Source: an uncultured Gammaproteobacteria bacterium (GTDB lineage Bacteria > Patescibacteriota > Patescibacteriia > Magasanikbacterales > UBA922). Taken from it: a stretch of 64,000 bases of DNA. Positions 1-64,000 of this stretch are shown here, in pieces; within the stretch, counting starts at the first letter, position 1; each line of letters begins with the position of its first letter. The notes beneath the pieces were generated by a model, which was not told where the DNA came from, searched no databases, and saw only the letters and a program-made list of their open reading frames with translations. The stretch is taken from contig CAZFTR010000002.1 in assembly GCA_964522405.1 (NCBI GenBank), positions 72,032 to 136,031 on the forward strand. The letters are read 5' to 3'. The position numbers were made by a program, and so were the translations under genes.

Positions 1-120
1 ATAGCTTTTTTAATTGATACTGAAACTCAAAATGAGCAAGAGTTAAAATCTAAAATAAATTATCTTAAAAATAAATTTTTACTTTCAACAGAAGATCTGG
101 TTCCGATTTGTGACAATGAA

Positions 121-1260
121 ATGAGGATTTTAAGCATGTCTACCATAGAGGCGCTCTTACACGCAGAAGATCAAAGAAAAAATTTACTGGAACGATCAGA
201 AACAATCAATTCTGTAAAAGATGTTTGCATTATTGGTGGTGGGGGATACCTAGGTACGGTTTTAGCAGAAAAACTTTTAGCGCTGGGTTACAATGTAAAG
301 ATTTTTGATTGTTTTGTTTTTGGAAAAGAGGCAGTAGAAAAATTAAAAAAAGCAGTATTAGGAAAGGAAGAATTTGGTAAATTGGATATTTATGAAGGTG
401 ATATGAGAAGTACCTCTGATCTGGTAAATGTTCTAGAGGGAGCTGATGCCGCTGTACTACTCGGTGCCGTAGTTGGAGATCCGGCTTCAACAAAATACCC
501 AATATCAACTTTTGAAGTAAACTATCTTGCTGCTCAAACTATTGCAGAGATTTGCGCTTATCTAAATATAAATCGTTTTATTTTTGCTTCAACTTGTTCT
601 GTCTATGGTCATAGCGAAACAAATTCGGCGTTGGATGAAAGCGCAAAATTAAATCCGGTTTCTCACTATGCACGCACCAAGATAAATGCTGAAAAAGCAG
701 TATTAAGACTTGATTCTTCCAATTTTGCGCCAACAATTTTGCGTATGTCTACTCTCTATGGTCCGTCCTTTAGAATGAGATATGATCTAGTAGTTAATAC
801 TATGATGATGAGAGGAATAGCTAATAAGAAAATAACAGTTTTTGGAGGAAAACAATGGAGACCGCTCTTGTCAGTAGATGATGCTGCCGAAGCTTATGTT
901 TCAGTTATAAAAGCAGATATTGGTAAGGTCAAAAGACAGGTTTTCAATGTTGGTGATGAGAGAGAAAATTATCAAATAATTGATCTTGGAAAAATGATTG
1001 GAAAATTTCTCAAAGACAAGGGAAGAGAAATTGAAGTTGAAATAGTGGAGCATGATGTTGATGAAAGAGATTACAAGGTTTCATTTGAAAAGATTAAATC
1101 AGAGCTCGGTTATAGTGTGAAAGATTCTGTTGAAGACACCTTGGAAGAATTGTATCAGAGGGTAATGGATCAATTTGAAAAAGACCTGATTTCTGATGCT
1201 TCAAATTACAATGTTCAGAATGAATTTAAGACTGATGTCAGAGGGGGATTTTTAGAATAA
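121..1260 (+). CDS. NAD-dependent epimerase/dehydratase (SDR family, nucleotide-sugar modifying)
   Basis: Rossmann motif GGGGYLGTVLAEKLL and a YxxxK-type SDR fold. It is the first gene of the glycan cluster. Confidence 0.8.
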   Translation: MRILSMSTIEALLHAEDQRKNLLERSETINSVKDVCIIGGGGYLGTVLAEKLLALGYNVKIFDCFVFGKEAVEKLKKAVLGKEEFGKLDIYEGDMRSTSDLVNVLEGADAAVLLGAVVGDPASTKYPISTFEVNYLAAQTIAEICAYLNINRFIFASTCSVYGHSETNSALDESAKLNPVSHYARTKINAEKAVLRLDSSNFAPTILRMSTLYGPSFRMRYDLVVNTMMMRGIANKKITVFGGKQWRPLLSVDDAAEAYVSVIKADIGKVKRQVFNVGDERENYQIIDLGKMIGKFLKDKGREIEVEIVEHDVDERDYKVSFEKIKSELGYSVKDSVEDTLEELYQRVMDQFEKDLISDASNYNVQNEFKTDVRGGFLE

Positions 1261-1266
1261 TTTTTT

Positions 1267-2196
1267 ATGGATTTCAAAAAAATAATGGTAACCGGAGGTT
1301 CAGGGTTTATAGGTTCGCATCTTGTTGATCTTTTGATTGAAAGGGGATATGAAGTTTATATTTATGATATTGCTGAGCCTCAGTATAAAAATGATTTTAC
1401 TTATATAAAAGGAGATATTCTCGACCTCGACGCTCTTATAAAAGCATCAAAAGAAATGGATGCTATTTATCACCTGGCAGCTGAGGCAAATGTTAATTAT
1501 TATCATCAGGCACCGAGAGAGTCAACTATTCTTAATACTATCGGCACCATAAATGTTCTAGAAGCAGCTCGAGAAAACAGTGTAAAAAGAGTTTTGTTTG
1601 CCTCAACAGAATGGGTTTACCAGGGATCAAAAGAATCAGTGGTAGATGAAGAAACTCAGTTATATCCAAATGCGCCAGATCATATCTATACTTCATCAAA
1701 AATTGCTTCAGAATTATATTTGGTAAATTATCAAAAACTCTATGATGTTAATTATACAATTATAAGATTTGGAATTCCTTTTGGAGAGAGAGCCAGACCA
1801 CAGACAGTTACTCCAATTTTTATTTTGAGAGCATTGAAAAATGAACAAATAACTGTTGATGGAGATGAGGGTAATTTTAGACAATTTATTTATATAGATG
1901 ATCTGGTGAGGGGTTGCGCTGATTGTCTTCAAGACTCAGGAAAAAATCAGATTATTAATATCAACGGATCACAGAAGATAAAAATAGTTGATATTATTGA
2001 AAATTTAGAAAAAATCATGGATAGGAAAATTGATTATAAAGTGGATACAGATAGAGCTGGAAACTACAAAGGAAGAATAGTCAAAAGTGAGAAAGCAAAA
2101 GAGCTTCTTGGCTGGTATCCTCAGTTTTCTTATGAAAAAGCTTTAAATAAATACTATAATTGGTATTTGGAAAATGTTTGGCAAAAGAATAATTAA
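1267..2196 (+). CDS. NAD-dependent epimerase/dehydratase (UDP-glucose 4-epimerase-like)
   Basis: GGSGFIGSHLVDLL Rossmann motif at the N-terminus. It is tightly spaced after the previous gene. Confidence 0.8.
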   Translation: MDFKKIMVTGGSGFIGSHLVDLLIERGYEVYIYDIAEPQYKNDFTYIKGDILDLDALIKASKEMDAIYHLAAEANVNYYHQAPRESTILNTIGTINVLEAARENSVKRVLFASTEWVYQGSKESVVDEETQLYPNAPDHIYTSSKIASELYLVNYQKLYDVNYTIIRFGIPFGERARPQTVTPIFILRALKNEQITVDGDEGNFRQFIYIDDLVRGCADCLQDSGKNQIININGSQKIKIVDIIENLEKIMDRKIDYKVDTDRAGNYKGRIVKSEKAKELLGWYPQFSYEKALNKYYNWYLENVWQKNN

Positions 2197-2211
2197 TTTT
2201 AGATTATAAAT

Positions 2212-3243
2212 ATGATAATTCCATTTGAAAAAGAATACAGAGATGAATATTACACTTTGCTTGATCAAGTATTTGATAGTAATTACCTGTCTCATGGAAG
2301 TATGAATGCCAAGTTTGAGCAAGTTTTTTCTGATTATACTGGTCTTAAATCAGTAACAATATCAAGTGGAGGTACAGGTCTTTTGGCGCTTCTAAACTAT
2401 GTTGATGTAAAAGGAAAAGATGTGATTGTTCCTACAAACACTTTTATTGCCACACCAAATTCAGTTAAGCTGGCTGGGGGAAATGTTGTTTTTGCTGATT
2501 GTAAACGCGAAGACTTATGTATTGGTGTTGAAGAGATCAAAAAAGCCTTAACTCCAAATACAAAAGCAGTGATAGTTGTTCATATTGGCGGACATTTATC
2601 ATTTGATATATTTGAAATAGAAAAATTTTGTAAGGAAAATGATCTTTATCTGATCGAGGATTGCGCTCATGCGCATGGCGCCACTTACAAGGGTAGAGTT
2701 GCCGGTAGTTTTGGAGTGGGTGGATCTTATAGTTTTTACGCAACTAAAACCATGCCTATGGGAGAGGGTGGTATGATTGTGAGTCAGAATCAAGAGGTGA
2801 TTGATTTTGTAAATTTATATAAAAATTATGGAAAAACCGCTGATCAGACAGGAAAATTAATTTATCCGGTTGAAGGATTTAATTTTCGCATGAGTGAAAT
2901 AATGGCAGCATTTGGAATTGTGCAAATGGAAAGGCTCCCAAAAATGATTGAGTGGAAAAGAAAATTAGCCAAAAAATATGATCAATTATTTGATCAAACA
3001 AAACGCATGGTTATGCCCGAAGGTATGAATTCTGGATATTATAAATATATTGTTTTTGATCATGATCTCAAAGAAGTAACAGGTGCTGTGTTTGATGATC
3101 TTTGTCATGATATTATGAAAGTTCCCGGGGATTTTCCAAATTCTGAATGGATTAAAACTCATCATTTTTGTCCACCAATATATTTTGGTTGGGAACACTC
3201 ACAAGAAGATATTGAAACACTTAGAAAAATATTATTAGCTTAG
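2212..3243 (+). CDS. DegT/DnrJ/EryC1/StrS family sugar aminotransferase (PLP-dependent)
   Basis: Conserved SFYATKTMPMGEGG lysine region typical of the DegT family, with a length of about 340 aa. Confidence 0.8.
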   Translation: MIIPFEKEYRDEYYTLLDQVFDSNYLSHGSMNAKFEQVFSDYTGLKSVTISSGGTGLLALLNYVDVKGKDVIVPTNTFIATPNSVKLAGGNVVFADCKREDLCIGVEEIKKALTPNTKAVIVVHIGGHLSFDIFEIEKFCKENDLYLIEDCAHAHGATYKGRVAGSFGVGGSYSFYATKTMPMGEGGMIVSQNQEVIDFVNLYKNYGKTADQTGKLIYPVEGFNFRMSEIMAAFGIVQMERLPKMIEWKRKLAKKYDQLFDQTKRMVMPEGMNSGYYKYIVFDHDLKEVTGAVFDDLCHDIMKVPGDFPNSEWIKTHHFCPPIYFGWEHSQEDIETLRKILLA

Positions 3244-3247
3244 TTTT

Positions 3248-4045
3248 ATGATCAAAAAGATTTTGAAAAAAACTTTTGGAAAATTGGGATATGATCTCAC
3301 TTCAAAAAAAGTCCAAGAAAGAAAATCTATCAAAGGAGCTCTCAAGCAAATAGCTAAATTTTGGAGTCCAGATACTGTTATTGATGTTGGAGCTGCTTTT
3401 GGTAAGTGGAGCCTAGAAGCTAATAAGGTTTTTGAAAACTCAGATTATATTTTGCTTGAGCCAGTAGAAGAATATCAAAAAGTTTTAAAAGACTTGGAAA
3501 ATCAAAACAAGAGATTTAAATATCTAAAACTTGGCGCAAACTCAAAGCAAGGTGAATTTGAGTTTAATCTGCATGATGACTTGGTTGGTTCTTCTCTAAA
3601 AAAAGAGGTAGAAGGTGGAGATGTTGATGGAAAGTCAATAAAAATTAACTGTGACACTTTAGATAATATTTGCAAAGATCGCTTAGATAAAACTTTTTTA
3701 TTAAAATTGGATGTGCAGGGAGCAGAACTGGATGTGCTTGCAGGAGCTGAGCAAGTTCTTAGGCAAACAGAATGTTTAGTAATGGAAGTTTCACTTTTTA
3801 AATCATTTGAAGATGGTATTGATTTCTATGATGTGGTTAAATATATGAAAGAAAGAGATTTTGTTTTGTATGACATTTTTTCTTTTTTATACAGACCATA
3901 CGATGATGCGCTTTGCCAGGTGGATGCGATTTTTGTAAAAGAAAATGGTACTTTTAGAAAATTTCATGGATATGCAACAGAAGAGCAGCGCAAAGTACAA
4001 AATCAAAAATTTCTAGAAAAAAATTCTAATATTTTAAATAAGTAA
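3248..4045 (+). CDS. FkbM family methyltransferase
   Basis: VIDVGAAFGKWS SAM motif and LKLDVQGAELDVLAGAE, the FkbM-type signature. Confidence 0.7.
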   Translation: MIKKILKKTFGKLGYDLTSKKVQERKSIKGALKQIAKFWSPDTVIDVGAAFGKWSLEANKVFENSDYILLEPVEEYQKVLKDLENQNKRFKYLKLGANSKQGEFEFNLHDDLVGSSLKKEVEGGDVDGKSIKINCDTLDNICKDRLDKTFLLKLDVQGAELDVLAGAEQVLRQTECLVMEVSLFKSFEDGIDFYDVVKYMKERDFVLYDIFSFLYRPYDDALCQVDAIFVKENGTFRKFHGYATEEQRKVQNQKFLEKNSNILNK

Positions 4046-4049
4046 AATT

Positions 4050-5363
4050 ATGAGTAGAAAAGTATCAATAATCGGACTTGGCAAGCTGGGGAGCTGTATG
4101 GCAGCAGCTTATGCCAGCAAAGGTCATGAGATTATTGGAGTAGATATAAATAGTGATTTTGTTGATAAGGTCAATAAGGGACAGGCTCCGGTAAAAGAAA
4201 AAGATCTTGATAAATATATTTCAGAAAACAGCTCAAAGATTGAGGCAACTCAGGATTTTGAATATGCAATTACAAATACTGATATAACTTTTATCATTGT
4301 TCCCACACCAACAGATAAGTCAGGTGGTTTTTCAGTTGAATATGTAGAAAAAGCATGTGAAGATATTGGAAAAGCTTTATCAAAAAAAGATAGTTATCAT
4401 CTGGTGATTTTGACCAGTACGGTTTTGCCAACTGATTCAGAAGAAAAGATAATTCCAATTTTAGAAAAGTTTTCAGGAAAAAAATGCGGAGTTGATTTTG
4501 GATATTGTTATAGCCCTGAATTTATTGCCATTGGAACTGTTCTTCGAGATTTATTAAATCCTGATTTTTTTCTGGTGGGTGAGTTTGACCAAAAGTCTGG
4601 GGATTTGCTGGAAAAATTTTACAGTACAGTTTCAGATAATGGATCTTCTTGTCGGAGAATGAATATAGCAAGTGCTGAGCTTACTAAAATTAGTGTAAAT
4701 TCTTTTCTGACCATGAAAATTACTTATGCAAATATGCTTGCTGAAATTGCTGAAAATATTCCCGGAGTAGATGTTGATGATGTTACCGGAGCTATTGGAA
4801 GTGATATTAGAATTGGAAAGCATTATCTCAAAGGTGGTTTAGGTTTTGGTGGTCCATGTTTTCCAAGAGATAATAGGGCTTTTGCATATATGGCAGAGAA
4901 CAGAGGTATAAAAGTTCCTTATGCAGCCAAAACAGATGAATACAACAAACATATAATCCAAAGAAGTGTTGAGCTTGTAAAAAATTCTGCAGAAAAAGAT
5001 TTAAAAATAGGAATTCTAGGAATGAGCTATAAAACCGGAACCAGTTTTTCAGAGGAATCTCAATCACTGCTAATTGCCAAACAATTATCTTCAGATGGTT
5101 ACACTGTCAATGTTTTTGAGCCATTTGGAAATGATCATGCAGAGTATCTTTTGGGTGATTTGGTTAATTATTCAGAAAGTATTGAAGATTGTTTAAATAA
5201 TTCAGATTTGCTTTTTGTGGCTGCGCTTGATAGTAGTTATTCAGATTTGCCTGAATTATTAAAGAATTCAAATATTAAAATATTGATAGATCCTTGGAGG
5301 CAGTTCACTGAATTACAGAATGAGGAGAATATCAAATATATACCTTTTGGACTCAGCTTATGA
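4050..5363 (+). CDS. UDP-glucose/GDP-mannose dehydrogenase family protein (nucleotide-sugar dehydrogenase)
   Basis: N-terminal IIGLGKLGS NAD fold and catalytic GGLGFGGPCFPRD motif. It overlaps the next gene by ATGA. Confidence 0.8.
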   Translation: MSRKVSIIGLGKLGSCMAAAYASKGHEIIGVDINSDFVDKVNKGQAPVKEKDLDKYISENSSKIEATQDFEYAITNTDITFIIVPTPTDKSGGFSVEYVEKACEDIGKALSKKDSYHLVILTSTVLPTDSEEKIIPILEKFSGKKCGVDFGYCYSPEFIAIGTVLRDLLNPDFFLVGEFDQKSGDLLEKFYSTVSDNGSSCRRMNIASAELTKISVNSFLTMKITYANMLAEIAENIPGVDVDDVTGAIGSDIRIGKHYLKGGLGFGGPCFPRDNRAFAYMAENRGIKVPYAAKTDEYNKHIIQRSVELVKNSAEKDLKIGILGMSYKTGTSFSEESQSLLIAKQLSSDGYTVNVFEPFGNDHAEYLLGDLVNYSESIEDCLNNSDLLFVAALDSSYSDLPELLKNSNIKILIDPWRQFTELQNEENIKYIPFGLSL

Positions 5364-6250
5364 AATACCCAAAAATATCCTTTGTAACAGTTTGCTATAA
5401 TCATGCAGATTATATTGCTGAAACAATTGAATCAGTATTAAACCAAAATTATCCAAATCTGGAATATATTGTTATTGATGACGGAAGTACTGATAACAGT
5501 TGGGAAATAATTCAGAAATACAAAGACAAATTAACTTATTGTCAGAAAATGGAAGGATATAGAGATACTCCCACGGTCGCTATCAATTATGCCTTTTCAA
5601 AAACTAGTGGAGAGATAATGGGCTGGCTAAATAGTGATGATATTTTACTTCCCAATTGTTTGTCGAGTGTACAAAAAGTCTTTGCAGATAATCCGGATAT
5701 AAATTGGATTACAGGAATGGCAAGCACTATAAATTCTAATTCATTACTGGTAAATTCAAAATTGCGTTTTAAAAATAGATACGATTATCTGATTGGGGAT
5801 TGGGCTGTGATACAACAAGAATCAACTTTTTGGCGTAGAGATTTATGGGAAAAGGCTGGATCAAAACTGGAAGGAAAATACAAATGGGCCTTTGATACAG
5901 AATTATGGACTAGATTTTTTATGCTTGATGAACATGTTCATGTCAGTGCTCCACTTGGTGCTTTTAGAAAAGGAATGCAAAGCAAAAGTGTGAGTGATCA
6001 AAAATCATTTACAGCTCCAACTGAAAAATATCTAAAAGAAATGAAACAAAAGATCGGTTTTTTATTAAAGTTAGATGTTGGGGTTTATTTTATTTGTAAA
6101 AAAATACTTTGGCCATTGTTTTATATCTTACCACATAGAGTGATTAAATATCTTCCATTTATAAAAAGATATGCTTATACCTTGCTGGAATATTCCTTTA
6201 AAGATGATAAATGGATTAAAAAAACAATAAACCCATTTCGAAGTAGATAA
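5360..6250 (+). CDS. glycosyltransferase family 2
   Basis: ISFVTVCYNHADYI...IVIDDGSTDNS GT-A fold signature. Confidence 0.75.
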   Translation: MKYPKISFVTVCYNHADYIAETIESVLNQNYPNLEYIVIDDGSTDNSWEIIQKYKDKLTYCQKMEGYRDTPTVAINYAFSKTSGEIMGWLNSDDILLPNCLSSVQKVFADNPDINWITGMASTINSNSLLVNSKLRFKNRYDYLIGDWAVIQQESTFWRRDLWEKAGSKLEGKYKWAFDTELWTRFFMLDEHVHVSAPLGAFRKGMQSKSVSDQKSFTAPTEKYLKEMKQKIGFLLKLDVGVYFICKKILWPLFYILPHRVIKYLPFIKRYAYTLLEYSFKDDKWIKKTINPFRSR

Positions 6251-6253
6251 GAT

Positions 6254-7090
6254 ATGAAGCCCTTAATTTCAGTAATAATTCCCTGTTATAATTCAGCTCA
6301 ATATGTAACCCATGCTATTGATGCTATTCTTTGTCAAACTTATCCTAACATTGAAATTATTTTAGTGGATGATAATAGTACAGATAATTTACAAGAAGTG
6401 GTGGAGTCTTATATAAAGACAGGAAAAATAATATATAAGAAAAATGAATTTGATGATCCGCTTAGGTACAATAAAGCTGGAAAAAATATCAATGCTGGAT
6501 TTTCAGCTAGAAATTTTGGAGTAAGTATTGCCAAGGGTGAGTTGATCACTTTTCAAGATGCAGATGATGGATCCTGTTCCAATAGGTTAGAAGTTCAGTA
6601 CCATATAATGCAAAAATACAATTCCCATCATGTAAATGTTGATTGGCAGGAATATCAAGATAAATTGAATTGTAAAAAATTAGATTATGAGATTCAAGAA
6701 ACTGATATTATTAGCTCAAAAGAAATTTTAAAGTTTTATTATAAATCAAGAAAAGGTTTGTTTAAAAAACCTTTTGGAAAAAATGAAGATCAAAATCCTA
6801 TAGAAAAATTCATCAGGAGAGTTGACAGAAAGTTTTTTCGAGATTGGCCTTCTTATCCCACCGCAGCAAGTATGCCTCTTCTTAAAAAGGAAGTATTTGA
6901 AAAATGTAATTTTAGACAGTTGTACGACAGAACCATGCCTTCTTGGCGGGGTAGAGGAACTGATTGTGATTTTAATTTTTGGGTGGCGGCTACATTTAAA
7001 AACAGTATTGCCGTAAAAATACCCCTCATACTCTGGAGAGCCGGTGCTCAGAATCCCGAGTATATTGATAATAAATATAAACCATTATAA
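6254..7090 (+). CDS. glycosyltransferase family 2
   Basis: ISVIIPCYNSAQYV...ILVDDNSTDN GT-A signature. Confidence 0.75.
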   Translation: MKPLISVIIPCYNSAQYVTHAIDAILCQTYPNIEIILVDDNSTDNLQEVVESYIKTGKIIYKKNEFDDPLRYNKAGKNINAGFSARNFGVSIAKGELITFQDADDGSCSNRLEVQYHIMQKYNSHHVNVDWQEYQDKLNCKKLDYEIQETDIISSKEILKFYYKSRKGLFKKPFGKNEDQNPIEKFIRRVDRKFFRDWPSYPTAASMPLLKKEVFEKCNFRQLYDRTMPSWRGRGTDCDFNFWVAATFKNSIAVKIPLILWRAGAQNPEYIDNKYKPL

Positions 7091-7094
7091 GCAT

Positions 7095-8822
7095 ATGTGT
7101 GGAATAATGGGGATATTTGGAGAAAGAGTTTACACAGACAAAATTTTTTTTTCAGAAATAGCAAAAAATTTGAACAGACGAGGTCCGGATGCTGAAGGTT
7201 TTTTTTATTCAGATAATTGTTATCTTGGACATAAGAGATTGAGTATTATTGATTTGAAATCAGGAGCCCAACCTATGCATTCAGAAAATAATAGATATGT
7301 AATTAGTTTCAACGGGGAAATTTACAATTTTAAAAAATTAAAAAAAGAATTGGATAATTACAAGTTTACTACTAATTCTGATACTGAAGTTTTACTTGCG
7401 TCATATAAGCAATTTGGTGAAAAGATGTTAGATAAGATCGAAGGAATGTATGCTTTTGCAATATATGATAAAAAAGAAAACTCTATTTTTCTGGCGCGGG
7501 ATCCACTGGGAATTAAACCTTTGGTTTACGCAAATATAGATGGAAAATTTGTCTTTGCCTCAGAAATAAAAGCTCTTTTGCCTTTTTTTCGGCAAAAATT
7601 AAATATAGATGAACAGGCTGTTTTTGATTTTTTTTGTCTGAAATATATTCCTGCGCCAAGAACAATTTACCGGGAGATAAAAAAACTTTCAGCAGGCTCA
7701 TATATAAAACTGAATTTAAATAGTGTAGATAAGATTAGCCAAATTAAATATTGGCAACCTGAATATAGTAGTGAGCATTTAGAAAATGTAAATATAGATA
7801 AACTAAGAGAGATGTTTTTAAAGACAGTTGAGGATCATTTAATCTCAGACGTGGAAATAGGCGCTTTTTTAAGTGGTGGGATTGATTCCACATCCATAGT
7901 TTGGGCTATGAAAGAGCTGGGAATTGAGCCAAATACATTTACAGTAGGTTTTTCTCAATTTACTAATGATAAGGATATTGAGTATTCGAAGTTGGTAGCA
8001 AAGCATTTTGGAACTAATCACCGGGAACTTAGTATTGGTACAAGTGAATATGTAACTGATGCTCGAGAGATGGTGGAATACTTTGATGAGCCATTTGCAG
8101 ATCCGGCTAGCATTTCAAATTGGTATGTTGCTAAAGCTACGTCAGAACATGTAAAGGTGGTTTTATCTGGTGACGGGGGAGATGAGTTATTTTTCGGATA
8201 TAATATATATAGTAAATTTTACAAAAAAAATATTATTAGCAGGCTTTTAAATCGAAATATAAATATCTTAGAAAATTATTTTGGATTTGATATGGATTCT
8301 AATCAAGAATTGTTAAACAGTGAAATTAAACTTCATTCTTTGTCAGATAAGATCGGCAACAAGGATAAGGCGTTAGAGATGAGAAATTTTGATTTAAAAT
8401 ATACTTTACCGGAATATTATTTGCGTAAAACTGATGCCAGTAGCATGACTAATTCACTGGAAGTGAGGGTACCATTTTGTTATCGGCCATTTGTTGAAAA
8501 AGTCTTAAGAATTTCTTATCAGGATCATTTTGCCCATAATAAGGGCAAGGCAATTTTACGGAAAATGCTAGATGGGAAAATTCCTAAAGAAATAATTAAC
8601 AGAAAAAAACAGGGTTTTTCTCGACCTGTGCATCTTTTATTTAATGCTCAAAATCAAAAATTTTTAAAGCAGGTTCTGACTGGTTCAGGTTTATTTAATA
8701 CATCCATACTTGATTTGATTTTAGATTATAATAGAAAACAAAAAAAGCTTCATCCACTTTCTTGGCGATTATTAGTTTTTGCCTTTTGGTTTGATAAAAA
8801 TAAAAAAATAATAAATGTATGA
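7095..8822 (+). CDS. asnB: asparagine synthase (glutamine-hydrolysing)
   Basis: Start moved to Met-Cys (MCGIMGIF) because Cys2 is the Ntn-amidotransferase nucleophile. SGGIDSTS PP-loop is present, and the 7088-7090 stop of the upstream gene precedes it. Confidence 0.85.
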   Translation: MCGIMGIFGERVYTDKIFFSEIAKNLNRRGPDAEGFFYSDNCYLGHKRLSIIDLKSGAQPMHSENNRYVISFNGEIYNFKKLKKELDNYKFTTNSDTEVLLASYKQFGEKMLDKIEGMYAFAIYDKKENSIFLARDPLGIKPLVYANIDGKFVFASEIKALLPFFRQKLNIDEQAVFDFFCLKYIPAPRTIYREIKKLSAGSYIKLNLNSVDKISQIKYWQPEYSSEHLENVNIDKLREMFLKTVEDHLISDVEIGAFLSGGIDSTSIVWAMKELGIEPNTFTVGFSQFTNDKDIEYSKLVAKHFGTNHRELSIGTSEYVTDAREMVEYFDEPFADPASISNWYVAKATSEHVKVVLSGDGGDELFFGYNIYSKFYKKNIISRLLNRNINILENYFGFDMDSNQELLNSEIKLHSLSDKIGNKDKALEMRNFDLKYTLPEYYLRKTDASSMTNSLEVRVPFCYRPFVEKVLRISYQDHFAHNKGKAILRKMLDGKIPKEIINRKKQGFSRPVHLLFNAQNQKFLKQVLTGSGLFNTSILDLILDYNRKQKKLHPLSWRLLVFAFWFDKNKKIINV

Positions 8823-9904
8823 AGAATAAAATTTTATTTATTTACCGTTATGGCGATTTAGATAGCCGTATAAACCCGGATGGATCAATAAAACCACCTG
8901 GAGAGTTTTTTTGGGGTATGAAAGATCTAGATAGAGATAAGTTTGAAATATCTTTTATAAATGCGCCAAGACTTCAAAAAAGAGTTGGTATAAGGCGTTT
9001 GACTTGGTTTATTGAGTTTCCATTTGCCAAATTAACCAGAATTGGATTGCCAATTGAAATTTATCATCTTTTTAAAAAGGAAATTAAAGAGGCTGATCAA
9101 ATAGTATGTGTAAATGATCAAATAAGTTTGGGAGTTTTATCTGCAAGGCTTTTTGGGAAAATGAAGGACAAAAAGATTCACTGTATAGTTATGAGTTTGC
9201 AAGAGAGAATAAAATATTTTAGATTTATTCGTCCACTGGTCTGGTTTGTTTCTCTGCTTTTGCGACAGGCAGATACAATTTTATGTTTAACAGATTTTGT
9301 AAAATCAGATTTCAAAAAAGATTATAATCTAAAGAATACCAAATTGGAAACTTATCATTTTGGTATTGATAGTGATTTTTGGAAACCGGATGAGAATATC
9401 AAAACAGAAAATTTCATTTTATCAATTGGAAATGATATGAATCGAGATTATCAAACTTTGGTTAAGGCTCTGCCGGAACATATCAAATTAAAGATTATTA
9501 CCAGAAAAAAGATCGATACCAAAGGTAAGAATATTGAACTTTTATCAGGAATAAGTGATCAAGAGCTTAGAAATGTTTACAATCAGGCCTTATTTGTGAT
9601 TGTGCCCAGCATTAAGCTTAAAAATGAATCATCAGGCTTATCTTGTGCCTTACAAACTATGGCTTGCAAAAAAGCACTGATAATTTCAGATGCAGAAGCT
9701 CTAAAAGAACAATTTCAAGATCAAAAAGATTGTTTATTTTATCAAGCCCAAGATCCTCAAGATTTAGCCAAAAAAATTAGTTTTCTACTTGAAAATACTT
9801 CAAAAAGACAAGAATTTGCTGAAAATGGACATAAGTTGGCAACTCAAAAATATACTTGCAAAAATATGAGTAAAAGGTTAAACTATATCCTTAGTAACTA
9901 TTAA
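8819..9904 (+). CDS. glycosyltransferase, group 1-like
   Basis: C-terminal GT-B type region resembling GT4, with ATGA overlap to asnB. The call rests on weak family-level similarity. Confidence 0.55.
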   Translation: MKNKILFIYRYGDLDSRINPDGSIKPPGEFFWGMKDLDRDKFEISFINAPRLQKRVGIRRLTWFIEFPFAKLTRIGLPIEIYHLFKKEIKEADQIVCVNDQISLGVLSARLFGKMKDKKIHCIVMSLQERIKYFRFIRPLVWFVSLLLRQADTILCLTDFVKSDFKKDYNLKNTKLETYHFGIDSDFWKPDENIKTENFILSIGNDMNRDYQTLVKALPEHIKLKIITRKKIDTKGKNIELLSGISDQELRNVYNQALFVIVPSIKLKNESSGLSCALQTMACKKALIISDAEALKEQFQDQKDCLFYQAQDPQDLAKKISFLLENTSKRQEFAENGHKLATQKYTCKNMSKRLNYILSNY

Positions 9905-9913
9905 GAAAGCATT

Positions 9914-11302
9914 ATGAATATACTATATATTGGAGCTGGATTTGTCGGTGCTTGTTCAGCAGCTGTTAGTGGAAATAGCGGACATAACACCTTAGTTTTT
10001 GATATAAATGAAGAGAGAATCAAGATGTTAAACTCTGGAGATAGAGATACTATTGAAGCTTGTCTTTTTGAAAAGGGATTAGGAGATCTACTAGTTCGAC
10101 ATAGCGGACTTATTAATTTTACTACAGATTACTCAAAAGTTGAGTCATTTCTTGAGAAGGCTGATGCGGTTTTTATGTGTTTACCAACCCCGGAAATTGA
10201 TGGGACTGGAGAGAGTGATCTCAAATATTATAATATTGCAGCAGAAAAATTGGCAGAAGCAATGAAAAAGAGAAACAACGGCACCCAAGATAAATATATA
10301 GTAATTGTTAACAAGAGTACAGTTCCGATAAATATGATGGATCAAACTAAGAATATTTTTGATGCGGCTGGAGTGAAGAATTATGGAGTTGTTTCAAATC
10401 CTGAGTTTTTGGTCGAGGGAAAAGCTGTACAAGGTGCCATGAAGCCGGATCGAGTTGTGGTAGGAGCAAATGAAGAAAAAGAATTCGAAGTAATGAGAAA
10501 TATCTACCAGAGATTTTATGAAGCTCCTGATGTTTCATTTTTGGAAGTTAATCCCAAAGAAGCTGCCGCAGGAAAACTTTTATCAAATTTTTATCTTTTT
10601 CATAAACTAATGGCATGTTTTGATGTTATAGGTAGAACTTGTGAAACTTTTGAAGATTTGCGTTTTGAAAAAGTTAGAAAAATAATTATGAGCGATAAGA
10701 GAATTGGTGGTTGGGGATTTTATAATAGTTTATATGCTGGTGGAAGTTGTCTTATCAAGGATGCTCGATCACTTTCTCATCAATTGCAATTGCATGGTAA
10801 GAGCGCAGCTCTGGTGGACGAAGTGTATTTTGCCAACAAAAGACAGCTTGAGATGTTTTTGGGAAGAGCTAAGAGCGAAGCAGATTTTGATTGGCAAGGA
10901 AAGAAAGTTGCTTTGATTGGTGGAGCTTTTAAGCGCGATACCAATGATATTAGAAACGCGCCATCAATAGATATCATTAATTTTCTAAAAGAACAGCAAG
11001 TTTCAAAAATTAGTATAAATGATCCTGCTGCCATGGATAACCTCAAAAAAGTTCATCCTGAATCAGAAACTATTGAGTATGTTTCTCATGAATTTGACAC
11101 AACAAAGGATGCAGATGTTATAATACTGGCAACTGATTGGCCGCAATTTAGAGGTTTGGCTGATTCAATAGTAGAAGAGCTTACCAAAAGACCTCTGATT
11201 ATGGATGGAAGAAGAATGCTCCAGCACAGATATGCAGATTTACAGCGTGCTGGATTTGATATAATTTCAGTCGGAAGTCCTTTTATAAAAGGAAAAAAAT
11301 AA
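9914..11302 (+). CDS. UDP-glucose 6-dehydrogenase family protein
   Basis: MNILYIGAGFVG NAD fold, GGSCLIKD catalytic Cys region and a UDPG_MGDP_dh C-terminal domain. Confidence 0.8.
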   Translation: MNILYIGAGFVGACSAAVSGNSGHNTLVFDINEERIKMLNSGDRDTIEACLFEKGLGDLLVRHSGLINFTTDYSKVESFLEKADAVFMCLPTPEIDGTGESDLKYYNIAAEKLAEAMKKRNNGTQDKYIVIVNKSTVPINMMDQTKNIFDAAGVKNYGVVSNPEFLVEGKAVQGAMKPDRVVVGANEEKEFEVMRNIYQRFYEAPDVSFLEVNPKEAAAGKLLSNFYLFHKLMACFDVIGRTCETFEDLRFEKVRKIIMSDKRIGGWGFYNSLYAGGSCLIKDARSLSHQLQLHGKSAALVDEVYFANKRQLEMFLGRAKSEADFDWQGKKVALIGGAFKRDTNDIRNAPSIDIINFLKEQQVSKISINDPAAMDNLKKVHPESETIEYVSHEFDTTKDADVIILATDWPQFRGLADSIVEELTKRPLIMDGRRMLQHRYADLQRAGFDIISVGSPFIKGKK

Positions 11303-11309
11303 TTTTTCT

Positions 11310-12212
11310 ATGAATTATCTAGTTACAGGCGGAGCAGGATTTATTGGTACAAATCTTGTTAAGAAATTACTAGCAGAAGGACACACTGTTCGAGTTTTGG
11401 ATAATTATTCTGCAGGAAAAAAGCCTGAGCGTATACAAGAGGGGGCTGAATATATTGAGGGAGATATTAGAAGTTTAGAAGATTTGGAAAAAGCCATGCA
11501 AGGTATTGATGGTGTTTTTCACATGGCTGCTTTACCTAGGGTTACTTATTCAGTTGAGCATCCTGAACTTACCCATGAAGTAAATGTAAATGGAACTTTG
11601 AATGTTTTGATAGCTGCGCGTGACAATGGCGTAAAAAGAGTTGTATTTTCTTCTTCATCTTCTACTTATGGAGACCAGAAGAAATTTCCTTTGGTCGAAG
11701 ATGGAACAGTCAAGATGCCTATAGCGCCTTATGCACTTCATAAATTTATTGGTGAGCATTATTGTCGGATATTTGCCAGTCTCTATGGATTGGAAACAGT
11801 TAGCCTGATTTATTTCAATGTTTATGGGCCTTATTCAGATCCAAATGGAGCTTATGCCTTGGTAATAGGTAAATTTCTCAAACAGGTAAAGGGTGGAGAA
11901 CCAATGACAGTTTGTGGTGATGGAGAATATTTTAGAGATTATACTTATGTAGATGATGTTGTGCGCGGAAATATGCTGGCTATGACCAGTGAAAAGGTTG
12001 GAAAAGGGGAGACGGTCAATATGGGAAATGGAAATCCAAGATCAGTAAATGATATTGTCCAGATAATTGGTGGAGAATCAGTAAATATAGATCCAAGACC
12101 TGGAGATGGTAGATATTTTGCAGCAGACACCACCAAAGCAAAAGAACTCCTTGGTTGGGAGCCGACTATAACTTTGGAAGAGGGAATTGCTAAACTAAAG
12201 AAATTGGAATAA
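11310..12212 (+). CDS. NAD-dependent epimerase/dehydratase
   Basis: YLVTGGAGFIGTNLVKKLL Rossmann motif. It is the last plus-strand gene of the first sub-operon. Confidence 0.8.
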   Translation: MNYLVTGGAGFIGTNLVKKLLAEGHTVRVLDNYSAGKKPERIQEGAEYIEGDIRSLEDLEKAMQGIDGVFHMAALPRVTYSVEHPELTHEVNVNGTLNVLIAARDNGVKRVVFSSSSSTYGDQKKFPLVEDGTVKMPIAPYALHKFIGEHYCRIFASLYGLETVSLIYFNVYGPYSDPNGAYALVIGKFLKQVKGGEPMTVCGDGEYFRDYTYVDDVVRGNMLAMTSEKVGKGETVNMGNGNPRSVNDIVQIIGGESVNIDPRPGDGRYFAADTTKAKELLGWEPTITLEEGIAKLKKLE

Positions 12213-12400
12213 AGTGACGTATTCAGATTAGTTGATGATAAGAACCTTTGACCAGTTTATGAGACTGGCTTAGGGTATCCGGACTTACGGATATTCCTGA
12301 TAATCCGGATAGTGTGTGGAATATTTTATCCGTATAATCAGTATCATCCGTAAATCCGGATACCTCAACCCGGTATAATAAACACATCAGCTTATCTATA

Positions 12401-13795
12401 TTACTGGCCCATCATCCGCAGTACTACATTTACAGTTCGTAGAACAATAGACAGATCCAGAAGAAAGGATCTGTTTTTTATATAATAGAGATCATATTGC
12501 AGTTTATCCTGAGAAGTTTTCATGGTGTCTGTATAGTTTTGGTGTATAGCAGCCCATCCGGTAATTCCAGGTTTAACAATATGTCTTAGAGCGTAATAAG
12601 GCATTTTTTCTGTTAATTCTTCTACAATTTGCGGTCTCTCTGGTCTTGGCCCTATTAAGCTCAGATCTCCTTTGATAAGGTTGATAACCTGAGGAAGTTC
12701 ATCAAGTCTGGTTTTTCTAAGTATCTTTCCAATTTTAGTAATTCTTTTATCATCTTTTTGTGCAAATTCAGGCTTGCCTTCTTTTTCCGCACTACCATCA
12801 GGAGCAAGGGCATACATGGTTCTGAATTTATATATCCAGAAGATTTTTCCAAATTCACCAACACGTTCTTGTTTGAAAAAAATCTGCCCCTTTGAGCTTA
12901 GCTTAATTGATAAAGCTATAAAAGGAAAAATGCTAATTAGAAAAATTAGTAAAACAATCGCAGCCAAATAATCTAACAAGCGTCTGAATTTATTATAAAT
13001 AGCCTGTTCTTTTTTTCGGAGATTATTGAGAAACCAAGTTTCTGAAAAAATAGAAGGCGGAATTCTGCCAGTTACAATTTCATAAAATTCACTAAAATCA
13101 ATATTTTGAACCGGCCAAAATAGAAGCTCATAAAGTTCTGTTAACACACCTTCTTGAGTTTTTATTCCCGGAGCTGTCACTATTATATCAGCTTTGTGGG
13201 TGCTTATTGCCGGACGTAGAGCTTTTAAACTGCGATAGATCGATACACTTCCTGGAAAATCTGAATTTTTAATTTTACCACTGGGATCACAGATAGCAGT
13301 AATTTTATAGCCTTTTTCTGGATGTCTTTCTATTATTTGAAACAAATGCTTTATTTCTTCTTCATATCCTACAATTACTACTTTTTTTAGTAATTTTTTG
13401 CTGCCGATCAATCGATCATAGACTGCTCGCCATAGAGAGCTAAAAGAATAACCAATTAGTATATTAAGTAAGAGAATGGTTTTTGGAGTAATATCTCCCT
13501 TTGGTAATAGATATAAAAGTAATATACTCAAAATCAATGACATTATTCCAGCTTCAAGTACTCTTTTGTATGATTTTGCTGTATAGGTTGATTTAAGATC
13601 GTATAAACCATTGATGAAATTGATCAAAATCCAAAATAAAAAAAGCACAACAAAAAGACCGCTATGTTTTTGCAAGGTTTCAATATTTGGTAATTGGCCA
13701 TGTCTGATTATTAGACTTAGCCAAAAAGCCAAAATATAGAAGAGTAGGTCTCCACCTGCTAAGATTATCTGTTTAATTCTATAAACGAATTTCAT
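12401..13795 (-). CDS. polyprenyl-phosphate sugar phosphotransferase (WbaP/CpsE-type priming transferase)
   Basis: N-terminal TM helices and C-terminal bacterial sugar-transferase domain (DELPQVINLIKGDLSLIGPRP). It is convergent with the cluster. Confidence 0.8.
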   Translation of the reverse strand: MKFVYRIKQIILAGGDLLFYILAFWLSLIIRHGQLPNIETLQKHSGLFVVLFLFWILINFINGLYDLKSTYTAKSYKRVLEAGIMSLILSILLLYLLPKGDITPKTILLLNILIGYSFSSLWRAVYDRLIGSKKLLKKVVIVGYEEEIKHLFQIIERHPEKGYKITAICDPSGKIKNSDFPGSVSIYRSLKALRPAISTHKADIIVTAPGIKTQEGVLTELYELLFWPVQNIDFSEFYEIVTGRIPPSIFSETWFLNNLRKKEQAIYNKFRRLLDYLAAIVLLIFLISIFPFIALSIKLSSKGQIFFKQERVGEFGKIFWIYKFRTMYALAPDGSAEKEGKPEFAQKDDKRITKIGKILRKTRLDELPQVINLIKGDLSLIGPRPERPQIVEELTEKMPYYALRHIVKPGITGWAAIHQNYTDTMKTSQDKLQYDLYYIKNRSFLLDLSIVLRTVNVVLRMMGQ

Positions 13796-13918
13796 AATTG
13801 TCCACAGTCTCTTTTTCTGATATAATAAAAGCCATAATTTACCTTAATTTATAGCATATTTGCCTGTCAAAAACAAGAGCAAGTCTGATTTTTGTGCTAA
13901 ATTAAGCCATTTTATCTT

Positions 13919-16024
13919 ATGCGGATAACCCAGAATTTTAAATTAGTTTTAGTATTGATCGTTTTTTCTGCTTTTGCTGGTATTTCTCCAGTTTTAGCTA
14001 AAAAAAGTAATGATCCATTTGTAGAGCAGTGGTCTTACGAGAGAATCGGATTATATAATGCTTGGGATTATGCTACTGGTTCACATGACGTTATAGTGGC
14101 GGTTTTGGATAATGGTTTTGATTCATTTCATCCAGATTTGCGTAACAATGTTTGGAAAAATGAAGATGAAATTCCAAGTAATGGAGTTGATGATGATAAA
14201 AATGGTTATATAGACGATGTCTGGGGTTGGAATTTCCATGAAGCAGATTTCAATAAAAATGGTGTACTTGAGGACAGTGAAACTAGGGGTAATAATAATC
14301 CTCGCCCAGATGTTTCAGATTTGACTGAAAAAGAAAAAGAAGATGGTGTATTTAATCATGGGACACTTGTTGCCGGAATAATAGGCGCTCAAGGAAATAA
14401 TGGTAGAGACGGCGCAGGCGTGAATTGGAATGTGAGATTGATGAATTTAAAAGTTTTAGGAAATAAAGGAATTGGAAGTTTGAGACCCATGTCTGAAGCA
14501 GTATACTATGCAGTTGATAATGGAGCTGATGTTATAAACATTAGTATGGTTGGTACTGAAAATGGAGATAGATTGATGGAAGCTCTAACTTATGCTTTTG
14601 AAAATGGTGTGGTAGTTGTGGCTGCTGCAGGAAATGATCTGGTAGTCCTCAATGACAATCCTCTTTATCCGATTTGTAGTGATGCAGAAATTGATGAAGA
14701 GAGAGTGTTGGGGGTAAGTGCCATAGACGAGGAGAGAAGAATTGCTCGATTTTCAAATACCGGATCAGATTGTGTTGATATTGCAGCTCCTGGTGTTGAC
14801 ATTGCTTCAACAGTTAGATTTTCTCCGACAAATGGCTTGTCTGATACTTACCTTTCTGGATATAAAGGAACTTCATTTGCAGCTCCATTTATAAGCGGTG
14901 CCGCTGCACTTATTAAGAGTGTTAGACCTGATTGGGGTGCAGTAGAAATCTTTGATGCCATACTTAAGACTGTGATGCATACTCCTGGACAAGATGAGGT
15001 TGTATATGCAAATTTATTTGGTGCAGGCCTGATTCAGATCGACAAAGCGTTGGCATATGCAATTGCACAAAAAACAGAACAAAAAATAACAGAAGTTGAA
15101 AAAAAGACAGATCAAGTAGAGTCAAAACAAGAAATGCCAGCTTCTAAGCTTGTTGCGTCTGAAAAAAAAGTTTTGTTTTACAAAAAAAGCAGTGGGGAAG
15201 TTAGTGTTTTAAATTTAAGTACCAGAGAGTCAGAAAGATATTTTAGAGGTGGTTTCAAGAGTATTGATGATTTGGCTGTTTACCAAGAAGGTGGAAAAAT
15301 GCGCTATGTTATTGCCAGAAAAAAAACAGATAAATTACGAGAAATAAAAGTATACAATGAAAGATGGATAAGTCTAGCCAGTTGGACAGTTCCGGCCAGT
15401 GGTGAGTTAAATTTGGCTATTGGTAATTTTTCTGATCAGCCTGGAATGGAAATAGTGTTGGCACCAAACTACTCTGATGATCAGATTTTTAGAATTTTTA
15501 GTTTCAAAGGAGAGTTTATAGCTGAATATAGTTTAAGTGGTATTCATGGTGGTGTGGACATAGCCATCAATACTTCTAAAGTTGGTTTTGATCAGATTTT
15601 GACTCTGTACAAGTTTAATTCTACGGTTTTTGTAGAGAGATTTGATAGTTTTGGAGATTCTTTTGGGCGAAATTCTGTAAATTCATTAGTTGAAGGAGGT
15701 TCAATAAGTGTGGGAGATTTAGATGGAGATTCAGAAAATGAAATTGCTCTAGTGTCAGGATCTGGAAAGAACAGCAGTATTTTTTACTATGAATTAGATG
15801 GGGGTTTGTTGAGAAATTTTTATGGCTATGATTATAGTTTTACAGGCGGTATAAATGTAAATGTGTTTAACTATAATTCTGATTTAAAAGATGAAGCGAT
15901 TATAACTTCCATGGATGGTACTCGTCCGGTATCAGTTTGGTCAAATCACAGTAGACGTTTGGCTAAGTTTTATCCTTTTGGAGAGGATAACCAAGAAGAA
16001 TTCGAAGTCGTGCCACTTTGGTAA
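13919..16024 (+). CDS. secreted S8 family serine peptidase (subtilisin-like) with C-terminal repeat/beta-propeller-like region
   Basis: Signal peptide, D-H-S triad context (VAVLDNGFD, HGTLVAG, GTSFAAPFISGAAAL) and a thermitase-like Ca-binding DDDKNGYIDD loop. Confidence 0.8.
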   Translation: MRITQNFKLVLVLIVFSAFAGISPVLAKKSNDPFVEQWSYERIGLYNAWDYATGSHDVIVAVLDNGFDSFHPDLRNNVWKNEDEIPSNGVDDDKNGYIDDVWGWNFHEADFNKNGVLEDSETRGNNNPRPDVSDLTEKEKEDGVFNHGTLVAGIIGAQGNNGRDGAGVNWNVRLMNLKVLGNKGIGSLRPMSEAVYYAVDNGADVINISMVGTENGDRLMEALTYAFENGVVVVAAAGNDLVVLNDNPLYPICSDAEIDEERVLGVSAIDEERRIARFSNTGSDCVDIAAPGVDIASTVRFSPTNGLSDTYLSGYKGTSFAAPFISGAAALIKSVRPDWGAVEIFDAILKTVMHTPGQDEVVYANLFGAGLIQIDKALAYAIAQKTEQKITEVEKKTDQVESKQEMPASKLVASEKKVLFYKKSSGEVSVLNLSTRESERYFRGGFKSIDDLAVYQEGGKMRYVIARKKTDKLREIKVYNERWISLASWTVPASGELNLAIGNFSDQPGMEIVLAPNYSDDQIFRIFSFKGEFIAEYSLSGIHGGVDIAINTSKVGFDQILTLYKFNSTVFVERFDSFGDSFGRNSVNSLVEGGSISVGDLDGDSENEIALVSGSGKNSSIFYYELDGGLLRNFYGYDYSFTGGINVNVFNYNSDLKDEAIITSMDGTRPVSVWSNHSRRLAKFYPFGEDNQEEFEVVPLW

Positions 16025-16056
16025 AAACAGTAAACAGTAGTGACTGGTAAAATTTG

Positions 16057-16106
16057 TCATCTCGAGCGGAATTTTCTGAAAGAAAAATGGAGTCGAGAGA
16101 TCCCTT
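16057..16106. repeat. partial (left-arm only) copy of the inverted-repeat element found at 59989-60143
   Basis: About 45 of 50 nt identical to the left arm of the 59989 element (gtcatc[t/c]cgagcgga[a/g]ttttctgaaagaaaaatg...gatccct). No matching right arm lies downstream. Confidence 0.5.
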
Positions 16107-16233
16107 GTTTTCAGTAAGTCGTCTAATAGGAATAATAAGTTCAATCACTGGTCATTATTATTTATTATTTACTGCTTGCTGTTTTCAATGTATAATATCA
16201 GCATCAAAGAAAATTATCATATAAAAAAATCAT

Positions 16234-17262
16234 ATGATTAACCAAACACCAATTTTTGAAAAAAAGAACGTGGTTATAACCGGTGGCGCCGGATTTGTTG
16301 GTTCACATCTTTGTGAAAGACTCTTAAAAGACGCAAAAGTTATTTGTATTGATGATCTTTCAAATTCTCATATTCAAAATATTGAACATCTCTTACAGTA
16401 TCCTGATTTTGAGTTTCTTAAATATGATATTAATAACCCCATTGATTTAGATGATTTTCCAGAATTAGATAAGTTCAAAGTTAAATTTCAAGGAATTCAA
16501 GAAATTTACCATCTTGCTTGTCCTACCAGTCCTAAACAATTTGAATCATTGAAAATACATTCATTGTGGGCAAATTCCCGAGCAATGCTTTCTACTCTGG
16601 ATTTATCATTGAAATATAAGGCCAAATATCTTTTTACCTCCAGTTCAGTAGTTTATGGAGAAGCTACAGATGATGATTATATATTTTCAGAAAATGAAGA
16701 AGGAATTGTAAATCATCTTTCCCCAAGAGGTTGTTATGATGAGGGGAAGAGATTTGCAGAAACCTGTGTGGAAACCTATAGACAGGTCTATGGGTTGGAT
16801 GTTAAAATTGCCAGGCTATTTACAACCTATGGTCCGAGAATGAAATTGCGTGATGGGCTCTTGATCCCGGATTTTATTTTAAATGCTCTTGAGCAAAATC
16901 CTCTTACAGTTTATGGTGATGAAACTTTGGAGCAGTCACTGTGCTACATAACAGATGCTATAGATGGGCTGGTAAGACTTATGGATTCAGATCCTGAAGT
17001 CTCAATAGTTAATCTTGGAAGTGAAACACCAATGCGAATGGTTGATGTGGCTAATAAAATTATCCAGATGACTCATTCATCTTCAAGAGTAGCATTTGAA
17101 GATCCTTTAGTTTTTTTAACCAAAAAAGGAATTCCAGATTTACGTTTGGCCAAGGAAAAATTAGGTTGGATTCCACTTGTTGGACTTGATGAGGGTCTAC
17201 AGCGAACAATTGATTATACACTTGCCAACAAAGAAGCTATGGGACTAAATCACTTATATTAA
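16234..17262 (+). CDS. UDP-glucuronate decarboxylase-like SDR (NAD-dependent epimerase/dehydratase)
   Basis: VVITGGAGFVGSHLCERLL motif and UXS-like length and organisation. Confidence 0.75.
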   Translation: MINQTPIFEKKNVVITGGAGFVGSHLCERLLKDAKVICIDDLSNSHIQNIEHLLQYPDFEFLKYDINNPIDLDDFPELDKFKVKFQGIQEIYHLACPTSPKQFESLKIHSLWANSRAMLSTLDLSLKYKAKYLFTSSSVVYGEATDDDYIFSENEEGIVNHLSPRGCYDEGKRFAETCVETYRQVYGLDVKIARLFTTYGPRMKLRDGLLIPDFILNALEQNPLTVYGDETLEQSLCYITDAIDGLVRLMDSDPEVSIVNLGSETPMRMVDVANKIIQMTHSSSRVAFEDPLVFLTKKGIPDLRLAKEKLGWIPLVGLDEGLQRTIDYTLANKEAMGLNHLY

Positions 17263-17265
17263 AAT

Positions 17266-17925
17266 ATGATGTTAGCTGTTGTGCCTGCTTTCAATGAACA
17301 AAGAAAAATTCAAAAAGTTGTTTCTGATCTCATCCCTTTTGTGGATGAGGTTCTTGTTATAGACGATGGTTCAGTGGATATGACTGCGCAAAAAGCAAAG
17401 GGCGCCGGAGCAAGTGTTTTAATACATAAAATAAACCGAGGGCAGGGAGCTGCACTGCAAACCGGACATCAATATGCTCTTGCAAAGAATTTTGACCATG
17501 TTTTGCATTTTGATGGAGATGGACAATTTGACACAGGGCAAATTAAGCCTGCGCTCGAATTTCTAAAAAAGAAAAAAGTAGATATTTTGCTGGGTTCAAG
17601 GTTTTTGGATAAAAAATCTAATATTCCTTTTTTGAAAAAAAATCTGCTACTTCCAATAGGGAGAGTAATAGATAGATTGTCAGGCGCAGTTAGGCTAACA
17701 GATGCTCATAATGGATTTAGAATTTTAACCAAAAAAGCCCTGCAAAAGATCGTAATAACTCAGGACCGCATGGCACATGCAACTCAGATTCCAGTATTGA
17801 TCAAAAAAAATGATTTGGATTATGTTGAATATCCTGTTACAGTAGAGTATAGTGAATATGGACAAGGCCTGAAGGGGGGATTAGCAATTTTAAAGGATCT
17901 ATTTTTTGATAATTTTGTGAGGTAA
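17266..17925 (+). CDS. glycosyltransferase family 2 (polyprenyl-phosphate sugar synthase-like)
   Basis: AVVPAFNEQRKI...VIDDGS GT-A motif. The short 219 aa length is typical of DPM-synthase-like enzymes. Confidence 0.75.
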   Translation: MMLAVVPAFNEQRKIQKVVSDLIPFVDEVLVIDDGSVDMTAQKAKGAGASVLIHKINRGQGAALQTGHQYALAKNFDHVLHFDGDGQFDTGQIKPALEFLKKKKVDILLGSRFLDKKSNIPFLKKNLLLPIGRVIDRLSGAVRLTDAHNGFRILTKKALQKIVITQDRMAHATQIPVLIKKNDLDYVEYPVTVEYSEYGQGLKGGLAILKDLFFDNFVR

Positions 17926-17939
17926 ATTATTTTATTGTT

Positions 17940-18263
17940 ATGATAATAATATTCCAAATTTTGTTTGTACTGTTTGCCTTATTTGCAATAGGAGTAGTAC
18001 TAAAAAGAAAAAAAGATGGACTGCTCGGACCAAAAGGAGTTATATTTTGGATAGTTTTTTGGTTAATTGCAATATTAGTAGTGTTTTGGCCAAATAGCAC
18101 TTCAATATTGGCAAAGTATCTAGGAATTGGAAGAGGGAGTGATTTGGTCATATATGTTTCATTAGCTTTAATGTTTTTTATCTTGTTTAGGCTTCACGTA
18201 AAAATAGAATCAATAGGAAGAGATATTACCAAAGTGGTTAGAAAAGAAAGTTTAGAGAAATAA
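17940..18263 (+). CDS. small membrane protein, DUF2304-like
   Basis: 107 aa with two to three TM helices, placed immediately after the DPM-synthase-like GT2 gene. Family assignment comes from memory of the architecture, not an alignment. Confidence 0.45.
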   Translation: MIIIFQILFVLFALFAIGVVLKRKKDGLLGPKGVIFWIVFWLIAILVVFWPNSTSILAKYLGIGRGSDLVIYVSLALMFFILFRLHVKIESIGRDITKVVRKESLEK

Positions 18264-18299
18264 AACCAAGATATAGTCTATCGAATAACAACTAAAATT

Positions 18300-19487
18300 A
18301 TGAAAATAGCCCAAATAGTCTGCAGTTATCCACCATATTACGGAGGAATGGGCAATGTTGTTTTCCAAACAGCAGCAGGATTGGCAAATTTAGGGCATCA
18401 AGTTCAGGTTTTAACCCCGCAATTTCTTGAAAAAAAAGAAATAAAACCAGTCACCGAGCCAGTAGAAAAAAAACATACAAAAGAGCTGCAAAGCCAAATA
18501 GATTATGCTAAAAGATTGAAGCCTAGTATACGATATGGAAATGCAGCACGTCTTCCTCAAATTCAGAGTGAGTTAGATGAGTTTGATCTGGTTCATTTAC
18601 ATTATCCTTTTTTTGGTACAGCAAATCTGGTTAGGCGTTGGAAATTAAGAAATCCTGATAAGCCGCTGGTGATAACCTATCATATGGATAGTAGAAGTGG
18701 TGGTTGGAAAGGTTTGATTTTTTCATATTATGCAAAATATTGGATGCCAAAAATTCTTGGTACGGCAGATAAATTAATAGCAAGCTCATTTGATTATATT
18801 GAGTCAAGTGATGCCAGAGAAATATTTGCAAAAAAACCAGAGAAATGGCTTGAATTGCCCTTTGGTGTAGATGCGGAAAGGTTTTCACCTCGAGCAAAGC
18901 CTGAATATTTATTTCAACAGTACGGTTTGGATATGGGGCAGCCCACAGTTTTATTTGTGGGCGGGATGGATACTGCTCATTATTTTAAAGGTGTAAAATA
19001 TTTTTTAGAAGCGATTCTTTTTTTGCAAAAGAAGAATATTAATTTACAAGCAGTATTAGTTGGTGATGGTGATTTGAAAGTCGGTTTTGAACAGTTGGCA
19101 CGTTCGTTTGATTTGAAAAACACTGTTTTTGCAGGGTCAGTTTCTGATAGTGATTTGCCAGCCTACTATAATATGGCTGATTTACTTGTTTTACCCTCAA
19201 TAAACAAGTCAGAAGCATTTGGGATGGTTCTGCTTGAGGCTATGGCCAGTGGAGTTCCGGTTATTGCCAGTAATTTGCCTGGAGTTAGGTCTGTTGCTGC
19301 TGATGGTGGTGTGTTGGTTGAGCCAGGAAATTATCAGGATATTGCTGACGCAATCCAAGGTTTTTTTATGAGTGATGGTAATAGAGAAGAATGGAGACAG
19401 GATGTTCGAAGTATTGTGGAGCAAAAATATTCTTTGGAACAAGTTACCAATAGTCTCGATTGGATTTATAGATCACTTGTTAGTTGA
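18300..19487 (+). CDS. glycosyltransferase family 1 (GT4)
   Basis: EAFGMVLLEAMASGVPVIASNLPG, the GT-B E-X7-E region. Confidence 0.8.
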   Translation: MKIAQIVCSYPPYYGGMGNVVFQTAAGLANLGHQVQVLTPQFLEKKEIKPVTEPVEKKHTKELQSQIDYAKRLKPSIRYGNAARLPQIQSELDEFDLVHLHYPFFGTANLVRRWKLRNPDKPLVITYHMDSRSGGWKGLIFSYYAKYWMPKILGTADKLIASSFDYIESSDAREIFAKKPEKWLELPFGVDAERFSPRAKPEYLFQQYGLDMGQPTVLFVGGMDTAHYFKGVKYFLEAILFLQKKNINLQAVLVGDGDLKVGFEQLARSFDLKNTVFAGSVSDSDLPAYYNMADLLVLPSINKSEAFGMVLLEAMASGVPVIASNLPGVRSVAADGGVLVEPGNYQDIADAIQGFFMSDGNREEWRQDVRSIVEQKYSLEQVTNSLDWIYRSLVS

Positions 19488-19533
19488 TTTTTGTTTTGTT
19501 ATACTAGAGTCATAAAAAATTAATAAAAATCAT

Positions 19534-19860
19534 ATGGGTAGATTTAAAAAAGGATTATTCCTTGGAAGTTTGTTAGGTGCTGGAGTTGTCTGGCTAAACA
19601 CTACAAAAAAGGGAAGAGAAACAAAAGATAAGATATTGGATCACGCTGCAGTAGTATATTCAAAAGCATTACAGCAAGCCAGAGATTCAGGAGCTCTTGA
19701 TAAATTGACTAAACAAAAATATGTCAAAATAGTCAGAGAAATTGTGGATAAATATGCTATTCAAAATGATCTTGCTGCCAATGTTAAGAGTATGGTAGTA
19801 AAAGTTGTTGGCAGTCAGTGGTCAAATGTACAAAAAGAAATCAAGAAAAGAAAGAAATAG
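19534..19860 (+). CDS. YtxH-like small membrane-anchored protein
   Basis: N-terminal KGLFLGSLLGAGVVW...GRETKDKI resembles the YtxH GxxxG + SGKETR motif, followed by a coiled helical tail. Confidence 0.5.
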   Translation: MGRFKKGLFLGSLLGAGVVWLNTTKKGRETKDKILDHAAVVYSKALQQARDSGALDKLTKQKYVKIVREIVDKYAIQNDLAANVKSMVVKVVGSQWSNVQKEIKKRKK

Positions 19861-19926
19861 GTATTAGTCTGTAGTTATCAGTCGATAGAAAGAGTATTAT
19901 TTAGACCTTGAATTAATAATTAGCAA

Positions 19927-19953
19927 TAAAAAAGCACCGCAATTGTGGTGTTT
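19927..19953 (+). terminator. intrinsic terminator
   Basis: gcaccgcaattgtggtg hairpin followed by ttttt. Confidence 0.6.
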
Positions 19954-19970
19954 TTGATTATATTATGTTT

Positions 19971-20210
19971 GGGGCCGCGGGGGACGACTCCATCTCAAAT
20001 GCAACTCGTGTGCTGCTCCCGTCCCCACAAGAGAGGCACAGGTTTACTCGACACCGCAAAGCCGAGGAATTACATAGAGAGGAGTCGTCCCCAAAGGATC
20101 TGGAGGGTGGCCGTCTAAGCCTGGTTATCAAGCAGACTCAGGAAAGCAGAGGAGAGTGTTGTCGGAGAGACATCGCCACCCTTGAGAATCCTTAGCGCGT
20201 ACAGAGCATA
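19971..20210. ncRNA. GC-rich structured element made of two stem-closed units; candidate ncRNA of unknown family
   Basis: About 60% GC in a 33% GC context. GGGGGACGACTCC at 19979-19991 pairs with GGAGTCGTCCCC at 20081-20092, and GGAGGGTGGC at 20102-20111 pairs with GCCACCCTT at 20175-20183. There is no SD-led ORF. Confidence 0.35.
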
Positions 20211-20324
20211 TCATGTTTATTAGATTTTGTCTAGTCCTGCATAATTTTTTCAGTCAGATTTTTTGATTATTGAGCATGTATCCTCTTTATGCTACAATTT
20301 ATCTATATTCTTATTATTTGATTT

Positions 20325-21359
20325 ATGAGCTCAATAAACAGTTTTTTTGATCATGCAGTCAGTAAATCTGCTTCTGATTTGCATTTGGTTGGTGGGGAAA
20401 AGCCGATGATACGCATACACGGGGTATTGCAAGAAATATCAGATGAAGTGCTTCCTGTAGAGGTGCTGGAAAAGGAAATTTTTGCGCTTTTATCAGAAGA
20501 GCAGCAAGGTAAGTTCAAAAAGGAATTAGAACTTGATTTTGGATATGAATTAAATTCCAATCGTTTTCGTATAAATCTACACAGGCAAGAAGGTAAAATT
20601 GGTTTATCAGCACGTCTTATACCTACACAAATACCAACTCCAGAGCAATTGAACTTAGAAGAGAGTATTTCTGGATTTAGTGGTCTTATGGATGGTTTGG
20701 TTTTGGTAGTGGGGCCTACAGGTCATGGAAAATCAACAACCATTGCCAGTGTCATAGAGGAAATAAATAAAACTAGAAAAACTCATATTGTTACCATAGA
20801 GGATCCCATAGAGTTTCATTTTGAAGATAAAAAAAGCCTTATAGAACAAAGAGAAGTTGGGACAGATACTAATTCATTTGCTTCAGCCCTTAAACATGTT
20901 TTGCGCCAAGATCCTAATGTTATTTTGGTGGGAGAAATGCGAGATCCGGAAACTATAGCTACAGTGCTTACTGCAGCAGAGACCGGACATCTGGTTTTTT
21001 CTACACTTCATACCAGTACAGCGGCAGAAGCAGTTGAGAGAATTGTTGATGTTTTTGAGGGTTCAAAGCAAAAACAAGTACTTATTCAGCTCAGTGCTGT
21101 ACTCCGAGGAGTGGTTGCGCAGCAATTGGTACCCACAGTTGATGGTAAGCAGGTGATAGCAAGAGAAATACTAGTTAATACACCGGCGGTTGCCAACTTA
21201 ATTCGAGCCAATAATATTTCTCAGATTTATAGTATGATTCAGACTGGCACAAAAGAAGGTATGATAACTATGGAGAATTCAATTAAAAAATTATTAAAAA
21301 AGGGGATTATAGATCGGCAGACAGCAGAACGAAGAATAATTAGACATAAAAAAGTTTAA
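20325..21359 (+). CDS. pilT: type IV pilus retraction ATPase PilT
   Basis: Walker A GPTGHGKSTT, a T2SSE-family core and the roughly 344 aa size typical of PilT. A TGnTACAAT extended -10 element lies at about 20289-20297. Confidence 0.85.
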   Translation: MSSINSFFDHAVSKSASDLHLVGGEKPMIRIHGVLQEISDEVLPVEVLEKEIFALLSEEQQGKFKKELELDFGYELNSNRFRINLHRQEGKIGLSARLIPTQIPTPEQLNLEESISGFSGLMDGLVLVVGPTGHGKSTTIASVIEEINKTRKTHIVTIEDPIEFHFEDKKSLIEQREVGTDTNSFASALKHVLRQDPNVILVGEMRDPETIATVLTAAETGHLVFSTLHTSTAAEAVERIVDVFEGSKQKQVLIQLSAVLRGVVAQQLVPTVDGKQVIAREILVNTPAVANLIRANNISQIYSMIQTGTKEGMITMENSIKKLLKKGIIDRQTAERRIIRHKKV

Positions 21360-21367
21360 TCAACAAA

Positions 21368-23149
21368 ATGAAATATCGTCGCAATAGATCAAAAAATCTA
21401 TCCAAATTTGAGATGGAAGAAATTGATCCTAGACTACGTGCCACTTCAATTATAATTATTATTGGCGCGTTTTTAATCATAGCCAGACTCTTTGTTCTTA
21501 TGGTTCTTCAGCATGGTTTTTATACTGCTTTGGCTCAGGGATCACACACCATGTATTCAAAATTATTTCCAGAAAGAGGAAATATATATGTGCAGGATTC
21601 ACGCACAGGAGATCAATTTCCAGTGGCTATTAACAAGGATATGTTTTTGATGTATGCCGATACTAGAGAGATTGATTCAGATGATCAGGCAGATAAGATT
21701 GCCACTGAACTTGGTCAAGTATTAGAGTATGATGATCAGCAAAAATTAGCATTGTATTTGCAATTAAACAAAAGAGATGATCCTTATGAGCCTTTGCTTG
21801 ATAATATGGAAGAGGATACTGTGGATATTATAAAAGCTTTGGATTTGGATGGTATTTTATTTACTAGAAATCAAGATCGATTTTATCCAGAATCAAATCT
21901 GGCATCTCATGTAATAGGTTTTTTAGGAAAAAATCAAGAGGGAGATAATGTTGGACGCTATGGAATTGAGGGTTATTGGGATGGTAAAATATCTGGACAG
22001 GGAGGATTTTTAGAGGGAGCCAGAAGTGCTAGGGGTAGATGGATACCTCTAGCTGGCAGGCTTTTTAAGCCGGCAGAAGATGGTGTGGATGTAAAATTAA
22101 CTATAGAGAGAACTGTGCAATTCAAATCATGCCAGATATTGCGTCAGGCTATGGAAGAATACGCTGCCACAAGCGCTTCTCTTTTGATTATCAATCCAAA
22201 AAATGGGGCAATTTTAGCGCTTTGTTCATTGCCGGACTTTGACTTGAACAATTATGGAGAAGTTGAAGATTCATATATTTACAATAATTCAGCAATTTTT
22301 ACGCCTTATGAGCCTGGTTCAATTTTTAAACCAATTGCTGCCGCAGCAGCGCTAAACGAAGAAGCAATAACACCACAAACTTCTTTTTATGACACAGGTT
22401 CGCGAACAGATATTTGTGATACGCCAATCAGAAATGCCAGCCAAAAAGTTTACAAAGATACAGACATGATTGGAGTAATGGAAAACTCTATAAATACAGG
22501 AATGGTTTACGTGGTAGAGGAATTAGGAAAAAATCTTTTTAGAGATTATGTTGAAAATTTTGGATTTGGGACTAAAACCGGAATTGAATTGGATACTGAA
22601 GTTTCAGGAACAATTGACTCATTGTTTATTAACAAAAAAGATCGATTGGATTGCTATACTGCCACAGCTTCATTTGGACAGGGAATTACAGTTACTCCAT
22701 TACAAATGGCAGTAGCATATTCAGCAATTGCTAATGGAGGAAAATTGGTTAAACCTTATATAGTTGAAGAACTTCGCTTTCCAAACAAGCAAGTAGAAAA
22801 AACCAGACCAAAAGAAGTTAGGCAGGTTATTACCAAGAGAGCAGCTTCACTTTTATCAGGTATGTTAGTCAAGGTTGTAGATTCAGGGCATGCCGGTAGT
22901 GCAGGTGTAGAAGGTTTTTATGTTGCCGGAAAAACCGGAACAGCTCAGATCTCAGGTCGAGGAGGGTATACAGAAGATACTAATCATTCATTTGTTGGTT
23001 TTGCTCCGGTTGATGATCCAAAATTTGTAGCCATAGTTAAATTTGAAAAACCTGAGAGAAAGTTTTCAGCAAGTACTGCAGCGCCAACTTTTGGAAAAAT
23101 TGCTAAATTTATACTAGATTATTACCAAGTAGCTCCGGGAAGAGATTGA
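21368..23149 (+). CDS. penicillin-binding protein 2 / peptidoglycan D,D-transpeptidase
   Basis: N-terminal TM anchor and a transpeptidase domain with SIFK (SxxK), SIN (SxN) and KTGT motifs. Confidence 0.8.
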   Translation: MKYRRNRSKNLSKFEMEEIDPRLRATSIIIIIGAFLIIARLFVLMVLQHGFYTALAQGSHTMYSKLFPERGNIYVQDSRTGDQFPVAINKDMFLMYADTREIDSDDQADKIATELGQVLEYDDQQKLALYLQLNKRDDPYEPLLDNMEEDTVDIIKALDLDGILFTRNQDRFYPESNLASHVIGFLGKNQEGDNVGRYGIEGYWDGKISGQGGFLEGARSARGRWIPLAGRLFKPAEDGVDVKLTIERTVQFKSCQILRQAMEEYAATSASLLIINPKNGAILALCSLPDFDLNNYGEVEDSYIYNNSAIFTPYEPGSIFKPIAAAAALNEEAITPQTSFYDTGSRTDICDTPIRNASQKVYKDTDMIGVMENSINTGMVYVVEELGKNLFRDYVENFGFGTKTGIELDTEVSGTIDSLFINKKDRLDCYTATASFGQGITVTPLQMAVAYSAIANGGKLVKPYIVEELRFPNKQVEKTRPKEVRQVITKRAASLLSGMLVKVVDSGHAGSAGVEGFYVAGKTGTAQISGRGGYTEDTNHSFVGFAPVDDPKFVAIVKFEKPERKFSASTAAPTFGKIAKFILDYYQVAPGRD

Positions 23150-23202
23150 GTTTACTATTGACTGAGAGCTTAAATTGCTGTATACTCTTGAAACTAGTAC
23201 AC

Positions 23203-23274
23203 GCCGCCATCGTCTAGTGGTTAGGACGCCGGGTTCTCATCCCGGTAACCGGGGTTCGATTCCCCGTGGCGGTA
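23203..23274 (+). tRNA. tRNA-Glu (anticodon CUC)
   Basis: Cloverleaf read by eye. Acceptor GCCGCCA pairs with TGGCGGT, D arm is TCGTCTAGTGGTTAGGAC, the anticodon loop TTCTCAT gives CTC, and the T-loop is GGTTCGATTCC. CCA is not encoded. Confidence 0.8.
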
Positions 23275-23282
23275 CAAATGAA

Positions 23283-23356
23283 GTCAGGGTAGCTCAGCTG
23301 GTTAGAGCGTCGGATTCATAACCCGGAGGTCGGGAGTTCAAGTCTCCCCCCTGACA
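23283..23356 (+). tRNA. tRNA with CAU anticodon (Met elongator or Ile2/lysidine type)
   Basis: Acceptor GTCAGGG pairs with CCCTGAC, D arm AGCTCAGCTGGTTAGAGC, anticodon loop TTCATAA, T-loop GAGTTCAAGTCTC. A hairpin-plus-T terminator follows at 23362-23393. Confidence 0.8.
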
Positions 23357-23361
23357 CAATG

Positions 23362-23393
23362 ACAAAAGAAAAGCCATTTGGCTTTTCTTTTGT
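23362..23393 (+). terminator. intrinsic terminator after the tRNA pair
   Basis: aaagaaaagcc-attt-ggcttttcttt perfect hairpin followed by T-run. Confidence 0.7.
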
Positions 23394-23466
23394 TTGACAC
23401 TATATAATTACTTTGTTAAGTTAAATTTAGGTATAAATCCCAGTCTATGGGAAAGGGGACAGCGTA

Positions 23467-24171
23467 GTGAAGACGCTTTGCAGCGTTTTTTTGCTTGCTG
23501 CTCTTTTGGTGGCTCTTGCTTGTCACTGGCTGATCGGGGTTCTAACCCCCGAGAAGCCCAGTGAGTCAATTCAGGAGGTCTTTTCAGGACTTGTTCAGCT
23601 CGATGAACAGGAACGAGAAGAGATCCTTTGGGTTGAGAGTGAGCCTGAAGAAGGGCGCCGGCAGATCAAGCCTGCCCTAACCATCCTGCTTTCAAGATCA
23701 GACGTGCAAATGTACGTTGATCAGGAAATTGACGAGTACCAACTCGTCTCTCGAGGTACTCTGTCTGTCACGGTGCGAAATATCACTGTGGCACTGCGCA
23801 ATTCTTGGGCTGTGTTTGACACCCGGGTTTTGGTGCAATTCAATGGCAAAATGTACACTAGCAGAATAGTTTTGAGGTTGGCTGAAATCAACTACGAACG
23901 GGAAAGCCGAGCAATCTATGTGGGCAAGTTCAAGATCGATCATATCAAGACACCGGCAGCGCCTTACTTCGTTGCCGAACTTCTGAGATGGCCGCTCAGT
24001 GAACTGATCACCTGGACTATCTCGAATCGTCCACTCCACTACCTGACTGAAGATGACTTGTCTGACTTGCCGGTCAAAGGTGTTTGGCCTTCGGCGATTT
24101 GGTTGGAAGATGACAAGGTAGTCGTCGGTTTGGGTGTTGCAGACGACGTCGTGAGCTCAGGCTCTCCGTAA
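23467..24171 (+). CDS. GC-rich hypothetical secreted/membrane-anchored protein (no recognisable family)
   Basis: GTG start preceded by an AAAGGGGA Shine-Dalgarno sequence, N-terminal hydrophobic helix, and about 52% GC against the roughly 33% backbone. A bidirectional terminator follows. Confidence 0.5.
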   Translation: MKTLCSVFLLAALLVALACHWLIGVLTPEKPSESIQEVFSGLVQLDEQEREEILWVESEPEEGRRQIKPALTILLSRSDVQMYVDQEIDEYQLVSRGTLSVTVRNITVALRNSWAVFDTRVLVQFNGKMYTSRIVLRLAEINYERESRAIYVGKFKIDHIKTPAAPYFVAELLRWPLSELITWTISNRPLHYLTEDDLSDLPVKGVWPSAIWLEDDKVVVGLGVADDVVSSGSP

Positions 24172-24218
24172 CCGTCGCAGTCTTGGAGGAACAGTGACGG
24201 TCATGCATCAATAAAACT

Positions 24219-24246
24219 CAGCCCCTTATAAGGGGCTGAGTTAATT
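24219..24246. terminator. bidirectional intrinsic terminator
   Basis: ctcagcccc-ttataa-ggggctgag perfect hairpin between the convergent 23467 and hup genes. Confidence 0.7.
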
Positions 24247-24262
24247 TATATTTAGTTTATCA

Positions 24263-24637
24263 TTAAAATTGAGAAGTTGTTTCTTCCTCTTCAGAATCAT
24301 CTGCAGGCGGGGGAGTTGGAGTAGGTACAGCTGCTGGAGTTGGCTTTGCACCTTTCAGTGCATCTTTTAATCCTTTTCCTGCTTTGAACTTTGGAACAGT
24401 TACAGGCGGGATTTGAATTTTTTCTGTGGGATTTTGTGGATTAACTCCTACACGTCCTGCTCTGGTTTTGGCACTAAAAGCTCCAAAACCGGCAATGTTT
24501 ACACTTCCATCAGCTTGAAGTGTGGTTGTAACTATCTCTACAAATGCCTCAATCATTGATTCTGCTTCTTTTTTTGAGACTCCTGCTTTGTCTGCTATTG
24601 CTTGACTCAATGCTGCTTTGTTCATAATATACCTCAT
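24263..24637 (-). CDS. hup: HU family DNA-binding protein with Lys/Pro/Ala-rich C-terminal tail
   Basis: MNKAALSQAIADKAGVSKKEAE...GFGAFS...RVGVNPQNPTE HU core. GGAGG sits 5 nt upstream of the ATG at 24637. Confidence 0.85.
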   Translation of the reverse strand: MRYIMNKAALSQAIADKAGVSKKEAESMIEAFVEIVTTTLQADGSVNIAGFGAFSAKTRAGRVGVNPQNPTEKIQIPPVTVPKFKAGKGLKDALKGAKPTPAAVPTPTPPPADDSEEEETTSQF

Positions 24638-24798
24638 TAGTTCCTCCAGGCGCTTGACCCTTTGGAAGTTAGATTACTAATTACAAGTATTGTATCTTAT
24701 GTTAATATTTGCGTCAATAGAGCAAAAAAAACCTTTGTGGAAAATTAGCAAAATACTCTCTAGGTTTAATTAATAAAAAATGGCCAGAAGGCCATTTT

Positions 24799-26331
24799 TT
24801 ATTTTGCGTATTCTATAGCTCGATTTTCTCTAATTACGTTAACCCTGATTTCCCCGGGATAGGTCAGCTCATTTTCGATTTTTCGGGCAATATCTTTTGC
24901 CAAATTGTAAGCATCATAATCATCAATATCATTTGGATTAACAAATACTCTAACTTCGCGTCCAGCTTGGATAGCATAAACTTTGTCAATTCCAGGAAAA
25001 TCACTGGCTGTTTTCTCAAGCTCTTCAAGTCGCATCACATACTGTTCGTATGTATCACGTCTTGCACCGGTTCTTGAGGCTGAAATTGCGTCAGCAGCCA
25101 TAACCAGCTTTGTCAGAAGAAGTGGTGGATTGGTCTCATGATGAGTTAGGGCTACTTCTGCAATATCCTCAGAAAGTCCAAATTTATTTAGAATTTTATG
25201 ACCCACTTCAGGATGTCCACCTTGAGTTTCATGATCAATAGATTTACCAATATCATGGAAAAATCCAGCTTTTTTGGCAAGAGCCGGATCAACTCCAAGT
25301 TCTTGAGCCATAAGAGCAGAAAGATGTCCAACCTCTATGCTGTGGTTCAAAACATTTTGTCCATAACTGGTTCTGTACTTAAGTCGACCAACAATTGAAA
25401 CTAATTTTGGATCAATTCCTGTTATACCCATCTCATAAAGAGCTTCTTCTCCAGCTTTTCTAAGATCTAGTGCTAGTTCTCTTTTTGCTTCTTCAATAAA
25501 TTCTTCGATTTTTGCCGGTTGAATTCTGCCATCTTTTATAAGTTTTTCTAGGGCAAGCTGACAAACACGTCGTCTAATTGGAGAGAATCCTGAGATGATA
25601 AGCATGCCAGGAGAATCATCAATTATTAATTCACAGCCGGTTAATTTCTCAATAGTCTTAATATTTCTTCCATCTTTTCCAATTATACGACCTTTCATTT
25701 CATCACTTGGTAGATTTACTACAGTTCCAGTGTTTTCGTTAGCATGGTTTGCTGCACATCTTTGCATGCTATCAATAATTATTCGTCTGCCTTTTTCTTC
25801 ATAAAACTCAGTATTTTCTTTTTCAATTTTCATCAATCTTGATTGAAGAGCATTTTTACTGTCATCTTCAACTCGATCAATTAGAATTTCCAATGCCTGT
25901 TCTTTGTCATATCCTGAAATTTTTTGAAGTTTATCTTTTGCTTCTTCGTGCATTTCATCTACTCTTCCTTTAATTTTTCTTACTTCGTCTGCTTTTTTCT
26001 CTAGTTTTGTTCTGGTTTCTTCTACTTCTGTAATTTTTTTATCAAACATTTCTTCGCGTTTTTCAAGTCTGGCTTGAGAATTTTTGATTTCCTGTCTTCT
26101 TTGACTTTCTTCTTTTTTTGCATCATCAATAAGTTTGATAGCTTTTTCTTTTGCCTTTAAAAGAAGTTCCTTTTCTTGGTTTTTGGCTTCCATTATTTTT
26201 TTCTCTGCCAAAGCTTCAGCAGAATTTGCTTTTGCTTGTGCAAGTTGTTTGCGTACTGCATATCCAATGGCAATACCAAGAATTCCACCAAGAAGGGCAG
26301 CAAGTACAGCATAAATTAGTGTTAATTGCAT
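24799..26331 (-). CDS. rny: ribonuclease Y
   Basis: N-terminal TM helix, long coiled-coil, KH domain (GRIIGKDGRNIK) and HD domain (HHETNPP / HDIGK). Confidence 0.9.
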   Translation of the reverse strand: MQLTLIYAVLAALLGGILGIAIGYAVRKQLAQAKANSAEALAEKKIMEAKNQEKELLLKAKEKAIKLIDDAKKEESQRRQEIKNSQARLEKREEMFDKKITEVEETRTKLEKKADEVRKIKGRVDEMHEEAKDKLQKISGYDKEQALEILIDRVEDDSKNALQSRLMKIEKENTEFYEEKGRRIIIDSMQRCAANHANENTGTVVNLPSDEMKGRIIGKDGRNIKTIEKLTGCELIIDDSPGMLIISGFSPIRRRVCQLALEKLIKDGRIQPAKIEEFIEEAKRELALDLRKAGEEALYEMGITGIDPKLVSIVGRLKYRTSYGQNVLNHSIEVGHLSALMAQELGVDPALAKKAGFFHDIGKSIDHETQGGHPEVGHKILNKFGLSEDIAEVALTHHETNPPLLLTKLVMAADAISASRTGARRDTYEQYVMRLEELEKTASDFPGIDKVYAIQAGREVRVFVNPNDIDDYDAYNLAKDIARKIENELTYPGEIRVNVIRENRAIEYAK

Positions 26332-26758
26332 ATAAAAAATTTCTCAGTAACGTGAGATTTTCAAAATCTTTTTGTACGAAGAGAAAACCCAAAAAAGGGC
26401 TTATTAAGCGTCTTGTCTAATGCTAGACAAAGAGATAGAAGTTCCTAAGTCTGAAATTTGACTTATTTTTAACATATCTATAGTAATATTTACGATTGTC
26501 TTTCTGGTCTAATACGCTAGATTCGCATTCAAAGATTCTTTTCTTCACGTTAAGTTTAATTAAATCGTGAGTTTATACTATCAGAAAAGAGGTCTTTTGT
26601 CAATCATGCCAGATATTTGCTAAAATTAGCTATTTTGAGATAGTTTTAATATAGAAAAGAGCTGTGGATAATTAAAAAGACCGCTTTTAGGGGTCTGGAT
26701 ATTTTGGTTTTCGGAGCCACTGCGCACGCCGGGTAGGCGAACGCAGCAGTACCATGGA

Positions 26759-26983
26759 TCAGATCTCGATCTCCGGAATCGCCCTGTTGTGGCGGTCCGG
26801 CGGGTCGAAGGGCTCGTAGGCCGGCAGCTGGGTCGGCCTCAGCGAGGTCTGTCCTTCTTCTCCCTCGTCGTCCTCCTCTTCGTCAGTGTAGTGGCGCACC
26901 GGCTCTTCCGCAGGACGGTCAAGCCGACGAGTGTCATCACATGGGCCCGGTTCTGGTGGGCTCGGGTGATCCTCTTTGGGCAT
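26759..26983 (-). CDS. GC-rich small acidic Pro-rich protein (74 aa), unknown function
   Basis: About 62% GC. AGAGGAG Shine-Dalgarno sequence 7 nt upstream, TTGACA-17-TATCTT promoter at 27015-27043 (minus strand), and a terminator hairpin at 26673-26696. Confidence 0.4.
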   Translation of the reverse strand: MPKEDHPSPPEPGPCDDTRRLDRPAEEPVRHYTDEEEDDEGEEGQTSLRPTQLPAYEPFDPPDRHNRAIPEIEI

Positions 26984-27089
26984 ATCTGAACTCCTCTAGA
27001 CAATTCTATTATTGAAGATAGTATTTTTTATAGGTTTTGTCAATAAAAAAGAGCTGATTAAAGCTCTTTTGATAAGTTTTCCAAGAAAA

Positions 27090-27791
27090 TTATTTTATTA
27101 AAAAAGAAAAATCTTGATAATTATTTGAAGTTATTTTTTTGGGAGGTTGTGCATCTTCAACTTGGTATTTACCAATCTCAGTTCTTCTCAGTTCTTTGCA
27201 ATAGGCTCCGGTTTTAAGTTTTTGCCCAATGTCATGCGCAAGAGTTCTTATATATGTGCCTGTGCCACATTTTACTTCCAGTTTTAGATTGGGATAATTA
27301 TATTCAAGTAATTTAATATCATGAATTGTAATTTCAGATGGTTTACGTTCAACCTCTATTCCTTTTCTGGCAAGTTCATAAAGTTTTTTACCTTTTATTT
27401 TCTTGGCTGAAAACATCGGTGGTATTTGTTCTTGTGCTCCGATAAAATCCTCTAGAATTTCAAGTATCCTTTCTCGCGTTGGTTCAATTATTTCACCTGC
27501 TGTTTTTTTGATATTTCCAGTTAGATCATAGGTTTCAGTTGTTGCTCCAAGTTCAATTTCTACTGTATAGGTTTTATCTTGATTTTTAAATTGATCAATT
27601 CGTTTTGTAGCTTGTCTTCCAACCGCAACTATAAGAAGCCCGGTGGCAAAGGGGTCTAGAGTCCCGGCATGACCTATTTTTTTGATTTTTAGGACACTAC
27701 GAAGATAAGCCACAATATCATGACTGGTCCAGTCAACTGGTTTATCAATTAGCAGAAAAAATGACTCAATTGTTTTTATTTCTTGTTCCAT
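27090..27791 (-). CDS. truB: tRNA pseudouridine(55) synthase TruB
   Basis: DKPVDWTSHDIV and GHAGTLDPFATGLL catalytic-Asp motif. The start is chosen at the internal Met (MEQEIK) instead of the hydrophobic 27827 extension, and that choice is uncertain. Confidence 0.8.
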   Translation of the reverse strand: MEQEIKTIESFFLLIDKPVDWTSHDIVAYLRSVLKIKKIGHAGTLDPFATGLLIVAVGRQATKRIDQFKNQDKTYTVEIELGATTETYDLTGNIKKTAGEIIEPTRERILEILEDFIGAQEQIPPMFSAKKIKGKKLYELARKGIEVERKPSEITIHDIKLLEYNYPNLKLEVKCGTGTYIRTLAHDIGQKLKTGAYCKELRRTEIGKYQVEDAQPPKKITSNNYQDFSFLIK

Positions 27792-27816
27792 TCTAATATG
27801 ATACAATAATACCAGT

Positions 27817-28481
27817 ATGAATAGCAAAAAACAGATAAAAAATCAAGCCTGGGGGTTTGTAGATTCAAAAGGAATAGAAGTTCCCAATACTAAGCCAATT
27901 TTTGAAGATAGTAAAAAAAATCAACTAAGATTATTTTTCCATCCCGGAAAATTTTTTTATATAATTACATTAAAAAAAATAAAAAAAACCAAAAGAAGGA
28001 TAGAAATTTTTATTCAGAGCCATTTCGTATTTTGGATTTTGGCTGCGGTTCAGGATCAGTCATTGTTGATTTCAAAAAAATGTTTGGCTCTGAATCAGAA
28101 ATTATTGGAATAGATACTTCTCAGTTGCAAATAGATATTTCCAAAAAGAAAATTAAAGAATATGGAGTAAATGCAGAATTAATTTCATATGATGGAAAAC
28201 AACTTCCTTTTAGTGATAATTCTTTTGATATTGTTCACGCTAATCAAGCCTTCAAGGAAGTTGACAATATTCCATATTGTCTTGATGAATTTTATCGAGT
28301 TTTGCGAGCAGGTGGGGCAGTGACAATTTATACTGATTCCAACAAGCACATTGATAAATTATTAAAGGATTCAGGTTTTAAGATTGAAAAGAAGTATTGT
28401 ATTCCACAAAAATTGGCCTGGCTATTTGGTAGAAGTTGTGTTATATTGGCAAAATCAAAAAAAGTACTCATAGAATGTTGA
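27817..28481 (+). pseudogene. class I SAM-dependent methyltransferase (type 11) split by an apparent frameshift in a poly-A tract
   Basis: The N-terminal reading frame (27817..about 27980) and the frame holding motif I (ILDFGCGSG, from about 27915 to 28481) overlap across the runs aaaaaaaataaaaaaaacc at 27973-27990. Together they give a normal 221 aa methyltransferase. Confidence 0.5.
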
Positions 28482-28511
28482 TTTTTAGGATAGAAAATTA
28501 GTATTTAAAAT

Positions 28512-29033
28512 ATGCATATTCCGTCATTAGAAGAATTAGACAATATCAGAAAAAGCGGTTTTAGGCCACAGGTTGTTGGTTGTTTTTTGAATGAAAAAAA
28601 TATTTTATTTGTTTTTAAAAAAGATTATGATCTTTGGCAGTTGCCGCAGGGTGGGATAGATAATCAAGAAATATTAGAGCGAGCAGTTGTTCGAGAAATG
28701 ACAGAAGAATTAGGAGATAATTTTGTGGAAGCTTCAAGTAAGCAAATAGAAATTATTGGAGAAAACAAAGTTGAGTTTCCTTCGAGTACTCAAAATAAGA
28801 GGGACTTAAAGACAGATGATGGTGAAGATGTATTTATGAAAGGAAAAAAATATTTTTTTACCGCTGTAAATACAGAAAATACAGAATTAGATATTTCTGA
28901 AACAGAGTTTGATGATTATAAGTGGGTTAGCTATGAACAGGCAATTAAATTGTCTGATAAAATTTATCAAAAAGGTAAAAAGAGAATTACTTTGGATACC
29001 TTGGAGAAATTGAAGAAAAGAAAATTATTATAG
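28512..29033 (+). CDS. NUDIX hydrolase
   Basis: Nudix box GGIDNQEILERAVVREMTEELGD. Confidence 0.8.
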   Translation: MHIPSLEELDNIRKSGFRPQVVGCFLNEKNILFVFKKDYDLWQLPQGGIDNQEILERAVVREMTEELGDNFVEASSKQIEIIGENKVEFPSSTQNKRDLKTDDGEDVFMKGKKYFFTAVNTENTELDISETEFDDYKWVSYEQAIKLSDKIYQKGKKRITLDTLEKLKKRKLL

Positions 29034-29067
29034 GTTTTGTATAGTTTAGATTTTTTTAATGAAAATG

Positions 29068-29096
29068 TTGACACTAACGTACTAAATTGGTATATT
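29068..29096 (+). promoter_or_regulatory. consensus sigma-70-like promoter for a short transcript
   Basis: TTGACA at 29068-73, a 17 nt spacer, then TATATT at 29091-96. Confidence 0.5.
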
Positions 29097-29102
29097 TAGG
29101 TC

Positions 29103-29173
29103 AAAGGATGGATTGGTTGAATAATCGGCCAAATACAGCTTGCTACAAAAAATCCAGATTTCTGGGTTTTTTT
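29103..29173 (+). ncRNA. candidate small RNA of about 70 nt, unknown family
   Basis: The transcript would be bounded by the consensus promoter above and a CCAGA-tt-TCTGG hairpin plus T9 terminator at 29153-29173. No ORF is present. Confidence 0.35.
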
Positions 29174-29222
29174 GTTTAGCGTTTAAGATAAATTTAATAC
29201 TATTTTTGATAAAGTTATTAAT

Positions 29223-29311
29223 GGTGGACTTGGGGCCGGTAATTTAATCGGTTAAAATCCAGCCTTTAGCAAGCTATAATCCGGGTTCAAATCCCGGTCG
29301 GTCCACTACCA
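29223..29311 (+). tRNA. tRNA-like element with atypical geometry; possible unusual tRNA or tRNA pseudogene
   Basis: 7-bp acceptor helix GGTGGAC/GTCCACT, then A and encoded CCA. The T-arm CCGGG-TTCAAAT-CCCGG is canonical, but 3 extra nt separate it from the acceptor and the D and anticodon arms are non-canonical. An own terminator lies at 29326-29352. Confidence 0.3.
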
Positions 29312-29597
29312 AAGACACTCTATTCTCAGGGTGTTTTTTGTACCCACCCCCTTGCCAAATAACTAAAATTTGTTATAATGGCTCTGTCTTCAAATACCAT
29401 TTTGGCTGAATTTACCATTTTTTCATTAAAATCTTTTCAAATTTTTTTAGCTTAACAAAGGTTAAGCCGCAAAAATTGTTCAAAGATTTTAATTGAAAAA
29501 AATGAAAAATTCATCTCAAAAGCGTATTTAAAGACAGCGCCATATCGCTATCTTTAAAAAAGACAAATTTTTAATTTATATACTTAACTCAAACGTT

Positions 29598-31583
29598 ATG
29601 CATATCTGGCTAACTCTAGTGCCAGCAATTCTGGCCATTTTATATGGTTTTTTCTTAATTCAATGGATCAAAAAGCAGCCTGCAGGAGGAGACAAAATGC
29701 AGACAATTGCCAAAGCTATCCAAGAGGGCGCAAAAGCTTATCTTGGGCGCCAATATAAGACAATTGCAGTAGTTGCAATAGCGGTATTTGCACTACTTTG
29801 GTTTTTTATTGATCTAAACACAGGAATTGGATTTCTAGTTGGTGCAGTTTTATCTGGTCTTGCTGGATATCTGGGCATGACAATTTCTGTTCAAGCAAAT
29901 GTTCGAACTACAGAAGCTGCCAAAAAAGGTCTAAAAGAAGCTTTATCAATGGCTGTAAAAGGTGGATCTGTAACAGGTTTACTAGTTGTGGGTCTAGGAC
30001 TTCTGGGTGTTAGTGGATTTTACCTAATTTTCAAAGATGTAAATGCTCTTATCGGACTTGCATTTGGTGGAAGTCTTATTTCAATCTTTGCTCGTATTGG
30101 TGGTGGAATTTTTACCAAAGCTGCAGATGTTGGAGCTGACCTGGTAGGAAAAGTTGAAGCTGGAATTCCAGAAGATGATCCACGAAACCCGGCAGTTATT
30201 GCAGACAATGTGGGGGACAATGTCGGGGATTGTGCTGGAATGGCAGCTGACTTGTTTGAAACGTACGCTGTTACTGCTGTTGCTGCAATTCTTCTTGGAT
30301 ACTTAACTTTTAACAACAAAGAATCTGCAATTTTTTATCCACTTGTAATTGGTGGAGTATCAATTATTGCTTCAATCATTGGAACCTTCTTTATAAAACT
30401 TGGAAAAAAGAAAAATATAATGGGAGCCCTTTACAAGGGTCTAATAGTTTCAGCAATTCTTTCACTTGGGGCTTTCTGGTTTGTAAGTGATTGGTTTGCT
30501 CCAGGACTTGAAATGAAAACAACAGCGCTTTTCTACAGTGCTCTTGTTGGTGTAATTCTTACAGCACTTATGGTTTGGATTACAGAGTATTATACTTCTA
30601 CAGAATTTAAACCGGTAAAATCAATTGCAAAAGCAAGTGAAACAGGACATGGTACAAATGTAATTGCAGGTCTTGCTGTTTCTATGAAAGCAACCGCTCT
30701 CCCAGTAATTTTCATTGCAGCTGGAATGCTCGTAGCTTTTTCATTTGCAGGTTTGTATGGAGTTGCAATCGCAGCTATGGCCATGCTTTCCCTGACAGGA
30801 ATTATTGTAACAATTGATTCATATGGTCCTATTACTGATAATGCTGGTGGAATTGCTGAGATGGCAGAGCTTGGTGAAAGTGTCCGCGCTGTAACTGATC
30901 CACTTGACGCAGTTGGAAACACAACAAAAGCAGTTACCAAAGGATATGCAATCGGAAGTGCTGCTCTTGCTGCGCTTGTTTTATTTGCTGATTTTACGCA
31001 CAAGCTTACTGAAAATGGAATGGATACGGTTTTCAGAATTGACGATCCAAATGTACTTGTGGGATTATTTATTGGTGGACTTCTTCCGTACTTGTTCGGT
31101 GCTTACCTGATGGAATCAGTTGGAAAAGTTGCTGGATCTGTTGTAAAAGAAGTTAGAAGACAGTTCAAAGAAATTAAGGGAATTATGCAAGGTGAAGGGA
31201 AACCGGATTATGCAACTTGTGTAGATATTGTAACCAAGGGTGCAATCGGACAAATGGTTTTACCAGCCCTTATCCCGATTGTGGCTCCGATCTTGGTTGG
31301 TGTATTCCTGGGCGCAGCTGCACTTGGTGGATTACTTGTTGGTACAATTGTAACAGGAATATTTGTAGCACTATCCATGACAGCAGGTGGTGGAGCTTGG
31401 GACAATGCCAAGAAATATATTGAAGACGGAAATCATGGTGGAAAGGGAAGCGATGCCCATAAAGCCGCAGTAACAGGGGATACAGTTGGTGATCCCTACA
31501 AAGACACTGCTGGTCCTGCTATTAATCCTATGATTAAGGTGGCAAATATTGTTGCACTGCTTATTGTTGGATTATTGAAGTAG
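29598..31583 (+). CDS. hppA: membrane-bound H+/Na+-translocating pyrophosphatase
   Basis: 661 aa polytopic protein with GGG(I/L)[16 protein letters not shown] and DNVGDNVGD motifs diagnostic of the family. Confidence 0.9.
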
Positions 31584-31608
31584 AATTTATAGCTTAAAAC
31601 TACTAAAA

Positions 31609-31635
31609 CTCTGCTAAATTTAGCAGAGTTTTTTT
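31609..31635 (+). terminator. intrinsic terminator of hppA
   Basis: ctctgctaaa/tttagcagag perfect palindrome followed by T7. Confidence 0.7.
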
Positions 31636-31644
31636 GATCATATC

Positions 31645-31673
31645 TTGACAAAACAGGATTTTTGTGTTATATT
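31645..31673 (+). promoter_or_regulatory. consensus promoter of GC-rich cassette 1
   Basis: TTGACA, 17 nt spacer, TATATT. Confidence 0.5.
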
Positions 31674-31796
31674 AATTTGTTATTTTCAGGACTTCGTTCC
31701 AGCTTTTTAGTTGCTTTTTTAGGCAGTTGAAAAGCCGGAGCGGAGAATAGATAGAGAAAACGTTGCGGTCGCCGGTGCCGCAGGAGGGAAGAAGAT

Positions 31797-32240
31797 ATGG
31801 AGAGGTTGCTTAACCTCTGGGACAATTTCGCCGACTGGCGCTGGACCCCGGTCATCGGGATCTTGGTGGCTCTCGTGCTCATCGTCGGCCTCATTCGCGA
31901 GGCGTCGTACATGATCGGGATGGAGCCGATCATCGGTGAGCAGTTCGCGGCCGAGGTCGGTGCTTCCTACTGTCAGGCGGCTCACGCCGACCCGGAGTGG
32001 GGAGCTGCTGAGCTCCGGGCCTGTGGCGCGCGGCTCGAGCAGCTGGTCACGCCCGAGGAGTGGGACGAGCTCAAGCCGACGATCATCTCGGTCTACTCCG
32101 AGGAATGCGTTCCTGTCAACCTCGGCCTCTGCGCTGAGATCGAGGCTCGGTACAAGACGCTCGAGGACGATCCTCATCTCGGAATGCTCGTCGTGGCCCG
32201 CGACTTCGTCTGGCTGCGACGCGGCCTGTACGGAGACTAG
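31797..32240 (+). CDS. GC-rich small membrane-anchored protein (147 aa), unknown function
   Basis: GGAGGGAAG Shine-Dalgarno sequence 6 nt upstream, one N-terminal TM helix, four Cys in the soluble part, about 60% GC. Overlapping alternative-frame ORFs were rejected. Confidence 0.5.
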   Translation: MERLLNLWDNFADWRWTPVIGILVALVLIVGLIREASYMIGMEPIIGEQFAAEVGASYCQAAHADPEWGAAELRACGARLEQLVTPEEWDELKPTIISVYSEECVPVNLGLCAEIEARYKTLEDDPHLGMLVVARDFVWLRRGLYGD

Positions 32241-32277
32241 GCCGCGAGCCAGGTTCGAACGTTCATCTCGCGTTGGT

Positions 32278-32390
32278 AGGCGAGATTCTGTTCTTTTCTT
32301 TTACGCTTTCATTGGAGACGAAGGCGTTCCCGGCGACAACTACCAGTCGCCATCGGAACTATGTTTTTTTGAAAAAGAAAATATTGACCA
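32278..32390 (+). repeat. 110-bp 3' repeat module, copy 1 (nested hairpins plus T-run; terminator-like)
   Basis: Nearly identical to 32842-32953. Contains GTTCCcGGCGACaactaccaGTCGCCatcGGAAC followed by tatgttttttt. Confidence 0.7.
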
Positions 32391-32434
32391 ATAAAAAATT
32401 GCTTTCTTAAGCATTTTTTTATTTTCTACAGGTC

Positions 32435-32463
32435 TTGACAAAAGCTAAAATATATGTTATAGT
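32435..32463 (+). promoter_or_regulatory. consensus promoter of GC-rich cassette 2
   Basis: TTGACA, 17 nt spacer, TATAGT. The leader shares ttgttatttt..gttccag with the cassette 1 leader. Confidence 0.5.
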
Positions 32464-32534
32464 CTTTTGTTATTTTTTGTTCCAGTCTAGTAGTTACTTA
32501 TTAGGTGCTTATTAGATCGGAGTAAGGAGCCATC

Positions 32535-32840
32535 ATGGACTTGTCGGTTCGTTTGGATCGCTGGATTCTGGTATGGGTCATTGCTTCCGCGCTGGTCGTC
32601 TTCGGCGTGCTGGTGTTCTCCACCAACGATTGGATGGAGTTCAACAGCGTAAACGTTGAGATCGACTTCGTTGCCGTCAGACTGGCCTCGGTCGTAGACG
32701 ACAACTCCGAGCAGGAGCAGCCGACGGCCAGTCCGACCGTCTACGCTCTGCGTCCCGGAATCCGTCCCGGGATCAGGATGTGGGACCATTCGGCCCACGA
32801 GTATCGCGTGGTAGCACGACTCGACCACCCGCGCCGGTAG
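32535..32840 (+). CDS. GC-rich small membrane-anchored protein (101 aa), unknown function
   Basis: TAAGGAG Shine-Dalgarno sequence 6 nt upstream, N-terminal TM helix, PGIRPGIR repeat, about 58% GC. Confidence 0.5.
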   Translation: MDLSVRLDRWILVWVIASALVVFGVLVFSTNDWMEFNSVNVEIDFVAVRLASVVDDNSEQEQPTASPTVYALRPGIRPGIRMWDHSAHEYRVVARLDHPRR

Positions 32841-32841
32841 G

Positions 32842-32953
32842 CGGGATTCTGTTCTTTTCTTTTACGCTTTCATTGGAGACGAAGGCGTTCCCGGCGACAA
32901 CTACCAGTCGCCACCGGAACTATGTTTTTTTGAAAAAGAAAATATTGACCACA
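32842..32953 (+). repeat. 110-bp 3' repeat module, copy 2
   Basis: Direct repeat of 32278-32390 with 2 to 3 mismatches, followed by a further hairpin terminator at 32959-32982. Confidence 0.7.
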
Positions 32954-33291
32954 TAAAAAACACGTGTAAACCGTGTTTTTTTGTTTTGGTAAATTTCCTT
33001 GCCTCGCCCCGATTCTCACCGGGGCGAAGCTGGTTGGCGACCTTGGTCGCTCAGGTGATGCAGGATCCGCCGATCAGGAGACCGGCAAAAGCAAAGGCCA
33101 GCGCTACGACCCTGATCATGTGCCAGAAGTCGGTCGGCTGTCCGTAACTGCGTCCACTCCGATTGCTCAAAACTTGTCCTCCCAGACTACATTTTAGACC
33201 TTTTTTGCCTAATAGGTCAAATAAGGCTAAATCATTGACTTTTTAGGCATTTTAGAATATAATCAATCCACACTTATAAAAATTCAAATTT

Positions 33292-35322
33292 ATGAACGTT
33301 ACTGAATTAGCCAGAAAATTACGAGTTAATACCAAAGAACTTTTGGAAATTTTGCCTGAGCATGGTTTTGATATAGGAAAAAAGGCTATTAAGATCGATG
33401 ATAAGGTTGCGCAACAAGTTATGCGTAAATGGAGATTTATAAAAAAAGAACTTGAAGAGAGAAAAGCCAAAGAACTTGAAGAGAGAAAAGCCAAAGAAAA
33501 AGAACTTCGAAAAGAAATGGGGCAAACTGTTAAATTGCCTTCTTTTATTACTGTTCGAGAATTTGCTGAAAAAATGGAGCTTCCAACCACTCAAGTTATT
33601 ATGGAGCTGATGAAAAATGGAATTCTTGCCAATCAAAACCAAGATATTGATTATGAAACAGCAGCAATTATTGCCGAGGAGCTGGGATTTGGAGTTGAGC
33701 AGGCTGGATCAGATTCAGATCAAGTACAACAAGATTCTTCGAGAGAAGAAGATTTGGAAAAAGCAATTGCTTCAGGAGATGATCGACAAACAAGGCCCCC
33801 GGTTATTGTTATTATGGGTCATGTTGATCATGGTAAAACTTTACTTTTAGATACTATTAGAAAAGCTGATGTTATTTCCGGAGAAGCTGGGGGAATTACT
33901 CAGCATATCGGGGCTTACCAAACTATTTGGGAAGATCCTAAAACAAAGGAAAAAAGAGCAATCAGTTTTATTGATACTCCGGGACATGAAGCTTTTACTA
34001 TGATGAGAAGTCGTGGTGCAAAAGTTGCAGATATTGCCATTTTGATTGTTGCAGCTGACGATGGTGTTAAACCACAGACCAAAGAAGCAATTGATATTAT
34101 CAAGGCTGCCAAACTTCCATTTGTGGTGGCTGTAAACAAGATAGATAAGCCAGGCGCTGATCCGCAAAAAGTTAGAACAGAATTATCTCAACATGGAATT
34201 CTTACTGAGGAATGGGGTGGAGATATTCAAATGGTAGATATTTCTGCAAAAGAAAATACAAATATTGATAAATTATTGGATGTTCTTCTTCTTGTTGCAG
34301 ATATGAATGAAGAGTCTATACAAGCCGATGCTTCCATGCCGGCAGCCGGAACTGTAATTGAATCACATGTAGACAAGGGAATGGGCGCTGTTGCAACAGT
34401 GCTGATTCAGTCAGGAACCCTTAAGAAAGGGAATAAATTGGTTGTGAATGGTGAGATCTATGGAAAAGTAAGAGCAATGAAAGATCATCGGGGCGAAGAC
34501 ATGCAGGAGGCAGGTCCATCTGTACCAGCTCAAATTCTTGGATTCAAAGTTGCTCCTGTTGTTGGAGATGTGCTTGATGTTTCAAAATCAGATACTGCCA
34601 GTGAAATTGATGTAAAAAAGAAAAAAGTAGAACAAACCGGAGCTGAGCGCTCAACAGTTCTTGACTCAATGCAATCAGAAGATGAAGATGATGGCGGAAA
34701 GAAAACAATCAATTTGGTTATAAAAGCAGACGTGCTTGGTTCTCTTGAGGCAATTATTGCTTCTCTTTCAAAAATTAAACATCCAGAGGTTGGAATTAAA
34801 ATTATTGGAAAGGGTCTTGGAAATATAACAGAAGACGATGTTAGAAAAGTGGAGGAGCCAAATACCAGTATAGTTGGTTTTAATGTAAATGCCACTCCTG
34901 TAGCAAAAGACATGATTCAGGAAAAAGATATCCACTTTTTGCAGTACTCTGTTATTTATGATTTAATTAATTGGGTCAAACAAGAGCTTGGAAAGCTTCT
35001 GGAAGACGAAAAAATTATAACAGAACTTGGAAAATTAAAAGTTTTGGCAATTTTCAAAAAAGAAAAAGGCTCAATGATTGTTGGTGCAAAAGTAGAAGAT
35101 GGTAAAGCTATCAAAAAAGAAAAAGTAAGGGTAAAAAGAGAAGGTGTTGTTATGGGAACTGGAGAAATAAAAGAATTAAAAGTTGGGCAGCAAGTTTCAA
35201 AAGAAGTTTCAGTTGGAACAGAATGTGGACTTGAAATTATAACTAGAGAGAAAATTCAAGAAGGAGATGTTTTAGAAGTTTACAAAGAAGAATCAAAAAC
35301 AAGAGATCTAGAGACTATTTAA
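33292..35322 (+). CDS. infB: translation initiation factor IF-2
   Basis: IF2 N-terminal domain, G domain (GHVDHGKTTLLD, DTPGHEAF, NKID) and C-terminal beta-barrels. Confidence 0.9.
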   Translation: MNVTELARKLRVNTKELLEILPEHGFDIGKKAIKIDDKVAQQVMRKWRFIKKELEERKAKELEERKAKEKELRKEMGQTVKLPSFITVREFAEKMELPTTQVIMELMKNGILANQNQDIDYETAAIIAEELGFGVEQAGSDSDQVQQDSSREEDLEKAIASGDDRQTRPPVIVIMGHVDHGKTLLLDTIRKADVISGEAGGITQHIGAYQTIWEDPKTKEKRAISFIDTPGHEAFTMMRSRGAKVADIAILIVAADDGVKPQTKEAIDIIKAAKLPFVVAVNKIDKPGADPQKVRTELSQHGILTEEWGGDIQMVDISAKENTNIDKLLDVLLLVADMNEESIQADASMPAAGTVIESHVDKGMGAVATVLIQSGTLKKGNKLVVNGEIYGKVRAMKDHRGEDMQEAGPSVPAQILGFKVAPVVGDVLDVSKSDTASEIDVKKKKVEQTGAERSTVLDSMQSEDEDDGGKKTINLVIKADVLGSLEAIIASLSKIKHPEVGIKIIGKGLGNITEDDVRKVEEPNTSIVGFNVNATPVAKDMIQEKDIHFLQYSVIYDLINWVKQELGKLLEDEKIITELGKLKVLAIFKKEKGSMIVGAKVEDGKAIKKEKVRVKREGVVMGTGEIKELKVGQQVSKEVSVGTECGLEIITREKIQEGDVLEVYKEESKTRDLETI

Positions 35323-35330
35323 AATCTTCT

Positions 35331-36155
35331 ATGGTTGTGGAACGAGAAAATCTACCATCTGGTGAACAAAAATCAGAAATTAAAAAACCAAAATTAGAAG
35401 TTGTTTCTCAAGGACCTTCTGACCAGTCTGAACCGGTAGCGCCGATGAATATTGATCGCGGTACTGTTCGTGAATCTCGAGTAACTCTTGTGAAAGAAAA
35501 TGGTGGCTATCTGGGTCAGGCAGAGGTTGGAAAAGCAATTGTGCAAAAAACAGTTTTTGAGCCTAGGGAAGCAGATCTTGAGCCAGGAGAGAGTAAGGAA
35601 CAAGCATTTGCTGAAAAAATAAATGAGTCCGAAACACCAGCTGAGGAAGCTAGAGAAATAAAACAGGAAATACAAAAAGAACATATTGAGGCTGCAGTTG
35701 AATTGTTTTGTCTTGAATATTATAAACGTTCAGGCGCTGCTGTGTATGAGGCAAAAACCATTACTCTTGGAGAGCGCGGAACCCAGAATAGGACGGCTGA
35801 TTTAACTGGGGAGGTTAGCCATAGGACAGAATTTCAATACGTAATTTCAAGAAGTGGAAAGAAACAAATGAAAGATCTTCTAAGTAGTGATTTGCCAGGA
35901 TTTATTACTAGAGATGGTTATAGATTTGATTTAGACCCCACAAAAGGAGATCTGCTAGGAGACAGAGGATTTACTGTTACTTTAAATATTACTGATCAAT
36001 TTGGAAATGAAAGACCGATAGATATTAATTTTTTCTACGGTGATGATGGAACTTCTGAAGACGAATCGGAAGATGAGTCAAAGATTGTAAATTTGAGTGA
36101 AAGAAGAGACCAAAAAAGAGAAGATGCAGATCATGATCAGGCTTTGGCAGCTTAA
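35331..36155 (+). CDS. hypothetical protein
   Basis: 274 aa acidic protein with no recognisable motifs. The ORF sits downstream of infB. Confidence 0.45.
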   Translation: MVVERENLPSGEQKSEIKKPKLEVVSQGPSDQSEPVAPMNIDRGTVRESRVTLVKENGGYLGQAEVGKAIVQKTVFEPREADLEPGESKEQAFAEKINESETPAEEAREIKQEIQKEHIEAAVELFCLEYYKRSGAAVYEAKTITLGERGTQNRTADLTGEVSHRTEFQYVISRSGKKQMKDLLSSDLPGFITRDGYRFDLDPTKGDLLGDRGFTVTLNITDQFGNERPIDINFFYGDDGTSEDESEDESKIVNLSERRDQKREDADHDQALAA

Positions 36156-36186
36156 TTTAAATAAATTTATTAATTTTATAGAAAAT

Positions 36187-36513
36187 ATGGCAGAATTAAA
36201 TATTACAGATGCAAATTTTGAAGAGGAAGTTCTTAAATCAGAAGTTCCTGTTTTATTGGATTTTTGGGCTCCATGGTGCGGTCCTTGTCAGATGATGGGT
36301 CCAATTATCGAAGAGCTTGCAGCTGAATATGAAGCTGGAAAAGTAAAAATCGCAAAATTAAATGTAGATGAAAATCCGGCAACAGCTGGAAAATATCAGG
36401 TTATGAGTATTCCAACTTTTATTTTATTCAAAGGCGGTGAAGCAGCTGACAAGATGACCGGTGGAATTCCAAAAGAAAAATTAAAAGATTTTGTTGATAA
36501 AGGAATTGCTTAA
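36187..36513 (+). CDS. trxA: thioredoxin
   Basis: WAPWCGPCQ active site. The start is reassigned to MAELNIT, giving 108 aa, instead of the upstream 36097 extension. Confidence 0.85.
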   Translation: MAELNITDANFEEEVLKSEVPVLLDFWAPWCGPCQMMGPIIEELAAEYEAGKVKIAKLNVDENPATAGKYQVMSIPTFILFKGGEAADKMTGGIPKEKLKDFVDKGIA

Positions 36514-36559
36514 AAAAATATTTATAAAAAAGCTCTGTGAAACAGGGCTTTTTTATTTG

Positions 36560-36736
36560 TCAAAGTCTCAATAGAGATATTTCTTTTCGTATAGGTTCAA
36601 GTTCATTTCGAATTGTATCGGCAATTTCTTTTTTTGCTTTCCAAACTATGGCAAGGAGAGCTGAAAAAATAGAAATAATAGCAATTAAAACTGATAATGC
36701 ATTTACATTAAATGAAATTACAGTTTCTGGATTCAT
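36560..36736 (-). CDS. possible small membrane protein (58 aa)
   Basis: Minus-strand ORF MNPETVISFNVNALSVLIAIISIFSALLAIVWKAKKEIADTIRNELEPIRKEISLLRL with one TM helix. It ends at the bidirectional hairpin at 36520-36548. No clear SD is present. Confidence 0.25.
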   Translation of the reverse strand: MNPETVISFNVNALSVLIAIISIFSALLAIVWKAKKEIADTIRNELEPIRKEISLLRL

Positions 36737-36900
36737 AAACAGTTTATTTAATAGTAAATTTAGTGTAACAGACTTAGTATAGCATACTCCATTTACTATT
36801 TTTTTGTTTTATTAAAAAAAATTAAACTCAGATTAATTTAGTTGTGGTTTTAAGTATTTTTTTATATACTGAAAATATTACTCATTAATAAAATATTTAT

Positions 36901-37833
36901 ATGAAAAAAGAATATAAGATTTTTGGATATTTTTTGCTTGCCATTGCAGCTATTTTCGTGGTTGTATTTGTTATCAATGCTTTTTCTAGTAGAGGTGGTC
37001 TTGGGGTCAGTCCTGGTTATGGTCCAAAAGTGTTATCCAAGCAATCAGTTGTTGAGTATGGAGAAGCAATGCCAGCACTCTACGCTTCTCAAGATGAAGA
37101 TTTTTATGATGACGGTACATTTGAGTCAGAATCAGCGGTTGACATGGATGAGCGAATGATAATTAAAACTTCAGAACTTTCAGTTGTGGTTGAAGATGTC
37201 GCAAGTTCAGTTAAATCAATTACTAAATTTGCTACAGAAAATAATGGTTTTGTGGTTTCAAGTGATATAAGTAAATATAATCAGATTCCTTCGGCAACAG
37301 TTGTAATTCGAATTCCATCAGAGGTATTTGATTCAGGAGTAGAAGAAATCAAAAAAATAGGAGATGTTAAAAGTCAGTTTATAAAAGGTGATGACGTAAC
37401 AGAAGAATATGTAGATTTGGACGCTCAAATTAAAAATTTAAAAGCAACAGAAGAGCAATTTCTTGCGATTATGAAAAAAGCAGTCAAAATCGAAGATATT
37501 TTGGCAGTTCAAAGAGAGTTAAGCAATGTTAGATCAAATATAGAGAGAATTGAAGGAAGAATGAAATACTTGCGAGAGAGTGTGAAACTTTCTACTATCA
37601 CAATTCATCTTTCTAGTGATCCGGCATCACTTCCAGTTGTTGATCAAGAAGATAAATGGAAGCCGCTCGCCACTATCAAAGATGCAGTACGCGGACTTTT
37701 TGATAGTTTGAAAGTGTTTGCAGATTTTGTGATTTGGTTTGTAGTTTACATTCCAGTATTTGTGATCTACGCAGCACTTTTTTATCTGTTGTATAGATTT
37801 GGATTTTGGGTTTTTTACAAAATTAAAAAATAA
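36901..37833 (+). CDS. DUF4349-like membrane protein (N-terminal TM, central coiled-coil, C-terminal TM)
   Basis: Architecture and length match DUF4349 proteins. The assignment is from memory of the family, not an alignment. Confidence 0.45.
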   Translation: MKKEYKIFGYFLLAIAAIFVVVFVINAFSSRGGLGVSPGYGPKVLSKQSVVEYGEAMPALYASQDEDFYDDGTFESESAVDMDERMIIKTSELSVVVEDVASSVKSITKFATENNGFVVSSDISKYNQIPSATVVIRIPSEVFDSGVEEIKKIGDVKSQFIKGDDVTEEYVDLDAQIKNLKATEEQFLAIMKKAVKIEDILAVQRELSNVRSNIERIEGRMKYLRESVKLSTITIHLSSDPASLPVVDQEDKWKPLATIKDAVRGLFDSLKVFADFVIWFVVYIPVFVIYAALFYLLYRFGFWVFYKIKK

Positions 37834-37953
37834 TAAAAATGGTCTCGCAAGAGGCCTTTTTTTGTTATTGTAGATAAAATTTAACAACACTTGACTATTT
37901 ATTTTAAAAGCGTAAAATTAAGGGGCTAATTTATTCATTTTTATTTTTTAAAT

Positions 37954-39180
37954 ATGCAAAATCCTTTTGAAAATGCCATGAGTCAGCTAGATAAGGCTGC
38001 AAAGGTTATGAATCTGAATAAAGATACTCATGAGATACTAAGACATCCAGAGAGGGTGCTCACAGTGTCAATTCCAGTAAAGATGGATGATGGGTCAACA
38101 AAAGTATTTACAGGTTTTAGAAGTCAGTACAATAGCGCTCGTGGGCCATACAAGGGTGGAATTCGCTATCACTGGAACGTAACACTTGATGAAGTAAAAG
38201 CCTTGTCATTTTGGATGGCTATGAAATGCGCCGTGGCTGGAATTCCACTAGGTGGAGGGAAGGGTGGAATTATTGTAAATCCAAAAGAGCTTTCAGAGGG
38301 TGAACTTGAAAGATTGTCTCGTGGATTTATCCAGAAAATTTACAGATATATTGGCTCAGACAAAGATATTCCAGCACCTGATGTGTATACAACTCCACAG
38401 ATTATGGCTTGGATGAGAGATGAATATGAAAAACTTGTAGGGCATGAAGATCCAGGAGTTATTACAGGAAAACCACTTGATCAAGGTGGTTCAGAAGGAA
38501 GAGGATATTCAACAGCACAGGGCGGTTTCTATTGTCTTCGCGAGTCAGCCAAGAAACTTGGACTAGAACCAGCAAATACCAAAGTTGCAATTCAGGGATT
38601 TGGGAATGCTGGAAGTTTTATGGCCAAGATTTTATCAAAAGCAGGATACAAAGTAGTGGCAGTTACAGATTCTCGTGGCGGAGTGATGAATATGGAAGGT
38701 CTTGATGTGGAAGCGGTTTCTGCTCACAAAGAACAAACCAGATCAGTAGCTGATGCGCCAGGCACACAGCCGATAAGTAACGAAGAAATTCTTGAGCTGG
38801 ATGTAGATGTGCTTGTCCCTGCAGCACTAGAAAATGTAATTACGCAGGAGAATGCAGCAAATATCAAAGCAAAAGTAATTATTGAGTTGGCAAATGGTCC
38901 AGTAACTCCAGAAGCAGATGAAATTCTTCATTCAAATGGAATTTTGTTTGTGCCAGACATTCTTGCGAATGCTGGAGGAGTAACAGTCAGTTGTTTTGAG
39001 TGGCAGCAAAATGTTCGTGGAGAACATTGGACAGAAGAAGATGTAATTGAAAAATTAGATAAGCTCATGGTAGAAGCTTTTGATGCTGTTTGGGATGTTA
39101 AAGAAAAGCATGGTATTGATATGAGAACAGCTGCTTTTGTGCATGCGACTGGTTTGATCGAAGAGGCGATGAAGAAATAG
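37954..39180 (+). CDS. gdhA: Glu/Leu/Phe/Val dehydrogenase (glutamate dehydrogenase)
   Basis: Catalytic-Lys motif GGGKGG and an NAD(P) fold in the GFGNAG region. The terminator lies at 39200-39226. Confidence 0.85.
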   Translation: MQNPFENAMSQLDKAAKVMNLNKDTHEILRHPERVLTVSIPVKMDDGSTKVFTGFRSQYNSARGPYKGGIRYHWNVTLDEVKALSFWMAMKCAVAGIPLGGGKGGIIVNPKELSEGELERLSRGFIQKIYRYIGSDKDIPAPDVYTTPQIMAWMRDEYEKLVGHEDPGVITGKPLDQGGSEGRGYSTAQGGFYCLRESAKKLGLEPANTKVAIQGFGNAGSFMAKILSKAGYKVVAVTDSRGGVMNMEGLDVEAVSAHKEQTRSVADAPGTQPISNEEILELDVDVLVPAALENVITQENAANIKAKVIIELANGPVTPEADEILHSNGILFVPDILANAGGVTVSCFEWQQNVRGEHWTEEDVIEKLDKLMVEAFDAVWDVKEKHGIDMRTAAFVHATGLIEEAMKK

Positions 39181-39274
39181 AATTAAAGAAATATTAGAAA
39201 ACCCTCAAGAAATTGAGGGTTTTTTGATTGTGGAACCGAAGGTGGACGGAGATCTCCTTCGGTAGGTGTTGTTG

Positions 39275-39682
39275 TCAGGGAGTCTCGCCCTCGTAGAGCT
39301 TGGGACAGTGCCGGCGCAGGCGGGCGCGCCAGCGATCATTGGCGCACTCAGCCGGGCACCAGAATCCGAGTCTGCACATCAGGCGCTCGGCCAGCCGGTA
39401 GCCGATCTCGCGGATGTCACCGACCGCCTGGGTGCCGATGAACCGGTGCGGAATCCCGCAGCGGTCGAGAAAGGTCAGTGCTCGGGTGCAGGGGTCGGTT
39501 TCTCTTCCAACCCAGCTGAACTCCTCGGAGATGTATCCGTCTTCGAGGGCGCGCGTCAGACGCGCGCCGAAGCCGAACTCGATGAGGGGTCTGGGGTTCC
39601 CTTCGACGATTTCACAGAGAACCAGGATGCCACGGTGATCTCTGTCACCGAGGATCCGCATCATGTGGCGGTATTCTGTCAT
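39275..39682 (-). CDS. GC-rich hypothetical protein (135 aa) with C-terminal Cys cluster
   Basis: About 62% GC. GGAGAAGG Shine-Dalgarno sequence, promoter TTGCAA-17/18-TAATAT on the minus strand (39710-39739), WCPAEC...HCPKL possible zinc ribbon, and a terminator hairpin at 39243-39270. Confidence 0.5.
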   Translation of the reverse strand: MTEYRHMMRILGDRDHRGILVLCEIVEGNPRPLIEFGFGARLTRALEDGYISEEFSWVGRETDPCTRALTFLDRCGIPHRFIGTQAVGDIREIGYRLAERLMCRLGFWCPAECANDRWRARLRRHCPKLYEGETP

Positions 39683-39797
39683 ATTTGCCTACCTTCTCCG
39701 TCCAAAAAACATATTAAAACAAATAGATATTTTTTGCAAGTAAGATTTAATGTTTTTCTTGCATTTTCAGCCATTTTTTAGTAGCATAGGATATGCT

Positions 39798-40577
39798 ATG
39801 AAAGATTTTTTAAGAAGTATTATAAAAGAAGCTGGAGCTCTTTCTGTTGAGTATTTTCGCAAAGGTGTAACTCATGAGACTAAGAGTAATTTGAGTGATT
39901 TGTTAACTGAGGCAGATGTGGCAGTTAGCGAGCTTTTGGTAGAAAAAATTCATACAAAATATCCAGACCATCATATCTATAGTGAAGAGTTGGAAGAAGA
40001 TATCAATCCGGGAGCAGAATTTCGTTGGGTAATAGACCCAATTGATGGGACTAGAAATTTTGCTATGGGTCTGCCACTTTTTTGTCAAATTGTGGCTATT
40101 CAACAAAATGAAGAAATAATCCTAGGTGCAGTTTACAATCCTATTGCAGGAGAGTTATTTTTTGCAGAAAAAGGAAAAGGAGCAAGTATGAATGGGATGC
40201 CAATTTCAGTGGATAAAAAGGAAACACTAGATTATACAGCTGGATCATTTGGAGCTTATTCTCAGGAGAGTGATGTTTATGGATCTCATTTAGAGCTTTT
40301 TAAAAAAGTTAAGCATAGATTAATTGATGAAACAACCATGTGGAATCATATGTTCGGTTGTATGATTGCCGGTTGTCAGGTGGCCAGTGGAGGATTTAGT
40401 TATTTTGTGCAAAATGCCGGACTTGATCATGATTATATTGCCGCAGCACTTATTTGTCGCGAAGCAGGAGCAAAAGTAACAGACAGTGATGGAAATGATT
40501 GGATGCCAGGAAGGCAAGATATAATAATTGCCAATCCAGTTTTGCATGAACAAATTATGAAGTTTTTTAAGGAATAG
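39798..40577 (+). CDS. suhB: inositol monophosphatase family protein
   Basis: WVIDPIDGTRNF metal-binding motif. The start is set at MKDFLRS rather than the upstream extension that overlaps the divergent promoter. Confidence 0.8.
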   Translation: MKDFLRSIIKEAGALSVEYFRKGVTHETKSNLSDLLTEADVAVSELLVEKIHTKYPDHHIYSEELEEDINPGAEFRWVIDPIDGTRNFAMGLPLFCQIVAIQQNEEIILGAVYNPIAGELFFAEKGKGASMNGMPISVDKKETLDYTAGSFGAYSQESDVYGSHLELFKKVKHRLIDETTMWNHMFGCMIAGCQVASGGFSYFVQNAGLDHDYIAAALICREAGAKVTDSDGNDWMPGRQDIIIANPVLHEQIMKFFKE

Positions 40578-40582
40578 TTTCT

Positions 40583-43411
40583 ATGAAAACCTACAAAGAA
40601 TTTTTAGAAAATGGCGGAGAAAAAAAATGGCAAGCAATTTGGGAGGAGAGAGAGCTTTTCAAAACTCCGGCAGACGCAACTTCTGAAAACAAGATGTACA
40701 TACTTCCACAGCTTCCATATCCATCAGGAAGCGGTCTTCATGTAGGTCATGCTGAAGTTTATACTGCATGTGATATCTATTCTCGTTATCAGCGCATGAA
40801 AGGCAAAAAAGTTTTGCAGGTTTTTGGACTTGACTCTTTTGGTTTGCCCGCAGAAAATTATGCAATCAAGACAGGGGTTCATCCCAAGCAAACCATTGAT
40901 CAAACCGGAGAAAATTTTGTTTCCCAAGTAAAAGATTTGGGAATTTCAGTAGACTGGGATAGATTTGTGCGTACCAGTGATGCGGATTATTATAAGTGGA
41001 CTCAATGGTTTTTCTTGTTGATGTACAAACGAGGATTGGCATATAGAAAAAAGCAGGCAGTAAATTGGTGTGAAAGTTGTAAAACAGTTTTGGCCAATGA
41101 GCAAGTTGTAGAAGGAAACTGTGAAAGATGTGACACAACTGTTGAGCAAAAACAAATGGAACAGTGGTATTTGCGTATTACTGAATATGCTGATCGTCTT
41201 CTTGAGGGTTTGGAAAATATTGATTGGCCAGAAGAAACCAAAAAGCGCCAAGCAGATTGGATTGGAAGAAGTGAGGGCGCTGAAATAGATTTTGCGATTT
41301 TTGGTTCAGAGCAAAAAATAAAAGTATTTACCACTAGACAAGATACTTTATTTGGTGCAACCTATATGGTTTTGGCGCCAGAACATGGTTTAGTTCAAGA
41401 ATTAAAAGAAAAAATCGAAAATTTTGAAGAAGTTCAAAAATATATAGACAAAACCAAAAAGAAAACAGATCTAGAGCGACAAATAGAACAGGAAAAAACA
41501 GGAATAGAGCTAAAAGGTCTAAAAGCTATAAATCCGGTAAATGGAGAGGAAATTCCAGTTTGGATTGCTGATTATGTACTCATGGGCTATGGAACCGGAG
41601 CAATTATGGCAGTTCCGGCGCATGATGATCGGGATTATGAATTTGCTAGTAAGTTTGGGATTGAAATTAGAGAGGTTGTTGCAAAGAGGTTTGGAGAGCC
41701 GGTTGAGGGGGCAGAGCATAGAGACTGTGTTTTTGGAGTTGTGGTAAGGAATGAAAAAATTCTTGTTTTGTATGATAAAGAAAATAATGAGTATCGTTTG
41801 CCTGGAGGTGGGTATGATGGAGAAGATGAAATCAAGGCTCTTGAACGAGAGTTGATTGAGGAGTCAGGTTATACAGATTTTGAAATTGGAGATTGTTTAG
41901 GAACAATAAATAGTCATTTTTATGCAGTTTTGAAAAAGGTGCAGAGATCAAAATTTTCAAGAGCATATGTGATCAATGTTAAATCAGACAATCAGCAGCA
42001 GGTTTCAGATGAAGATGCAGTTTACGAAATAAAATGGTTAGAGCCGGAAAAAGCTTTTTCGGCCTTAGAAGGAAACAAGGAAGACGCTGGAGAATACGAG
42101 TTTGTAAAAAGATATATTGAAAAAAGCAATTTCCACAATGACAATGGTGTAATGATAAATTCAGATTTTCTAAATGAATTAACAGTATCAGAAGCAAAAG
42201 AAAAAGCACTTGATTGGCTGGAAGAAAAAAAACTTGGAAATAGAAAAGTGCAGTATAAACTTCGAGATTGGTCAGTTTCGAGGCAGAGGTTTTGGGGTGC
42301 GCCGATTCCGATGCTTTATGATGAAAAGGGTGAGCTACAACCAGTACTAGAGGGGGATTTGCCGGTTATATTACCAGACGACGTAGATTTCAAACCAACA
42401 GGGGAGTCTCCACTTAATTACTCAAAATCTTTTAATGATGGAGTAGAAGAGAAATATGGAAAAGGCTGGAAACGAGAACCAGACACACTTGATACATTTA
42501 TGTGCTCAAGCTGGTATTTTTTCCGATATTTGGACCCAAAAAATGAAACAGAATTTGCCTCACCAGAAGCTCTCAAAAAATGGATGCCAGTGGATTTTTA
42601 TCTTGGTGGTCCAGAACATGTCAATGGGCATTTACTCTATGCTAGATTTTTCACCAAGGTCTTATTTGACGCTGGGTATATAGATTTTGATGAGCCTTTC
42701 AAAGTAAATAGACATCAAGGATTGATTTTAGGAGAAGATGGTAGAAAAATGAGTAAGAGATGGAATAATGTGGTAAATCCAAGTGATGTGGTTTCTGAAT
42801 TTGGAGCTGACACCTGTCGTATGTATGAGATGTTTATGGGGCCACTTGAAGATGATAAGCCGTGGAATATGAATGGTGTGAAGGGGATTAGTAGGTTTTT
42901 GGAGAGAGTGTGGAGATTGCAAGAAAAAGTTCAAGATTCTGTTTCAGATGAAAATCTAGAAAAATTAGTAAATAAAACAATTAAAAAAGTTGGTGAAGAT
43001 CTCTCAGCTCTTGGCTTTAATACTGCAATTGCAAAATTAATGGAGCTTTCAAATGCGTTTGGAAAAGCAGAGAGTATTTCAAAAGAAAATTTCAAAGTAT
43101 TTATCAAAATGCTTTCTCCATTTGCTCCTCATGTCTCAGAAGAACTTTGGAGTGATCTCGGTCATGAAAGTTCATTAATTCTCGAAACATGGCCAAAATA
43201 TGATGAATCAAAAATTATAGAAGAAAAACTAACCCTAGCAGTTCAAGTAAACGGAAAAGTTCGAGCAAATATCGAAATTGACGCAGAAGAAAACGAAGAG
43301 AAAATAAAAGAATTGGCTCTAAACCAGGAAAACGTTCAAAAATGGCTGGAAGGAAAAGAACCAAAGAAAGTAATCTATGTAAAAGGACGTTTGGTTAGTG
43401 TGGTAGTTTAA
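40583..43411 (+). CDS. leuS: leucine--tRNA ligase with an inserted NUDIX-box domain
   Basis: HVGH (HIGH) and KMSKR (KMSKS) motifs, zinc knuckle CESC...CERC and CP1 editing TTRQDT / MAVPAHDDRDYEF. A roughly 180 aa insert at about 41690-42235 carries a perfect Nudix box GGGYDGEDEIKALERELIEESGY. Confidence 0.9.
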   Translation: MKTYKEFLENGGEKKWQAIWEERELFKTPADATSENKMYILPQLPYPSGSGLHVGHAEVYTACDIYSRYQRMKGKKVLQVFGLDSFGLPAENYAIKTGVHPKQTIDQTGENFVSQVKDLGISVDWDRFVRTSDADYYKWTQWFFLLMYKRGLAYRKKQAVNWCESCKTVLANEQVVEGNCERCDTTVEQKQMEQWYLRITEYADRLLEGLENIDWPEETKKRQADWIGRSEGAEIDFAIFGSEQKIKVFTTRQDTLFGATYMVLAPEHGLVQELKEKIENFEEVQKYIDKTKKKTDLERQIEQEKTGIELKGLKAINPVNGEEIPVWIADYVLMGYGTGAIMAVPAHDDRDYEFASKFGIEIREVVAKRFGEPVEGAEHRDCVFGVVVRNEKILVLYDKENNEYRLPGGGYDGEDEIKALERELIEESGYTDFEIGDCLGTINSHFYAVLKKVQRSKFSRAYVINVKSDNQQQVSDEDAVYEIKWLEPEKAFSALEGNKEDAGEYEFVKRYIEKSNFHNDNGVMINSDFLNELTVSEAKEKALDWLEEKKLGNRKVQYKLRDWSVSRQRFWGAPIPMLYDEKGELQPVLEGDLPVILPDDVDFKPTGESPLNYSKSFNDGVEEKYGKGWKREPDTLDTFMCSSWYFFRYLDPKNETEFASPEALKKWMPVDFYLGGPEHVNGHLLYARFFTKVLFDAGYIDFDEPFKVNRHQGLILGEDGRKMSKRWNNVVNPSDVVSEFGADTCRMYEMFMGPLEDDKPWNMNGVKGISRFLERVWRLQEKVQDSVSDENLEKLVNKTIKKVGEDLSALGFNTAIAKLMELSNAFGKAESISKENFKVFIKMLSPFAPHVSEELWSDLGHESSLILETWPKYDESKIIEEKLTLAVQVNGKVRANIEIDAEENEEKIKELALNQENVQKWLEGKEPKKVIYVKGRLVSVVV

Positions 43412-43446
43412 CAAAAATTTAACCTGCTTTTTGCTATCATGTATGC

Positions 43447-44985
43447 ATGAAGCTTGAACAGGGTTTGAAAAAGATAATTAGTTCCCCAAGCAAGGCATTT
43501 TCAGTGCTTTGCTTTTGTTTTCTGCTCGGAGTAGCTTTTATTTCGATTTTAGATTTTAAGCTGAAGTTTTTTCACGCCTATATTTGTTTTTTTACAATTA
43601 TTTCATCTTTGTTTTTGTTTTGGAATAAAAAACAAATAAGATTTTCATTATTTTGCGTATTTTTATTTGTTTTTGGGATTATCAGATATGCTTTAGCATT
43701 TCCAATTAATCAAAATCATATTTCTAAGTATATAGATCAGAAAATTAGTTTTATTGGAATTATTACTGCTGAACCTGATGTGCGTATGGATGGAGTTAGA
43801 TACATTATTGAAAGCAGAGAGGTTTTGGAAGAGGAATCAAGTAAGAAATCAAAAGGACGAGTATATATAAAAGAAAAACTGTATCCGCGATACAGCTATG
43901 GTGATAAATTAGAAATTTTTTGCAGAATCCGGGAACCAGAACCAATTGAGGCAGATCCAGGATCAAAAGATAGAGATTTCCGCTATGATCGTTATCTGGC
44001 GCGTTTTGGAGTATTTGCAAATTGCCAAAATCCAAAAATAGAGGTTTTGGAAGCGAGTCGGGGGAATATGATCATGAGATCAATACTTTCTTTAAAAGAA
44101 ATAGTAGCCCGGAAAATAAACCAACTTTGGCATGAGCCCCACGCTAGTTTTATGGCAGGCTTGCTCTATGGTTATCGTGGAGGACTTGGAAGCTTGAATG
44201 AGCTTTTTAGTAGAACAGGAGTAACTCATATTGTTGCGATCTCTGGATACAATATTACAATTATTTCTACGATTTTGATCACAGTTTGTGTGCGACTTTT
44301 GATCCCTAGAAAAAAGGCTTTTTGGTTGATTGTTATTGGAATAATAGTTTTTCTTATTTTTGCCGGGCTTAGCGCCTCAGTTGTCCGAGCTGGAATTATG
44401 GGAATAATTGTTTTGATTGCAAAGCAGCTTGGTAGAGCAAGTCGAGTAGGAAATGTTATGTTACTTACAGCAGTTGTTATGACTCTGCACAATCCCTTTA
44501 TTCTTATTTGGGATGCAGGATTTCAATTATCTTTTATTTCAACTCTTGGGCTTGTTTATCTGACAAAATTTGTAGAAAAACCCTTTGAGAAATTACCGGA
44601 AATATTGGGAATAAAAGAATCAGTCCTTTCAACTTTGGCTGCTATTATTTCAACATTGCCGCTTATACTTTATCAGTTTGGGAGATTATCGATTGTCGCT
44701 CCAATTGTAAATGTGTTGATACTCTGGATTATTCCCTGGATTATGATTGTTGGTTTTTTTGGAGTTGTGGTTGGTTTTGTTTTTAAACCGATTGCAGTTT
44801 TACTTGCTTGGATTTCTCATGCAGGCATGGCATATATAATTTTGATTGTTAAATTTTTTGCTGGATTTAGTTTTGCAGCTGTGGATATGCGAGTTCCGAT
44901 TTGGTTTATGTTGGCTTCATACTTTGCAATGATTTGGTTTGTGATCAAATCAAAGAAATTAGAAAATAAAAAAAGCTCTGGATGA
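43447..44985 (+). CDS. comEC: ComEC/Rec2-family DNA internalisation channel (membrane competence domain)
   Basis: Polytopic membrane protein with DUF4131-like N-terminus and a Competence domain (GVTHIVAISGYNITI). Confidence 0.75.
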   Translation: MKLEQGLKKIISSPSKAFSVLCFCFLLGVAFISILDFKLKFFHAYICFFTIISSLFLFWNKKQIRFSLFCVFLFVFGIIRYALAFPINQNHISKYIDQKISFIGIITAEPDVRMDGVRYIIESREVLEEESSKKSKGRVYIKEKLYPRYSYGDKLEIFCRIREPEPIEADPGSKDRDFRYDRYLARFGVFANCQNPKIEVLEASRGNMIMRSILSLKEIVARKINQLWHEPHASFMAGLLYGYRGGLGSLNELFSRTGVTHIVAISGYNITIISTILITVCVRLLIPRKKAFWLIVIGIIVFLIFAGLSASVVRAGIMGIIVLIAKQLGRASRVGNVMLLTAVVMTLHNPFILIWDAGFQLSFISTLGLVYLTKFVEKPFEKLPEILGIKESVLSTLAAIISTLPLILYQFGRLSIVAPIVNVLILWIIPWIMIVGFFGVVVGFVFKPIAVLLAWISHAGMAYIILIVKFFAGFSFAAVDMRVPIWFMLASYFAMIWFVIKSKKLENKKSSG

Positions 44986-45328
44986 GCTTGGAATTAGTGC
45001 AGGAGTGATCTCGGGGCTCGCAGTGGCGCACTTCCGACCTTTTCTCGGTATGGGCGGCGGCTAATTGCCAGCCGGCCTCACCGTAAGGTGTTGGATAGTA
45101 CGCCACGCGAGCCCTCTAGTCAGATGCCGTGCATCTCGTTCTCCCCCTAATAGCCGCATGTGGCCCAGACGTAGTTTGGTTTCGTTGCCGTTTTGCCTCC
45201 GTGGTTTTGAAGTGGAGGTCTTGGCTCGAATTGGGCCGTCGTTGATTCTTCTGCTCGGCTATAAGCAGAAGAACCCGACGCAAATATTAAATCATAAAAA
45301 AGATTTTTTGTCAAGATTATCACTCTCC
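44986..45328. ncRNA. 343-bp GC-rich non-coding island (about 58% GC), candidate structured RNA or inserted element
   Basis: No SD-led ORF. It contains a perfect 10-bp hairpin TTCTTCTGCT/AGCAGAAGAA at 45246-45273 and other stems. It lies between comEC and the ComEC-type MBL gene. Confidence 0.3.
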
Positions 45329-46243
45329 ATGAAACAGATTTTTTACCTAAATTTAGCCATTTTTCTGCTATTTTCATCTGGTTTTTCATGTAAGAACTCT
45401 GATTTTGTGCAAAATCAAGGTAAAAAACAAGAAAAAGCACTAAAAATAACCTTTTTAGGTATTGGTCAGGGAGACGCCACACTTATAAAATTTCCAAATC
45501 AAGAACAAATGCTAGTAGATTGCGCGATTGACGCTCGAGTTATAGAAGCTCTGGGAAGAAATATGAAATTTCATGATAAAGTTATTGATTATCTACTCAT
45601 AACTCATCCAGATTCAGATCACTATGGAGGTTGTGTAGACGTGATAAATCGATTTGAAATAGGGCATATTATTTATAATGGATTTGAAAAACCATACAAT
45701 AGTTTTTGGCTTTCATTTATGGAAAGCATTGAAAGTGAAAGAAAAAAAGGCGCAAAGTATTCAATTATTGATAAACAAGAAAAATGGAATATTTCTGGAG
45801 TTGAAATAGATTTTCTTTATCCAGATCATGATTTGGCAGAAGATCCACTAGTTCCAGGAGAGAAAAAAACTAATAGTAATAATACTTCAATTACTTTGAT
45901 GATAAGTTATGGCAGAAATGATCTGTTGATAACTGGAGACGCAGAATTTGAACTTGAGAATTACTTAGTTGAAAAATACCAAGATCAGCTTGATGTCGAA
46001 ATTCTCAAAATCGGACATCATGGCAGTGACACATCTTCTATAAAAAAATTTTTAGAATTTACAACTCCGGAAATTTCAGTAATATCATCTGGAAAAGAAA
46101 ACCAGTATGGTCATCCTTCGCGAAGAGTTCTAAAAAGATTGCAAAGATTTGGCAGTGAGATCTGGCGAACAGACGCGCAAGGTGATATAATAGTAGAGAT
46201 ATATAAAAATGAAATTCATGTATCAAATAAAAAGGATTTTTAA
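45329..46243 (+). CDS. MBL-fold metallo-hydrolase (ComEC C-terminal beta-lactamase-like domain) encoded as a separate lipoprotein/secreted protein
   Basis: HxHxDH motif ([11 protein letters not shown]) and a signal peptide with a lipobox-like SGFSC. The start is set at MKQIFYL; the upstream GC-rich in-frame extension was rejected. Confidence 0.75.
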
Positions 46244-47648
46244 AATTTCTTTGGTAGTGTTTTTTGCATTACTATTTTTTGCTATACCGGTAAAAGCTGA
46301 ATTTAATTTTGTGATCAATCAAGGTGTTTGGATGTCAGACAGTAGTGCTTTTGCAGGAGACAAGGTTAAACTATATACAGTAGTTATAAATAATGAATTT
46401 CAAACTCTTTTTGCAGATCTAAATTTTTATAATAATGGAGATTTGATCGGAGTGGCCAAAGCCGATGGAGTTAAATATGAAGAAGCTCGACAGGTTTGGA
46501 TTGAATATACTTTGCCAGAAGGTGACCTAAATATTGAGGCAAGATTGGCAAATGTTTCAGTTGAAGAAATTTCCGGAAATACATTGCCGGTAAATGATGA
46601 TGACCTGGGTGGTTCATCAGTAAAATCCAGTTATGAAATAGACCTGGATACAGACGGCGATGATGTTGGAAACAAAGAAGACACAGATGATGATAATGAT
46701 GGACTTACTGACCAAAAAGAATCTGAAATCGGCACAGATCCGCTTAGTTCTGATTCAGATAGTGATGGTCTAAAAGATAAAACAGAAGTTGATCGGGGTC
46801 TGAATCCAAACAATCCTGATTCAGATGGAGATGGCCATTCCGATAGCAAAGACCTGTTTCCAAATAATAAAGGCGAGTGGAAAGATGCAGATGGCGATGG
46901 AATTGGAGACAATAGTGATAATGATGATGATAATGATGGGCTTAGTGATGATGAAGAGGAAAAGTTGGGGAGTGACCCGAACAATCCAGACTCAGATGGT
47001 GATGGTTTAAATGATGGAGAAGAAAAAGAACTTGGAAGTGATCCAACCAAAGCTGATTCAGATGGAGATGGTATAGATGATAAGGCTGAATTTGATCAAG
47101 GAACCAATCCTGCAGAATCAGATTCAGATGGAGATGGCCTTAGTGATGCCAAAGAAATCAATGAATTAAATACTGACCCGAATAATCCAGATTCAGATGG
47201 TGATGGTCTAAATGATGGAGAAGAATCAGAAAAAGGCACAGATCCACTAAAAGAAGATACAGACGGAGATGGTGCCAATGATCTGGTGGATATCTTTCCT
47301 TTGGATCCGGAAGAGTCAGTAGATACAGATCTCGATGGGATAGGAAATAACACAGACACAGACGATGATGGAGATGGTCTAAGTGACCAAGAAGAAAAAA
47401 ATATTGGTACCAATTTGCTTGAAGCAGATACAGACCAAGATGGGCTAGGAGATAAAGAAGAAAAAGATCTTGGAACAAATCCGACAGCATCTGACACAGA
47501 CGGAGACGGAGTAAATGATGGAAAAGACAAAGAGCCCTTAATTCCACAAAAGAATTTATTGAAGAAAATCATGATCGGCGCGGCAATCCTTTCATTTTTA
47601 CTGTTTTTAGTATTTTCAGTTTTGTATAGTCAGAAGATAAAAGAATAG
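46209..47648 (+). CDS. secreted acidic protein with many thrombospondin type-3-like Ca-binding repeats and a C-terminal TM anchor
   Basis: Signal peptide, about 20 DxDxDGxxDxxD-type repeats ([24 protein letters not shown]) and a terminal hydrophobic helix. Confidence 0.7.
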
Positions 47649-47714
47649 TTAGGTTTTGATGATTTGTACTAGCTTCAGGCTAAGAAAGAGGTGTAATTGT
47701 ACCATTCTTGATAG

Positions 47715-47916
47715 TTATTTATCTGCAAATATCATATAAAATGTAACGTCAAGTGATCAATTTAATTTGCTAATTTGGTTATTTCTGTAGAGCAGAGCGA
47801 TATTTTATCTGTATATATCATATAAAATGTAACGTTAGGCGATCAATTTAATTCGGTGATTGGATTGTTTCTGTAGAGCCGAGTGTAATTTTATATGATA
47901 TATACAGATAAAATAC
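47715..47916. repeat. two 88-bp direct repeats plus an inverted partial copy
   Basis: Repeat 1 at about 47715-47803 and repeat 2 at about 47803-47892 share roughly 80% identity (tctg..tatcatataaaatgtaacgt..gatcaatttaatt..ttctgtagagc). 47891-47916 is the exact reverse complement of the start of repeat 2. Confidence 0.6.
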
Positions 47917-47986
47917 ACAGAACAGACAGTCAACAATTTTTTCAAAGTAACATATAGTTTAGTTTTGTGTTATACTTAGACATACT

Positions 47987-49126
47987 ATGGCATTATTTGG
48001 CAAAAAAACAGAATCATACTTAGGTGTGGATATTGGCGCGCATGGAATCAAGTTGGTTGAGCTTCGAAAAACCAAAGATCGTCCACAATTGTGGACCTAT
48101 GGAATAGTAGAAAGAGAACTGGATATACATATTTCAGCAAAAGGTGAAAAGCAAATAGGTGAATTATTGGAAGAGAAAACAGGAGTTAGTCCGCTCGAAC
48201 CAAAAGAAGAAGATCTGGATAAATCATTTTTTCAGGATAAGAGAATAGACGAGTACGCAGAGCTTCTAAAGGTATTGATGAAAGATGCAAAAGTTCAAAC
48301 CAACCGAGCAACTTCAAGTTTGCCGGTTTCTCAGGTTTTTCATACCATTATAAATTTTCCAAAAATTGAAAAAAAAGAAATAGATGAAATTGTTCATGCT
48401 GAGATAGATAAGCTCTTGCCTCGCTCAGTAGATGATATGCAGGTTGTTTATCAGCCAGTGCCTATGAGTGAAGAAGAGGAAAAAAGATATACCCGTTTGT
48501 TGGTCACAGCTGCGCCAAAAGAACTTGTTGCATTTTATACTTCAATTTTTAACAAGGCAGGACTTCAGCTCTATGAACTGGAAACTGAAGCCTTTGCCCT
48601 TGCTCGCTCATTGGTGGGAATAGACAAATCAGTATCAATTTTAATTGATATAGGAGCAGAAAGAACCAATTTTTTTATAGTGGATAGCGGATTACCAGTG
48701 ACACATAGAAGTATTCAGATTGGCGGAAATAATTTTGATGAGCTCATGGCCAGAAATCTGGCAATTCAGATTGACGACGTAAAGCAATTAAAACATGATA
48801 TATCTCGTTTTGGAAATGGAAATGTTGATATTGAGCCTTTTTTATCACTTCTGGATCCTATAGCAAAGGAAATTCAGTATAATTTTGATATTTATTTAAG
48901 ACAAGCAGGAAATCAAGGAAAAAGACCGGAGAAGATTATATTAACCGGAGGATCTTCTCTTTTTCCACCAATAAAAGCATACTTAAAAGACCTTTTTCCT
49001 TTGAAAGTTTTTGTTGGTGATCCTTGGGCAAGGGTTATTTACCAGGATGGTTTAAAAGACATTTTGGATGAAATTGGTCCGAGAATGGCGGTAAGTATTG
49101 GACTTGCTTTGAGAAATTTTAAATAG
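47987..49126 (+). CDS. pilM: type IV pilus assembly protein PilM
   Basis: Actin-like ATPase fold with N-terminal GVDIGAHGIKLVEL, at the right length. Confidence 0.8.
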   Translation: MALFGKKTESYLGVDIGAHGIKLVELRKTKDRPQLWTYGIVERELDIHISAKGEKQIGELLEEKTGVSPLEPKEEDLDKSFFQDKRIDEYAELLKVLMKDAKVQTNRATSSLPVSQVFHTIINFPKIEKKEIDEIVHAEIDKLLPRSVDDMQVVYQPVPMSEEEEKRYTRLLVTAAPKELVAFYTSIFNKAGLQLYELETEAFALARSLVGIDKSVSILIDIGAERTNFFIVDSGLPVTHRSIQIGGNNFDELMARNLAIQIDDVKQLKHDISRFGNGNVDIEPFLSLLDPIAKEIQYNFDIYLRQAGNQGKRPEKIILTGGSSLFPPIKAYLKDLFPLKVFVGDPWARVIYQDGLKDILDEIGPRMAVSIGLALRNFK

Positions 49127-49164
49127 TTTTTTTATATTTAGTTACCAATTTTTGTTGTTTAGGG

Positions 49165-49294
49165 TTCATGTCATGAAGGCAGATGAGACAATCCGCAGCT
49201 CCCTTGCTTATGTCCCTGAAAGTGGGTGCCGTGTGAGTGCTGAAAGCAGATCAGCAAGAGAGGCGAGGACGGCGAAGCTGTCTTTATGACATGA
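49165..49294. ncRNA. GC-rich element closed by an 18-bp imperfect inverted repeat; candidate structured RNA
   Basis: TTCATGTCATGAAGGCAG at 49165-49182 pairs with CTGTCTTTATGACATGAA at 49277-49294, matching in 16 of 18 positions. The core of about 95 nt is roughly 58% GC. It sits 150 nt upstream of the response-regulator gene. Confidence 0.3.
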
Positions 49295-49439
49295 AGCTCT
49301 GTATATGGAATCAATTTATAATCATATTTAAAAAAGGGTAATCAATTTCCTATCCACAAAGATTTAATTCACAAAGATCTATATCTGGCGTATAATGGAA
49401 AATGGTACTTGATATAAAAAGGTACAATTAATAATTAAT

Positions 49440-49820
49440 ATGGCAAAAGATAAGAAAACCCATATAGTATTAGTCGAGGATGATCGTTTTCTAGCTAATA
49501 TCTATAAAACAAAATTTGAAATGGAGGGTTTTAAAGTTACAGTTGAAGAAAATGGAGAGTCTGGTCTGGCTGAAATTATCAAGAAAAAACCAGACGTAGT
49601 TCTTTTGGATATTCTTCTCCCCAAGATGGATGGATTTACAGTCTTGGAAAAATTAAAAGCAGAAAGTAAAACAAAAGATATCCCGGTTATTTTGTTGACA
49701 AATTTGGGTCAAAAAGATGATGTGGATAAAGGGCTTGAAATGGGGGCTGTAGATTATTTGATAAAAGCCCATTTCAAACCATCAGAAACTGTAGAAAAAG
49801 TAAAAAAAGTATTAGTATAA
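49440..49820 (+). CDS. single-domain response regulator (CheY-like receiver)
   Basis: Receiver domain DD...D (phospho-Asp in VLLDILLP) ...K. Confidence 0.8.
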   Translation: MAKDKKTHIVLVEDDRFLANIYKTKFEMEGFKVTVEENGESGLAEIIKKKPDVVLLDILLPKMDGFTVLEKLKAESKTKDIPVILLTNLGQKDDVDKGLEMGAVDYLIKAHFKPSETVEKVKKVLV

Positions 49821-49860
49821 AAGATTTTATATATTTTCCCGCTTGAGGGGAGGTGATAAC

Positions 49861-50316
49861 ATGAAAAGATCTCTAACTCAAAATAAACAAGGTTTTACAT
49901 TGATTGAGCTTCTTGTTGTGATAGCGATCATTGCTCTTTTGTCAACTTTGGCTGTTGTGGCACTTGGTTCTGCACGTCAAAAGGCAAATGATGCTAAAAG
50001 GTTATCAGACATCAAGCAAATGCAAACAACTTTGGAGCTATATTACACAGACAATAATGCTTATCCGACAACAACTGCCCAGGGTATTACTCTTGGTTCT
50101 ACAAATGCGGCTTGTCTAAGTTCTGCCGGTTTTGCGGCAGCAGGTTGTGCAAATCCATATATGGGACAAGTTCCATCTGATCCAGGAAATAATAGTTATA
50201 CATATACAGCTACAGCCGGTACCACATATACTATTGTAGGTACACTTGAGGCTGGTGCAGCTAATCTGAACGCAGGTGCTGTACAAGCAACACCATCTGG
50301 AATTGCTAACCAGTAA
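49861..50316 (+). CDS. type IV pilin (prepilin-type N-terminal cleavage/methylation domain)
   Basis: KQGFTLIELLVVIAIIALL class III signal peptide. GGAGGTGA Shine-Dalgarno sequence 5 nt upstream of the ATG at 49861. Confidence 0.8.
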   Translation: MKRSLTQNKQGFTLIELLVVIAIIALLSTLAVVALGSARQKANDAKRLSDIKQMQTTLELYYTDNNAYPTTTAQGITLGSTNAACLSSAGFAAAGCANPYMGQVPSDPGNNSYTYTATAGTTYTIVGTLEAGAANLNAGAVQATPSGIANQ

Positions 50317-50337
50317 TTGGTGAAATATAGATTCAAA

Positions 50338-50372
50338 AATGCTCTCCCGCGCGGGGGCATTTTTGTTTTGGT
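50338..50372 (+). terminator. intrinsic terminator after the pilin gene
   Basis: ctcccgcgcggggg GC-rich palindrome followed by catttttgttttg. Confidence 0.6.
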
Positions 50373-50478
50373 GCATTATGCCGAGTGGGAGTATGTGGTA
50401 TAATAAGGGTATTCGGATTTACGGATAAATCCTGATTATCCGGATATCTGCATATAATCTCTAAATCCGAAGCAATTT

Positions 50479-51255
50479 ATGTTACCAATCTATACACTTA
50501 CTTTTGTTTTAGGGCTAATCCTGGGTAGTTTTTTGAATGCTTGTATTTGGCGTACAAAAAATCAAAAAAGAGTTACAAGAGGCAGATCACAGTGCATTCA
50601 TTGCGATATACAAATTAGAGCGATAGATAATATACCGGTACTTAGTTATGTTTTGTTGTGTGGTAAATGTAGAGAATGCAAAGGTAAGATCCCGATTTCT
50701 TATCTTTTGGTTGAGTTGTGGATGGGCTTGGCTTTTTTGTTTGTGCTTATCTATCACATCTTAAATCCCAGCGATACTATTTTACTGCATAGTTTGAGAG
50801 ATATGTATATTATTTGGCTGCTTAGCTATATATTTGTCTATGATTTACTGTATATGGAAGTGTTGGATAGTGTAACCCTTGCTGGCGCAGCTCTGATTTT
50901 TATAACCTCATTGATTTACGGTTGGAATACTTGGACAAATATGCTTTTTGCAGCGGTTATTGGCTCGGGTTTCTTTTTATTTCAGTTTGTAGTTTCAAAA
51001 GGAAAATGGATCGGAGGCGGAGATATAAGAATTGGTCTCTTGATGGGTATTATTCTGGGCTGGCCTAAAATTATTTTAGGATTATTTTTAGCATATATAA
51101 TTGGGGCGGTTATCAGTGTTTTGTTGATTTTATTAAGAAAAAGACATTTGGCAGATAAAACTGCTTTTGGAACTTATCTGACACTGGCTACTTTTATTGC
51201 AATGTTTTGGGGTACAAGTATAATAGAGTGGTATTTAGGATTAGTTGGTTTTTAA
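50479..51255 (+). CDS. pilD: prepilin peptidase (A24 family)
   Basis: N-terminal CxxC...CxxC zinc motif (CIHC...CGKCREC) and a polytopic peptidase A24 domain. Confidence 0.8.
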   Translation: MLPIYTLTFVLGLILGSFLNACIWRTKNQKRVTRGRSQCIHCDIQIRAIDNIPVLSYVLLCGKCRECKGKIPISYLLVELWMGLAFLFVLIYHILNPSDTILLHSLRDMYIIWLLSYIFVYDLLYMEVLDSVTLAGAALIFITSLIYGWNTWTNMLFAAVIGSGFFLFQFVVSKGKWIGGGDIRIGLLMGIILGWPKIILGLFLAYIIGAVISVLLILLRKRHLADKTAFGTYLTLATFIAMFWGTSIIEWYLGLVGF

Positions 51256-51259
51256 TTTT

Positions 51260-53281
51260 ATGTCGGATCAGGAATTAAAAAAACAAGTTAAGCGACTAAG
51301 AGAGCAGATAAGTGATTTGAGATATAAATATCATGTTCTTAATGATCCTGCAGTTACTGATAAAATGTATGAAGGCTTAATGGATGAACTGAGAAAAATT
51401 GAAGAAAAATATCCTGAGCTGATTACATCTGACTCTCCGACACAGCGGGTATCAGGAACCCCGCTCGATAAATTTCAAAAAGTGCAACATACTGTTCCTC
51501 AATGGTCTTTTAATGATGCTTTTACCAAGGAAGACTTGGAAAATTGGCAAGAAAGAATCTATAAGTTTTTAGAGAAAAAATTAGGTAGTCGTCCAAGTGA
51601 TCTCAATTTTAGCACTGAACTTAAAATTGATGGTTTACATATTGTTTTGACCTATAAAAATGGATTATTGCAAACTGCTGCAACTCGAGGTGATGGAAAA
51701 ACAGGGGAAGATGTAACTCAGAATATCAGAACCATTCATTCGGTTCCTATCAAATTAAGAGAGCAGATTGATCTTATTGCCGAGGGAGAAGTATGGATGG
51801 GAACTAAAATGTTTAATAAGATAAACCAAGAAAGAGAAAAAAAAGGAGAAGCTCTTTATGCTAATCCTAGAAATATTGCCGCAGGGACTATCAGGCAACT
51901 TGATTCGCGAGTTGTGGCAAAACGCAAGCTTTCACTGACTGCTTATGATATTTCTGACGGAGAAATTCCAGAGACCCAGGAAGAAGAGTTAAAAAAATTA
52001 AAAAAACTAGGTTTCCCTACAGGAAATGATTGGAAAGTTTGTAAAAATCTCAATCAAGTTATTGATTTTTGGAAAAAATGGGAGAAAAAGAAAACTTCAA
52101 AGGAATTTTGGATTGATGGCGTAGTAGTTAAAGTTAATCAAAAAAAATATCAGGATTTGCTAGGGTTTACAGGAAAAGCTCCAAGATGGGCACTGGCTCT
52201 TAAATTTACTGCAGAGCAGGGAACTACCAAAATAAAAGATATATATGTTCAGGTTGGAAGAACAGGAGCCCTTACGCCTGTTGCGCTTTTGGAGCCGGTA
52301 CAATTAGCCGGCAGTACAGTAACTCATGCAACTTTACATAATTTTGAAGAAATAGAGCGTTTGGGTGTAAGAGTGGGTGATACTGTGGTGGTAGAGAAAG
52401 CAGGAGATATAATTCCCAAGATTGTCAGGGTTTTGGAAAAAATGCGTACTGGAAAAGAGAAAAAATTCAAAACCATAGAAAAATGTCCAATTTGCGGTGC
52501 ACAAGCTGAAAAAAGAAAGATTAGTGATAAGAAAAAAGAAACTTCTGCTGCGCTTTTTTGTACAAATTCAAAATGTTATGCTCAAGAACTTAGAAGAATT
52601 AATCATTTTGTTTCAAAACATGCTTTTAATATTGATGGTTTAGGAAAGAAAATAGTTGAACAATTGGTAAATGAAGGATTGATAAAAAATACTGCAGATA
52701 TTCTCACTTTGACACAGGGTGATCTTGAGCCGTTGGAGAGGTTTGCAGAAAAATCAGCTGAAAATTTAATTAAAGCGATCGGAGACTCAAAAGAAATTTC
52801 ATTTTCCAGATTTATTTATGCTCTTGGAATTCATCATGTTGGAGAAGAAACAGCAATTGCTCTTGCAGAATATTTTGGAAGTCTAGAAAGATTAAGAAAA
52901 GCCTCAAGAGAAGATTTAGAGCAGATTCAGGATGTTGGACCAAATGTTTCTGAGTCAATTATTAATTATTTTATTAATAGAGAAAGTGTGGAATTAGTTG
53001 AGGATCTTTTGAAAAATGGGGTTAAGATCAAAAAACAAGAAATTAAAAAACAAGATAGGAAATTTACTGGAAAAACTTTTGTTTTAACCGGGACTCTAGA
53101 AAAAATGACTAGAGACGAGGCAAAAAATTTAATTAGAGAAATGGGTGGATCTGTTTCAGGATCAGTTAGTAAAAATACTGATTTTGTGGTTGTGGGCAGT
53201 GATCCGGGAAGTAAATATGAAAAAGCAAAGAAACTAGATGTGGAAATACTTTCTGAACAGGAATTTATAAAGAAATTATAA
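51260..53281 (+). CDS. ligA: NAD-dependent DNA ligase
   Basis: KIDG adenylation motif (ELKIDGLHIV), OB fold, Zn finger (CPICG), HhH repeats and a C-terminal BRCT domain. Confidence 0.9.
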   Translation: MSDQELKKQVKRLREQISDLRYKYHVLNDPAVTDKMYEGLMDELRKIEEKYPELITSDSPTQRVSGTPLDKFQKVQHTVPQWSFNDAFTKEDLENWQERIYKFLEKKLGSRPSDLNFSTELKIDGLHIVLTYKNGLLQTAATRGDGKTGEDVTQNIRTIHSVPIKLREQIDLIAEGEVWMGTKMFNKINQEREKKGEALYANPRNIAAGTIRQLDSRVVAKRKLSLTAYDISDGEIPETQEEELKKLKKLGFPTGNDWKVCKNLNQVIDFWKKWEKKKTSKEFWIDGVVVKVNQKKYQDLLGFTGKAPRWALALKFTAEQGTTKIKDIYVQVGRTGALTPVALLEPVQLAGSTVTHATLHNFEEIERLGVRVGDTVVVEKAGDIIPKIVRVLEKMRTGKEKKFKTIEKCPICGAQAEKRKISDKKKETSAALFCTNSKCYAQELRRINHFVSKHAFNIDGLGKKIVEQLVNEGLIKNTADILTLTQGDLEPLERFAEKSAENLIKAIGDSKEISFSRFIYALGIHHVGEETAIALAEYFGSLERLRKASREDLEQIQDVGPNVSESIINYFINRESVELVEDLLKNGVKIKKQEIKKQDRKFTGKTFVLTGTLEKMTRDEAKNLIREMGGSVSGSVSKNTDFVVVGSDPGSKYEKAKKLDVEILSEQEFIKKL

Positions 53282-53310
53282 AAAGCCCTTTAAGAGGCTT
53301 CTGGGAATGT

Positions 53311-53398
53311 GCCTTACTCGCAGTATAATTCCCCCGAGCGAATTGGGAGTATCACCTTCCTGGTGATGGCAGAGAAAGGGATTTACTGCGAGTAAGGC
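53311..53398. ncRNA. 88-bp GC-rich element closed by perfect 15-bp terminal inverted repeats
   Basis: GCCTTACTCGCAGTA at 53311-53325 and TACTGCGAGTAAGGC at 53384-53398. It lies between the ligA terminator and the gatC promoter. Confidence 0.3.
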
Positions 53399-53464
53399 CT
53401 GATTAAATTATCAGGTTGTTGCTTATTTGTCAAAAATTGGCTTTTCTAGTAAACTTAAGACAAT

Positions 53465-53758
53465 ATGGCTCTATCTATTGAACAAATTGAGCAGATTTCA
53501 GTTCTGGCTAGACTTAGCTTAACTGAAGAAGAAAAAAAACAATATGCGGAACAACTTTCCGTTGTTTTAGATTATATTGAAGTTTTGAATGAAGTGGATA
53601 CAGAAGGTGTTCCTGAGACTTCTCAAGTTACAGGTCTAGAAGATATTGTACGCGAAGATCAAGTAATTGATATTCCAGAAGATATAAAACAGAAATTAAT
53701 TGAAAGTTTTCCAGGCCAGAAAGGAAATTTACTAAAAGTAAAAGCGGTTTTTGAGTAG
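53465..53758 (+). CDS. gatC: Asp-tRNA(Asn)/Glu-tRNA(Gln) amidotransferase subunit C
   Basis: 97 aa, LSLTEEEKKQYAEQLSVVLDYIEVL. Confidence 0.85.
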   Translation: MALSIEQIEQISVLARLSLTEEEKKQYAEQLSVVLDYIEVLNEVDTEGVPETSQVTGLEDIVREDQVIDIPEDIKQKLIESFPGQKGNLLKVKAVFE

Positions 53759-53761
53759 ATT

Positions 53762-55189
53762 ATGAATTTGAATCAACTTACAATTAGTCAAGCAGTGAAA
53801 GGTCTTTTAAAAAAAGATTTTTCTTCTGTTGAAATTACCCAGGCTTGTTTGGATAGAATTAGTGAAAGAAACGGAGAGGTAAATGCCTTTATTACAATTA
53901 CAGAAGAGCTAGCTCTCGAAGAAGCCAAAAAAGCAGATCAAAGTATTTCAAGTGGAAAGGCAGAAAAATTAACTGGGATTCCTTTTTGTGTAAAAGACGC
54001 AATTTGTACTGAGGGCATTCGTTCGACCGGTGGTGCAAAAGTTTTGGATAATTACCAACCACCCTATCAGTCAACAGTTATTTCAAAAATAAGAGAGCAG
54101 GGTGCAGTTTTGCTTGGAAAAAATAATTGTGATGCTTTTGGGCATGGCGCCAGTAATGAAAATTCAATGTATGGTCCGGTAAAAAATCCACATGATCTTA
54201 CCAAGGTGGCTGGTGGATCAAGTGGTGGTTCTGCTGCTGCGGTTGCAGACGGTATGGCTCTGTTTTCTATTGGAGAAGATACTGGAGGTTCTATTCGTCA
54301 ACCTGCATCTCTGTGTGGTGTTTATGGATTAAGGCCCAGTTATGGTAGAAATTCCAGATATGGAATTATGCCTATGGCCAGCTCACTAGATACTGTTGGA
54401 CCAATGGCCAGATCTGTTGAAGATATTGCTCTTTTGGCGGAAATTATGGCAGGGCAAGATCTCAATGACGCTACTACTATTCCGGATCATGTACCAAACT
54501 ATACTGAGGAAATTAAAAAATTACCAAAAGGAATGAAAATCGGTATTCCAGAGGAATATTTTAATATAGAAGGAATGGATAGTGAAACCAGAGAAATTGT
54601 TGAGAAGAAAATTCAATCTCTAAAAGATTTGGGCTGTGAGTTGAAACAAGTTTCACTTCCATACACCAAATACGCTATTCCGGTTTATTATATTGTGGTT
54701 CCTAGTGAAGATAGTTCCAACTTAGCCAGACTTGATGGGATCAGGTACGGGGTTCGTGAACAGGCTGCTGACCTATATACAACTTATGCTGACTCTAGAT
54801 CTGCTGGCTTTCCTGAGGAAGTAAAAAGAAGAATTATGATTGGGACTTATGCGCTTTCTGCCGGCTATTATGATGCCTATTATCGCAAAGCTCAAAAAGT
54901 TCGAACTTTGATTGTTCGAGATTTTGAAAGAATCTTTCAGGAAGTTGATTTGTTGGTCACACCAACATCACCATATCCAGCTTTTGATCTTGGTGCAAAA
55001 AAAGACGATGTGTTGGCAATGTATCTAGCAGATGTCTTTACCACTCCTGCTTCAGTGGCTGGAATTCCAGGTTTAAGTGTTCCGGTTGGAGATACTAAGG
55101 CGGGTTTACCAGTTGGTCTGCAAATTATTGGGCCAAGACTTGCTGAATCAAAAGTTTTTCAGCTTGGATTTGGAATTGAAAATATTTAG
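53762..55189 (+). CDS. gatA: Asp-tRNA(Asn)/Glu-tRNA(Gln) amidotransferase subunit A
   Basis: Amidase signature GGSSGGSAAAVA and catalytic Ser-cisSer-Lys context. Confidence 0.9.
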   Translation: MNLNQLTISQAVKGLLKKDFSSVEITQACLDRISERNGEVNAFITITEELALEEAKKADQSISSGKAEKLTGIPFCVKDAICTEGIRSTGGAKVLDNYQPPYQSTVISKIREQGAVLLGKNNCDAFGHGASNENSMYGPVKNPHDLTKVAGGSSGGSAAAVADGMALFSIGEDTGGSIRQPASLCGVYGLRPSYGRNSRYGIMPMASSLDTVGPMARSVEDIALLAEIMAGQDLNDATTIPDHVPNYTEEIKKLPKGMKIGIPEEYFNIEGMDSETREIVEKKIQSLKDLGCELKQVSLPYTKYAIPVYYIVVPSEDSSNLARLDGIRYGVREQAADLYTTYADSRSAGFPEEVKRRIMIGTYALSAGYYDAYYRKAQKVRTLIVRDFERIFQEVDLLVTPTSPYPAFDLGAKKDDVLAMYLADVFTTPASVAGIPGLSVPVGDTKAGLPVGLQIIGPRLAESKVFQLGFGIENI

Positions 55190-55190
55190 T

Positions 55191-55616
55191 ATGGACAGGA
55201 AAAAAGTAGATGGAAGTTCAATTGCGCATTCTGGTTTGCTTGGTTTACGTCATCAGGATGAATTGAAAAAAGTACATAGAGCAGAAAGAATTGATAGGCT
55301 TGAGCAGCGAAGTTTAACTAATGCTCAAGAAATAGAAAATCTCCAAGGTGCTATAGTTGAATTTGAAGATGGTTTATTACCGGAAATTAATAAATTAATT
55401 GCAGAAGTTCCAACACTTCAGGGAGACCAAGCACAAAGAGAGCAAACAGAGCAGGATTTAGCAGGTTTGGTTGAGGAAAGAGATGGAGTTTTGGATTATC
55501 TAAGAAATGCAAGAATTAGAATTACGGTATTACAGGCTGAGATTGATACTAATAATAAATTGATAGCGAGAATAAAAGAAAAGAATTTGGAAGACCAAAA
55601 AGTAGATCAAAATTAA
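55191..55616 (+). CDS. hypothetical coiled-coil protein (141 aa)
   Basis: The start is set at MDRKKVDG directly after the gatA stop. The longer 55077 ORF overlaps gatA and was rejected. Confidence 0.4.
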   Translation: MDRKKVDGSSIAHSGLLGLRHQDELKKVHRAERIDRLEQRSLTNAQEIENLQGAIVEFEDGLLPEINKLIAEVPTLQGDQAQREQTEQDLAGLVEERDGVLDYLRNARIRITVLQAEIDTNNKLIARIKEKNLEDQKVDQN

Positions 55617-55631
55617 TTTTAAAAAATTTCT

Positions 55632-56990
55632 ATGAGGGAAGAAACAATAAAAAAAATCGAAGAACAAGCTGAAATGGATACAACCTACAAGATGAATGAA
55701 TCAGGCGATTATAGAGAGGCCTGGAGAATTTTTCGTATTATGTCTGAGTTTGTAGAAGGTTATCAGTTTTTGAGTTCATTTCAAAGAGAAGTTACAATTC
55801 TTGGTTCAGCCAGAACAGAAAAAGATGATAGATATTACAAAGATGCTCGAGCTTTTGGAAAATTACTGGCAGAAAACAAATTCACTACGATCACAGGTGG
55901 TGGTCCGGGAATTATGGAAGCTGCAAATCAGGGTGCTGATGAGGGTGGGGGAGAATCAGTAGGTTTAAATATTCAACTTCCATTTGAACAGCGAGTAAAT
56001 CCATATGTTCATAAATCAACTGCTTTTTATTACTTCTTTACCAGAAAAGTAATGCTGACTGCACCTGCACATGCTTTTGTGTTTTTTCCAGGAGGTTTTG
56101 GAACTATGGATGAGTTTTTTGAGGTCGTTGATCATATACATCTGGGGAAAATGTGTGAAGTTCCAATAGTCCTCTACGGAAGTGATTATTGGACTCCAAT
56201 TTTGAATTTCTTAAAAGAGGGTGGTTGTAAAATGGTTGGTTCTCTTCGTGAAGAAAATATGAAAAATTGGCAAGTTGTAGATACACCTGAAGAAGCACTA
56301 CAAGCAATTGAACATGATGATAAGCAGCATAATGATTGCGAGCTTGGTGCGATCAATTTTCATAGTAAGCAAAAAGTCGATTGGAGAGTTTTTCGAATAA
56401 TGGCAGAGTTGGTTGATGGCTTTGAATTTTTAACCGGTCTAGTTGATGATGTTACTATTCTTGGTACTAGAAGTGTTGAAGTTGGTAGTGATTATTATAA
56501 TTCATCATTGGAATTGGGCAGGAAGCTAGCTGAAGATGGATATGCAATTGTAACCGGTGGAGCTTCTGGAATTGCTGAGGCAGCAAACAGGGGTGCATTT
56601 GAAGTGGGTGGAGAGTCAATTGGTATTGGTATGGAAGTTAGAGGTAAGCAAATGATGAACCAATATATAAATAAATCAATCATGTTTAAATTTCCATTTA
56701 CTCGTAAATTGATCGTAACTTCACCATCAAAGTCTTTTGTATTTTTTCCAGGAGGTTTTGGAACAATGCATCAGTTGTTTGAAGTTTTGACTTTGATTCA
56801 GACCAAAAAAATGCCTAAACTACCTATTATTTTGTTTGATAGTAATTTCTGGGGTCCTCTTGAAAAAATATTAAAGGAAAAATTTATTGATGAATTTAAA
56901 ACTATAAGTCCTACAGATGAAGAATTGTATACTGTGGTAGATGATGTTGATGAGATAGTTAGTATTGTTAATGGATTTAGGAAGAAATAG
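55632..56990 (+). CDS. tandem-duplicated LOG family protein (two TIGR00730-type Rossmann domains fused)
   Basis: GGGPGIMEAANQGA and PGGFGTMDEFFEV in the first half are repeated as GGASGIAEAANRGA and PGGFGTMHQLFEV in the second half. Confidence 0.75.
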   Translation: MREETIKKIEEQAEMDTTYKMNESGDYREAWRIFRIMSEFVEGYQFLSSFQREVTILGSARTEKDDRYYKDARAFGKLLAENKFTTITGGGPGIMEAANQGADEGGGESVGLNIQLPFEQRVNPYVHKSTAFYYFFTRKVMLTAPAHAFVFFPGGFGTMDEFFEVVDHIHLGKMCEVPIVLYGSDYWTPILNFLKEGGCKMVGSLREENMKNWQVVDTPEEALQAIEHDDKQHNDCELGAINFHSKQKVDWRVFRIMAELVDGFEFLTGLVDDVTILGTRSVEVGSDYYNSSLELGRKLAEDGYAIVTGGASGIAEAANRGAFEVGGESIGIGMEVRGKQMMNQYINKSIMFKFPFTRKLIVTSPSKSFVFFPGGFGTMHQLFEVLTLIQTKKMPKLPIILFDSNFWGPLEKILKEKFIDEFKTISPTDEELYTVVDDVDEIVSIVNGFRKK

Positions 56991-57106
56991 ATTATAGTTT
57001 ACAGATGACAGTTAATAGTTAATGAATGTTGTTACATTTTGTTAACTAATAACTGTAAACTACCAACTGTAAACTACCAACTGTAAACTACCAACTGTAA
57101 ACTAAT

Positions 57107-57874
57107 ATGATCCCATGGTTTCAATATAATGTTGTTTATTTAGGTCCTCTGCCCCTTCAGGTTTGGGGATTTTTTGTTGCTTGTGGAATAGCTTTGTCAT
57201 TGATTTTATTATATAGATTTGGAAAGAAAAAAGGATTTGACCCGAGTCAATTATTGGATCATGCAGTTTGGATTATTATCGTCGGATTGATTTTTTCCAG
57301 AATTTTTCATATTGTTTTTTATGAGCCTGCGTTTTATATTTCCAATCCGCTAGAAATAATTAAAATATGGCATGGTGGTTTATCATCTTATGGTGGTTTT
57401 GTGGGTGCTATTATTGGATTTTTTCTATTTGCCAAAAAGCGAAAAATTGATAGGAAAAAGTTTTTAAAAATCTCAGACTTAGTTGGTTGGACAGCCATTT
57501 TTGGTTGGATTATCGCTAGGGTTGGTTGTTTTATGATACATGATCATATGGGGAAACCTTGTGATTGTTTTTTAGCTATAAATACACCTGATGGACCTCG
57601 GCTGGAAATGGCTTTTCTTGAAATTTTGGCGCTTTTGCCTTTGGCAATTTTATTTATATTTCTTAGAAACAAAAAAATGCCTGAGGGATGGTTTATTTCA
57701 GTTTTAGCCATATATTACGGTATTACCAGATTTGTGTTAGATTTTTTCCGAGCAACAGATATTGCTCAGGCTGATGCGCGTTATTTTGGATTGACACCAG
57801 CTCAATATTTTAGTATGGTTGCCTTTGGTTTTGGGGTGTATATGTATTCCAAAATCAAAAAAAGAAAAAAGTAG
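57107..57874 (+). CDS. lgt: prolipoprotein diacylglyceryl transferase
   Basis: Lgt signature GGLSSYGGF, polytopic, 255 aa. Confidence 0.85.
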   Translation: MIPWFQYNVVYLGPLPLQVWGFFVACGIALSLILLYRFGKKKGFDPSQLLDHAVWIIIVGLIFSRIFHIVFYEPAFYISNPLEIIKIWHGGLSSYGGFVGAIIGFFLFAKKRKIDRKKFLKISDLVGWTAIFGWIIARVGCFMIHDHMGKPCDCFLAINTPDGPRLEMAFLEILALLPLAILFIFLRNKKMPEGWFISVLAIYYGITRFVLDFFRATDIAQADARYFGLTPAQYFSMVAFGFGVYMYSKIKKRKK

Positions 57875-57892
57875 GTTTAGAAAATCCAATAG

Positions 57893-57980
57893 GGAAGGTT
57901 CGCATAGAGGTCTAGTGCGCTGCCTTGGAAAGGCAGTATATCGCAAGGTATCGAGGGTTCGAATCCCTCACCTTCCGCCA
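57893..57980 (+). tRNA. tRNA-Ser (anticodon GGA), class II with long variable arm, CCA encoded
   Basis: Acceptor GGAAGGT pairs with ACCTTCC, then G and CCA. Anticodon stem-loop CTGCC-TTGGAAA-GGCAG gives GGA, and the T-arm is GAGGG-TTCGAAT-CCCTC. Total 88 nt. Confidence 0.85.
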
Positions 57981-58023
57981 GTCTTCGTCCTACAGGCTAG
58001 GTCAGGTAAGTAGTAAAAATATT

Positions 58024-58332
58024 ATGTTAGATCTAAAAAAACTTCAAAAAGAAACACTTGAGCTCAAGAAGAGACAAGGTTTTAATACTAGTAATATTGA
58101 AATGGAGTTTTGTCTTATTCATGAAGAAGTTTCAGAAGCTTTTCGAGCTTATTATAGTAAGCTCCCGGATTTGGGAGAGGAGATAGCTGATATTGCCATT
58201 TATCTGGCCGGACTTTCTGAAATACTTGGTATTGATTTAGAAACTGAAATTATTGCTAAAATGGCCAAGAATCAAAAGAGAGAATACCAGAAAATAGATG
58301 GAGTATTGAAAAGAACCAAAGAAGCAGAATAA
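58024..58332 (+). CDS. MazG-like nucleotide pyrophosphohydrolase domain protein
   Basis: EEVSEAFRA...EEIADIAIYL all-alpha NTP-PPase motifs. The start is set downstream of tRNA-Ser and a terminator follows at 58333-58358. Confidence 0.6.
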   Translation: MLDLKKLQKETLELKKRQGFNTSNIEMEFCLIHEEVSEAFRAYYSKLPDLGEEIADIAIYLAGLSEILGIDLETEIIAKMAKNQKREYQKIDGVLKRTKEAE

Positions 58333-58415
58333 AATCCCCGTGATAGGGGATTTTTTATATGCCTTCTTTGCAATTTCAAATAAAAAAGCTATAATAGAGA
58401 TAATTAATCTAATTT

Positions 58416-59297
58416 ATGAAAAAGAAATTTATAACATTATTCGGGGTTATTTTTTTAGTAGCCTTATCGGCTTTTTTTGTTCTTAAAGAAAATCAGTATA
58501 TGGAATTAGATATTTCTAAGGAAATTACCCATGAAGCAGAAATGGATTTGCGAATAGACAGTATTCGTTTGGTCATGGCATCAAATGCTGACGGCTTCAA
58601 TGATCTTTATTTTGACTTGTATTTAGATCGTCCGGATTTGAATTTGGTTCAGCCGGAAAACGCTGGGAATATGTTAACTGTTGATCTTGAGCCTGGGTTG
58701 CAGCCAAAATATATGTATGTTAGTGAAGTTGAAGATTTGGCAAAAGACACTGGAAATATCTGTGATCGACCTAGATTTCCTCATGAGTGTAGATATGCAT
58801 TTACAGAAGGAAAAAGATTGGATGGGCCACAGGATTTGCTTGTAAAAGTTTTATTTGAGGATGGTGGATATGCCCAAAAACAGGTTTCAGTGTCTGTTCC
58901 AGAGGTGATTGAGTCTGCTGTTATTACTGAGCCAGAGAAAACACCTGCGCAAGGGGGTAAATTTACCATGAAATTCAGAGATGTTGGCGCAGATAAATAT
59001 GAGGTGGGTGTTTATATGTGCAATGAATATCAAAATGATGGTATAAATCCTTGTTTGGATAATTATGAATTTAGTTTAGTCAAGAAAAAAGACAATTTTG
59101 TTTTAGAAGATGATTATTGGTCTGATTTGAATTTACAAATAAACAAAGAAGGGGGTAGTATTGTTATAAATTCTAATATTGAGTTATTTTTTGAAGAATC
59201 TATGCAGTATACTGTCAAAGCAATTGTAAATTCAGTCTCAGAAAATAAAATCCCAATGAGTGCTGAATCTTTCTATTCAAAAGTTTTGAAAAAATAA
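58416..59297 (+). CDS. hypothetical secreted/membrane-anchored protein
   Basis: N-terminal signal/TM helix. No recognisable domain. Confidence 0.45.
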   Translation: MKKKFITLFGVIFLVALSAFFVLKENQYMELDISKEITHEAEMDLRIDSIRLVMASNADGFNDLYFDLYLDRPDLNLVQPENAGNMLTVDLEPGLQPKYMYVSEVEDLAKDTGNICDRPRFPHECRYAFTEGKRLDGPQDLLVKVLFEDGGYAQKQVSVSVPEVIESAVITEPEKTPAQGGKFTMKFRDVGADKYEVGVYMCNEYQNDGINPCLDNYEFSLVKKKDNFVLEDDYWSDLNLQINKEGGSIVINSNIELFFEESMQYTVKAIVNSVSENKIPMSAESFYSKVLKK

Positions 59298-59300
59298 TTT

Positions 59301-59987
59301 ATGGATAGTGTTGAGGTAAGAAAATTTATAGAAAATTCTTTAAAAAATCATCTCTCAGAAGAAGATATTTATGCTGATTTGATTAAAAAAGGTTTAAAGA
59401 TAAAAGAAATAAAAGATCTTTTGGAAAACGCTAGGACAGAAAAAAATCAAGATCAAACAGAAAAAAGAACTATAAAAGTAGTTCTAACTATAGGGGCTGT
59501 TCTTGTTGGTGCTGGGGTTTTTTCTCTAATTGCTTCAAATTGGGAGGATATGGCAAAAGCTTGGAAAGTTTTTGTTATAGTTTTTTCTATGTTACTTTCA
59601 TATTTTGCAGCATGGTATTTTTCCCAGAAAAAGGGCTACGAGAAAACTGGTTCAGCTTTGTATCTTCTGGGAATTTTGATTTATGGCGCTGGAATTTTCC
59701 TAATTGCTCAGATTTTTAATATTAGTGCTAATTGGCCGGATGGTTTTATTCTTTGGATGTTTGGAAGTTTGACTCTTTATTTTGCTGTGAAGAATAAAAT
59801 CTTCCTCTATTTGTCATTTGTACTTGGCCTTTTTTCTATTTTTGGACATCCGGCAGCTGTTTTTGATGTTTTTCATGTTCATGATCGGTTTTTGTTAACT
59901 TCTTCTGTATTTTTGCTACTTGCTGCTGTGGTTTGTTTTGTAGTGGCGAGTATTGTTGAAAAAAAGAATTTTAAAATTGATACTTAG
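59301..59987 (+). CDS. DUF2157-like membrane protein
   Basis: Soluble N-terminal helical region followed by several TM helices. It is first in a triad with the DUF4401-like and GDYXXLXY genes. Family name from memory. Confidence 0.45.
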   Translation: MDSVEVRKFIENSLKNHLSEEDIYADLIKKGLKIKEIKDLLENARTEKNQDQTEKRTIKVVLTIGAVLVGAGVFSLIASNWEDMAKAWKVFVIVFSMLLSYFAAWYFSQKKGYEKTGSALYLLGILIYGAGIFLIAQIFNISANWPDGFILWMFGSLTLYFAVKNKIFLYLSFVLGLFSIFGHPAAVFDVFHVHDRFLLTSSVFLLLAAVVCFVVASIVEKKNFKIDT

Positions 59988-59988
59988 T

Positions 59989-60143
59989 GTCATCCCGAGC
60001 GGAGTTTTCTGAAAGAAAAATGAAGCCGAGGGATCCCTGTCTATGTAGTAGAAAGAGTGGATTAAAAGTGTTGCATTCTACTGTATAGACAGGGATCCCT
60101 CGGCTACGTCCCTTACTTCGTAGAGACTCCGCTCGGGATGAAA
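59989..60143. repeat. 155-bp element with 16-bp perfect terminal inverted repeats and a nested internal palindrome; MITE-like or structured RNA
   Basis: Outer IR TCATCCCGAGCGGAGT pairs with ACTCCGCTCGGGATGA. An inner stem of about 27 bp pairs AGCCGAGGGATCCCTGTCTATGTAGTAGAA with TTCTACTGTATAGACAGGGATCCCTCGGCT. A partial copy lies at 16057-16106. Confidence 0.55.
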
Positions 60144-60164
60144 ATTTCTATTAACTAACATAAT

Positions 60165-61205
60165 ATGTTCGGAATAGTAGCAGTATTTATAACCACTTTT
60201 TTTCTGGCCTTGTTTTTATTCAAAGCAGGTTCTTTTTTCTTTTCAAAGACTAAACATGAAAATCTGCAATTTTTTGATTCTAAAAAGTCCCTGATTGCTG
60301 AGAGCTTTTTTGCTTTTTTCATTTTGTTTCTGACCATAAGTTTAGTCGGATTTAACCATGACTTTGGTGGTTTTTTTGAATGGTATACAGTTATTTTGCT
60401 GTGTTCTGTGTTGGGTTTTTTCTTGGCTTACAGAAAAAACTTGGTTTTACTTTTGTTTTTAGCAGTTTCAGGATTAATTGCCTGGTGGGTGGGATTGATG
60501 TTGGATTTTTCAGATATATACAATATTAGTCCTGTTTCAGCAAGCTCAGGCATAATGATACTTGGTATAGGTCTTTATTCCTTTGGAAGATTGTTGGATA
60601 GTGAGAAAAATCAGAAAAGATTTGCCTTGATTTATAAGTTTTTTGGTATTCTTACTACAACTTCAGTTTTATTTGCTTTTTCTTCCAAACAAGCACTTAA
60701 AATGTTAAATAATACTGTTGTTGAATATTCTGCTTATCATCATTGGCAGATTTTCTTTTTTGTATTATTTTTTCTTTTTGCATTGGCCATGATTTTTTGG
60801 ACAAAGAAAAACCAGACAATAGCAATTTGGGAGTTTACAGGTTCACTTTTTTTGATTTCTCTGTTTGCTTTGATTAGCTATTTTCCATTTCCACAATTAT
60901 TCTCAGGTTTATATTTAGCAGATCTTTCAACTTCAGGATTAGTTTGGGCTGTTGTCTTGAACTTAACACTTTTTTTCTATCTTTTTGGCTTTATTATGCT
61001 GGGATACCAGAGAAAAGAGGAGACCTTGATAAATTTTGGAAGCTTTTTCTTATTTGTTTTTATTTTGGTAAAATACTTTGATTGGTTTTTTAGTTTTATG
61101 GACAAAAGTGTATTTTTTATCGGAGCAGGGTTTTTGATGTTTGTAGTTGGTTGGTTTATGGAGCGCAGTAGAAAATTTCTCATAAACGAAATTGAAACTA
61201 AGTAA
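60165..61205 (+). CDS. DUF4401-like polytopic membrane protein
   Basis: 346 aa with at least 10 TM helices, placed between the DUF2157-like and GDYXXLXY genes. Family name from memory. Confidence 0.45.
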   Translation: MFGIVAVFITTFFLALFLFKAGSFFFSKTKHENLQFFDSKKSLIAESFFAFFILFLTISLVGFNHDFGGFFEWYTVILLCSVLGFFLAYRKNLVLLLFLAVSGLIAWWVGLMLDFSDIYNISPVSASSGIMILGIGLYSFGRLLDSEKNQKRFALIYKFFGILTTTSVLFAFSSKQALKMLNNTVVEYSAYHHWQIFFFVLFFLFALAMIFWTKKNQTIAIWEFTGSLFLISLFALISYFPFPQLFSGLYLADLSTSGLVWAVVLNLTLFFYLFGFIMLGYQRKEETLINFGSFFLFVFILVKYFDWFFSFMDKSVFFIGAGFLMFVVGWFMERSRKFLINEIETK

Positions 61206-61833
61206 TATGAAATTAAACAAAACTCAAAAAATTTTAGTGGCAGTTTTGGTACAAGTTTTGATACTGGGATTTTTATTATTGTCAAAATATTTTTTGTTCG
61301 CAAATGGAACAGAAATAATCTTGAGAATTTATCCGATCGATCCAACAGATCCTCTGAGAGGGGACTATATAACTTTTGAATACGATATTTCAGAGATTTA
61401 TGATTATAATCAAGGAGTAGTAAATGAGGGTGATACAGTGTATATTCCTATCAATAAAACAGGTAAATATTGGTACGCCAGAAACGAGATAATCCTAAAG
61501 GAAAAACCAGAAACAGGCTTATTTATAAAGGGTGTGGTAGAAGAAGTAGATAAAAGAGGTGGTTTCGAAGAGCCAATACCTCTTCCTCCTCCACCAAAAG
61601 AATCAAGAGAAGATATGGTTGTTGAAGTGGGTCCAGAAATGGATGAAGAGCTTGGCTATTATGTAGAAAATCTAGTTCAGATAAAGTATGGAATCGAAGA
61701 ATATTTTATCCCAGAAGGCGTGGGAAGAGATTTTGATTTTAGTTCAAAAGATATTTCTGCCAAAGTTGTTATAGATAGTAATGGCGAAGCAATGCTTAAA
61801 CAAGTATTTATAGATAATCAACCTTGGCCATAG
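61192..61833 (+). CDS. GDYXXLXY domain protein
   Basis: N-terminal TM helix followed by the GDYITFEY motif, which matches the GDYXXLXY family signature. Confidence 0.6.
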   Translation: MKLSNMKLNKTQKILVAVLVQVLILGFLLLSKYFLFANGTEIILRIYPIDPTDPLRGDYITFEYDISEIYDYNQGVVNEGDTVYIPINKTGKYWYARNEIILKEKPETGLFIKGVVEEVDKRGGFEEPIPLPPPPKESREDMVVEVGPEMDEELGYYVENLVQIKYGIEEYFIPEGVGRDFDFSSKDISAKVVIDSNGEAMLKQVFIDNQPWP

Positions 61834-61837
61834 ATAC

Positions 61838-62143
61838 ATGAAGCTATTTTTTTCCGGAAACTACCAGTACAATCATCGAATTCTTCTCCAAAAATGCGGA
61901 TATGCTGAGATATCAAATAGACAGGGACAGATTAGCTATGTTCGGGTTTTTGGTAGAAGTGGATATCCTAGGTTTCATTGTTATGTGCAGAGGGATGAGG
62001 AGGGTTTTAGAGTAAATTTACATATTGATCAGAAAAAGCCCAGCTATGGTTCAAATACGGCTCACAGTGGAGAGTACGAAGGAGAAATAGTAGAAGCAGA
62101 AGCATTTAGGATTAAAAAGATCATAAACAGTTTATCAAGATAA
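61838..62143 (+). CDS. hypothetical protein
   Basis: 101 aa ORF with no motif recognised. Confidence 0.35.
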   Translation: MKLFFSGNYQYNHRILLQKCGYAEISNRQGQISYVRVFGRSGYPRFHCYVQRDEEGFRVNLHIDQKKPSYGSNTAHSGEYEGEIVEAEAFRIKKIINSLSR

Positions 62144-62245
62144 AGGTATTTTACCTTTTTTTTGGATTATGTTAAGATTTAATAGATTTACAACAATAAC
62201 AGTGATGAGCGAGGGCGCTGTATAATATATATAATTAAATTTTAT

Positions 62246-63001
62246 ATGCCTCCAAAAAAGAAAACTCCAAGCAAAAAACCTGTCCCAACACCGAAACCAC
62301 TGGAAAAGCCATCTTCTAGTCCGGGATTGGTTATTTTTCCAATAATAATAATTGCTATCATAGTTATAGTATTGGTTATGTTTGCAGCTCAGAATAACAA
62401 AGCTGAAATTCTTGAGAAAGAAATTGCAACTTTGAAAACTGAGATTAAAACTGAGATATTAGATGTAGAATCAAAAGTAAATGATATAGAAGCAGAAAAG
62501 CTAGCAGAAGAAGAGGCCGAAAAAGCAGAAGAAGAGAGATTGGCTAGTATAAATACTTACAAAAGTTCCTTGCATGGTTTCTCTGTGGAATATCCTATTG
62601 GGTATAAGGTAGACCAAATTGAAACCAAAACAAATGAAACCCTACAAGAAACAGTAATTTTGATTAGAAAATCTGATCAAGAGAAATACCAAGACACTAT
62701 GGAGGGTGGACCAAGTGTTTATCTTGAAGTTTTGTCTAATCCTGATGGATTATCAGTTGATGAATGGGCAAAAGAAAACCAGCAATATTCAAATTTTGAT
62801 GAAAATGTTGATGATCAGGAGTTCAAAACAGTGGGTGGTATGAGAGCTTTTGTTTATTCCAATCAAGGTTTGGGCGGGTTTGATTATTACTTATTTGAAT
62901 ATGGAGAAAATATTTTTTTGGGTAGTGTAAATTACTATGAAGAAGATGACACAATTAGACTTGATATGCTCAAGATTTTGGATAGTTTGGAATTAGAATA
63001 A
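62246..63001 (+). CDS. hypothetical membrane-anchored protein with Pro/Lys-rich N-terminus
   Basis: One TM helix followed by a coiled-coil and a beta-rich C-terminal domain. Confidence 0.45.
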   Translation: MPPKKKTPSKKPVPTPKPLEKPSSSPGLVIFPIIIIAIIVIVLVMFAAQNNKAEILEKEIATLKTEIKTEILDVESKVNDIEAEKLAEEEAEKAEEERLASINTYKSSLHGFSVEYPIGYKVDQIETKTNETLQETVILIRKSDQEKYQDTMEGGPSVYLEVLSNPDGLSVDEWAKENQQYSNFDENVDDQEFKTVGGMRAFVYSNQGLGGFDYYLFEYGENIFLGSVNYYEEDDTIRLDMLKILDSLELE

Positions 63002-63051
63002 ATTAAATATAAACAAAAAACAGGCTTTGGCCTGTTTTTTAATATTCTATT

Positions 63052-63861
63052 TTATCTTCTCTTCCTGAAAGGAAAAAGCATAAAATAAGAAACCAGTAAA
63101 TGAAAAATAGAAATAACTGTTGCATAAGTGAAAATAGCCACAAAAATACCTAGGTATTGATTTACTTTTAGAACATACTTGGTAATGTCCACTCCAACTA
63201 GAAGAGTAATTCCATTTACAAGTAAGAGTAAAATCACTAGCCAGATAAATCCATTCCACATTCCTTGCCTGTCTTTTCGACTTGGGGCAATATGAGAGCT
63301 AATACAAAAAGAAAGATAAACAAAAAGCCAGAATTTCCAGGAGCTTAGGTTTTCCGGAGTAAATAAATTAACCAAACTTGCTTTGACAGAATAAAGAATA
63401 TCCAAAAATCCAGAGAAATCAGATTTGAGTGGCGCAAAAACCTCTTTTCCATTTGGAACCAGCCAGAAAAGTAAGAAAACCATGATCAGCGATCCAAAAA
63501 TCATGGGCGCAGCTCCGATAAAAAAATTTCCAATTTTCTGGTAAGTGCTTTTCCTGTCATAACTGTGGTCGACATGGCCTAGGCGTCCAGTTGACTGGTC
63601 TGGTCTAAATAGATTTATTTGTTCAATTTTATGACGAAAAATTTTTGCAAAAAAAGCATGGCCCAGCTCATGAACCGGAGTACCAATCCAGGCAGTCCAG
63701 AGAATTCCTTTCCAGCCAGTGCTGCGGAAATATTGTTTTTGAGTCCAGTCCTGGAGTTTTGAGAGAATATATCCAAAAGCAAAGAATATGCCAAGAACTC
63801 CGATAATTTGAGTAATTACGGTGGTTAATAGGACAATAGAGTATTCTTTTAGTTTATCCAT
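63052..63861 (-). CDS. membrane zinc metalloprotease (HExxH; site-2-protease/DUF3267-like)
   Basis: HELGH embedded in a TM region, polytopic. Confidence 0.55.
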   Translation of the reverse strand: MDKLKEYSIVLLTTVITQIIGVLGIFFAFGYILSKLQDWTQKQYFRSTGWKGILWTAWIGTPVHELGHAFFAKIFRHKIEQINLFRPDQSTGRLGHVDHSYDRKSTYQKIGNFFIGAAPMIFGSLIMVFLLFWLVPNGKEVFAPLKSDFSGFLDILYSVKASLVNLFTPENLSSWKFWLFVYLSFCISSHIAPSRKDRQGMWNGFIWLVILLLLVNGITLLVGVDITKYVLKVNQYLGIFVAIFTYATVISIFHLLVSYFMLFPFRKRR

Positions 63862-64000
63862 AGATAAATGCGCCTACTACAATAGTAATGTTTATAACAA
63901 AAAGTAGAATATACATAAAAACCAATGGTTTTTCTTTGTGGACTACGCCATAAACCAGCCAGACCAGGTTTGCTACTATGTATCCGCTGTAAGCAATTAC
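63855..64000 (-). CDS. partial ORF at the window edge; C-terminus of a small membrane protein, possibly SemiSWEET/PQ-loop-like
   Basis: The translation ends ...ANLVWLVYGVVHKEKPLVFMYILLFVINITIVVGAFIYG. The stop overlaps the downstream ATG (ATGGATAA), and the 5' end lies outside the window. Confidence 0.25.

Follow-up and report, generated by a model that had tools for sequence, protein, structure and literature searches.

Does the leucyl-tRNA synthetase (LeuRS) encoded in the stretch of DNA analyzed here, a window of 64,000 nucleotides, harbor a second enzyme within its editing domain, and if so, what would that enzyme do there? The gene in question, leuS, lies on the forward strand at 40583–43411 and encodes a bacterial-type LeuRS of 942 residues, in which a sequence-only reading had noticed a motif of the Nudix hydrolases. 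Assignment of the host protein came from the open reading frame, profile and sequence searches, and structure prediction. The whole protein scored 954.4 bits against TIGR00396 (leuS_bact; cutoff 548.4), phmmer matched it to T. thermophilus LeuRS with an E value of 4e-217, and the full-length AF2 model (pLDDT 87) was aligned by Foldseek to LeuRS-tRNA complexes with TM scores of 0.76–0.83.

Examination of the protein revealed both class I signatures and both motifs of the CP1 editing site, all encoded on the forward strand. In the synthetic site, the HIGH signature reads HVGH (residues 53–56, 40739–40750), with H53, G55, and H56 invariant across a set of 40 LeuRS, some bearing inserts and some not, and the KMSKS-type signature reads KMSKR (residues 722–726, 42746–42760) and is invariant in relatives. 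The larger, N-terminal part of the CP1 editing domain (residues 225–371, 41255–41695) matches positions 2–145 of the 185 in the PF13603 profile with 208 bits. It contains the Thr-rich editing motif TTRQDT (residues 250–255, 41330–41347), of which T251, R252, D254, and T255 are invariant in the 40 LeuRS, and the editing-site motif AHDDRD (residues 346–351, 41618–41635), in which H347, D348, R350, and D351, the conserved aspartates included, are likewise invariant. The C-terminal part of CP1 (residues 518–560, 42134–42262) was modeled with a helix at residues 535–548 and a strand at residues 552–558 and leads back to the catalytic core; an anticodon-binding domain follows at residues 790–906 (42950–43300; PF08264, 78 bits). 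The editing and synthetic residues were invariant across the 40 LeuRS whether these bore an insert or not, and both editing motifs were kept in 63 of 68 Nudix-bearing LeuRS. Neither the synthetic site (HVGH, KMSKR) nor the editing site (TTRxDT, AHDxRD) of this LeuRS is altered.

The gene order Inositol_P-leuS-comEC is common to the Nudix-bearing alleles, and an insert-free allele (L013) retains leuS-comEC-methyltransferase, as does L009. Because the order of neighbors is conserved, the alleles with and without the insert occupy one locus and are orthologues. This leuS serves its genome as the resident housekeeping copy; the genome belongs to the Patescibacteria (CPR), as the sequence-only reading had presumed, and is probably related to the Magasanikbacteria. 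From the intact motifs and the conserved synteny as the resident leuS, we infer that the product would retain both leucylation and editing activity.

The limits of the insert were set by alignment to T. thermophilus LeuRS (1H3N), in which residues 12–375 of the query correspond to residues 9–370, and residues 518–717 to residues 377–579. Because these blocks flank residues 376–517, an insert of about 142 residues stands in place of a six-residue loop at the tip of a CP1 hairpin, a position designated site A (41708–42133, forward strand). The sequence-only reading had drawn the segment at 41690–42235 (residues 370–551), which covers the insert but includes about 34 extra residues belonging to the C-terminal part of CP1. 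It had also put the region between MAVPAHDDRDYEFA (residues 342–355) and RDWSVSRQRFWG (residues 561–572) at about 190 residues where about 70 are typical; the region is indeed far longer than usual, but 205 residues were measured. The distance from AHDxRD to RDW is 215 residues here versus 73–79 in at least 40 non-CPR LeuRS from a whole-protein scan of GTDB, which was dominated by ordinary LeuRS and supplied this baseline loop length together with several CPR examples. Identity of the insert with the leucine-specific region was ruled out, as that region has its place further downstream in the protein and is missing from this LeuRS, just as it is from those of the Bacillus type. The GC content of the insert is the same as that of its flanks, with no compositional break, and a search for direct or inverted repeats at its borders found none beyond chance.

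Several lines of evidence identify the insert as a Nudix domain. Against a PF00293 cutoff of 21.1 bits, residues 383–500 scored 43.6 within the full-length protein, and the insert segment searched by itself scored 46.4 (E = 5e-12); these values are far above the score of a chance motif match, and the ordinary leucine-specific region with a fortuitous motif, the case that was to overturn the idea, did not hold. The Nudix box, GGGYDGEDEIKALERELIEESGY (residues 408–430, 41804–41872), with the catalytic residues R422, E423, E426, and E427, is as perfect as had been claimed and is the single match to the strict pattern GX5EX7REUXEEXGU in the whole protein. The segment VFGVVVRNEKILVLYDK ahead of it, described earlier as resembling a beta strand, was predicted as two strands (residues 378–389 and 392–398). 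AF2 modeled the insert as an alpha/beta/alpha Nudix fold with a pLDDT of 92.4 alone and 90–95 within the full-length model, the box being carried by a helix at positions 47–59 of the isolated model. Foldseek returned 420 PDB matches for this model at E ≤ 1e-3, and all 50 of those listed were Nudix-fold proteins. The best was 2AZW, a MutT/nudix protein of E. faecalis (E = 1e-10), and the second was the Aquifex Ap4A hydrolase 3I7U (TM 0.68–0.80); further matches listed included ADPRase, MutT1, DIPP, and RppH structures and the Nudix diadenosine polyphosphatase 9CXX. The suspected insertion is a true and complete Nudix-fold domain, and it caps a beta-hairpin on the CP1 surface.

Conservation within the domain is concentrated on the catalytic apparatus. 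G409, R422, E423, E426, E427, G429, and W485 were invariant in 39 diverse inserts sharing 19–39% identity, and E414 was present in 36 of them. The strict box was found in 46 of 49 site-A inserts, and the remaining three differ at E7 only. Overall, identity among homologous inserts is about 30% versus about 70% for the core, with the box and one Trp conserved. Estimates of dN/dS were 0.047 for the insert versus 0.056 for the core in the pair P0032/P0039, and 0.20 versus 0.12 in the pair P0004/P0037, indicating purifying selection about as strong on the Nudix domain as on the LeuRS core. The invariant catalytic residues and omega values of 0.05–0.20 suggest that the domain would be active as a Mg2+-dependent pyrophosphohydrolase, and they disfavor the degenerate structural insert that had been offered as one option.

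The architecture is widespread. A Nudix domain occupies site A in 49 of the 120 closest LeuRS, drawn from Magasanikbacteria and other Patescibacteria, a set biased toward the query's own architecture. Members with this architecture were found in Magasanikbacteria, Saccharibacteria, Paceibacterota, Taylorbacteria, Vogelbacteria, Gracilibacteria (genetic code 25), Dojkabacteria, and Nomurabacteria, with a patchy distribution on the LeuRS tree. With the insert alone as query, a word-indexed protein search gave no matches and a contig scan no relatives; an exhaustive HMMER protein search was needed, in which the large hosts of this Nudix were almost all LeuRS.

Four or five CP1-proximal insertion sites were mapped in CPR LeuRS, and at these sites relatives carry an ITPase, HAD, methyltransferase, alpha/beta-hydrolase, or DUF559 domain, or up to three Nudix domains. 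Ham1/ITPase domains account for three independent cases; the other families include HAD_2, SAM methyltransferases, and alpha/beta-fold Ser hydrolases with conserved Ser and His, and P0124 has a DUF559 Vsr-like nuclease domain at a neighboring site. LeuRS with near-identical cores carry Nudix domains that are just 25–35% identical, the value being 25–33%, with sharp mosaic boundaries, in pairs whose cores are 86–89% identical, and in one pair the alpha/beta-hydrolase cassette shows saturated synonymous divergence (pS 0.79) versus a pS of 0.49 for the core. In trees built by neighbor joining on these short, divergent domains, the LeuRS inserts were monophyletic against free-standing Nudix proteins in 0 of 100 bootstraps, with at least five changes of state. 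Type II inserts are 35–38% identical to the verified free-standing genes P0275 and P0273 and 15–26% identical to type I inserts, and in all, one site is shared by three separate Nudix lineages that hardly resemble each other beyond the box. Interchangeable enzyme cassettes occur in CPR LeuRS at four or five hot spots near CP1, this hairpin among them, and have repeatedly been gained, lost, and exchanged for others.

A number of candidates were set aside in the course of this comparison. P0207 fell within the inserts as an apparent free-standing Nudix but proved to be a fragment of a LeuRS from an organism reading UGA as Gly (code 25); after its reclassification the monophyly test was repeated. 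Mid-size site-A inserts (63–128 residues) were considered as decayed Nudix domains; they gave no significant match to the Nudix-insert HMM, and Pfam found nothing in the three that were scanned. A route by fission, capture, and refusion was unsupported, as P0134 is truncated by a contig end and the leuS of P0196 is whole, its start having been miscalled. The methyltransferase downstream of leuS-comEC is only 22–25% identical to the embedded methyltransferases and was rejected as their donor, and neither the window's own methyltransferase nor its free-standing Nudix is close to the cassettes.

Subfamily models did not place the insert with a specific substrate. The RppH/NudH Ap(n)A hydrolase equivalogs (NCBIfam PRK00714) scored it at 16–20 bits against cutoffs of 116–241, and the MutT1-type 8-oxo-(d)GTPase model NF052459 at 20.1 bits against a cutoff of 475. 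A Tyr some 16–18 residues past the box is reportedly the signature of diadenosine polyphosphate hydrolases; the query has Y447 at +17, and this column holds Tyr in 18, Phe in 11, and other residues in 10 of the 39 inserts. ADP-ribose pyrophosphatases are marked by a Pro about 15–16 residues past the box, where the query has H445 and F446, and Pro is uncommon in both columns among the 39 inserts. The window also encodes a free-standing Nudix protein resembling RppH/NudH, at 28512–29033.

The explanation we favor, with a probability of roughly one half, is that the insert is an autonomous, active nucleotide pyrophosphatase of the house-cleaning type, carried on a permissive LeuRS loop. It would be a Mg2+-dependent nucleoside-diphosphate-X or NTP pyrophosphohydrolase directed at aberrant or by-product nucleotides, with an Ap4A-like adenine dinucleoside polyphosphate as one candidate substrate among several. 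The Nudix domain would be displayed on a stalk, CP1 being mobile and solvent-exposed, and LeuRS would act mainly as a permissive, constitutively expressed scaffold. Because both LeuRS termini are functionally occupied, internal CP1 loops would be the tolerated sites for additions, and homologous recombination between the strongly conserved leuS flanks is the probable means of cassette exchange. The inserted families (Nudix, Ham1/ITPase, HAD_2, SAM methyltransferases, and Ser hydrolases) suggest a common house-cleaning theme. On the other hand, Nudix, HAD, methyltransferase, and alpha/beta-hydrolase domains belong to the commonest superfamilies, so that this theme may partly reflect availability for capture, and the free-standing Nudix in the same window counts against the house-cleaning reading. 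The scaffold idea also does not explain why LeuRS was chosen over other abundant proteins. That the large hosts are almost all LeuRS, and that independent captures always lie in or beside CP1, argue for a coupling to LeuRS or tRNALeu over a mere scaffold. Taken further, and only as a speculation against which we would wager, the CP1 of CPR LeuRS would be a dedicated docking platform for rapidly exchanged cassettes (Nudix, ITPase, HAD, methyltransferase, or esterase) acting in cis on LeuRS traffic (the tRNALeu acceptor end, aminoacyl-adenylates, or adenylate-mimicking toxins) as a modular second layer of proofreading, repair, or immunity.

One form of such coupling, which we regard as possible but doubtful, ties the Nudix to LeuRS chemistry itself: it would destroy adenylate by-products of the synthetic site, such as Ap4A, Ap3A, or non-cognate aminoacyl-adenylates, in a nucleotide-level clean-up step beside the post-transfer editing site. 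Aminoacyl-tRNA synthetases are the cellular source of Ap4A, which Nudix enzymes such as NUDT2 and NudH degrade. Such a role fits the near-exclusive use of LeuRS as large host, the recurrent captures in or adjoining CP1, the placing of 3I7U and 9CXX among the structural neighbors, and the aromatic residue found 16–17 positions past the box in about 73% of inserts. However, fewer than half of the 39 inserts have Tyr at +17, the RppH/NudH equivalogs fall far below their cutoffs, and aminoacyl-adenylates, being mixed anhydrides, are atypical Nudix substrates. The co-inserted ITPase, methyltransferase, and HAD domains misfit an Ap4A-specific role, and three Nudix lineages dissimilar outside the box at one site argue against a single conserved substrate pocket. 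Rather unlikely, in our estimate, is that the CP1 enzymes are conflict or repair cassettes, which would undo damage done to the acceptor end of tRNALeu (toxin-mediated 3'-pyrophosphorylation or nucleotidylation, for example) or detoxify adenylate-mimicking LeuRS inhibitors, with rapid turnover as the mark of an arms race. Cassette replacement and polyphyly do recall rapidly diversifying conflict systems, every site is on, or adjacent to, the domain accepting the 3' end of the tRNA, and NCBIfam NF040702 describes an IleRS family with a GNAT domain. Furthermore, the free-standing relative P0278 stands in tandem with a second Nudix and adjoins a GNAT-APH fusion and a PPDK_N/PEP-utilizing protein, a neighborhood resembling antibiotic-modification loci. 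Yet, as far as is known, Ham1/ITPase and SAM methyltransferases act on free small molecules, and Nudix domains of one cassette type change no faster than the core (omega 0.05) and show no signs of positive selection. Toxin or defense genes were not found flanking leuS in the window or on syntenic contigs, and LeuRS binds tRNALeu only, which would limit the benefit of repair.

The same conservation data bear on whether the insert is a catalytically dead module, structural or regulatory, that serves as a ligand sensor or an aid to tRNA binding and keeps a residual Nudix-like sequence. Non-catalytic Nudix sensors exist, as in NrtR and the NUDT9H domain of TRPM2, and the poor conservation outside the box and one Trp would suit such a role, but sensor domains typically lose catalytic box residues, and here R422, E423, E426, E427, and G429 are invariant in inserts of several lineages. 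With omega low across the whole domain, and with the alpha/beta-hydrolase cassettes likewise retaining catalytic Ser and His, we consider a dead module improbable. Most improbable of the explanations weighed is a selfish mobile element, intein-like or of the homing type, or an artifact of assembly or annotation. Essential genes are classic homing sites, the distribution is patchy, and the nuclease domain of P0124 sits close by, but the Nudix fold occupies the entire insert, with no Hint, intein, or endonuclease domain detected. The absence of flanking repeats beyond chance, the matching GC content, a reading frame unbroken in at least 49 independent metagenomic homologues, and purifying selection on the catalytic residues of the enzyme all speak against it, and the one suspected split gene, P0196, was a start-site error of the gene caller.

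Full-text literature searches turned up no account of a Nudix, or of any other enzyme domain, within LeuRS, and no paper describing the swapping of enzyme domains as cassettes in CPR LeuRS. Few proteins are as conserved as aminoacyl-tRNA synthetases, and here the essential LeuRS of a whole bacterial radiation repeatedly acquires, maintains under strong selection, and exchanges complete enzymes, apparently active, at a few defined loops. Autonomous guests would be a natural case of extreme gene economy and would mark permissive domain-insertion sites useful for engineering of synthetases; guests coupled to LeuRS would add a new level of quality control in translation, or a defense directed at adenylates, dinucleotide alarmones, or tRNA ends. 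There are practical consequences as well, since some such LeuRS are publicly named "alpha/beta fold hydrolase" or "hypothetical protein," and LeuRS, a common marker gene in phylogenomics, bears inserts with mosaic histories.

Set beside canonical bacterial LeuRS (T. thermophilus 1H3N, 2BYT, and 2BTE; E. coli 4AQ7 and 4ARC), the protein shares 39% identity, the TM scores given above, all motifs, and the domain order of Rossmann core, ZN1 region, CP1, KMSKS, anticodon-binding domain, and C-terminal domain. It differs in the 142-residue Nudix that replaces the CP1 loop (residues 371–376 in T. thermophilus) and in having GEDG instead of the leucine-specific domain, an absence that is ordinary in LeuRS of the Bacillus/Clostridia type of about 800 residues. 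Free-standing Nudix hydrolases (2AZW, 3I7U, and the CPR proteins P0143, P0137, and P0275) resemble the insert in fold, box, and size (about 140–170 residues); identity is 25% with 2AZW (TM 0.72) and 33–34% with free-standing metagenomic relatives. Unlike these, the insert lacks its own start and stop codons and is nested in-frame in another domain, and it matches neither the RppH nor the MutT1 model.

MutT1 of M. smegmatis (5GG5 and related entries; TM 0.64–0.67 to the query) is also a Nudix joined to a second catalytic domain, but its chain is longer (about 290 residues in crystal structures), the two domains are combined rather than loop-nested, and the NCBIfam MutT1 model gives the insert 20 bits against its cutoff of 475. 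NF040702, an isoleucine–tRNA ligase with an N-acetyltransferase domain, similarly unites a class Ia synthetase and a small-molecule-modifying enzyme domain in one polypeptide, although the host is IleRS and the guest GNAT, and we know of no cassette turnover or multi-family repertoire in that family. Finally, a recent survey of domain insertions (Protein Sci 2026, PMC13114784) lists PF13603 as "insertion-exclusive," with 213 events and as host in none. In the LeuRS described here, CP1 sits within the Rossmann fold in the usual way but also plays host, so that three levels are nested: the catalytic core contains CP1, which contains the Nudix domain.

The leuS gene of the window (40583..43411, plus strand) encodes a 942-residue product that is unambiguously a bacterial-type leucyl-tRNA synthetase (LeuRS). 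The protein scored 954 bits with TIGR00396 against a cutoff of 548 and matched the Thermus thermophilus LeuRS by phmmer at E = 4e-217, and LeuRS-tRNA complexes superposed on its full-length AlphaFold model (pLDDT 87, pTM 0.75) with TM 0.76-0.83. When 40 LeuRS, some bearing inserts and others lacking them, were aligned, the synthetic motifs HVGH and KMSKR, the Thr-rich editing motif (T251, R252, D254, and T255), and the AHDxRD residues H347, D348, R350, and D351 proved invariant. Both editing motifs were kept in 63 of the 68 Nudix-bearing LeuRS examined; the other five are fragments, conservative variants, or the very divergent P0133, in which the Thr-rich motif is lost. The host LeuRS is unchanged. 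The gene order of the window, gdh-x-inositol-monophosphatase-family gene-leuS-comEC, was found again around leuS genes encoding a Nudix insert and around those encoding both Nudix and hydrolase inserts, and its downstream part, leuS-comEC-methyltransferase, is common to the insert-free locus L013 and to locus L009. Insert-bearing and insert-free leuS are thus alleles or orthologues of one locus rather than specialised paralogues.

Upstream of leuS, between gdh and the inositol-monophosphatase-family gene, lies a GC-rich island (39266-39700) with 63.5% GC and a GC3 of 77% in a window of 36% GC. It holds a 135-residue ORF on the minus strand (39275..39682) for which no significant match was found in Pfam, NCBIfam, PHROGs, or Rfam, and the corresponding slot of a syntenic contig is occupied by an unrelated 101-residue ORF. 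The island probably either came in as foreign DNA from an organism of high GC content or arose as a chimera during assembly.

The sequence-only reading had placed an insertion between an editing motif and a downstream conserved motif of LeuRS, located here at aa 342-355 and aa 561-572, respectively. Measurement bore this out, as the AHDxRD-to-RDW distance is 215 residues, compared to 73-79 in the dozens of LeuRS, from Firmicutes, Spirochaetes, and other groups, that the GTDB scan gathered. The proposed alignment to canonical LeuRS, made with T. thermophilus LeuRS (1H3N), delimited about 142 extra residues (aa 376-517; nt 41708-42133, plus strand) where the latter has a six-residue loop. The Pfam editing-domain profile is interrupted by the insert at position 145 of 185. 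The alignment and the split profile together place the insert within CP1 and not in the leucine-specific domain, and in the predicted structure it is carried on a hairpin stalk of CP1. That the segment might be the ordinary leucine-specific region was ruled out both by this location and by the absence of that domain from the query, in which a short GEDG turn precedes KMSKR (42725-42760, aa 715-726). Its absence is ordinary, since the RDW-to-KMSK spacing of 161-163 residues equals that of Bacillus and Clostridia LeuRS; a comparable GKDG tetrapeptide is reported for the Mycoplasma mobile LeuRS (PMC3643597).

The insert scored 43.6 bits with the Nudix profile PF00293 within the whole protein and 46.4 bits when excised, against a cutoff of 21.1, and the perfect Nudix box of the sequence-only reading was recovered as the single match to the strict pattern (aa 408-430). 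Structure prediction yielded the suspected Nudix fold. The model of the insert alone, built with 39 homologous inserts, had a pLDDT of 92.4 and pTM of 0.85, and within the full-length model the insert has a pLDDT of 90-95. When searched against the PDB with Foldseek, it gave 420 matches at E <= 1e-3; every one of the 50 listed has the Nudix fold, and they are headed by the Enterococcus faecalis MutT/nudix protein 2AZW (E = 1e-10, TM 0.72) and followed by the Aquifex Ap4A hydrolase, T. thermophilus ADP-ribose pyrophosphatase, AtNUDT7, Mycobacterium smegmatis MutT1, DIPP enzymes, and BdRppH. The models of characterised subfamilies gave no assignment, with the RppH and MutT1 equivalogs reaching about 20 bits where their cutoffs are 116-475. 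The insert was also compared with an Ap4A-type Tyr and an ADPRase-type Pro, which we take to be Nudix subfamily signatures. The ADPRase-type Pro was not found in it; at the Tyr position the query has Y447, 17 residues after the box, and across 39 inserts this column holds Y in 18, F in 11, and other residues in 10. A distant relative of the insert, a free-standing 173-residue Nudix protein with an RppH/NudH-like WQLPQGGI motif, is encoded elsewhere in the window (28512-29033, plus strand; PF00293 61.5 bits). This gene is preceded by a SAM-methyltransferase ORF (28032-28481, plus strand), probably truncated or frameshifted because motif I begins at residue 2, and is followed by tRNA-Leu(tag) at 29233-29306.

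The best 120 LeuRS relatives, a set biased toward the query architecture, belong to Candidatus Magasanikbacteria and other Patescibacteria. Alignment to the insert-free P0041 (785 aa) mapped their insertions to two main sites. At site A, the hairpin used in the query, 49 of the 120 carry a Nudix domain, three a SAM methyltransferase, and one a HAD phosphatase, and several others have inserts of 63-128 residues lacking an assigned family. At site B, the hairpin after RDWSVSRQR near query aa 580, a Ser-hydrolase domain of the alpha/beta fold and roughly 183 residues is present in 50 of the 120, or about 42% (P0003, P0004, P0007, and others; L009:4726-5280). Pfam agreed with these identities and revealed a further Ser hydrolase at site C, just upstream of the Thr-rich motif. 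Nudix domains also occur at site C (P0205 and P0179), around aa 274 (P0164), and around reference position 472 (P0136). Three Pfam Nudix stretches each were found in P0128 and P0133 and two each in P0125 and P0135, with the copies distributed over several sites, as tandem domains ahead of CP1 and at site A. Site C of three independent LeuRS (L020:3733-4368, P0130, and P0211) holds Ham1/ITPase-like domains, a second NTP house-cleaning family within LeuRS; they scored 23.5, 26.9, and 31.7 bits against a cutoff of 22.5, two of the three being barely above threshold. P0124 has a DUF559 (Vsr/restriction-endonuclease-like) domain in-frame at reference position 236, in site C, with 113.9 bits, and this nuclease guest could hint at the route by which the sites get invaded.

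An exhaustive HMMER search with the insert alone returned 437 matches in 1.84 billion representatives, the best of which were nearly all LeuRS. Among GTDB representatives the site-A Nudix is found in Magasanikbacteria, Saccharibacteria, Paceibacterota, Taylorbacteria, Vogelbacteria, other Patescibacteria, and code-25 Gracilibacteria, to which the source names of relatives add Dojkabacteria and Nomurabacteria. The UGA=Gly (code 25, Gracilibacteria-like) examples are L004, a whole contig of 616 nt, and L019:3001-6399; reading such genes with code 11 produces a spurious "free-standing" Nudix ORF. A Nudix domain in LeuRS is thus a family trait of CPR bacteria.

These inserts behave as exchangeable cassettes. 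Their presence is patchy over a neighbor-joining tree of the LeuRS core, and core and insert distances are weakly correlated (r = 0.31). Several pairs (P0009/P0011, P0028/P0073, and P0019/P0035) have cores that are 86-89% identical yet Nudix domains only 25-33% identical, and in 30-residue sliding windows identity falls abruptly at the inserts alone. In P0019/P0035 the hydrolase cassette is conserved while the Nudix differs. In P0004/P0037 the hydrolase cassettes have a saturated pS of 0.79 and 28% amino acid identity compared to a core pS of 0.49, which suggests that the cassette was replaced and did not simply drift fast. Site A is shared by no fewer than three Nudix lineages. Inserts of type II have 35-38% identity to P0275 and P0273, which are free-standing by genomic context (P0275 adjoins ftsZ), but only 15-26% to those of type I; the query insert, of type I, is 33-34% identical to P0137 and P0143, the latter with a free-standing context. 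Another seemingly free-standing protein, P0207, proved to be a code-25 LeuRS fragment and was reassigned ahead of the final monophyly test. Monophyly of the inserts was recovered in 0 of 100 bootstrap trees, and at least five transitions between embedded and free states are required; these are crude trees of short domains, compatible with capture as well as with escape. At L005:1034-3428, the free-standing type II relatives are two tandem Nudix genes adjoining a GNAT and APH (aminoglycoside-phosphotransferase-like) fusion and a PPDK_N/PEP-utilising protein, a neighborhood that resembles antibiotic-modification loci.

Of the 49 site-A inserts, 46 have the strict Nudix box, and the remaining three deviate from it at the first Glu alone. 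Across 39 inserts 19-39% identical to that of the query, G409, R422, E423, E426, E427, G429, and W485 are invariant, the catalytic glutamates singled out for checking among them, and E414 is kept in 36. By the Nei-Gojobori method, insert and core had omega values of 0.047 and 0.056, respectively, in one close pair (P0032/P0039; dS about 1.0 and 0.83) and of 0.20 and 0.12 in another (P0004/P0037), so that within a lineage the insert evolves about as conservatively as its host. Catalytic residues are kept in the alpha/beta-hydrolase cassettes too, where the HG motif, the GxSxG serine, and the histidine are conserved at 37% mean identity. The Nudix insert is thus a folded, selectively maintained domain that appears catalytically competent. 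The invariant box residues and omega values of 0.047-0.20 speak against the degenerate structural insert that the sequence-only reading had offered as one option. A dead structural module is accordingly improbable, and a selfish element or artefact is the least probable explanation of all; besides this conservation, both are disfavored because neither mobility domains nor repeats were found and because the insert recurs across many independent assemblies.

We rank first, with a probability of about one half, the reading that LeuRS is a permissive, constitutively expressed scaffold for a house-cleaning hydrolase, because the families sharing the insertion sites are mostly of that kind. Nudix, ITPase, and HAD proteins, small-molecule-type methyltransferases, and small esterases are classical nucleotide or small-molecule house-cleaning enzymes, and the substrates of ITPase are free NTPs; together with the guest families, this favors free nucleotides over tRNA-linked substrates. 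The insert would then act as an autonomous nucleotide pyrophosphohydrolase. With the N terminus of LeuRS taken up by the catalytic core and the C-terminal domain by tRNA binding, the internal CP1 loops would be plausible permissive sites. Cassettes may be swapped between alleles by homologous recombination in the highly conserved leuS flanks. The scaffold reading leaves the specificity for LeuRS and CP1 unexplained, and for this reason two alternatives are kept live: a role coupled to the synthetase, in which the Nudix domain removes Ap4A or adenylates, is possible if unlikely, and one in repair or immunity, acting on the acceptor end of the tRNA or countering adenylate mimics, is somewhat more doubtful.

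Public records list these LeuRS only as leucine--tRNA ligase, "class I tRNA ligase family protein," "alpha/beta fold hydrolase," or "hypothetical protein." At L088:2891-5722 the leuS frame is continuous from the true N terminus, and the public gene call (P0196, 574 aa) begins at an internal Met within the Nudix insert; leuS genes with inserts are thus prone to mis-annotation. Our literature search found no paper on a Nudix or other enzyme domain inside LeuRS, nor on insertions in CPR LeuRS, and in a 2026 survey of domain insertions the LeuRS editing domain is always guest and never host, in 213 events (PMC13114784). The feature in the window is by itself a clear and well-supported oddity, and the cassette behavior across the family is the part a specialist would find surprising. 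Extra domains on aminoacyl-tRNA synthetases are well known, as are fusions of Nudix domains with other enzymes. The IleRS-with-GNAT family of NCBIfam is another synthetase with an extra enzyme domain, and MutT1, one of the structural neighbors of the insert, is a Nudix protein fused to another enzyme domain.

Follow-up and report, generated by a model that had tools for sequence, protein, structure and literature searches.

The stretch of DNA that we analysed (the window, 64 kb in length) belongs to Candidatus Magasanikbacteria (Patescibacteria), judging by the labels of its ComEC homologues and of related loci, and has a GC content of 36%. On its plus strand lie comEC (43447..44985), which encodes a membrane protein of 512 amino acids with the DUF4131 and Competence domains of Pfam, and a stand-alone gene for a protein of 304 amino acids with the metallo-beta-lactamase (MBL) fold (Lactamase_B in Pfam; 45329..46243). 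We will refer to the second gene as MBL. The open reading frame of comEC closes with its own TGA, and Pfam finds no MBL domain in the protein.

When we re-derived the ends of both reading frames, we obtained 44985 for comEC and 45329 for MBL, which leaves 343 bp between them (44986-45328), as the first-pass annotation of this DNA had stated. That annotation was also right to describe the membrane part as ending with its own stop and the MBL domain as a separate gene, and to note that the MBL protein begins with a signal- or lipobox-like segment: its hydrophobic N-terminus comprises 21 residues, the last of which is a cysteine.

The gap between the genes contains a GC-rich island. The first-pass annotation gave the GC content of the gap as about 58%, which holds for the core (0.57 across 45000-45285) but not for the gap as a whole (0.52). 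The core of the island ranges from 57% to 64% GC in a genome of 36% GC. The peak of 0.64 per 100 nt is about 3.6 standard deviations above the mean of the window (0.36, with a standard deviation of 0.078, per 100 nt). The sequence of the island is identical (100%) in three assemblies (the NCBI contig and the Logan assemblies of SRR8146441 and SRR8146440), so it is not an accident of assembly.

Separate comEC and MBL genes in related Patescibacteria

Taken together, the two genes that flank the island encode the three domains of the canonical fused ComEC (DUF4131-Competence-Lactamase_B, as in Bacillus subtilis), with order and strand unchanged. The first-pass annotation suggested that the island might have inserted into an ancestral comEC and split it, and that ComEC from relatives would show whether the protein is otherwise fused. 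We fetched 80 related loci from GTDB species representatives, 80 from JGI metagenomes, and the contigs of the closest homologues, and could place both genes in about 150 of the 164 related loci. In all of these (about 150 of about 150), comEC and MBL are separate genes. Similarly, the best 120 homologues of ComEC are all about 500 amino acids long and contain the DUF4131 and Competence domains only, without an MBL domain (120/120).

What lies between the two genes varies among the relatives. About 40 related loci have no insert at all: the gap is -100 to +12 nt, and many of these gene pairs overlap in different frames, typically at an ATGA. (We regard comEC and MBL as translationally coupled in relatives.) About 30-40 related loci have a gene for a SAM-methyltransferase of about 200 amino acids between comEC and MBL, and the remainder have other content. 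In the nearest relatives by ComEC (L084 at 76%, L086 at 73%, and L085 at 71%, over residues 206-504), the spacer between comEC and MBL is AT-rich and 20-112 nt long, and the island is absent. Furthermore, none of the MBL orthologues that we checked lacks a hydrophobic N-terminal segment of its own.

Because the genes are separate in relatives that lack the island, the split predates the island and was not caused by it. None of the relatives has a fused protein, and split genes in relatives without the island are what the first-pass annotation itself had named as speaking against its proposal. The comparison of loci indicates that the split is ancestral and that the island is unrelated to it. 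Indeed, separate comEC and MBL genes are an old, clade-wide, and published trait of CPR bacteria (Meheust et al., PMC6744442). In contrast to the canonical fused ComEC, the MBL domain of this whole clade, which is the homologue of the nuclease domain associated with ComEC, is a separate protein with its own anchor. The island is absent from almost all of the split loci that we studied and is not the cause of the split.

We therefore give almost no credence to the idea that the island entered a fused comEC-MBL gene and thereby split comEC. Deleting the gap of 343 nt, or the 328 nt that separate two A-rich repeats, does put both reading frames into one frame, and a terminator-like hairpin (described below) encodes the C-terminal residues of ComEC. 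The arithmetic of a fused gene restored by removal of the island is right, but frame agreement of this kind is expected by chance in one of three cases, and all of the relatives contradict it: their genes are all separate and often overlap in different frames, the nearest relatives without the island are split as well, and all of the MBL orthologues have their own membrane anchor.

Coding potential, folding, and searches for homologues

The first-pass annotation found no credible open reading frame in the island, and our results agree. The GC content by codon phase is flat (0.54/0.59/0.58, a spread of 0.06), while the spread in the GC-rich coding islands of the window is 0.23-0.31. A Shine-Dalgarno-like site precedes just one start codon, that of a mini-ORF of four codons on the minus strand (ATG CAC GGC ATC TGA at 45134..45120, behind GGGGGAG). 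A search of 5.8 billion protein clusters with a concatenated six-frame translation of the island gave no match at E <= 1, and no frame of the island contains a hydrophobic ORF, which would be a feature of type I toxin-antitoxin systems. The island is apparently non-coding.

The first-pass annotation also reported several stable hairpins, and the one that it named is a perfect 10-bp stem (TTCTTCTGCT/AGCAGAAGAA at 45246-45255 and 45264-45273). Relative to dinucleotide shuffles, the predicted fold of the island has a z score of -5.3 to -6.2 on the plus strand and of -7.0 to -7.3 on the minus strand, and on the minus strand none of 100 shuffles folds as well as the island does. As controls, two adjoining native gene segments have z scores of about 0, and the GC-rich coding islands of the window have z scores of -1 to -3. 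In the window, no z score is more extreme than that of the island.

When a structured, GC-rich island stands out in an AT-rich genome, it is typically a stable RNA, and the size of this island would suit RNase P RNA or tmRNA. Nevertheless, it is very improbable that the island belongs, in strongly diverged form, to one of the known families of housekeeping or regulatory RNAs (RNase P RNA, tmRNA, 6S, SRP RNA, a riboswitch, a ribozyme, or an intron). The first-pass annotation had proposed a covariance-model scan; this assigned the island to no Rfam family at the gathering score, and across the whole window Rfam 15 identified just 4 tRNAs at that score, all of them elsewhere. With a relaxed threshold (E <= 10), the region from 44900 to 45400 (501 nt) yielded two chance matches, with 14 and 6.6 bits. 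ARAGORN found no tmRNA, and conserved sequence blocks of RNase P or tmRNA were not visible by eye in the island. Also, a housekeeping RNA would not be absent from this position in all of the relatives, nor would it fail to align to everything. As for a retron msr-msd, there is no adjoining reverse-transcriptase gene: the neighbours of the island are comEC and MBL only.

Searches for related DNA were negative as well. With blastn and nhmmer, we compared the island to 83 and then to 167 fetched loci and found it in the same organism only; DNA similarity to the island was absent in 166 related loci. The island had no blastn match in collections of phages and plasmids, one exact 20-mer from it was absent from JGI metagenomes, and two of its k-mers were absent from IMG/VR. 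There is no second copy of the island in the 64-kb window.

A putative transcription unit on the minus strand

Next to the start codon of MBL, the minus strand contains a site that resembles a sigma-70-type promoter (45284..45314), which we read from the sequence. It consists of a -35 box TTGACA (45314..45309), a 17-nt spacer, and a -10 region TG-A-TTTAAT (45291..45286), so that TTGACA-17-TTTAAT matches the consensus at 11 of 12 positions. The promoter scan did not list this site because the -10 box lacks the conserved A at position 2. (An alternative -10 box, TAATAT at 45289..45284, has a 19-nt spacer.) The -35 box is 14 nt from the ATG of MBL and points away from it, that is, the promoter-like site is divergent from the MBL gene. 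The TTGACAAA of this site is also found in three cassettes elsewhere in the window (B, C1, and C2, described in the next section).

Downstream of the promoter-like site, the minus strand is predicted to fold into three domains. The 5' hairpin (45238..45279) holds the perfect stem. A central branched domain (45162..45237) has a CCUCC...GGAGG hairpin within a GGCCC/GGGCC closing stem. The 3' domain (44990..45155) is built around an imperfect hairpin of about 100 nt, with base arms at 45014-45028 and 45101-45114, and includes the small hairpin GATGC-ACG-GCATC and the mini-ORF of four codons.

At the far end of the island, the minus strand has a site like an intrinsic terminator (44963..44989), which was listed by the scanning tool: the hairpin AAGCTC-ATCCA-GAGCTT (44989..44973) is followed by TTTTTTTATTTT. 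The stem is 6 bp long with three G-C pairs, the loop is 5 nt, and TTTTTATTTT comes after it. The scan of the region found 2 terminator-like sites, as compared to 0.7 expected in shuffles. The stop codon of comEC is inside the terminator hairpin, and the last codons of comEC (KK-SSG-stop) are the complement of the T-run and the stem. On the plus strand, the same hairpin has no T-run after it and is not a terminator, which implies that comEC transcripts can read through.

The indicators of strand conflict, so structure alone does not determine which strand would be transcribed. For the minus strand, there are the tool-listed terminator, the TTGACA-17-TGaTTTAAT site, and a slightly better z score. 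For the plus strand, the fold has 11 G-U pairs as against 5 on the minus strand, its minimum free energy is slightly lower, and mirroring its structure to the minus strand costs 12 kcal/mol. The minus-strand unit also has two weak points: its -10 box lacks the conserved A at position 2, and the terminator stem is just 6 bp. Weighing these features of the sequence, we assign the putative RNA to the minus strand with moderate confidence.

If the plus strand were the relevant one, then the island might be a structured intercistronic leader in a comEC-MBL mRNA that controls the stability, processing, or translation of MBL. The plus strand does fold equally well (MFE -131.7; z = -6.2), with more G-U pairs. 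Also, the island has no plus-strand terminator except for one weak site, and MBL has no recognisable promoter on that strand, so MBL probably depends on read-through. We nevertheless consider a leader improbable: the island matches no cis-regulatory family in Rfam, it is the minus strand that carries the promoter-like and terminator-like sites, the analogous cassettes of relatives are unambiguously minus-strand units, and relatives do without any leader.

Our preferred reading, which we hold to be about evenly balanced between right and wrong, is that the island is a lineage-specific insert between two adjacent genes that have long been separate, and that it would be a minus-strand unit that yields an orphan non-coding RNA. 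Under this model, the promoter that abuts the start codon of MBL would drive transcription away from MBL. The product would be a GC-rich and heavily paired RNA of about 320 nt, with three domains, that runs from about 45280 to 44963. It would end at the intrinsic terminator, with its hairpin over the stop codon of comEC and its T-run complementary to the terminal lysine codons. As it has no convincing reading frame, we read it as an orphan small RNA.

The predicted RNA would be fully complementary to any transcript that reads through from comEC to MBL, so the effect that we would predict first is one in cis: by antisense pairing and by convergent transcription, the unit might uncouple the expression of MBL from that of comEC or damp it. 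Transcription from the minus strand, a non-coding function, and antisense action are what we infer from these features. The first-pass annotation had also considered that the island might be an independent structured RNA. The strong structure, the lack of coding signal, and the pair of promoter-like and terminator-like sites on the minus strand agree with that suggestion, while the missing Rfam match, homologue, and covariation do not. Having no homologue, the island offers no covariation that could support the RNA or reveal selection on it.

The predicted RNA can be compared to those from screens of GC-rich intergenic regions in AT-rich genomes, which find orphan small RNAs with Rho-independent terminators and cis-antisense RNAs (PMC6429828, PMC11109978). 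Like them, the island is intergenic, strongly structured, and free of ORFs, and its GC content is far above the background. At about 320 nt with promoter-like and intrinsic-terminator-like sites, and with complementarity to a flanking read-through mRNA, it also resembles them in its layout. Unlike them, it has no homologue in the relatives, metagenomes, phages, and plasmids that were searched, its -10 box is imperfect, and it belongs to no family.

GC-rich cassettes in the window and beside MBL in relatives

The window contains about seven further GC-rich islands. Five of these are small ORFs with a ribosome-binding site and strong phase periodicity: B (26759-26983, minus strand, 74 amino acids), C1 (31797-32240, plus strand, 147 amino acids), C2 (32535-32840, plus strand, 101 amino acids), C3 (33051-33170, minus strand, a peptide of 39 amino acids with a hydrophobic C-terminal half), and D (39275-39682, minus strand, 135 amino acids). 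The other two, A (19965-20215) and F (49160-49300), resemble the island between comEC and MBL in that they are structured and flat in codon-phase GC. In 4 of the 5 coding islands, the tool lists a TTGACA-type promoter, and a terminator-like hairpin adjoins; for D, a promoter that the scan did not list (TTGCAA-17-TAATAT) was read by eye. Rfam did not recognise any of the other GC-rich islands of the window, including A and F. The D protein had no homologue but itself among 5.8 billion protein clusters, and the C1 protein matched only itself and low-complexity noise in a search of 1.84 billion sequences that represent about 15 billion proteins.

We also surveyed the same slot in 129 non-redundant loci with an MBL gene. 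A GC-rich body lies directly upstream of MBL in 13 of them (about 10%), and in at least 7 of these 13 loci there is a minus-strand -35 box within 30 nt of the ATG of MBL. In L135, the gap is 343 nt; the minus-strand promoter (TTGACC-17-TATTAT) was listed by the tool and matches the consensus at 10 of 12 positions, and the body has a z score of -6.2. This cassette contains a coding-like, GC-rich ORF of 66 amino acids with a ribosome-binding site (phase GC of 0.67/0.44/0.80). In L011, the body is 327 nt long and phase-flat (z = -6.4), with a tool-listed TTGACA-17-TATACT promoter (11 of 12 positions) and a terminator on the minus strand where comEC ends; both L135 and L011 have an A-run and a hairpin there too. 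L093 has a GC-rich minus-strand block of three ORFs with ribosome-binding sites, and its minus-strand terminator (CAAGCTAATCAAGCTTG followed by a T-run) resembles that of the window. In L032, a cassette for a small membrane protein lies just past the end of comEC.

The layout of these cassettes recurs, and their bodies differ. In all-versus-all comparisons of 20 cassettes by tblastx and blastn, only the intervening methyltransferase genes matched. We considered whether the island might be orthologous to those of L135 and L011 and rejected this: local and global alignments were no better than those of shuffles, tblastx of the island against the L135 cassette gave chance-level matches only, and the carriers are not sister taxa. 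(We treat the equal gap length of 343 nt in L135 and in the window as a coincidence.) More broadly, the carriers of GC-rich inserts are not monophyletic in the tree of ComEC. Since the bodies are unrelated and the carriers are not sisters, we view the cassettes as independent occupants of a recurrent slot rather than as one conserved RNA. We count the island among a recurrent class of GC-rich cassettes, with promoters and terminators of their own, that are found at intergenic junctions in these AT-rich genomes and whose bodies are unrelated from species to species.

The island, with its promoter-like site, its jump in GC content, and its terminator, resembles B, C1, C2, C3, and D of the window and the cassettes of L135, L093, L032, and L022, whose promoters are of the TTGACA(AA)-17-TAnnnT type. 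Like the cassettes of L135, L011, and L093, it is directly upstream of MBL and divergent from it and has a unique, hairpin-rich body. It differs from the small-gene cassettes in its content: those have a ribosome-binding site, a start codon, and a phase spread of 0.23-0.31, whereas the island has no ribosome-binding site with a start codon ahead of a body-spanning ORF, no phase periodicity, and a spread of 0.06. Furthermore, the L135 cassette is just as structured as the island and yet appears to be coding, so a high degree of structure is a property of this class of cassettes and does not prove a non-coding function.

This similarity raises the possibility that the island is the relic of a GC-rich small-protein cassette, which lost its frame and kept its promoter and terminator, and whose RNA would have no function of its own. 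The type of its promoter-like site and its layout are those of the coding cassettes (B, C1-C3, and D), L135 and L093 have ORFs with ribosome-binding sites in the same slot and orientation, and a start (GGGGGAG-N6-ATG) remains, although the frame stops after 4 codons. But the island has no leftover codon-phase signal (spread of 0.06) and no protein similarity in any frame, and the place where an ORF would be expected is filled by the hairpin of about 100 nt. In addition, a dead GC-rich gene in a genome with AT bias should decay in GC content and in structure, and the z score of the island is the most extreme in the window. We think that a relic is possible but on the unlikely side.

It is also possible to see the island as a functionless element, similar to a MITE or a PATE, or as a piece of captured foreign DNA, with promoter-like and terminator-like sites that are incidental features of the AT-rich flanks. 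The GC content of the island is foreign to the genome, and GC-rich inserts at the same junction are patchy and non-monophyletic. An imperfect direct repeat of 16 nt (44958-44973 and 45286-45301, 81%) flanks the body, and a weak complementarity of 8 nt between the termini closes the whole island in the plus-strand fold. We rejected the 16-nt repeat as a target-site duplication: it is an A-rich sequence of low complexity that overlaps the -10 region, and the loci contain many A-rich strings like it. There is no transposase nearby, and the island is present in a single copy in the 64-kb window and is absent from 166 related loci. Moreover, random foreign fragments would mostly be coding, while the island has neither a phase signal nor a protein match, and the layout recurs in relatives with good promoters. 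An origin of this kind thus seems distinctly unlikely.

In its general character, the island does resemble MITE-like, PATE-like, or REP-like elements, as it is short, non-coding, patchy in its occurrence, and rich in hairpins and GC within an AT-rich genome. It differs from them in being single-copy in everything that was searched and in having no conserved ends or clean target-site duplication; in the window and the fetched loci, we found none of the multiple copies, conserved terminal repeats, and target-site duplications that mark MITEs and IS-derived elements. REP-like GC-rich hairpin repeats are found near the locus in three relatives (L075, L119, and L093). The island is not similar to them.

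To return to the cassettes, we tentatively propose, as a rather unlikely but broader reading, that the island may be one instance of an undescribed class of cassettes that Magasanikbacteria and related Patescibacteria have acquired in repeated, independent events at the same slots between genes. One of these slots would be the position just upstream of the stand-alone MBL nuclease gene of the DNA-uptake machinery, with the cassette divergent from that gene. As we conceive of this class, its members would be short, GC-rich (55-80%), and hairpin-rich cassettes in genomes of 27-42% GC; they would be complete units of the host type, from a TTGACA promoter to a terminator, with bodies that are unique to a species; and these bodies would have no homologues among about 15 billion proteins, with some of them encoding small orphan proteins and others being non-coding. 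As one fitting interpretation, GC-rich sequence that is foreign or novel would be captured, or else generated, by these organisms and then expressed at preferred promoter-proximal sites.

In summary, our result is mostly corrective: the split of comEC and MBL is old and published, and the island plays no part in it. What remains is a candidate for an orphan structured RNA that would converge on comEC and diverge from the nuclease gene; in this one species, it could modulate expression of the nuclease for DNA uptake. Of more interest than the island itself is the wider pattern of unrelated GC-rich cassettes in the window and in about 10% of the related loci, and specialists might be surprised that unrelated, self-contained cassettes appear repeatedly beside the MBL nuclease gene. 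If this pattern is systematic, then it bears on the origin of the orphan genes and RNAs of Patescibacteria and on the expression of foreign or novel sequence in streamlined genomes. And if the proposed class is real, then the capture or generation of cassettes would supply these ultra-small symbionts with orphan genes and RNAs.

Genes around comEC

In about one third of the related Patescibacteria loci, a gene for a SAM-dependent methyltransferase-like protein of about 200 amino acids lies between comEC and the gene for the stand-alone MBL domain (these loci include L004, L007, L012, L022, L023, L031-L051, and others). The conserved neighbourhood is therefore comEC-(methyltransferase)-MBL. The window has no methyltransferase gene between comEC and MBL.

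Upstream of comEC, the window encodes a leucyl-tRNA synthetase (LeuRS; 40583-43411, + strand) in which residues 383-500, C-terminal to the editing domain, form an inserted NUDIX domain. In contrast, the LeuRS orthologues of the closest relatives (L084-L087) have an alpha/beta-hydrolase insertion (Abhydrolase/Ser_hydrolase). At the other side, the end of the MBL gene overlaps the start of the next gene by 35 nt (46209-46243). This gene encodes a 479-amino-acid protein built from bacterial TSP3 (thrombospondin type 3-like) repeats, which has a signal at the N-terminus and a hydrophobic anchor at the C-terminus. The order MBL then TSP3-repeat gene is also found in L001 and L003.

GC-rich cassettes and repeats in relatives

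The relatives hold GC-rich cassettes that are unrelated to each other and have host-type promoters (L135:910-1252, L011:4944-5270, L093:4750-5745, L032:4255-4480, and L022:6850-7778; L071, L108, and L038 also bear cassettes). Several of these are immediately upstream of the MBL gene and in divergent orientation. The L022 cassette contains an ORF for a multi-pass membrane protein of about 290 amino acids; the GC content of this ORF reaches 0.80, in a genome with a GC content of 0.37. In the L093 cassette there are three ORFs that are GC-rich and have a ribosome-binding site.

Intergenic REP-like repeats that form GC-rich hairpins were also seen in relatives (L075:3090-3340, L119:1100-1190, and L093:4580-4730; examples are gtcattgcgag...cgaagcaatc and ccctctcctaccaggagaggg). 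They have no similarity to the GC-rich island between comEC and MBL (44986-45328).

Structured islands A and F

Island A (19965-20215) is 250 nt of intergenic sequence with a GC content of 0.55-0.61 and no coding periodicity. It is strongly structured, with fold z scores against dinucleotide shuffles of -5.6 on the minus strand and -4.5 on the plus strand. The scan tool listed a minus-strand promoter (TAGACA-17-TATGCT, 20233..20205), and it listed the adjacent hairpin (19930-19955) as a + strand terminator; by eye, this hairpin looks bidirectional. Island A had no match in Rfam, even at E <= 10. We consider it a second candidate orphan structured RNA, of the same type as the comEC-MBL island.

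Island F is a GC-rich intergenic element of about 135 nt between pilM and the next gene (49160-49300). It is closed by a long inverted repeat (GGTTCATGTCATGAAGG...CTTTATGACATGAAGCTC), its fold z scores are -2.7 to -3.4, and it had no match in Rfam.

Small-ORF islands B and D and the three cassettes of island C

Island B (26759-26983, - strand), which has the RNase Y and TruB genes on either side, contains a 74-amino-acid ORF (GC 0.64) with a ribosome-binding site and a promoter (TTGACA-17-TATCTT, 27043..27015). The predicted protein is acidic and proline-rich, and GC by codon position is periodic (0.71/0.47/0.75). Island D (39275-39682, - strand), flanked by two native genes, contains a 135-amino-acid ORF (GC 0.63, peak 0.71), again with a ribosome-binding site and codon-phase periodicity; a terminator-like hairpin adjoins it. 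Neither protein matched Pfam, and the island D protein matched only itself among 5.8 billion protein clusters.

Island C (31584-33291) comprises three consecutive GC-rich orphan cassettes: C1 (31797-32240, +, 147 amino acids) and C2 (32535-32840, +, 101 amino acids), both with an N-terminal hydrophobic segment, and C3 (33051-33170, -, 39 amino acids), whose C-terminal half is hydrophobic. C1 and C2 each have a TTGACA promoter (11/12), and C3 has TTGACC-18-TAAAAT (10/12). A search of 1.84 billion protein representatives gave no homologue of the C1 protein. A 131-nt module containing a hairpin and a T-run follows both C1 (32269-32398) and C2 (32830-32960), with 96% identity between the copies. 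This module is a 3' end that is common to C1 and C2, which are otherwise unrelated genes.

Follow-up and report, generated by a model that had tools for sequence, protein, structure and literature searches.

A gene-less inverted pair and a solo copy of probable Ssn-related motifs in a low-G+C, probably patescibacterial genome

The 155-bp palindromic element at 59989-60142 of the window (the whole stretch of DNA analysed, 64,000 nucleotides long) is best explained as a gene-less inverted pair of Ssn-related motifs (SRM), and the related copy at 16056 as a solo SRM. The repeating entity is an oriented unit of about 47 nt, GTCATCCCGAGCGGAGT followed by a variable loop insert and CGAGGGATC, and the 155-bp element consists of two such units, U1 and U2, on opposite strands with their GTCAT ends facing outward; the solo copy is a third unit, U3. 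The unit plan (GTC, then AT-CCC...GGG-AT, then C), taken together with the homology of the partner proteins to the nuclease SsnA, leads to the reading of all three as SRM recognised by SsnA-family GIY-YIG nucleases, with a probability of roughly 0.8.

The Ssn system was described by Chenal et al. (Nat Commun 2025; PMC11893778), whose SsnA from Neisseria meningitidis is a 94-aa single-domain GIY-YIG protein (cd10448). Its target, the hairpin repeat NTS (CGTCATTCCCGCGMAVGCGGGAATCYRG), is bound as ssDNA only, not as dsDNA or RNA, and the cut falls upstream of this repeat at a distance of a few nucleotides; cutting requires the three bases that precede the palindrome, binding requires the C that follows, and the loop may be changed, removed, replaced or extended (PMC11893778). 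The ssnA gene usually has its own repeats on either side, generalised under the name Ssn-related motifs, and the authors note both the IS-like NTS-ssnA-NTS layout and a parallel to REP/RAYT (PMC11893778). In Neisseria the system reduces transformation by NTS-containing DNA; ssDNA binding and cutting by the cognate Ssn is known for Neisseria and Wolbachia pairs only, Rickettsia is among the SRM-rich genera, and 29% of ssnA homologs are reported without SRM (PMC11893778).

An earlier note on this DNA, made from the sequence alone, had described nested inverted repeats, a long hairpin and a partial second copy near 16 kb, and once repeats, fold and second copy were recomputed the observation as a whole was borne out. 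The outer inverted repeats are indeed 16 nt long and perfect (TCATCCCGAGCGGAGT at 59990-60005 on the plus and 60126-60141 on the minus strand), and the near-perfect inner palindrome is recovered as two 30-nt arms that are 93% complementary. Folded as RNA, 59985-60150 reaches -92.5 kcal/mol (z = -12.8 against shuffles), which confirms the expected stability. The recurrence at about 90% identity also holds: 16055-16105 matches the 60-kb element at 46 of 51 positions (90.2%, E = 2e-12 in a within-window search), and it includes a third copy of TCATCCCGAGCGGAGT with 2 mismatches at 16057-16072. The spacer between the arms is mostly a palindromic extension of them (CCTGTCTATGTAGTAGAA / TTCTACTGTATAGACAGG) around a 22-nt loop, and it occupies the place that the ssnA gene has in gene-bearing cassettes (Table 1).

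Table 1. Positions of the units in the window, of associated features and of two gene-bearing cassettes at other loci.
Feature	Position	Strand	Composition	5' end	Stem triplets	Loop insert
U1, left arm	59989-60035	+	GTCATCCCGAGCGGAGT + loop insert tttctgaaagaaaaatgaagc + CGAGGGATC	GTCAT	CCC/GGG	starts tttctgaaagaaaaatgaa
Central spacer between U1 and U2	60036-60093	.	inverted repeat 60024-60053 / 60076-60105			
U2, right arm	60094-60142	-	TTCATCCCGAGCGGAGT + loop insert ctctacgaagtaagggacgtag + CCGAGGGATC	TTCAT	CCC/GGG	starts ctctacgaagtaagggacgta
U3, complete solo unit	16056-16102	+	GTCATCTCGAGCGGAAT + loop insert tttctgaaagaaaaatggagt + CGAGAGATC	GTCAT	CTC/GAG	that of U1, one base different
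Possible larger element around U3 (~160 nt)	16024-16185	.	16-nt inverted repeat, 88%			
Gene-bearing cassette	L030 558-1025					
Gene-bearing cassette	L069 4813-5264					

Two parts of the earlier description give way at the level of the units. The right arm does not simply mirror the left: the two differ at the start of the loop insert and in the first base (TTCAT against GTCAT). Nor is the 16-kb copy a decayed half: U3 is a complete unit with both halves, and relative to U1 both sides of its stem have changed, CCC/GGG to CTC/GAG, which is a compensatory change. In U1 the stem is ATCCC/GGGAT with GTC on its 5' side and C on its 3' side, and the predicted ssDNA fold adds an inner hairpin, TTTTCT/AGAAAA. 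U1 and U3 carry GTCAT directly before the ATCYC stem, in keeping with the GTC(A/T)Y that SRM have just 5' of their palindrome, and a C follows the stem directly in all three units (GGGAT-C or GAGAT-C). U2 is the exception at its first base, a T in place of the near-invariant G that is found in 89 of the 91 units not selected by the scan pattern. U1 and U3, at sites 44 kb apart, share a lineage-specific loop insert, and the unit has therefore been copied within this genome or lineage.

Both sites are intergenic, as are all three units, in DNA of 36% G+C. Pfam places Peptidase_S8 and an NAD-dependent epimerase beside the 16-kb site, and DUF2157 and GDYXXLXY beside the 60-kb site, in agreement with the DUF2157-like and S8 protease genes named in the earlier note. 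The DUF2157 stop codon occupies 59985-59987, so that the GTCAT at 59989 starts 2 nt later, just as had been noted; the further statement that both copies abut stop codons is right for this one and wrong for the other, which begins 31 nt downstream of the S8 stop (ending at 16024). Three same-strand genes fill 59301-61833 (DUF2157, an unassigned 346-aa membrane protein and GDYXXLXY), and the pair sits in the 177-nt gap between the first two. Named relatives of the DUF2157 protein are mostly from Patescibacteria metagenome-assembled genomes (MAGs), at no more than 51% identity, and by such sequence comparison the host is probably a candidate-phyla-radiation (Patescibacteria) genome. A Leptospira origin, suggested by base composition, was set aside in view of these relatives. 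Around U3 a further inverted repeat is seen (AAAACAGTAAACAGTA / TACTGCTTGCTGTTTT; 16024-16039 / 16170-16185; 16 nt, 88%), the first arm of which starts on the final base of the S8 stop codon. The two arms may mark the ends of a larger element, about 160 nt long, or may be due to chance, and given the AT-rich sequence their significance is uncertain. The sole other assembly of the 60-kb locus, the 1.4-kb unitig L121 from Logan SRR8146441, stops at its base 1439, which is window position 60034 and falls inside the element (...GCCGAGGGAT). The assembly graph was probably broken there by the GGGATCCC palindrome or by some repeat.

The core of the unit is shared across many phyla. A scan with the pattern GTCATCYCGAGCGGART over one genome per species (596 Gb) yields at least 120 loci, and the matches listed come from Acidobacteriota, Verrucomicrobiota, Bacteroidota, Chloroflexota, Gemmatimonadota, Patescibacteria, Marinimicrobia, Clostridia and others. 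Among these matches, chance-like ones aside, the unit follows the grammar GTCATCCCGAGCGGAGT, 0-65 nt, then CGAGGGATC (in degenerate form GTCATYYYGAGCG...GARRRAYC), and in many units the 0-65 nt insert forms a small hairpin with a CGGAGT direct repeat on each side. By our own estimate, chance alone would produce several hundred matches to a degenerate 17-mer in a search space of 596 Gb, and roughly one match in four does look like such an occurrence, lying inside coding sequence. The second half, however, occurs far above chance frequency with its complementary triplet: GAGRG is found within 90 nt of 95 of the 125 pattern matches listed. Where a second half was found, units with 5' CCC have GAGGG in 87 of 87 cases and units with 5' CTC have GAGAG in 8 of 9. 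Over distinct units from the at least 120 loci, the YYY/RRR stem triplets are complementary in 132 and not in 12, with seven pair types. This covariation, together with the compensatory change between U1 and U3, indicates that the stem is under selection. In units outside the window, A[T/C]C comes after the stem in 141 of 183. As ssDNA, single units take up the expected stem and inner hairpin, but at -5 to -7 kcal/mol this fold is weak and no more stable than those of shuffles, compared with -8.9 kcal/mol (z = -4.3) for the Neisseria NTS.

The wider collection contains several further arrangements. A scan of JGI metagenomes for sibling units with the AT-rich loop start returned one distant low-G+C contig only. 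Eleven contigs of the viral collection IMG/VR (L149-L159) match the 17-mer, about seven of them with the full two-part unit, so that predicted viral or prophage DNA is among the carriers of these units. Part-unit tandem repeats ("stutters", made of the 5' half only) and arrays of whole units are seen at L074 916-995 (a 21-nt period of the 5' half, repeated 4 times), L028 4009-4133, L108 5188-5223, L114 ~420-455, L100 934-1082 (a whole-unit array with a 66-nt period) and L118 6206-6368; a copying process appears to act on part-units. The Chthoniobacter MAG JANPHH01 (L014, L039, L043, L046, L047 and L053) holds at least seven copies of one inverted pair of about 130 nt, made of two different unit types, in which similarity stops 2-3 nt outside GTCAT and which, as in a bidirectional terminator, is preceded by an A-run and followed by a T-run. 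At L124 (JGI Ga0180732_1014597) an inverted pair at 1135-1307 lies inside a 422-aa MnmA-like ORF (472-1740, minus strand) and is translated in frame, giving the peptide ...CHFDRSERGTSKRSGEI...VARDDK....

Which protein goes with these units? Clustering the ORFs of the at least 120 motif-selected loci leaves one small recurrent family near them, a GIY-YIG protein of about 100 aa (PF01541). Inverted units bracket its gene at L030, L069 (twice) and L006, and a gene remnant at L008. Approached from the protein side, the family comprises at least 7,998 clusters in the protein collection, of which four members were looked up: the genes of P0206, P0140 and P0185 have inverted GTCAT units on both sides, and the fourth, P0121, also flanked, is the same locus as one of the L069 copies. 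A homolog on a Planktothrix plasmid is likewise flanked on both sides, which brings the distinct loci with inverted units around a GIY-YIG gene of about 100 aa to nine. The P0206 loci also hold gene-less pairs like that of the window, adjoining ssnA in L135. By sequence comparison these partners are homologous to a Neisseria gene that lies among canonical NTS repeats: the L069 protein has one match in N. gonorrhoeae (46% identity, E = 8e-18), a 95-aa ORF among seven such repeats, which in turn matches the L030 protein (43% identity, E = 3e-26). An outward-facing NTS pair with a spacer of about 50 nt is present at the Neisseria locus as well (L122 480-587). The assignment of the partners is by PF01541 and by identity to the Neisseria gene, their membership in cd10448 being putative. 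NCBIfam holds no model for them, and a PDB sequence search finds no solved SsnA, only weak matches to UPF0213 proteins.

Some observations on these loci stand apart. GIY-YIG genes at L023 and L113 were considered as flanked partners and not counted, being UPF0213-like and 500-900 nt from the unit. On Planktothrix agardhii plasmid p1 (L123; NZ_LR882964.1 18147-19819) the ssnA-like gene, flanked by GTCATTCTGAG-type units, lies between an MmeI-type restriction-modification gene and the DISARM gene drmA, a defence-island context. Two PLSDB entries, NZ_CP119142.1 and NZ_CP119140.1, are 2.17-Mb N. gonorrhoeae chromosomes filed as plasmids, and these exposed the ssnA locus.

Set against the Neisseria system, the window variant has the same plan in several respects. 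It is oriented, begins with (H)GTCAT, continues with a CCC...GGG-type palindrome and ends in C; its units are intergenic and repeated, with free loop content; inverted units bracket a single-domain GIY-YIG gene of about 95-115 aa whose product is 43-46% identical to that of Neisseria; and outward-facing pairs with a spacer of about 50 nt occur in both. By analogy, the loop tolerance seen in Neisseria fits the variable inserts of the window-type units. Unlike NTS, whose stem has 8 bp, the variant has a stem of 5 bp that encloses a conserved 12-nt GAGCGGAGTCGA, often split by the hairpin insert with CGGAGT repeats, and its host here is low in G+C and probably a member of Patescibacteria. It also lies outside the published SRM search sequence, HGTCWYN(0-2)YYVSBRHN(0-5)WNVSBRGN(0-2)RNCYNB, a working pattern of its authors and not a functional criterion: the pattern matches the NTS control but no unit of the window and 0 of 121 units of the window's variant. 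As a text string in the literature the motif returns unrelated primer matches only. A further difference from ssnA-bearing loci is that tblastn and a profile search find no GIY-YIG gene, and hence no ssnA, within the 64-kb window.

If the window units behave as SRM do in Neisseria, a unit would fold whenever its DNA becomes single-stranded during replication, repair or DNA uptake. The ATCYC/GRGAT stem would close a loop with room for one more small hairpin, GTC (5' of the stem) and C (3' of it) would stay unpaired, and an SsnA-type nuclease encoded elsewhere in the genome would bind this fold and nick the strand a few nucleotides 5' of the motif. On this model the genome would encode an Ssn, and all three window sites would be cut by it. 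Several points weigh against the SRM reading: the mismatch with the published search pattern, the weak fold of single units, the lack of a GIY-YIG gene in the 64-kb window, the one distant sibling in the JGI metagenomes, and the missing first G of U2, an arm which, if the Neisseria rules apply, may bind but be cut poorly. In the paired arrangement the long inter-arm hairpin would, as modelled, compete with the folds of the single units.

Other kinds of repeat resemble the window element in part. Its layout is that of Neisseria dRS3 repeats and NIMEs, in which short spacers are bounded by inverted dRS3/NTS hairpin repeats (PMC11893778), in that the 155-bp element is a spacer between inverted hairpin repeats; it differs in repeat sequence and host, and whereas NIME spacers are families of RS elements, no family was found for the window spacer. 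The pair inside the MnmA-like ORF of L124 recalls, in its layout, the Rickettsia palindromic elements. These are palindromic repeats that can lie in frame inside protein-coding genes, unlike the window copies, which are intergenic.

The stability of the pair and the position of both sites downstream of stop codons of same-strand genes would suit a role in RNA, and a structured 3'-UTR or terminator was one of two readings in the earlier note: a hairpin at the 3' end of the DUF2157 and S8 mRNAs would block 3' exonucleases or terminate transcription, as REP elements do. Across the matches listed, solo units are sense in 22 cases and antisense in 12, intergenic units lie between convergent genes in 37 cases and divergent ones in 13, and the A-runs and T-runs around the Chthoniobacter pairs look like bidirectional terminators. 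However, this orientation bias is mild, derives from crude ORF calls and leaves both orientations represented, the solo unit is a weak hairpin, and no T-run follows either window hairpin; a scan for intrinsic terminators (a G+C-rich hairpin plus T-run) found none overlapping either element. Over the window and 18 related loci only tRNAs pass the Rfam gathering threshold, and the sub-threshold matches are to miRNA models, of the kind that hairpins in general give. An origin of the core from a hammerhead, a twister or a tRNA-like RNA was also considered and, for want of any match, dropped. The unpaired bases are strictly conserved across phyla of 36-70% G+C, which suggests that a protein partner reads the sequence, and the partner characterised in Neisseria binds no RNA (PMC11893778). 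An RNA role as the main explanation is therefore unlikely, and the terminator reading is not supported; a secondary effect at the RNA level is possible, because units favour gene 3' ends and A- and T-runs accompany them in one MAG.

The second reading in the earlier note, a MITE-like element, fares better in its architecture than in its mechanism. In the classical form, a DDE transposase would act on the 16-17 bp termini of an IS deletion derivative, with the 16-kb copy as a solo end. The perfect 16-nt terminal inverted repeats, the size of about 155 bp, the related copy elsewhere in the window and the MAG with at least seven copies of one pair type all agree with this, and the gene-less inverted pair of units that elsewhere bracket a nuclease gene is IS-like. 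Yet the flanks, TTAGT and AAATT, contain no direct repeats and hence no target-site duplication, the supposed solo end pairs within itself and shows a compensatory change in that pairing, and the sole gene found between such ends is the GIY-YIG ssDNA nuclease of about 100 aa, never a transposase. The ends are moreover identical over 26 nt across a dozen phyla, a constancy that is not usual for IS termini. A classical MITE is thus very improbable, and so, to the same degree, is a REP doublet (REPIN) mobilised by RAYT, an IS200-like Y1 HUH transposase. REP and REPIN elements reportedly go together with RAYT transposases, and the window-type units are like them in forming solo units or inverted doublets with long hairpins, all intergenic, with no target-site duplication, as in IS200/IS605-type chemistry; the single-copy nuclease gene is itself flanked by repeats, too. 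The partner is a GIY-YIG nuclease and not a Y1 HUH transposase, only GIY-YIG recurs beside the units in the ORF clustering, and the core is common to many phyla, whereas REP sequences are species-specific. Finally, coincidence, both for the palindrome in its AT-rich intergenic setting and for the partial match at 16 kb, could appeal to the chance-like share of the scan matches, but it is hardly credible: shuffles of the window match TCATCCCGAGCGGAGT 0.07 times on average and none of 100 reaches the three observed, so that, as the earlier note had judged from the long match at 16 kb, coincidence is a poor account.

With the window units read as SRM, the pair has the terminus layout of SRM-ssnA-SRM without the gene, which makes it either what a deletion has left behind or a non-autonomous derivative of REPIN or MITE type. 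Could such pairs move? Inverted SRM pairs might be mobile elements without autonomy of their own, which an SsnA-type GIY-YIG nuclease, working in trans on ssDNA, would move; this is a tentative and rather doubtful idea, and the window pair itself may be or have been mobile. The lineage-specific unit at two sites, the repeated pair of the Chthoniobacter MAG, the in-frame pair in the MnmA-like ORF and the gene-less pairs adjoining ssnA genes are compatible with mobility and do not prove it. If the idea were true, SRM-ssnA-SRM would constitute a new class of prokaryotic transposon, based on GIY-YIG and not on DDE, HUH or serine/tyrosine enzymes, and its near-identical 26-nt ends would have spread through upwards of a dozen phyla, reaching even the reduced genomes of Patescibacteria.

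Assigning the palindrome to the Ssn system described in 2025 means that no new RNA or transposon class is needed to account for it. What is new is modest: by the criterion of the published search pattern, a widespread SRM variant of the form GTCATCCCGAGCGGAGT + optional hairpin + CGAGGGATC, a loop that carries inserts, and the occurrence of such units in reduced genomes. The published pattern thus misses a very widespread variant that brackets ssnA homologs in Acidobacteriota, Clostridia, Cyanobacteria and others, and that occurs in candidate-phyla-radiation genomes. Ssn nucleases are under development as sequence-specific ssDNA cutters, for which the variant would, by analogy, offer a distinct recognition site with a loop that naturally accepts inserts of 0-65 nt, and its organisation into solo units and doublets provides concrete test cases for the mobility of Ssn cassettes.
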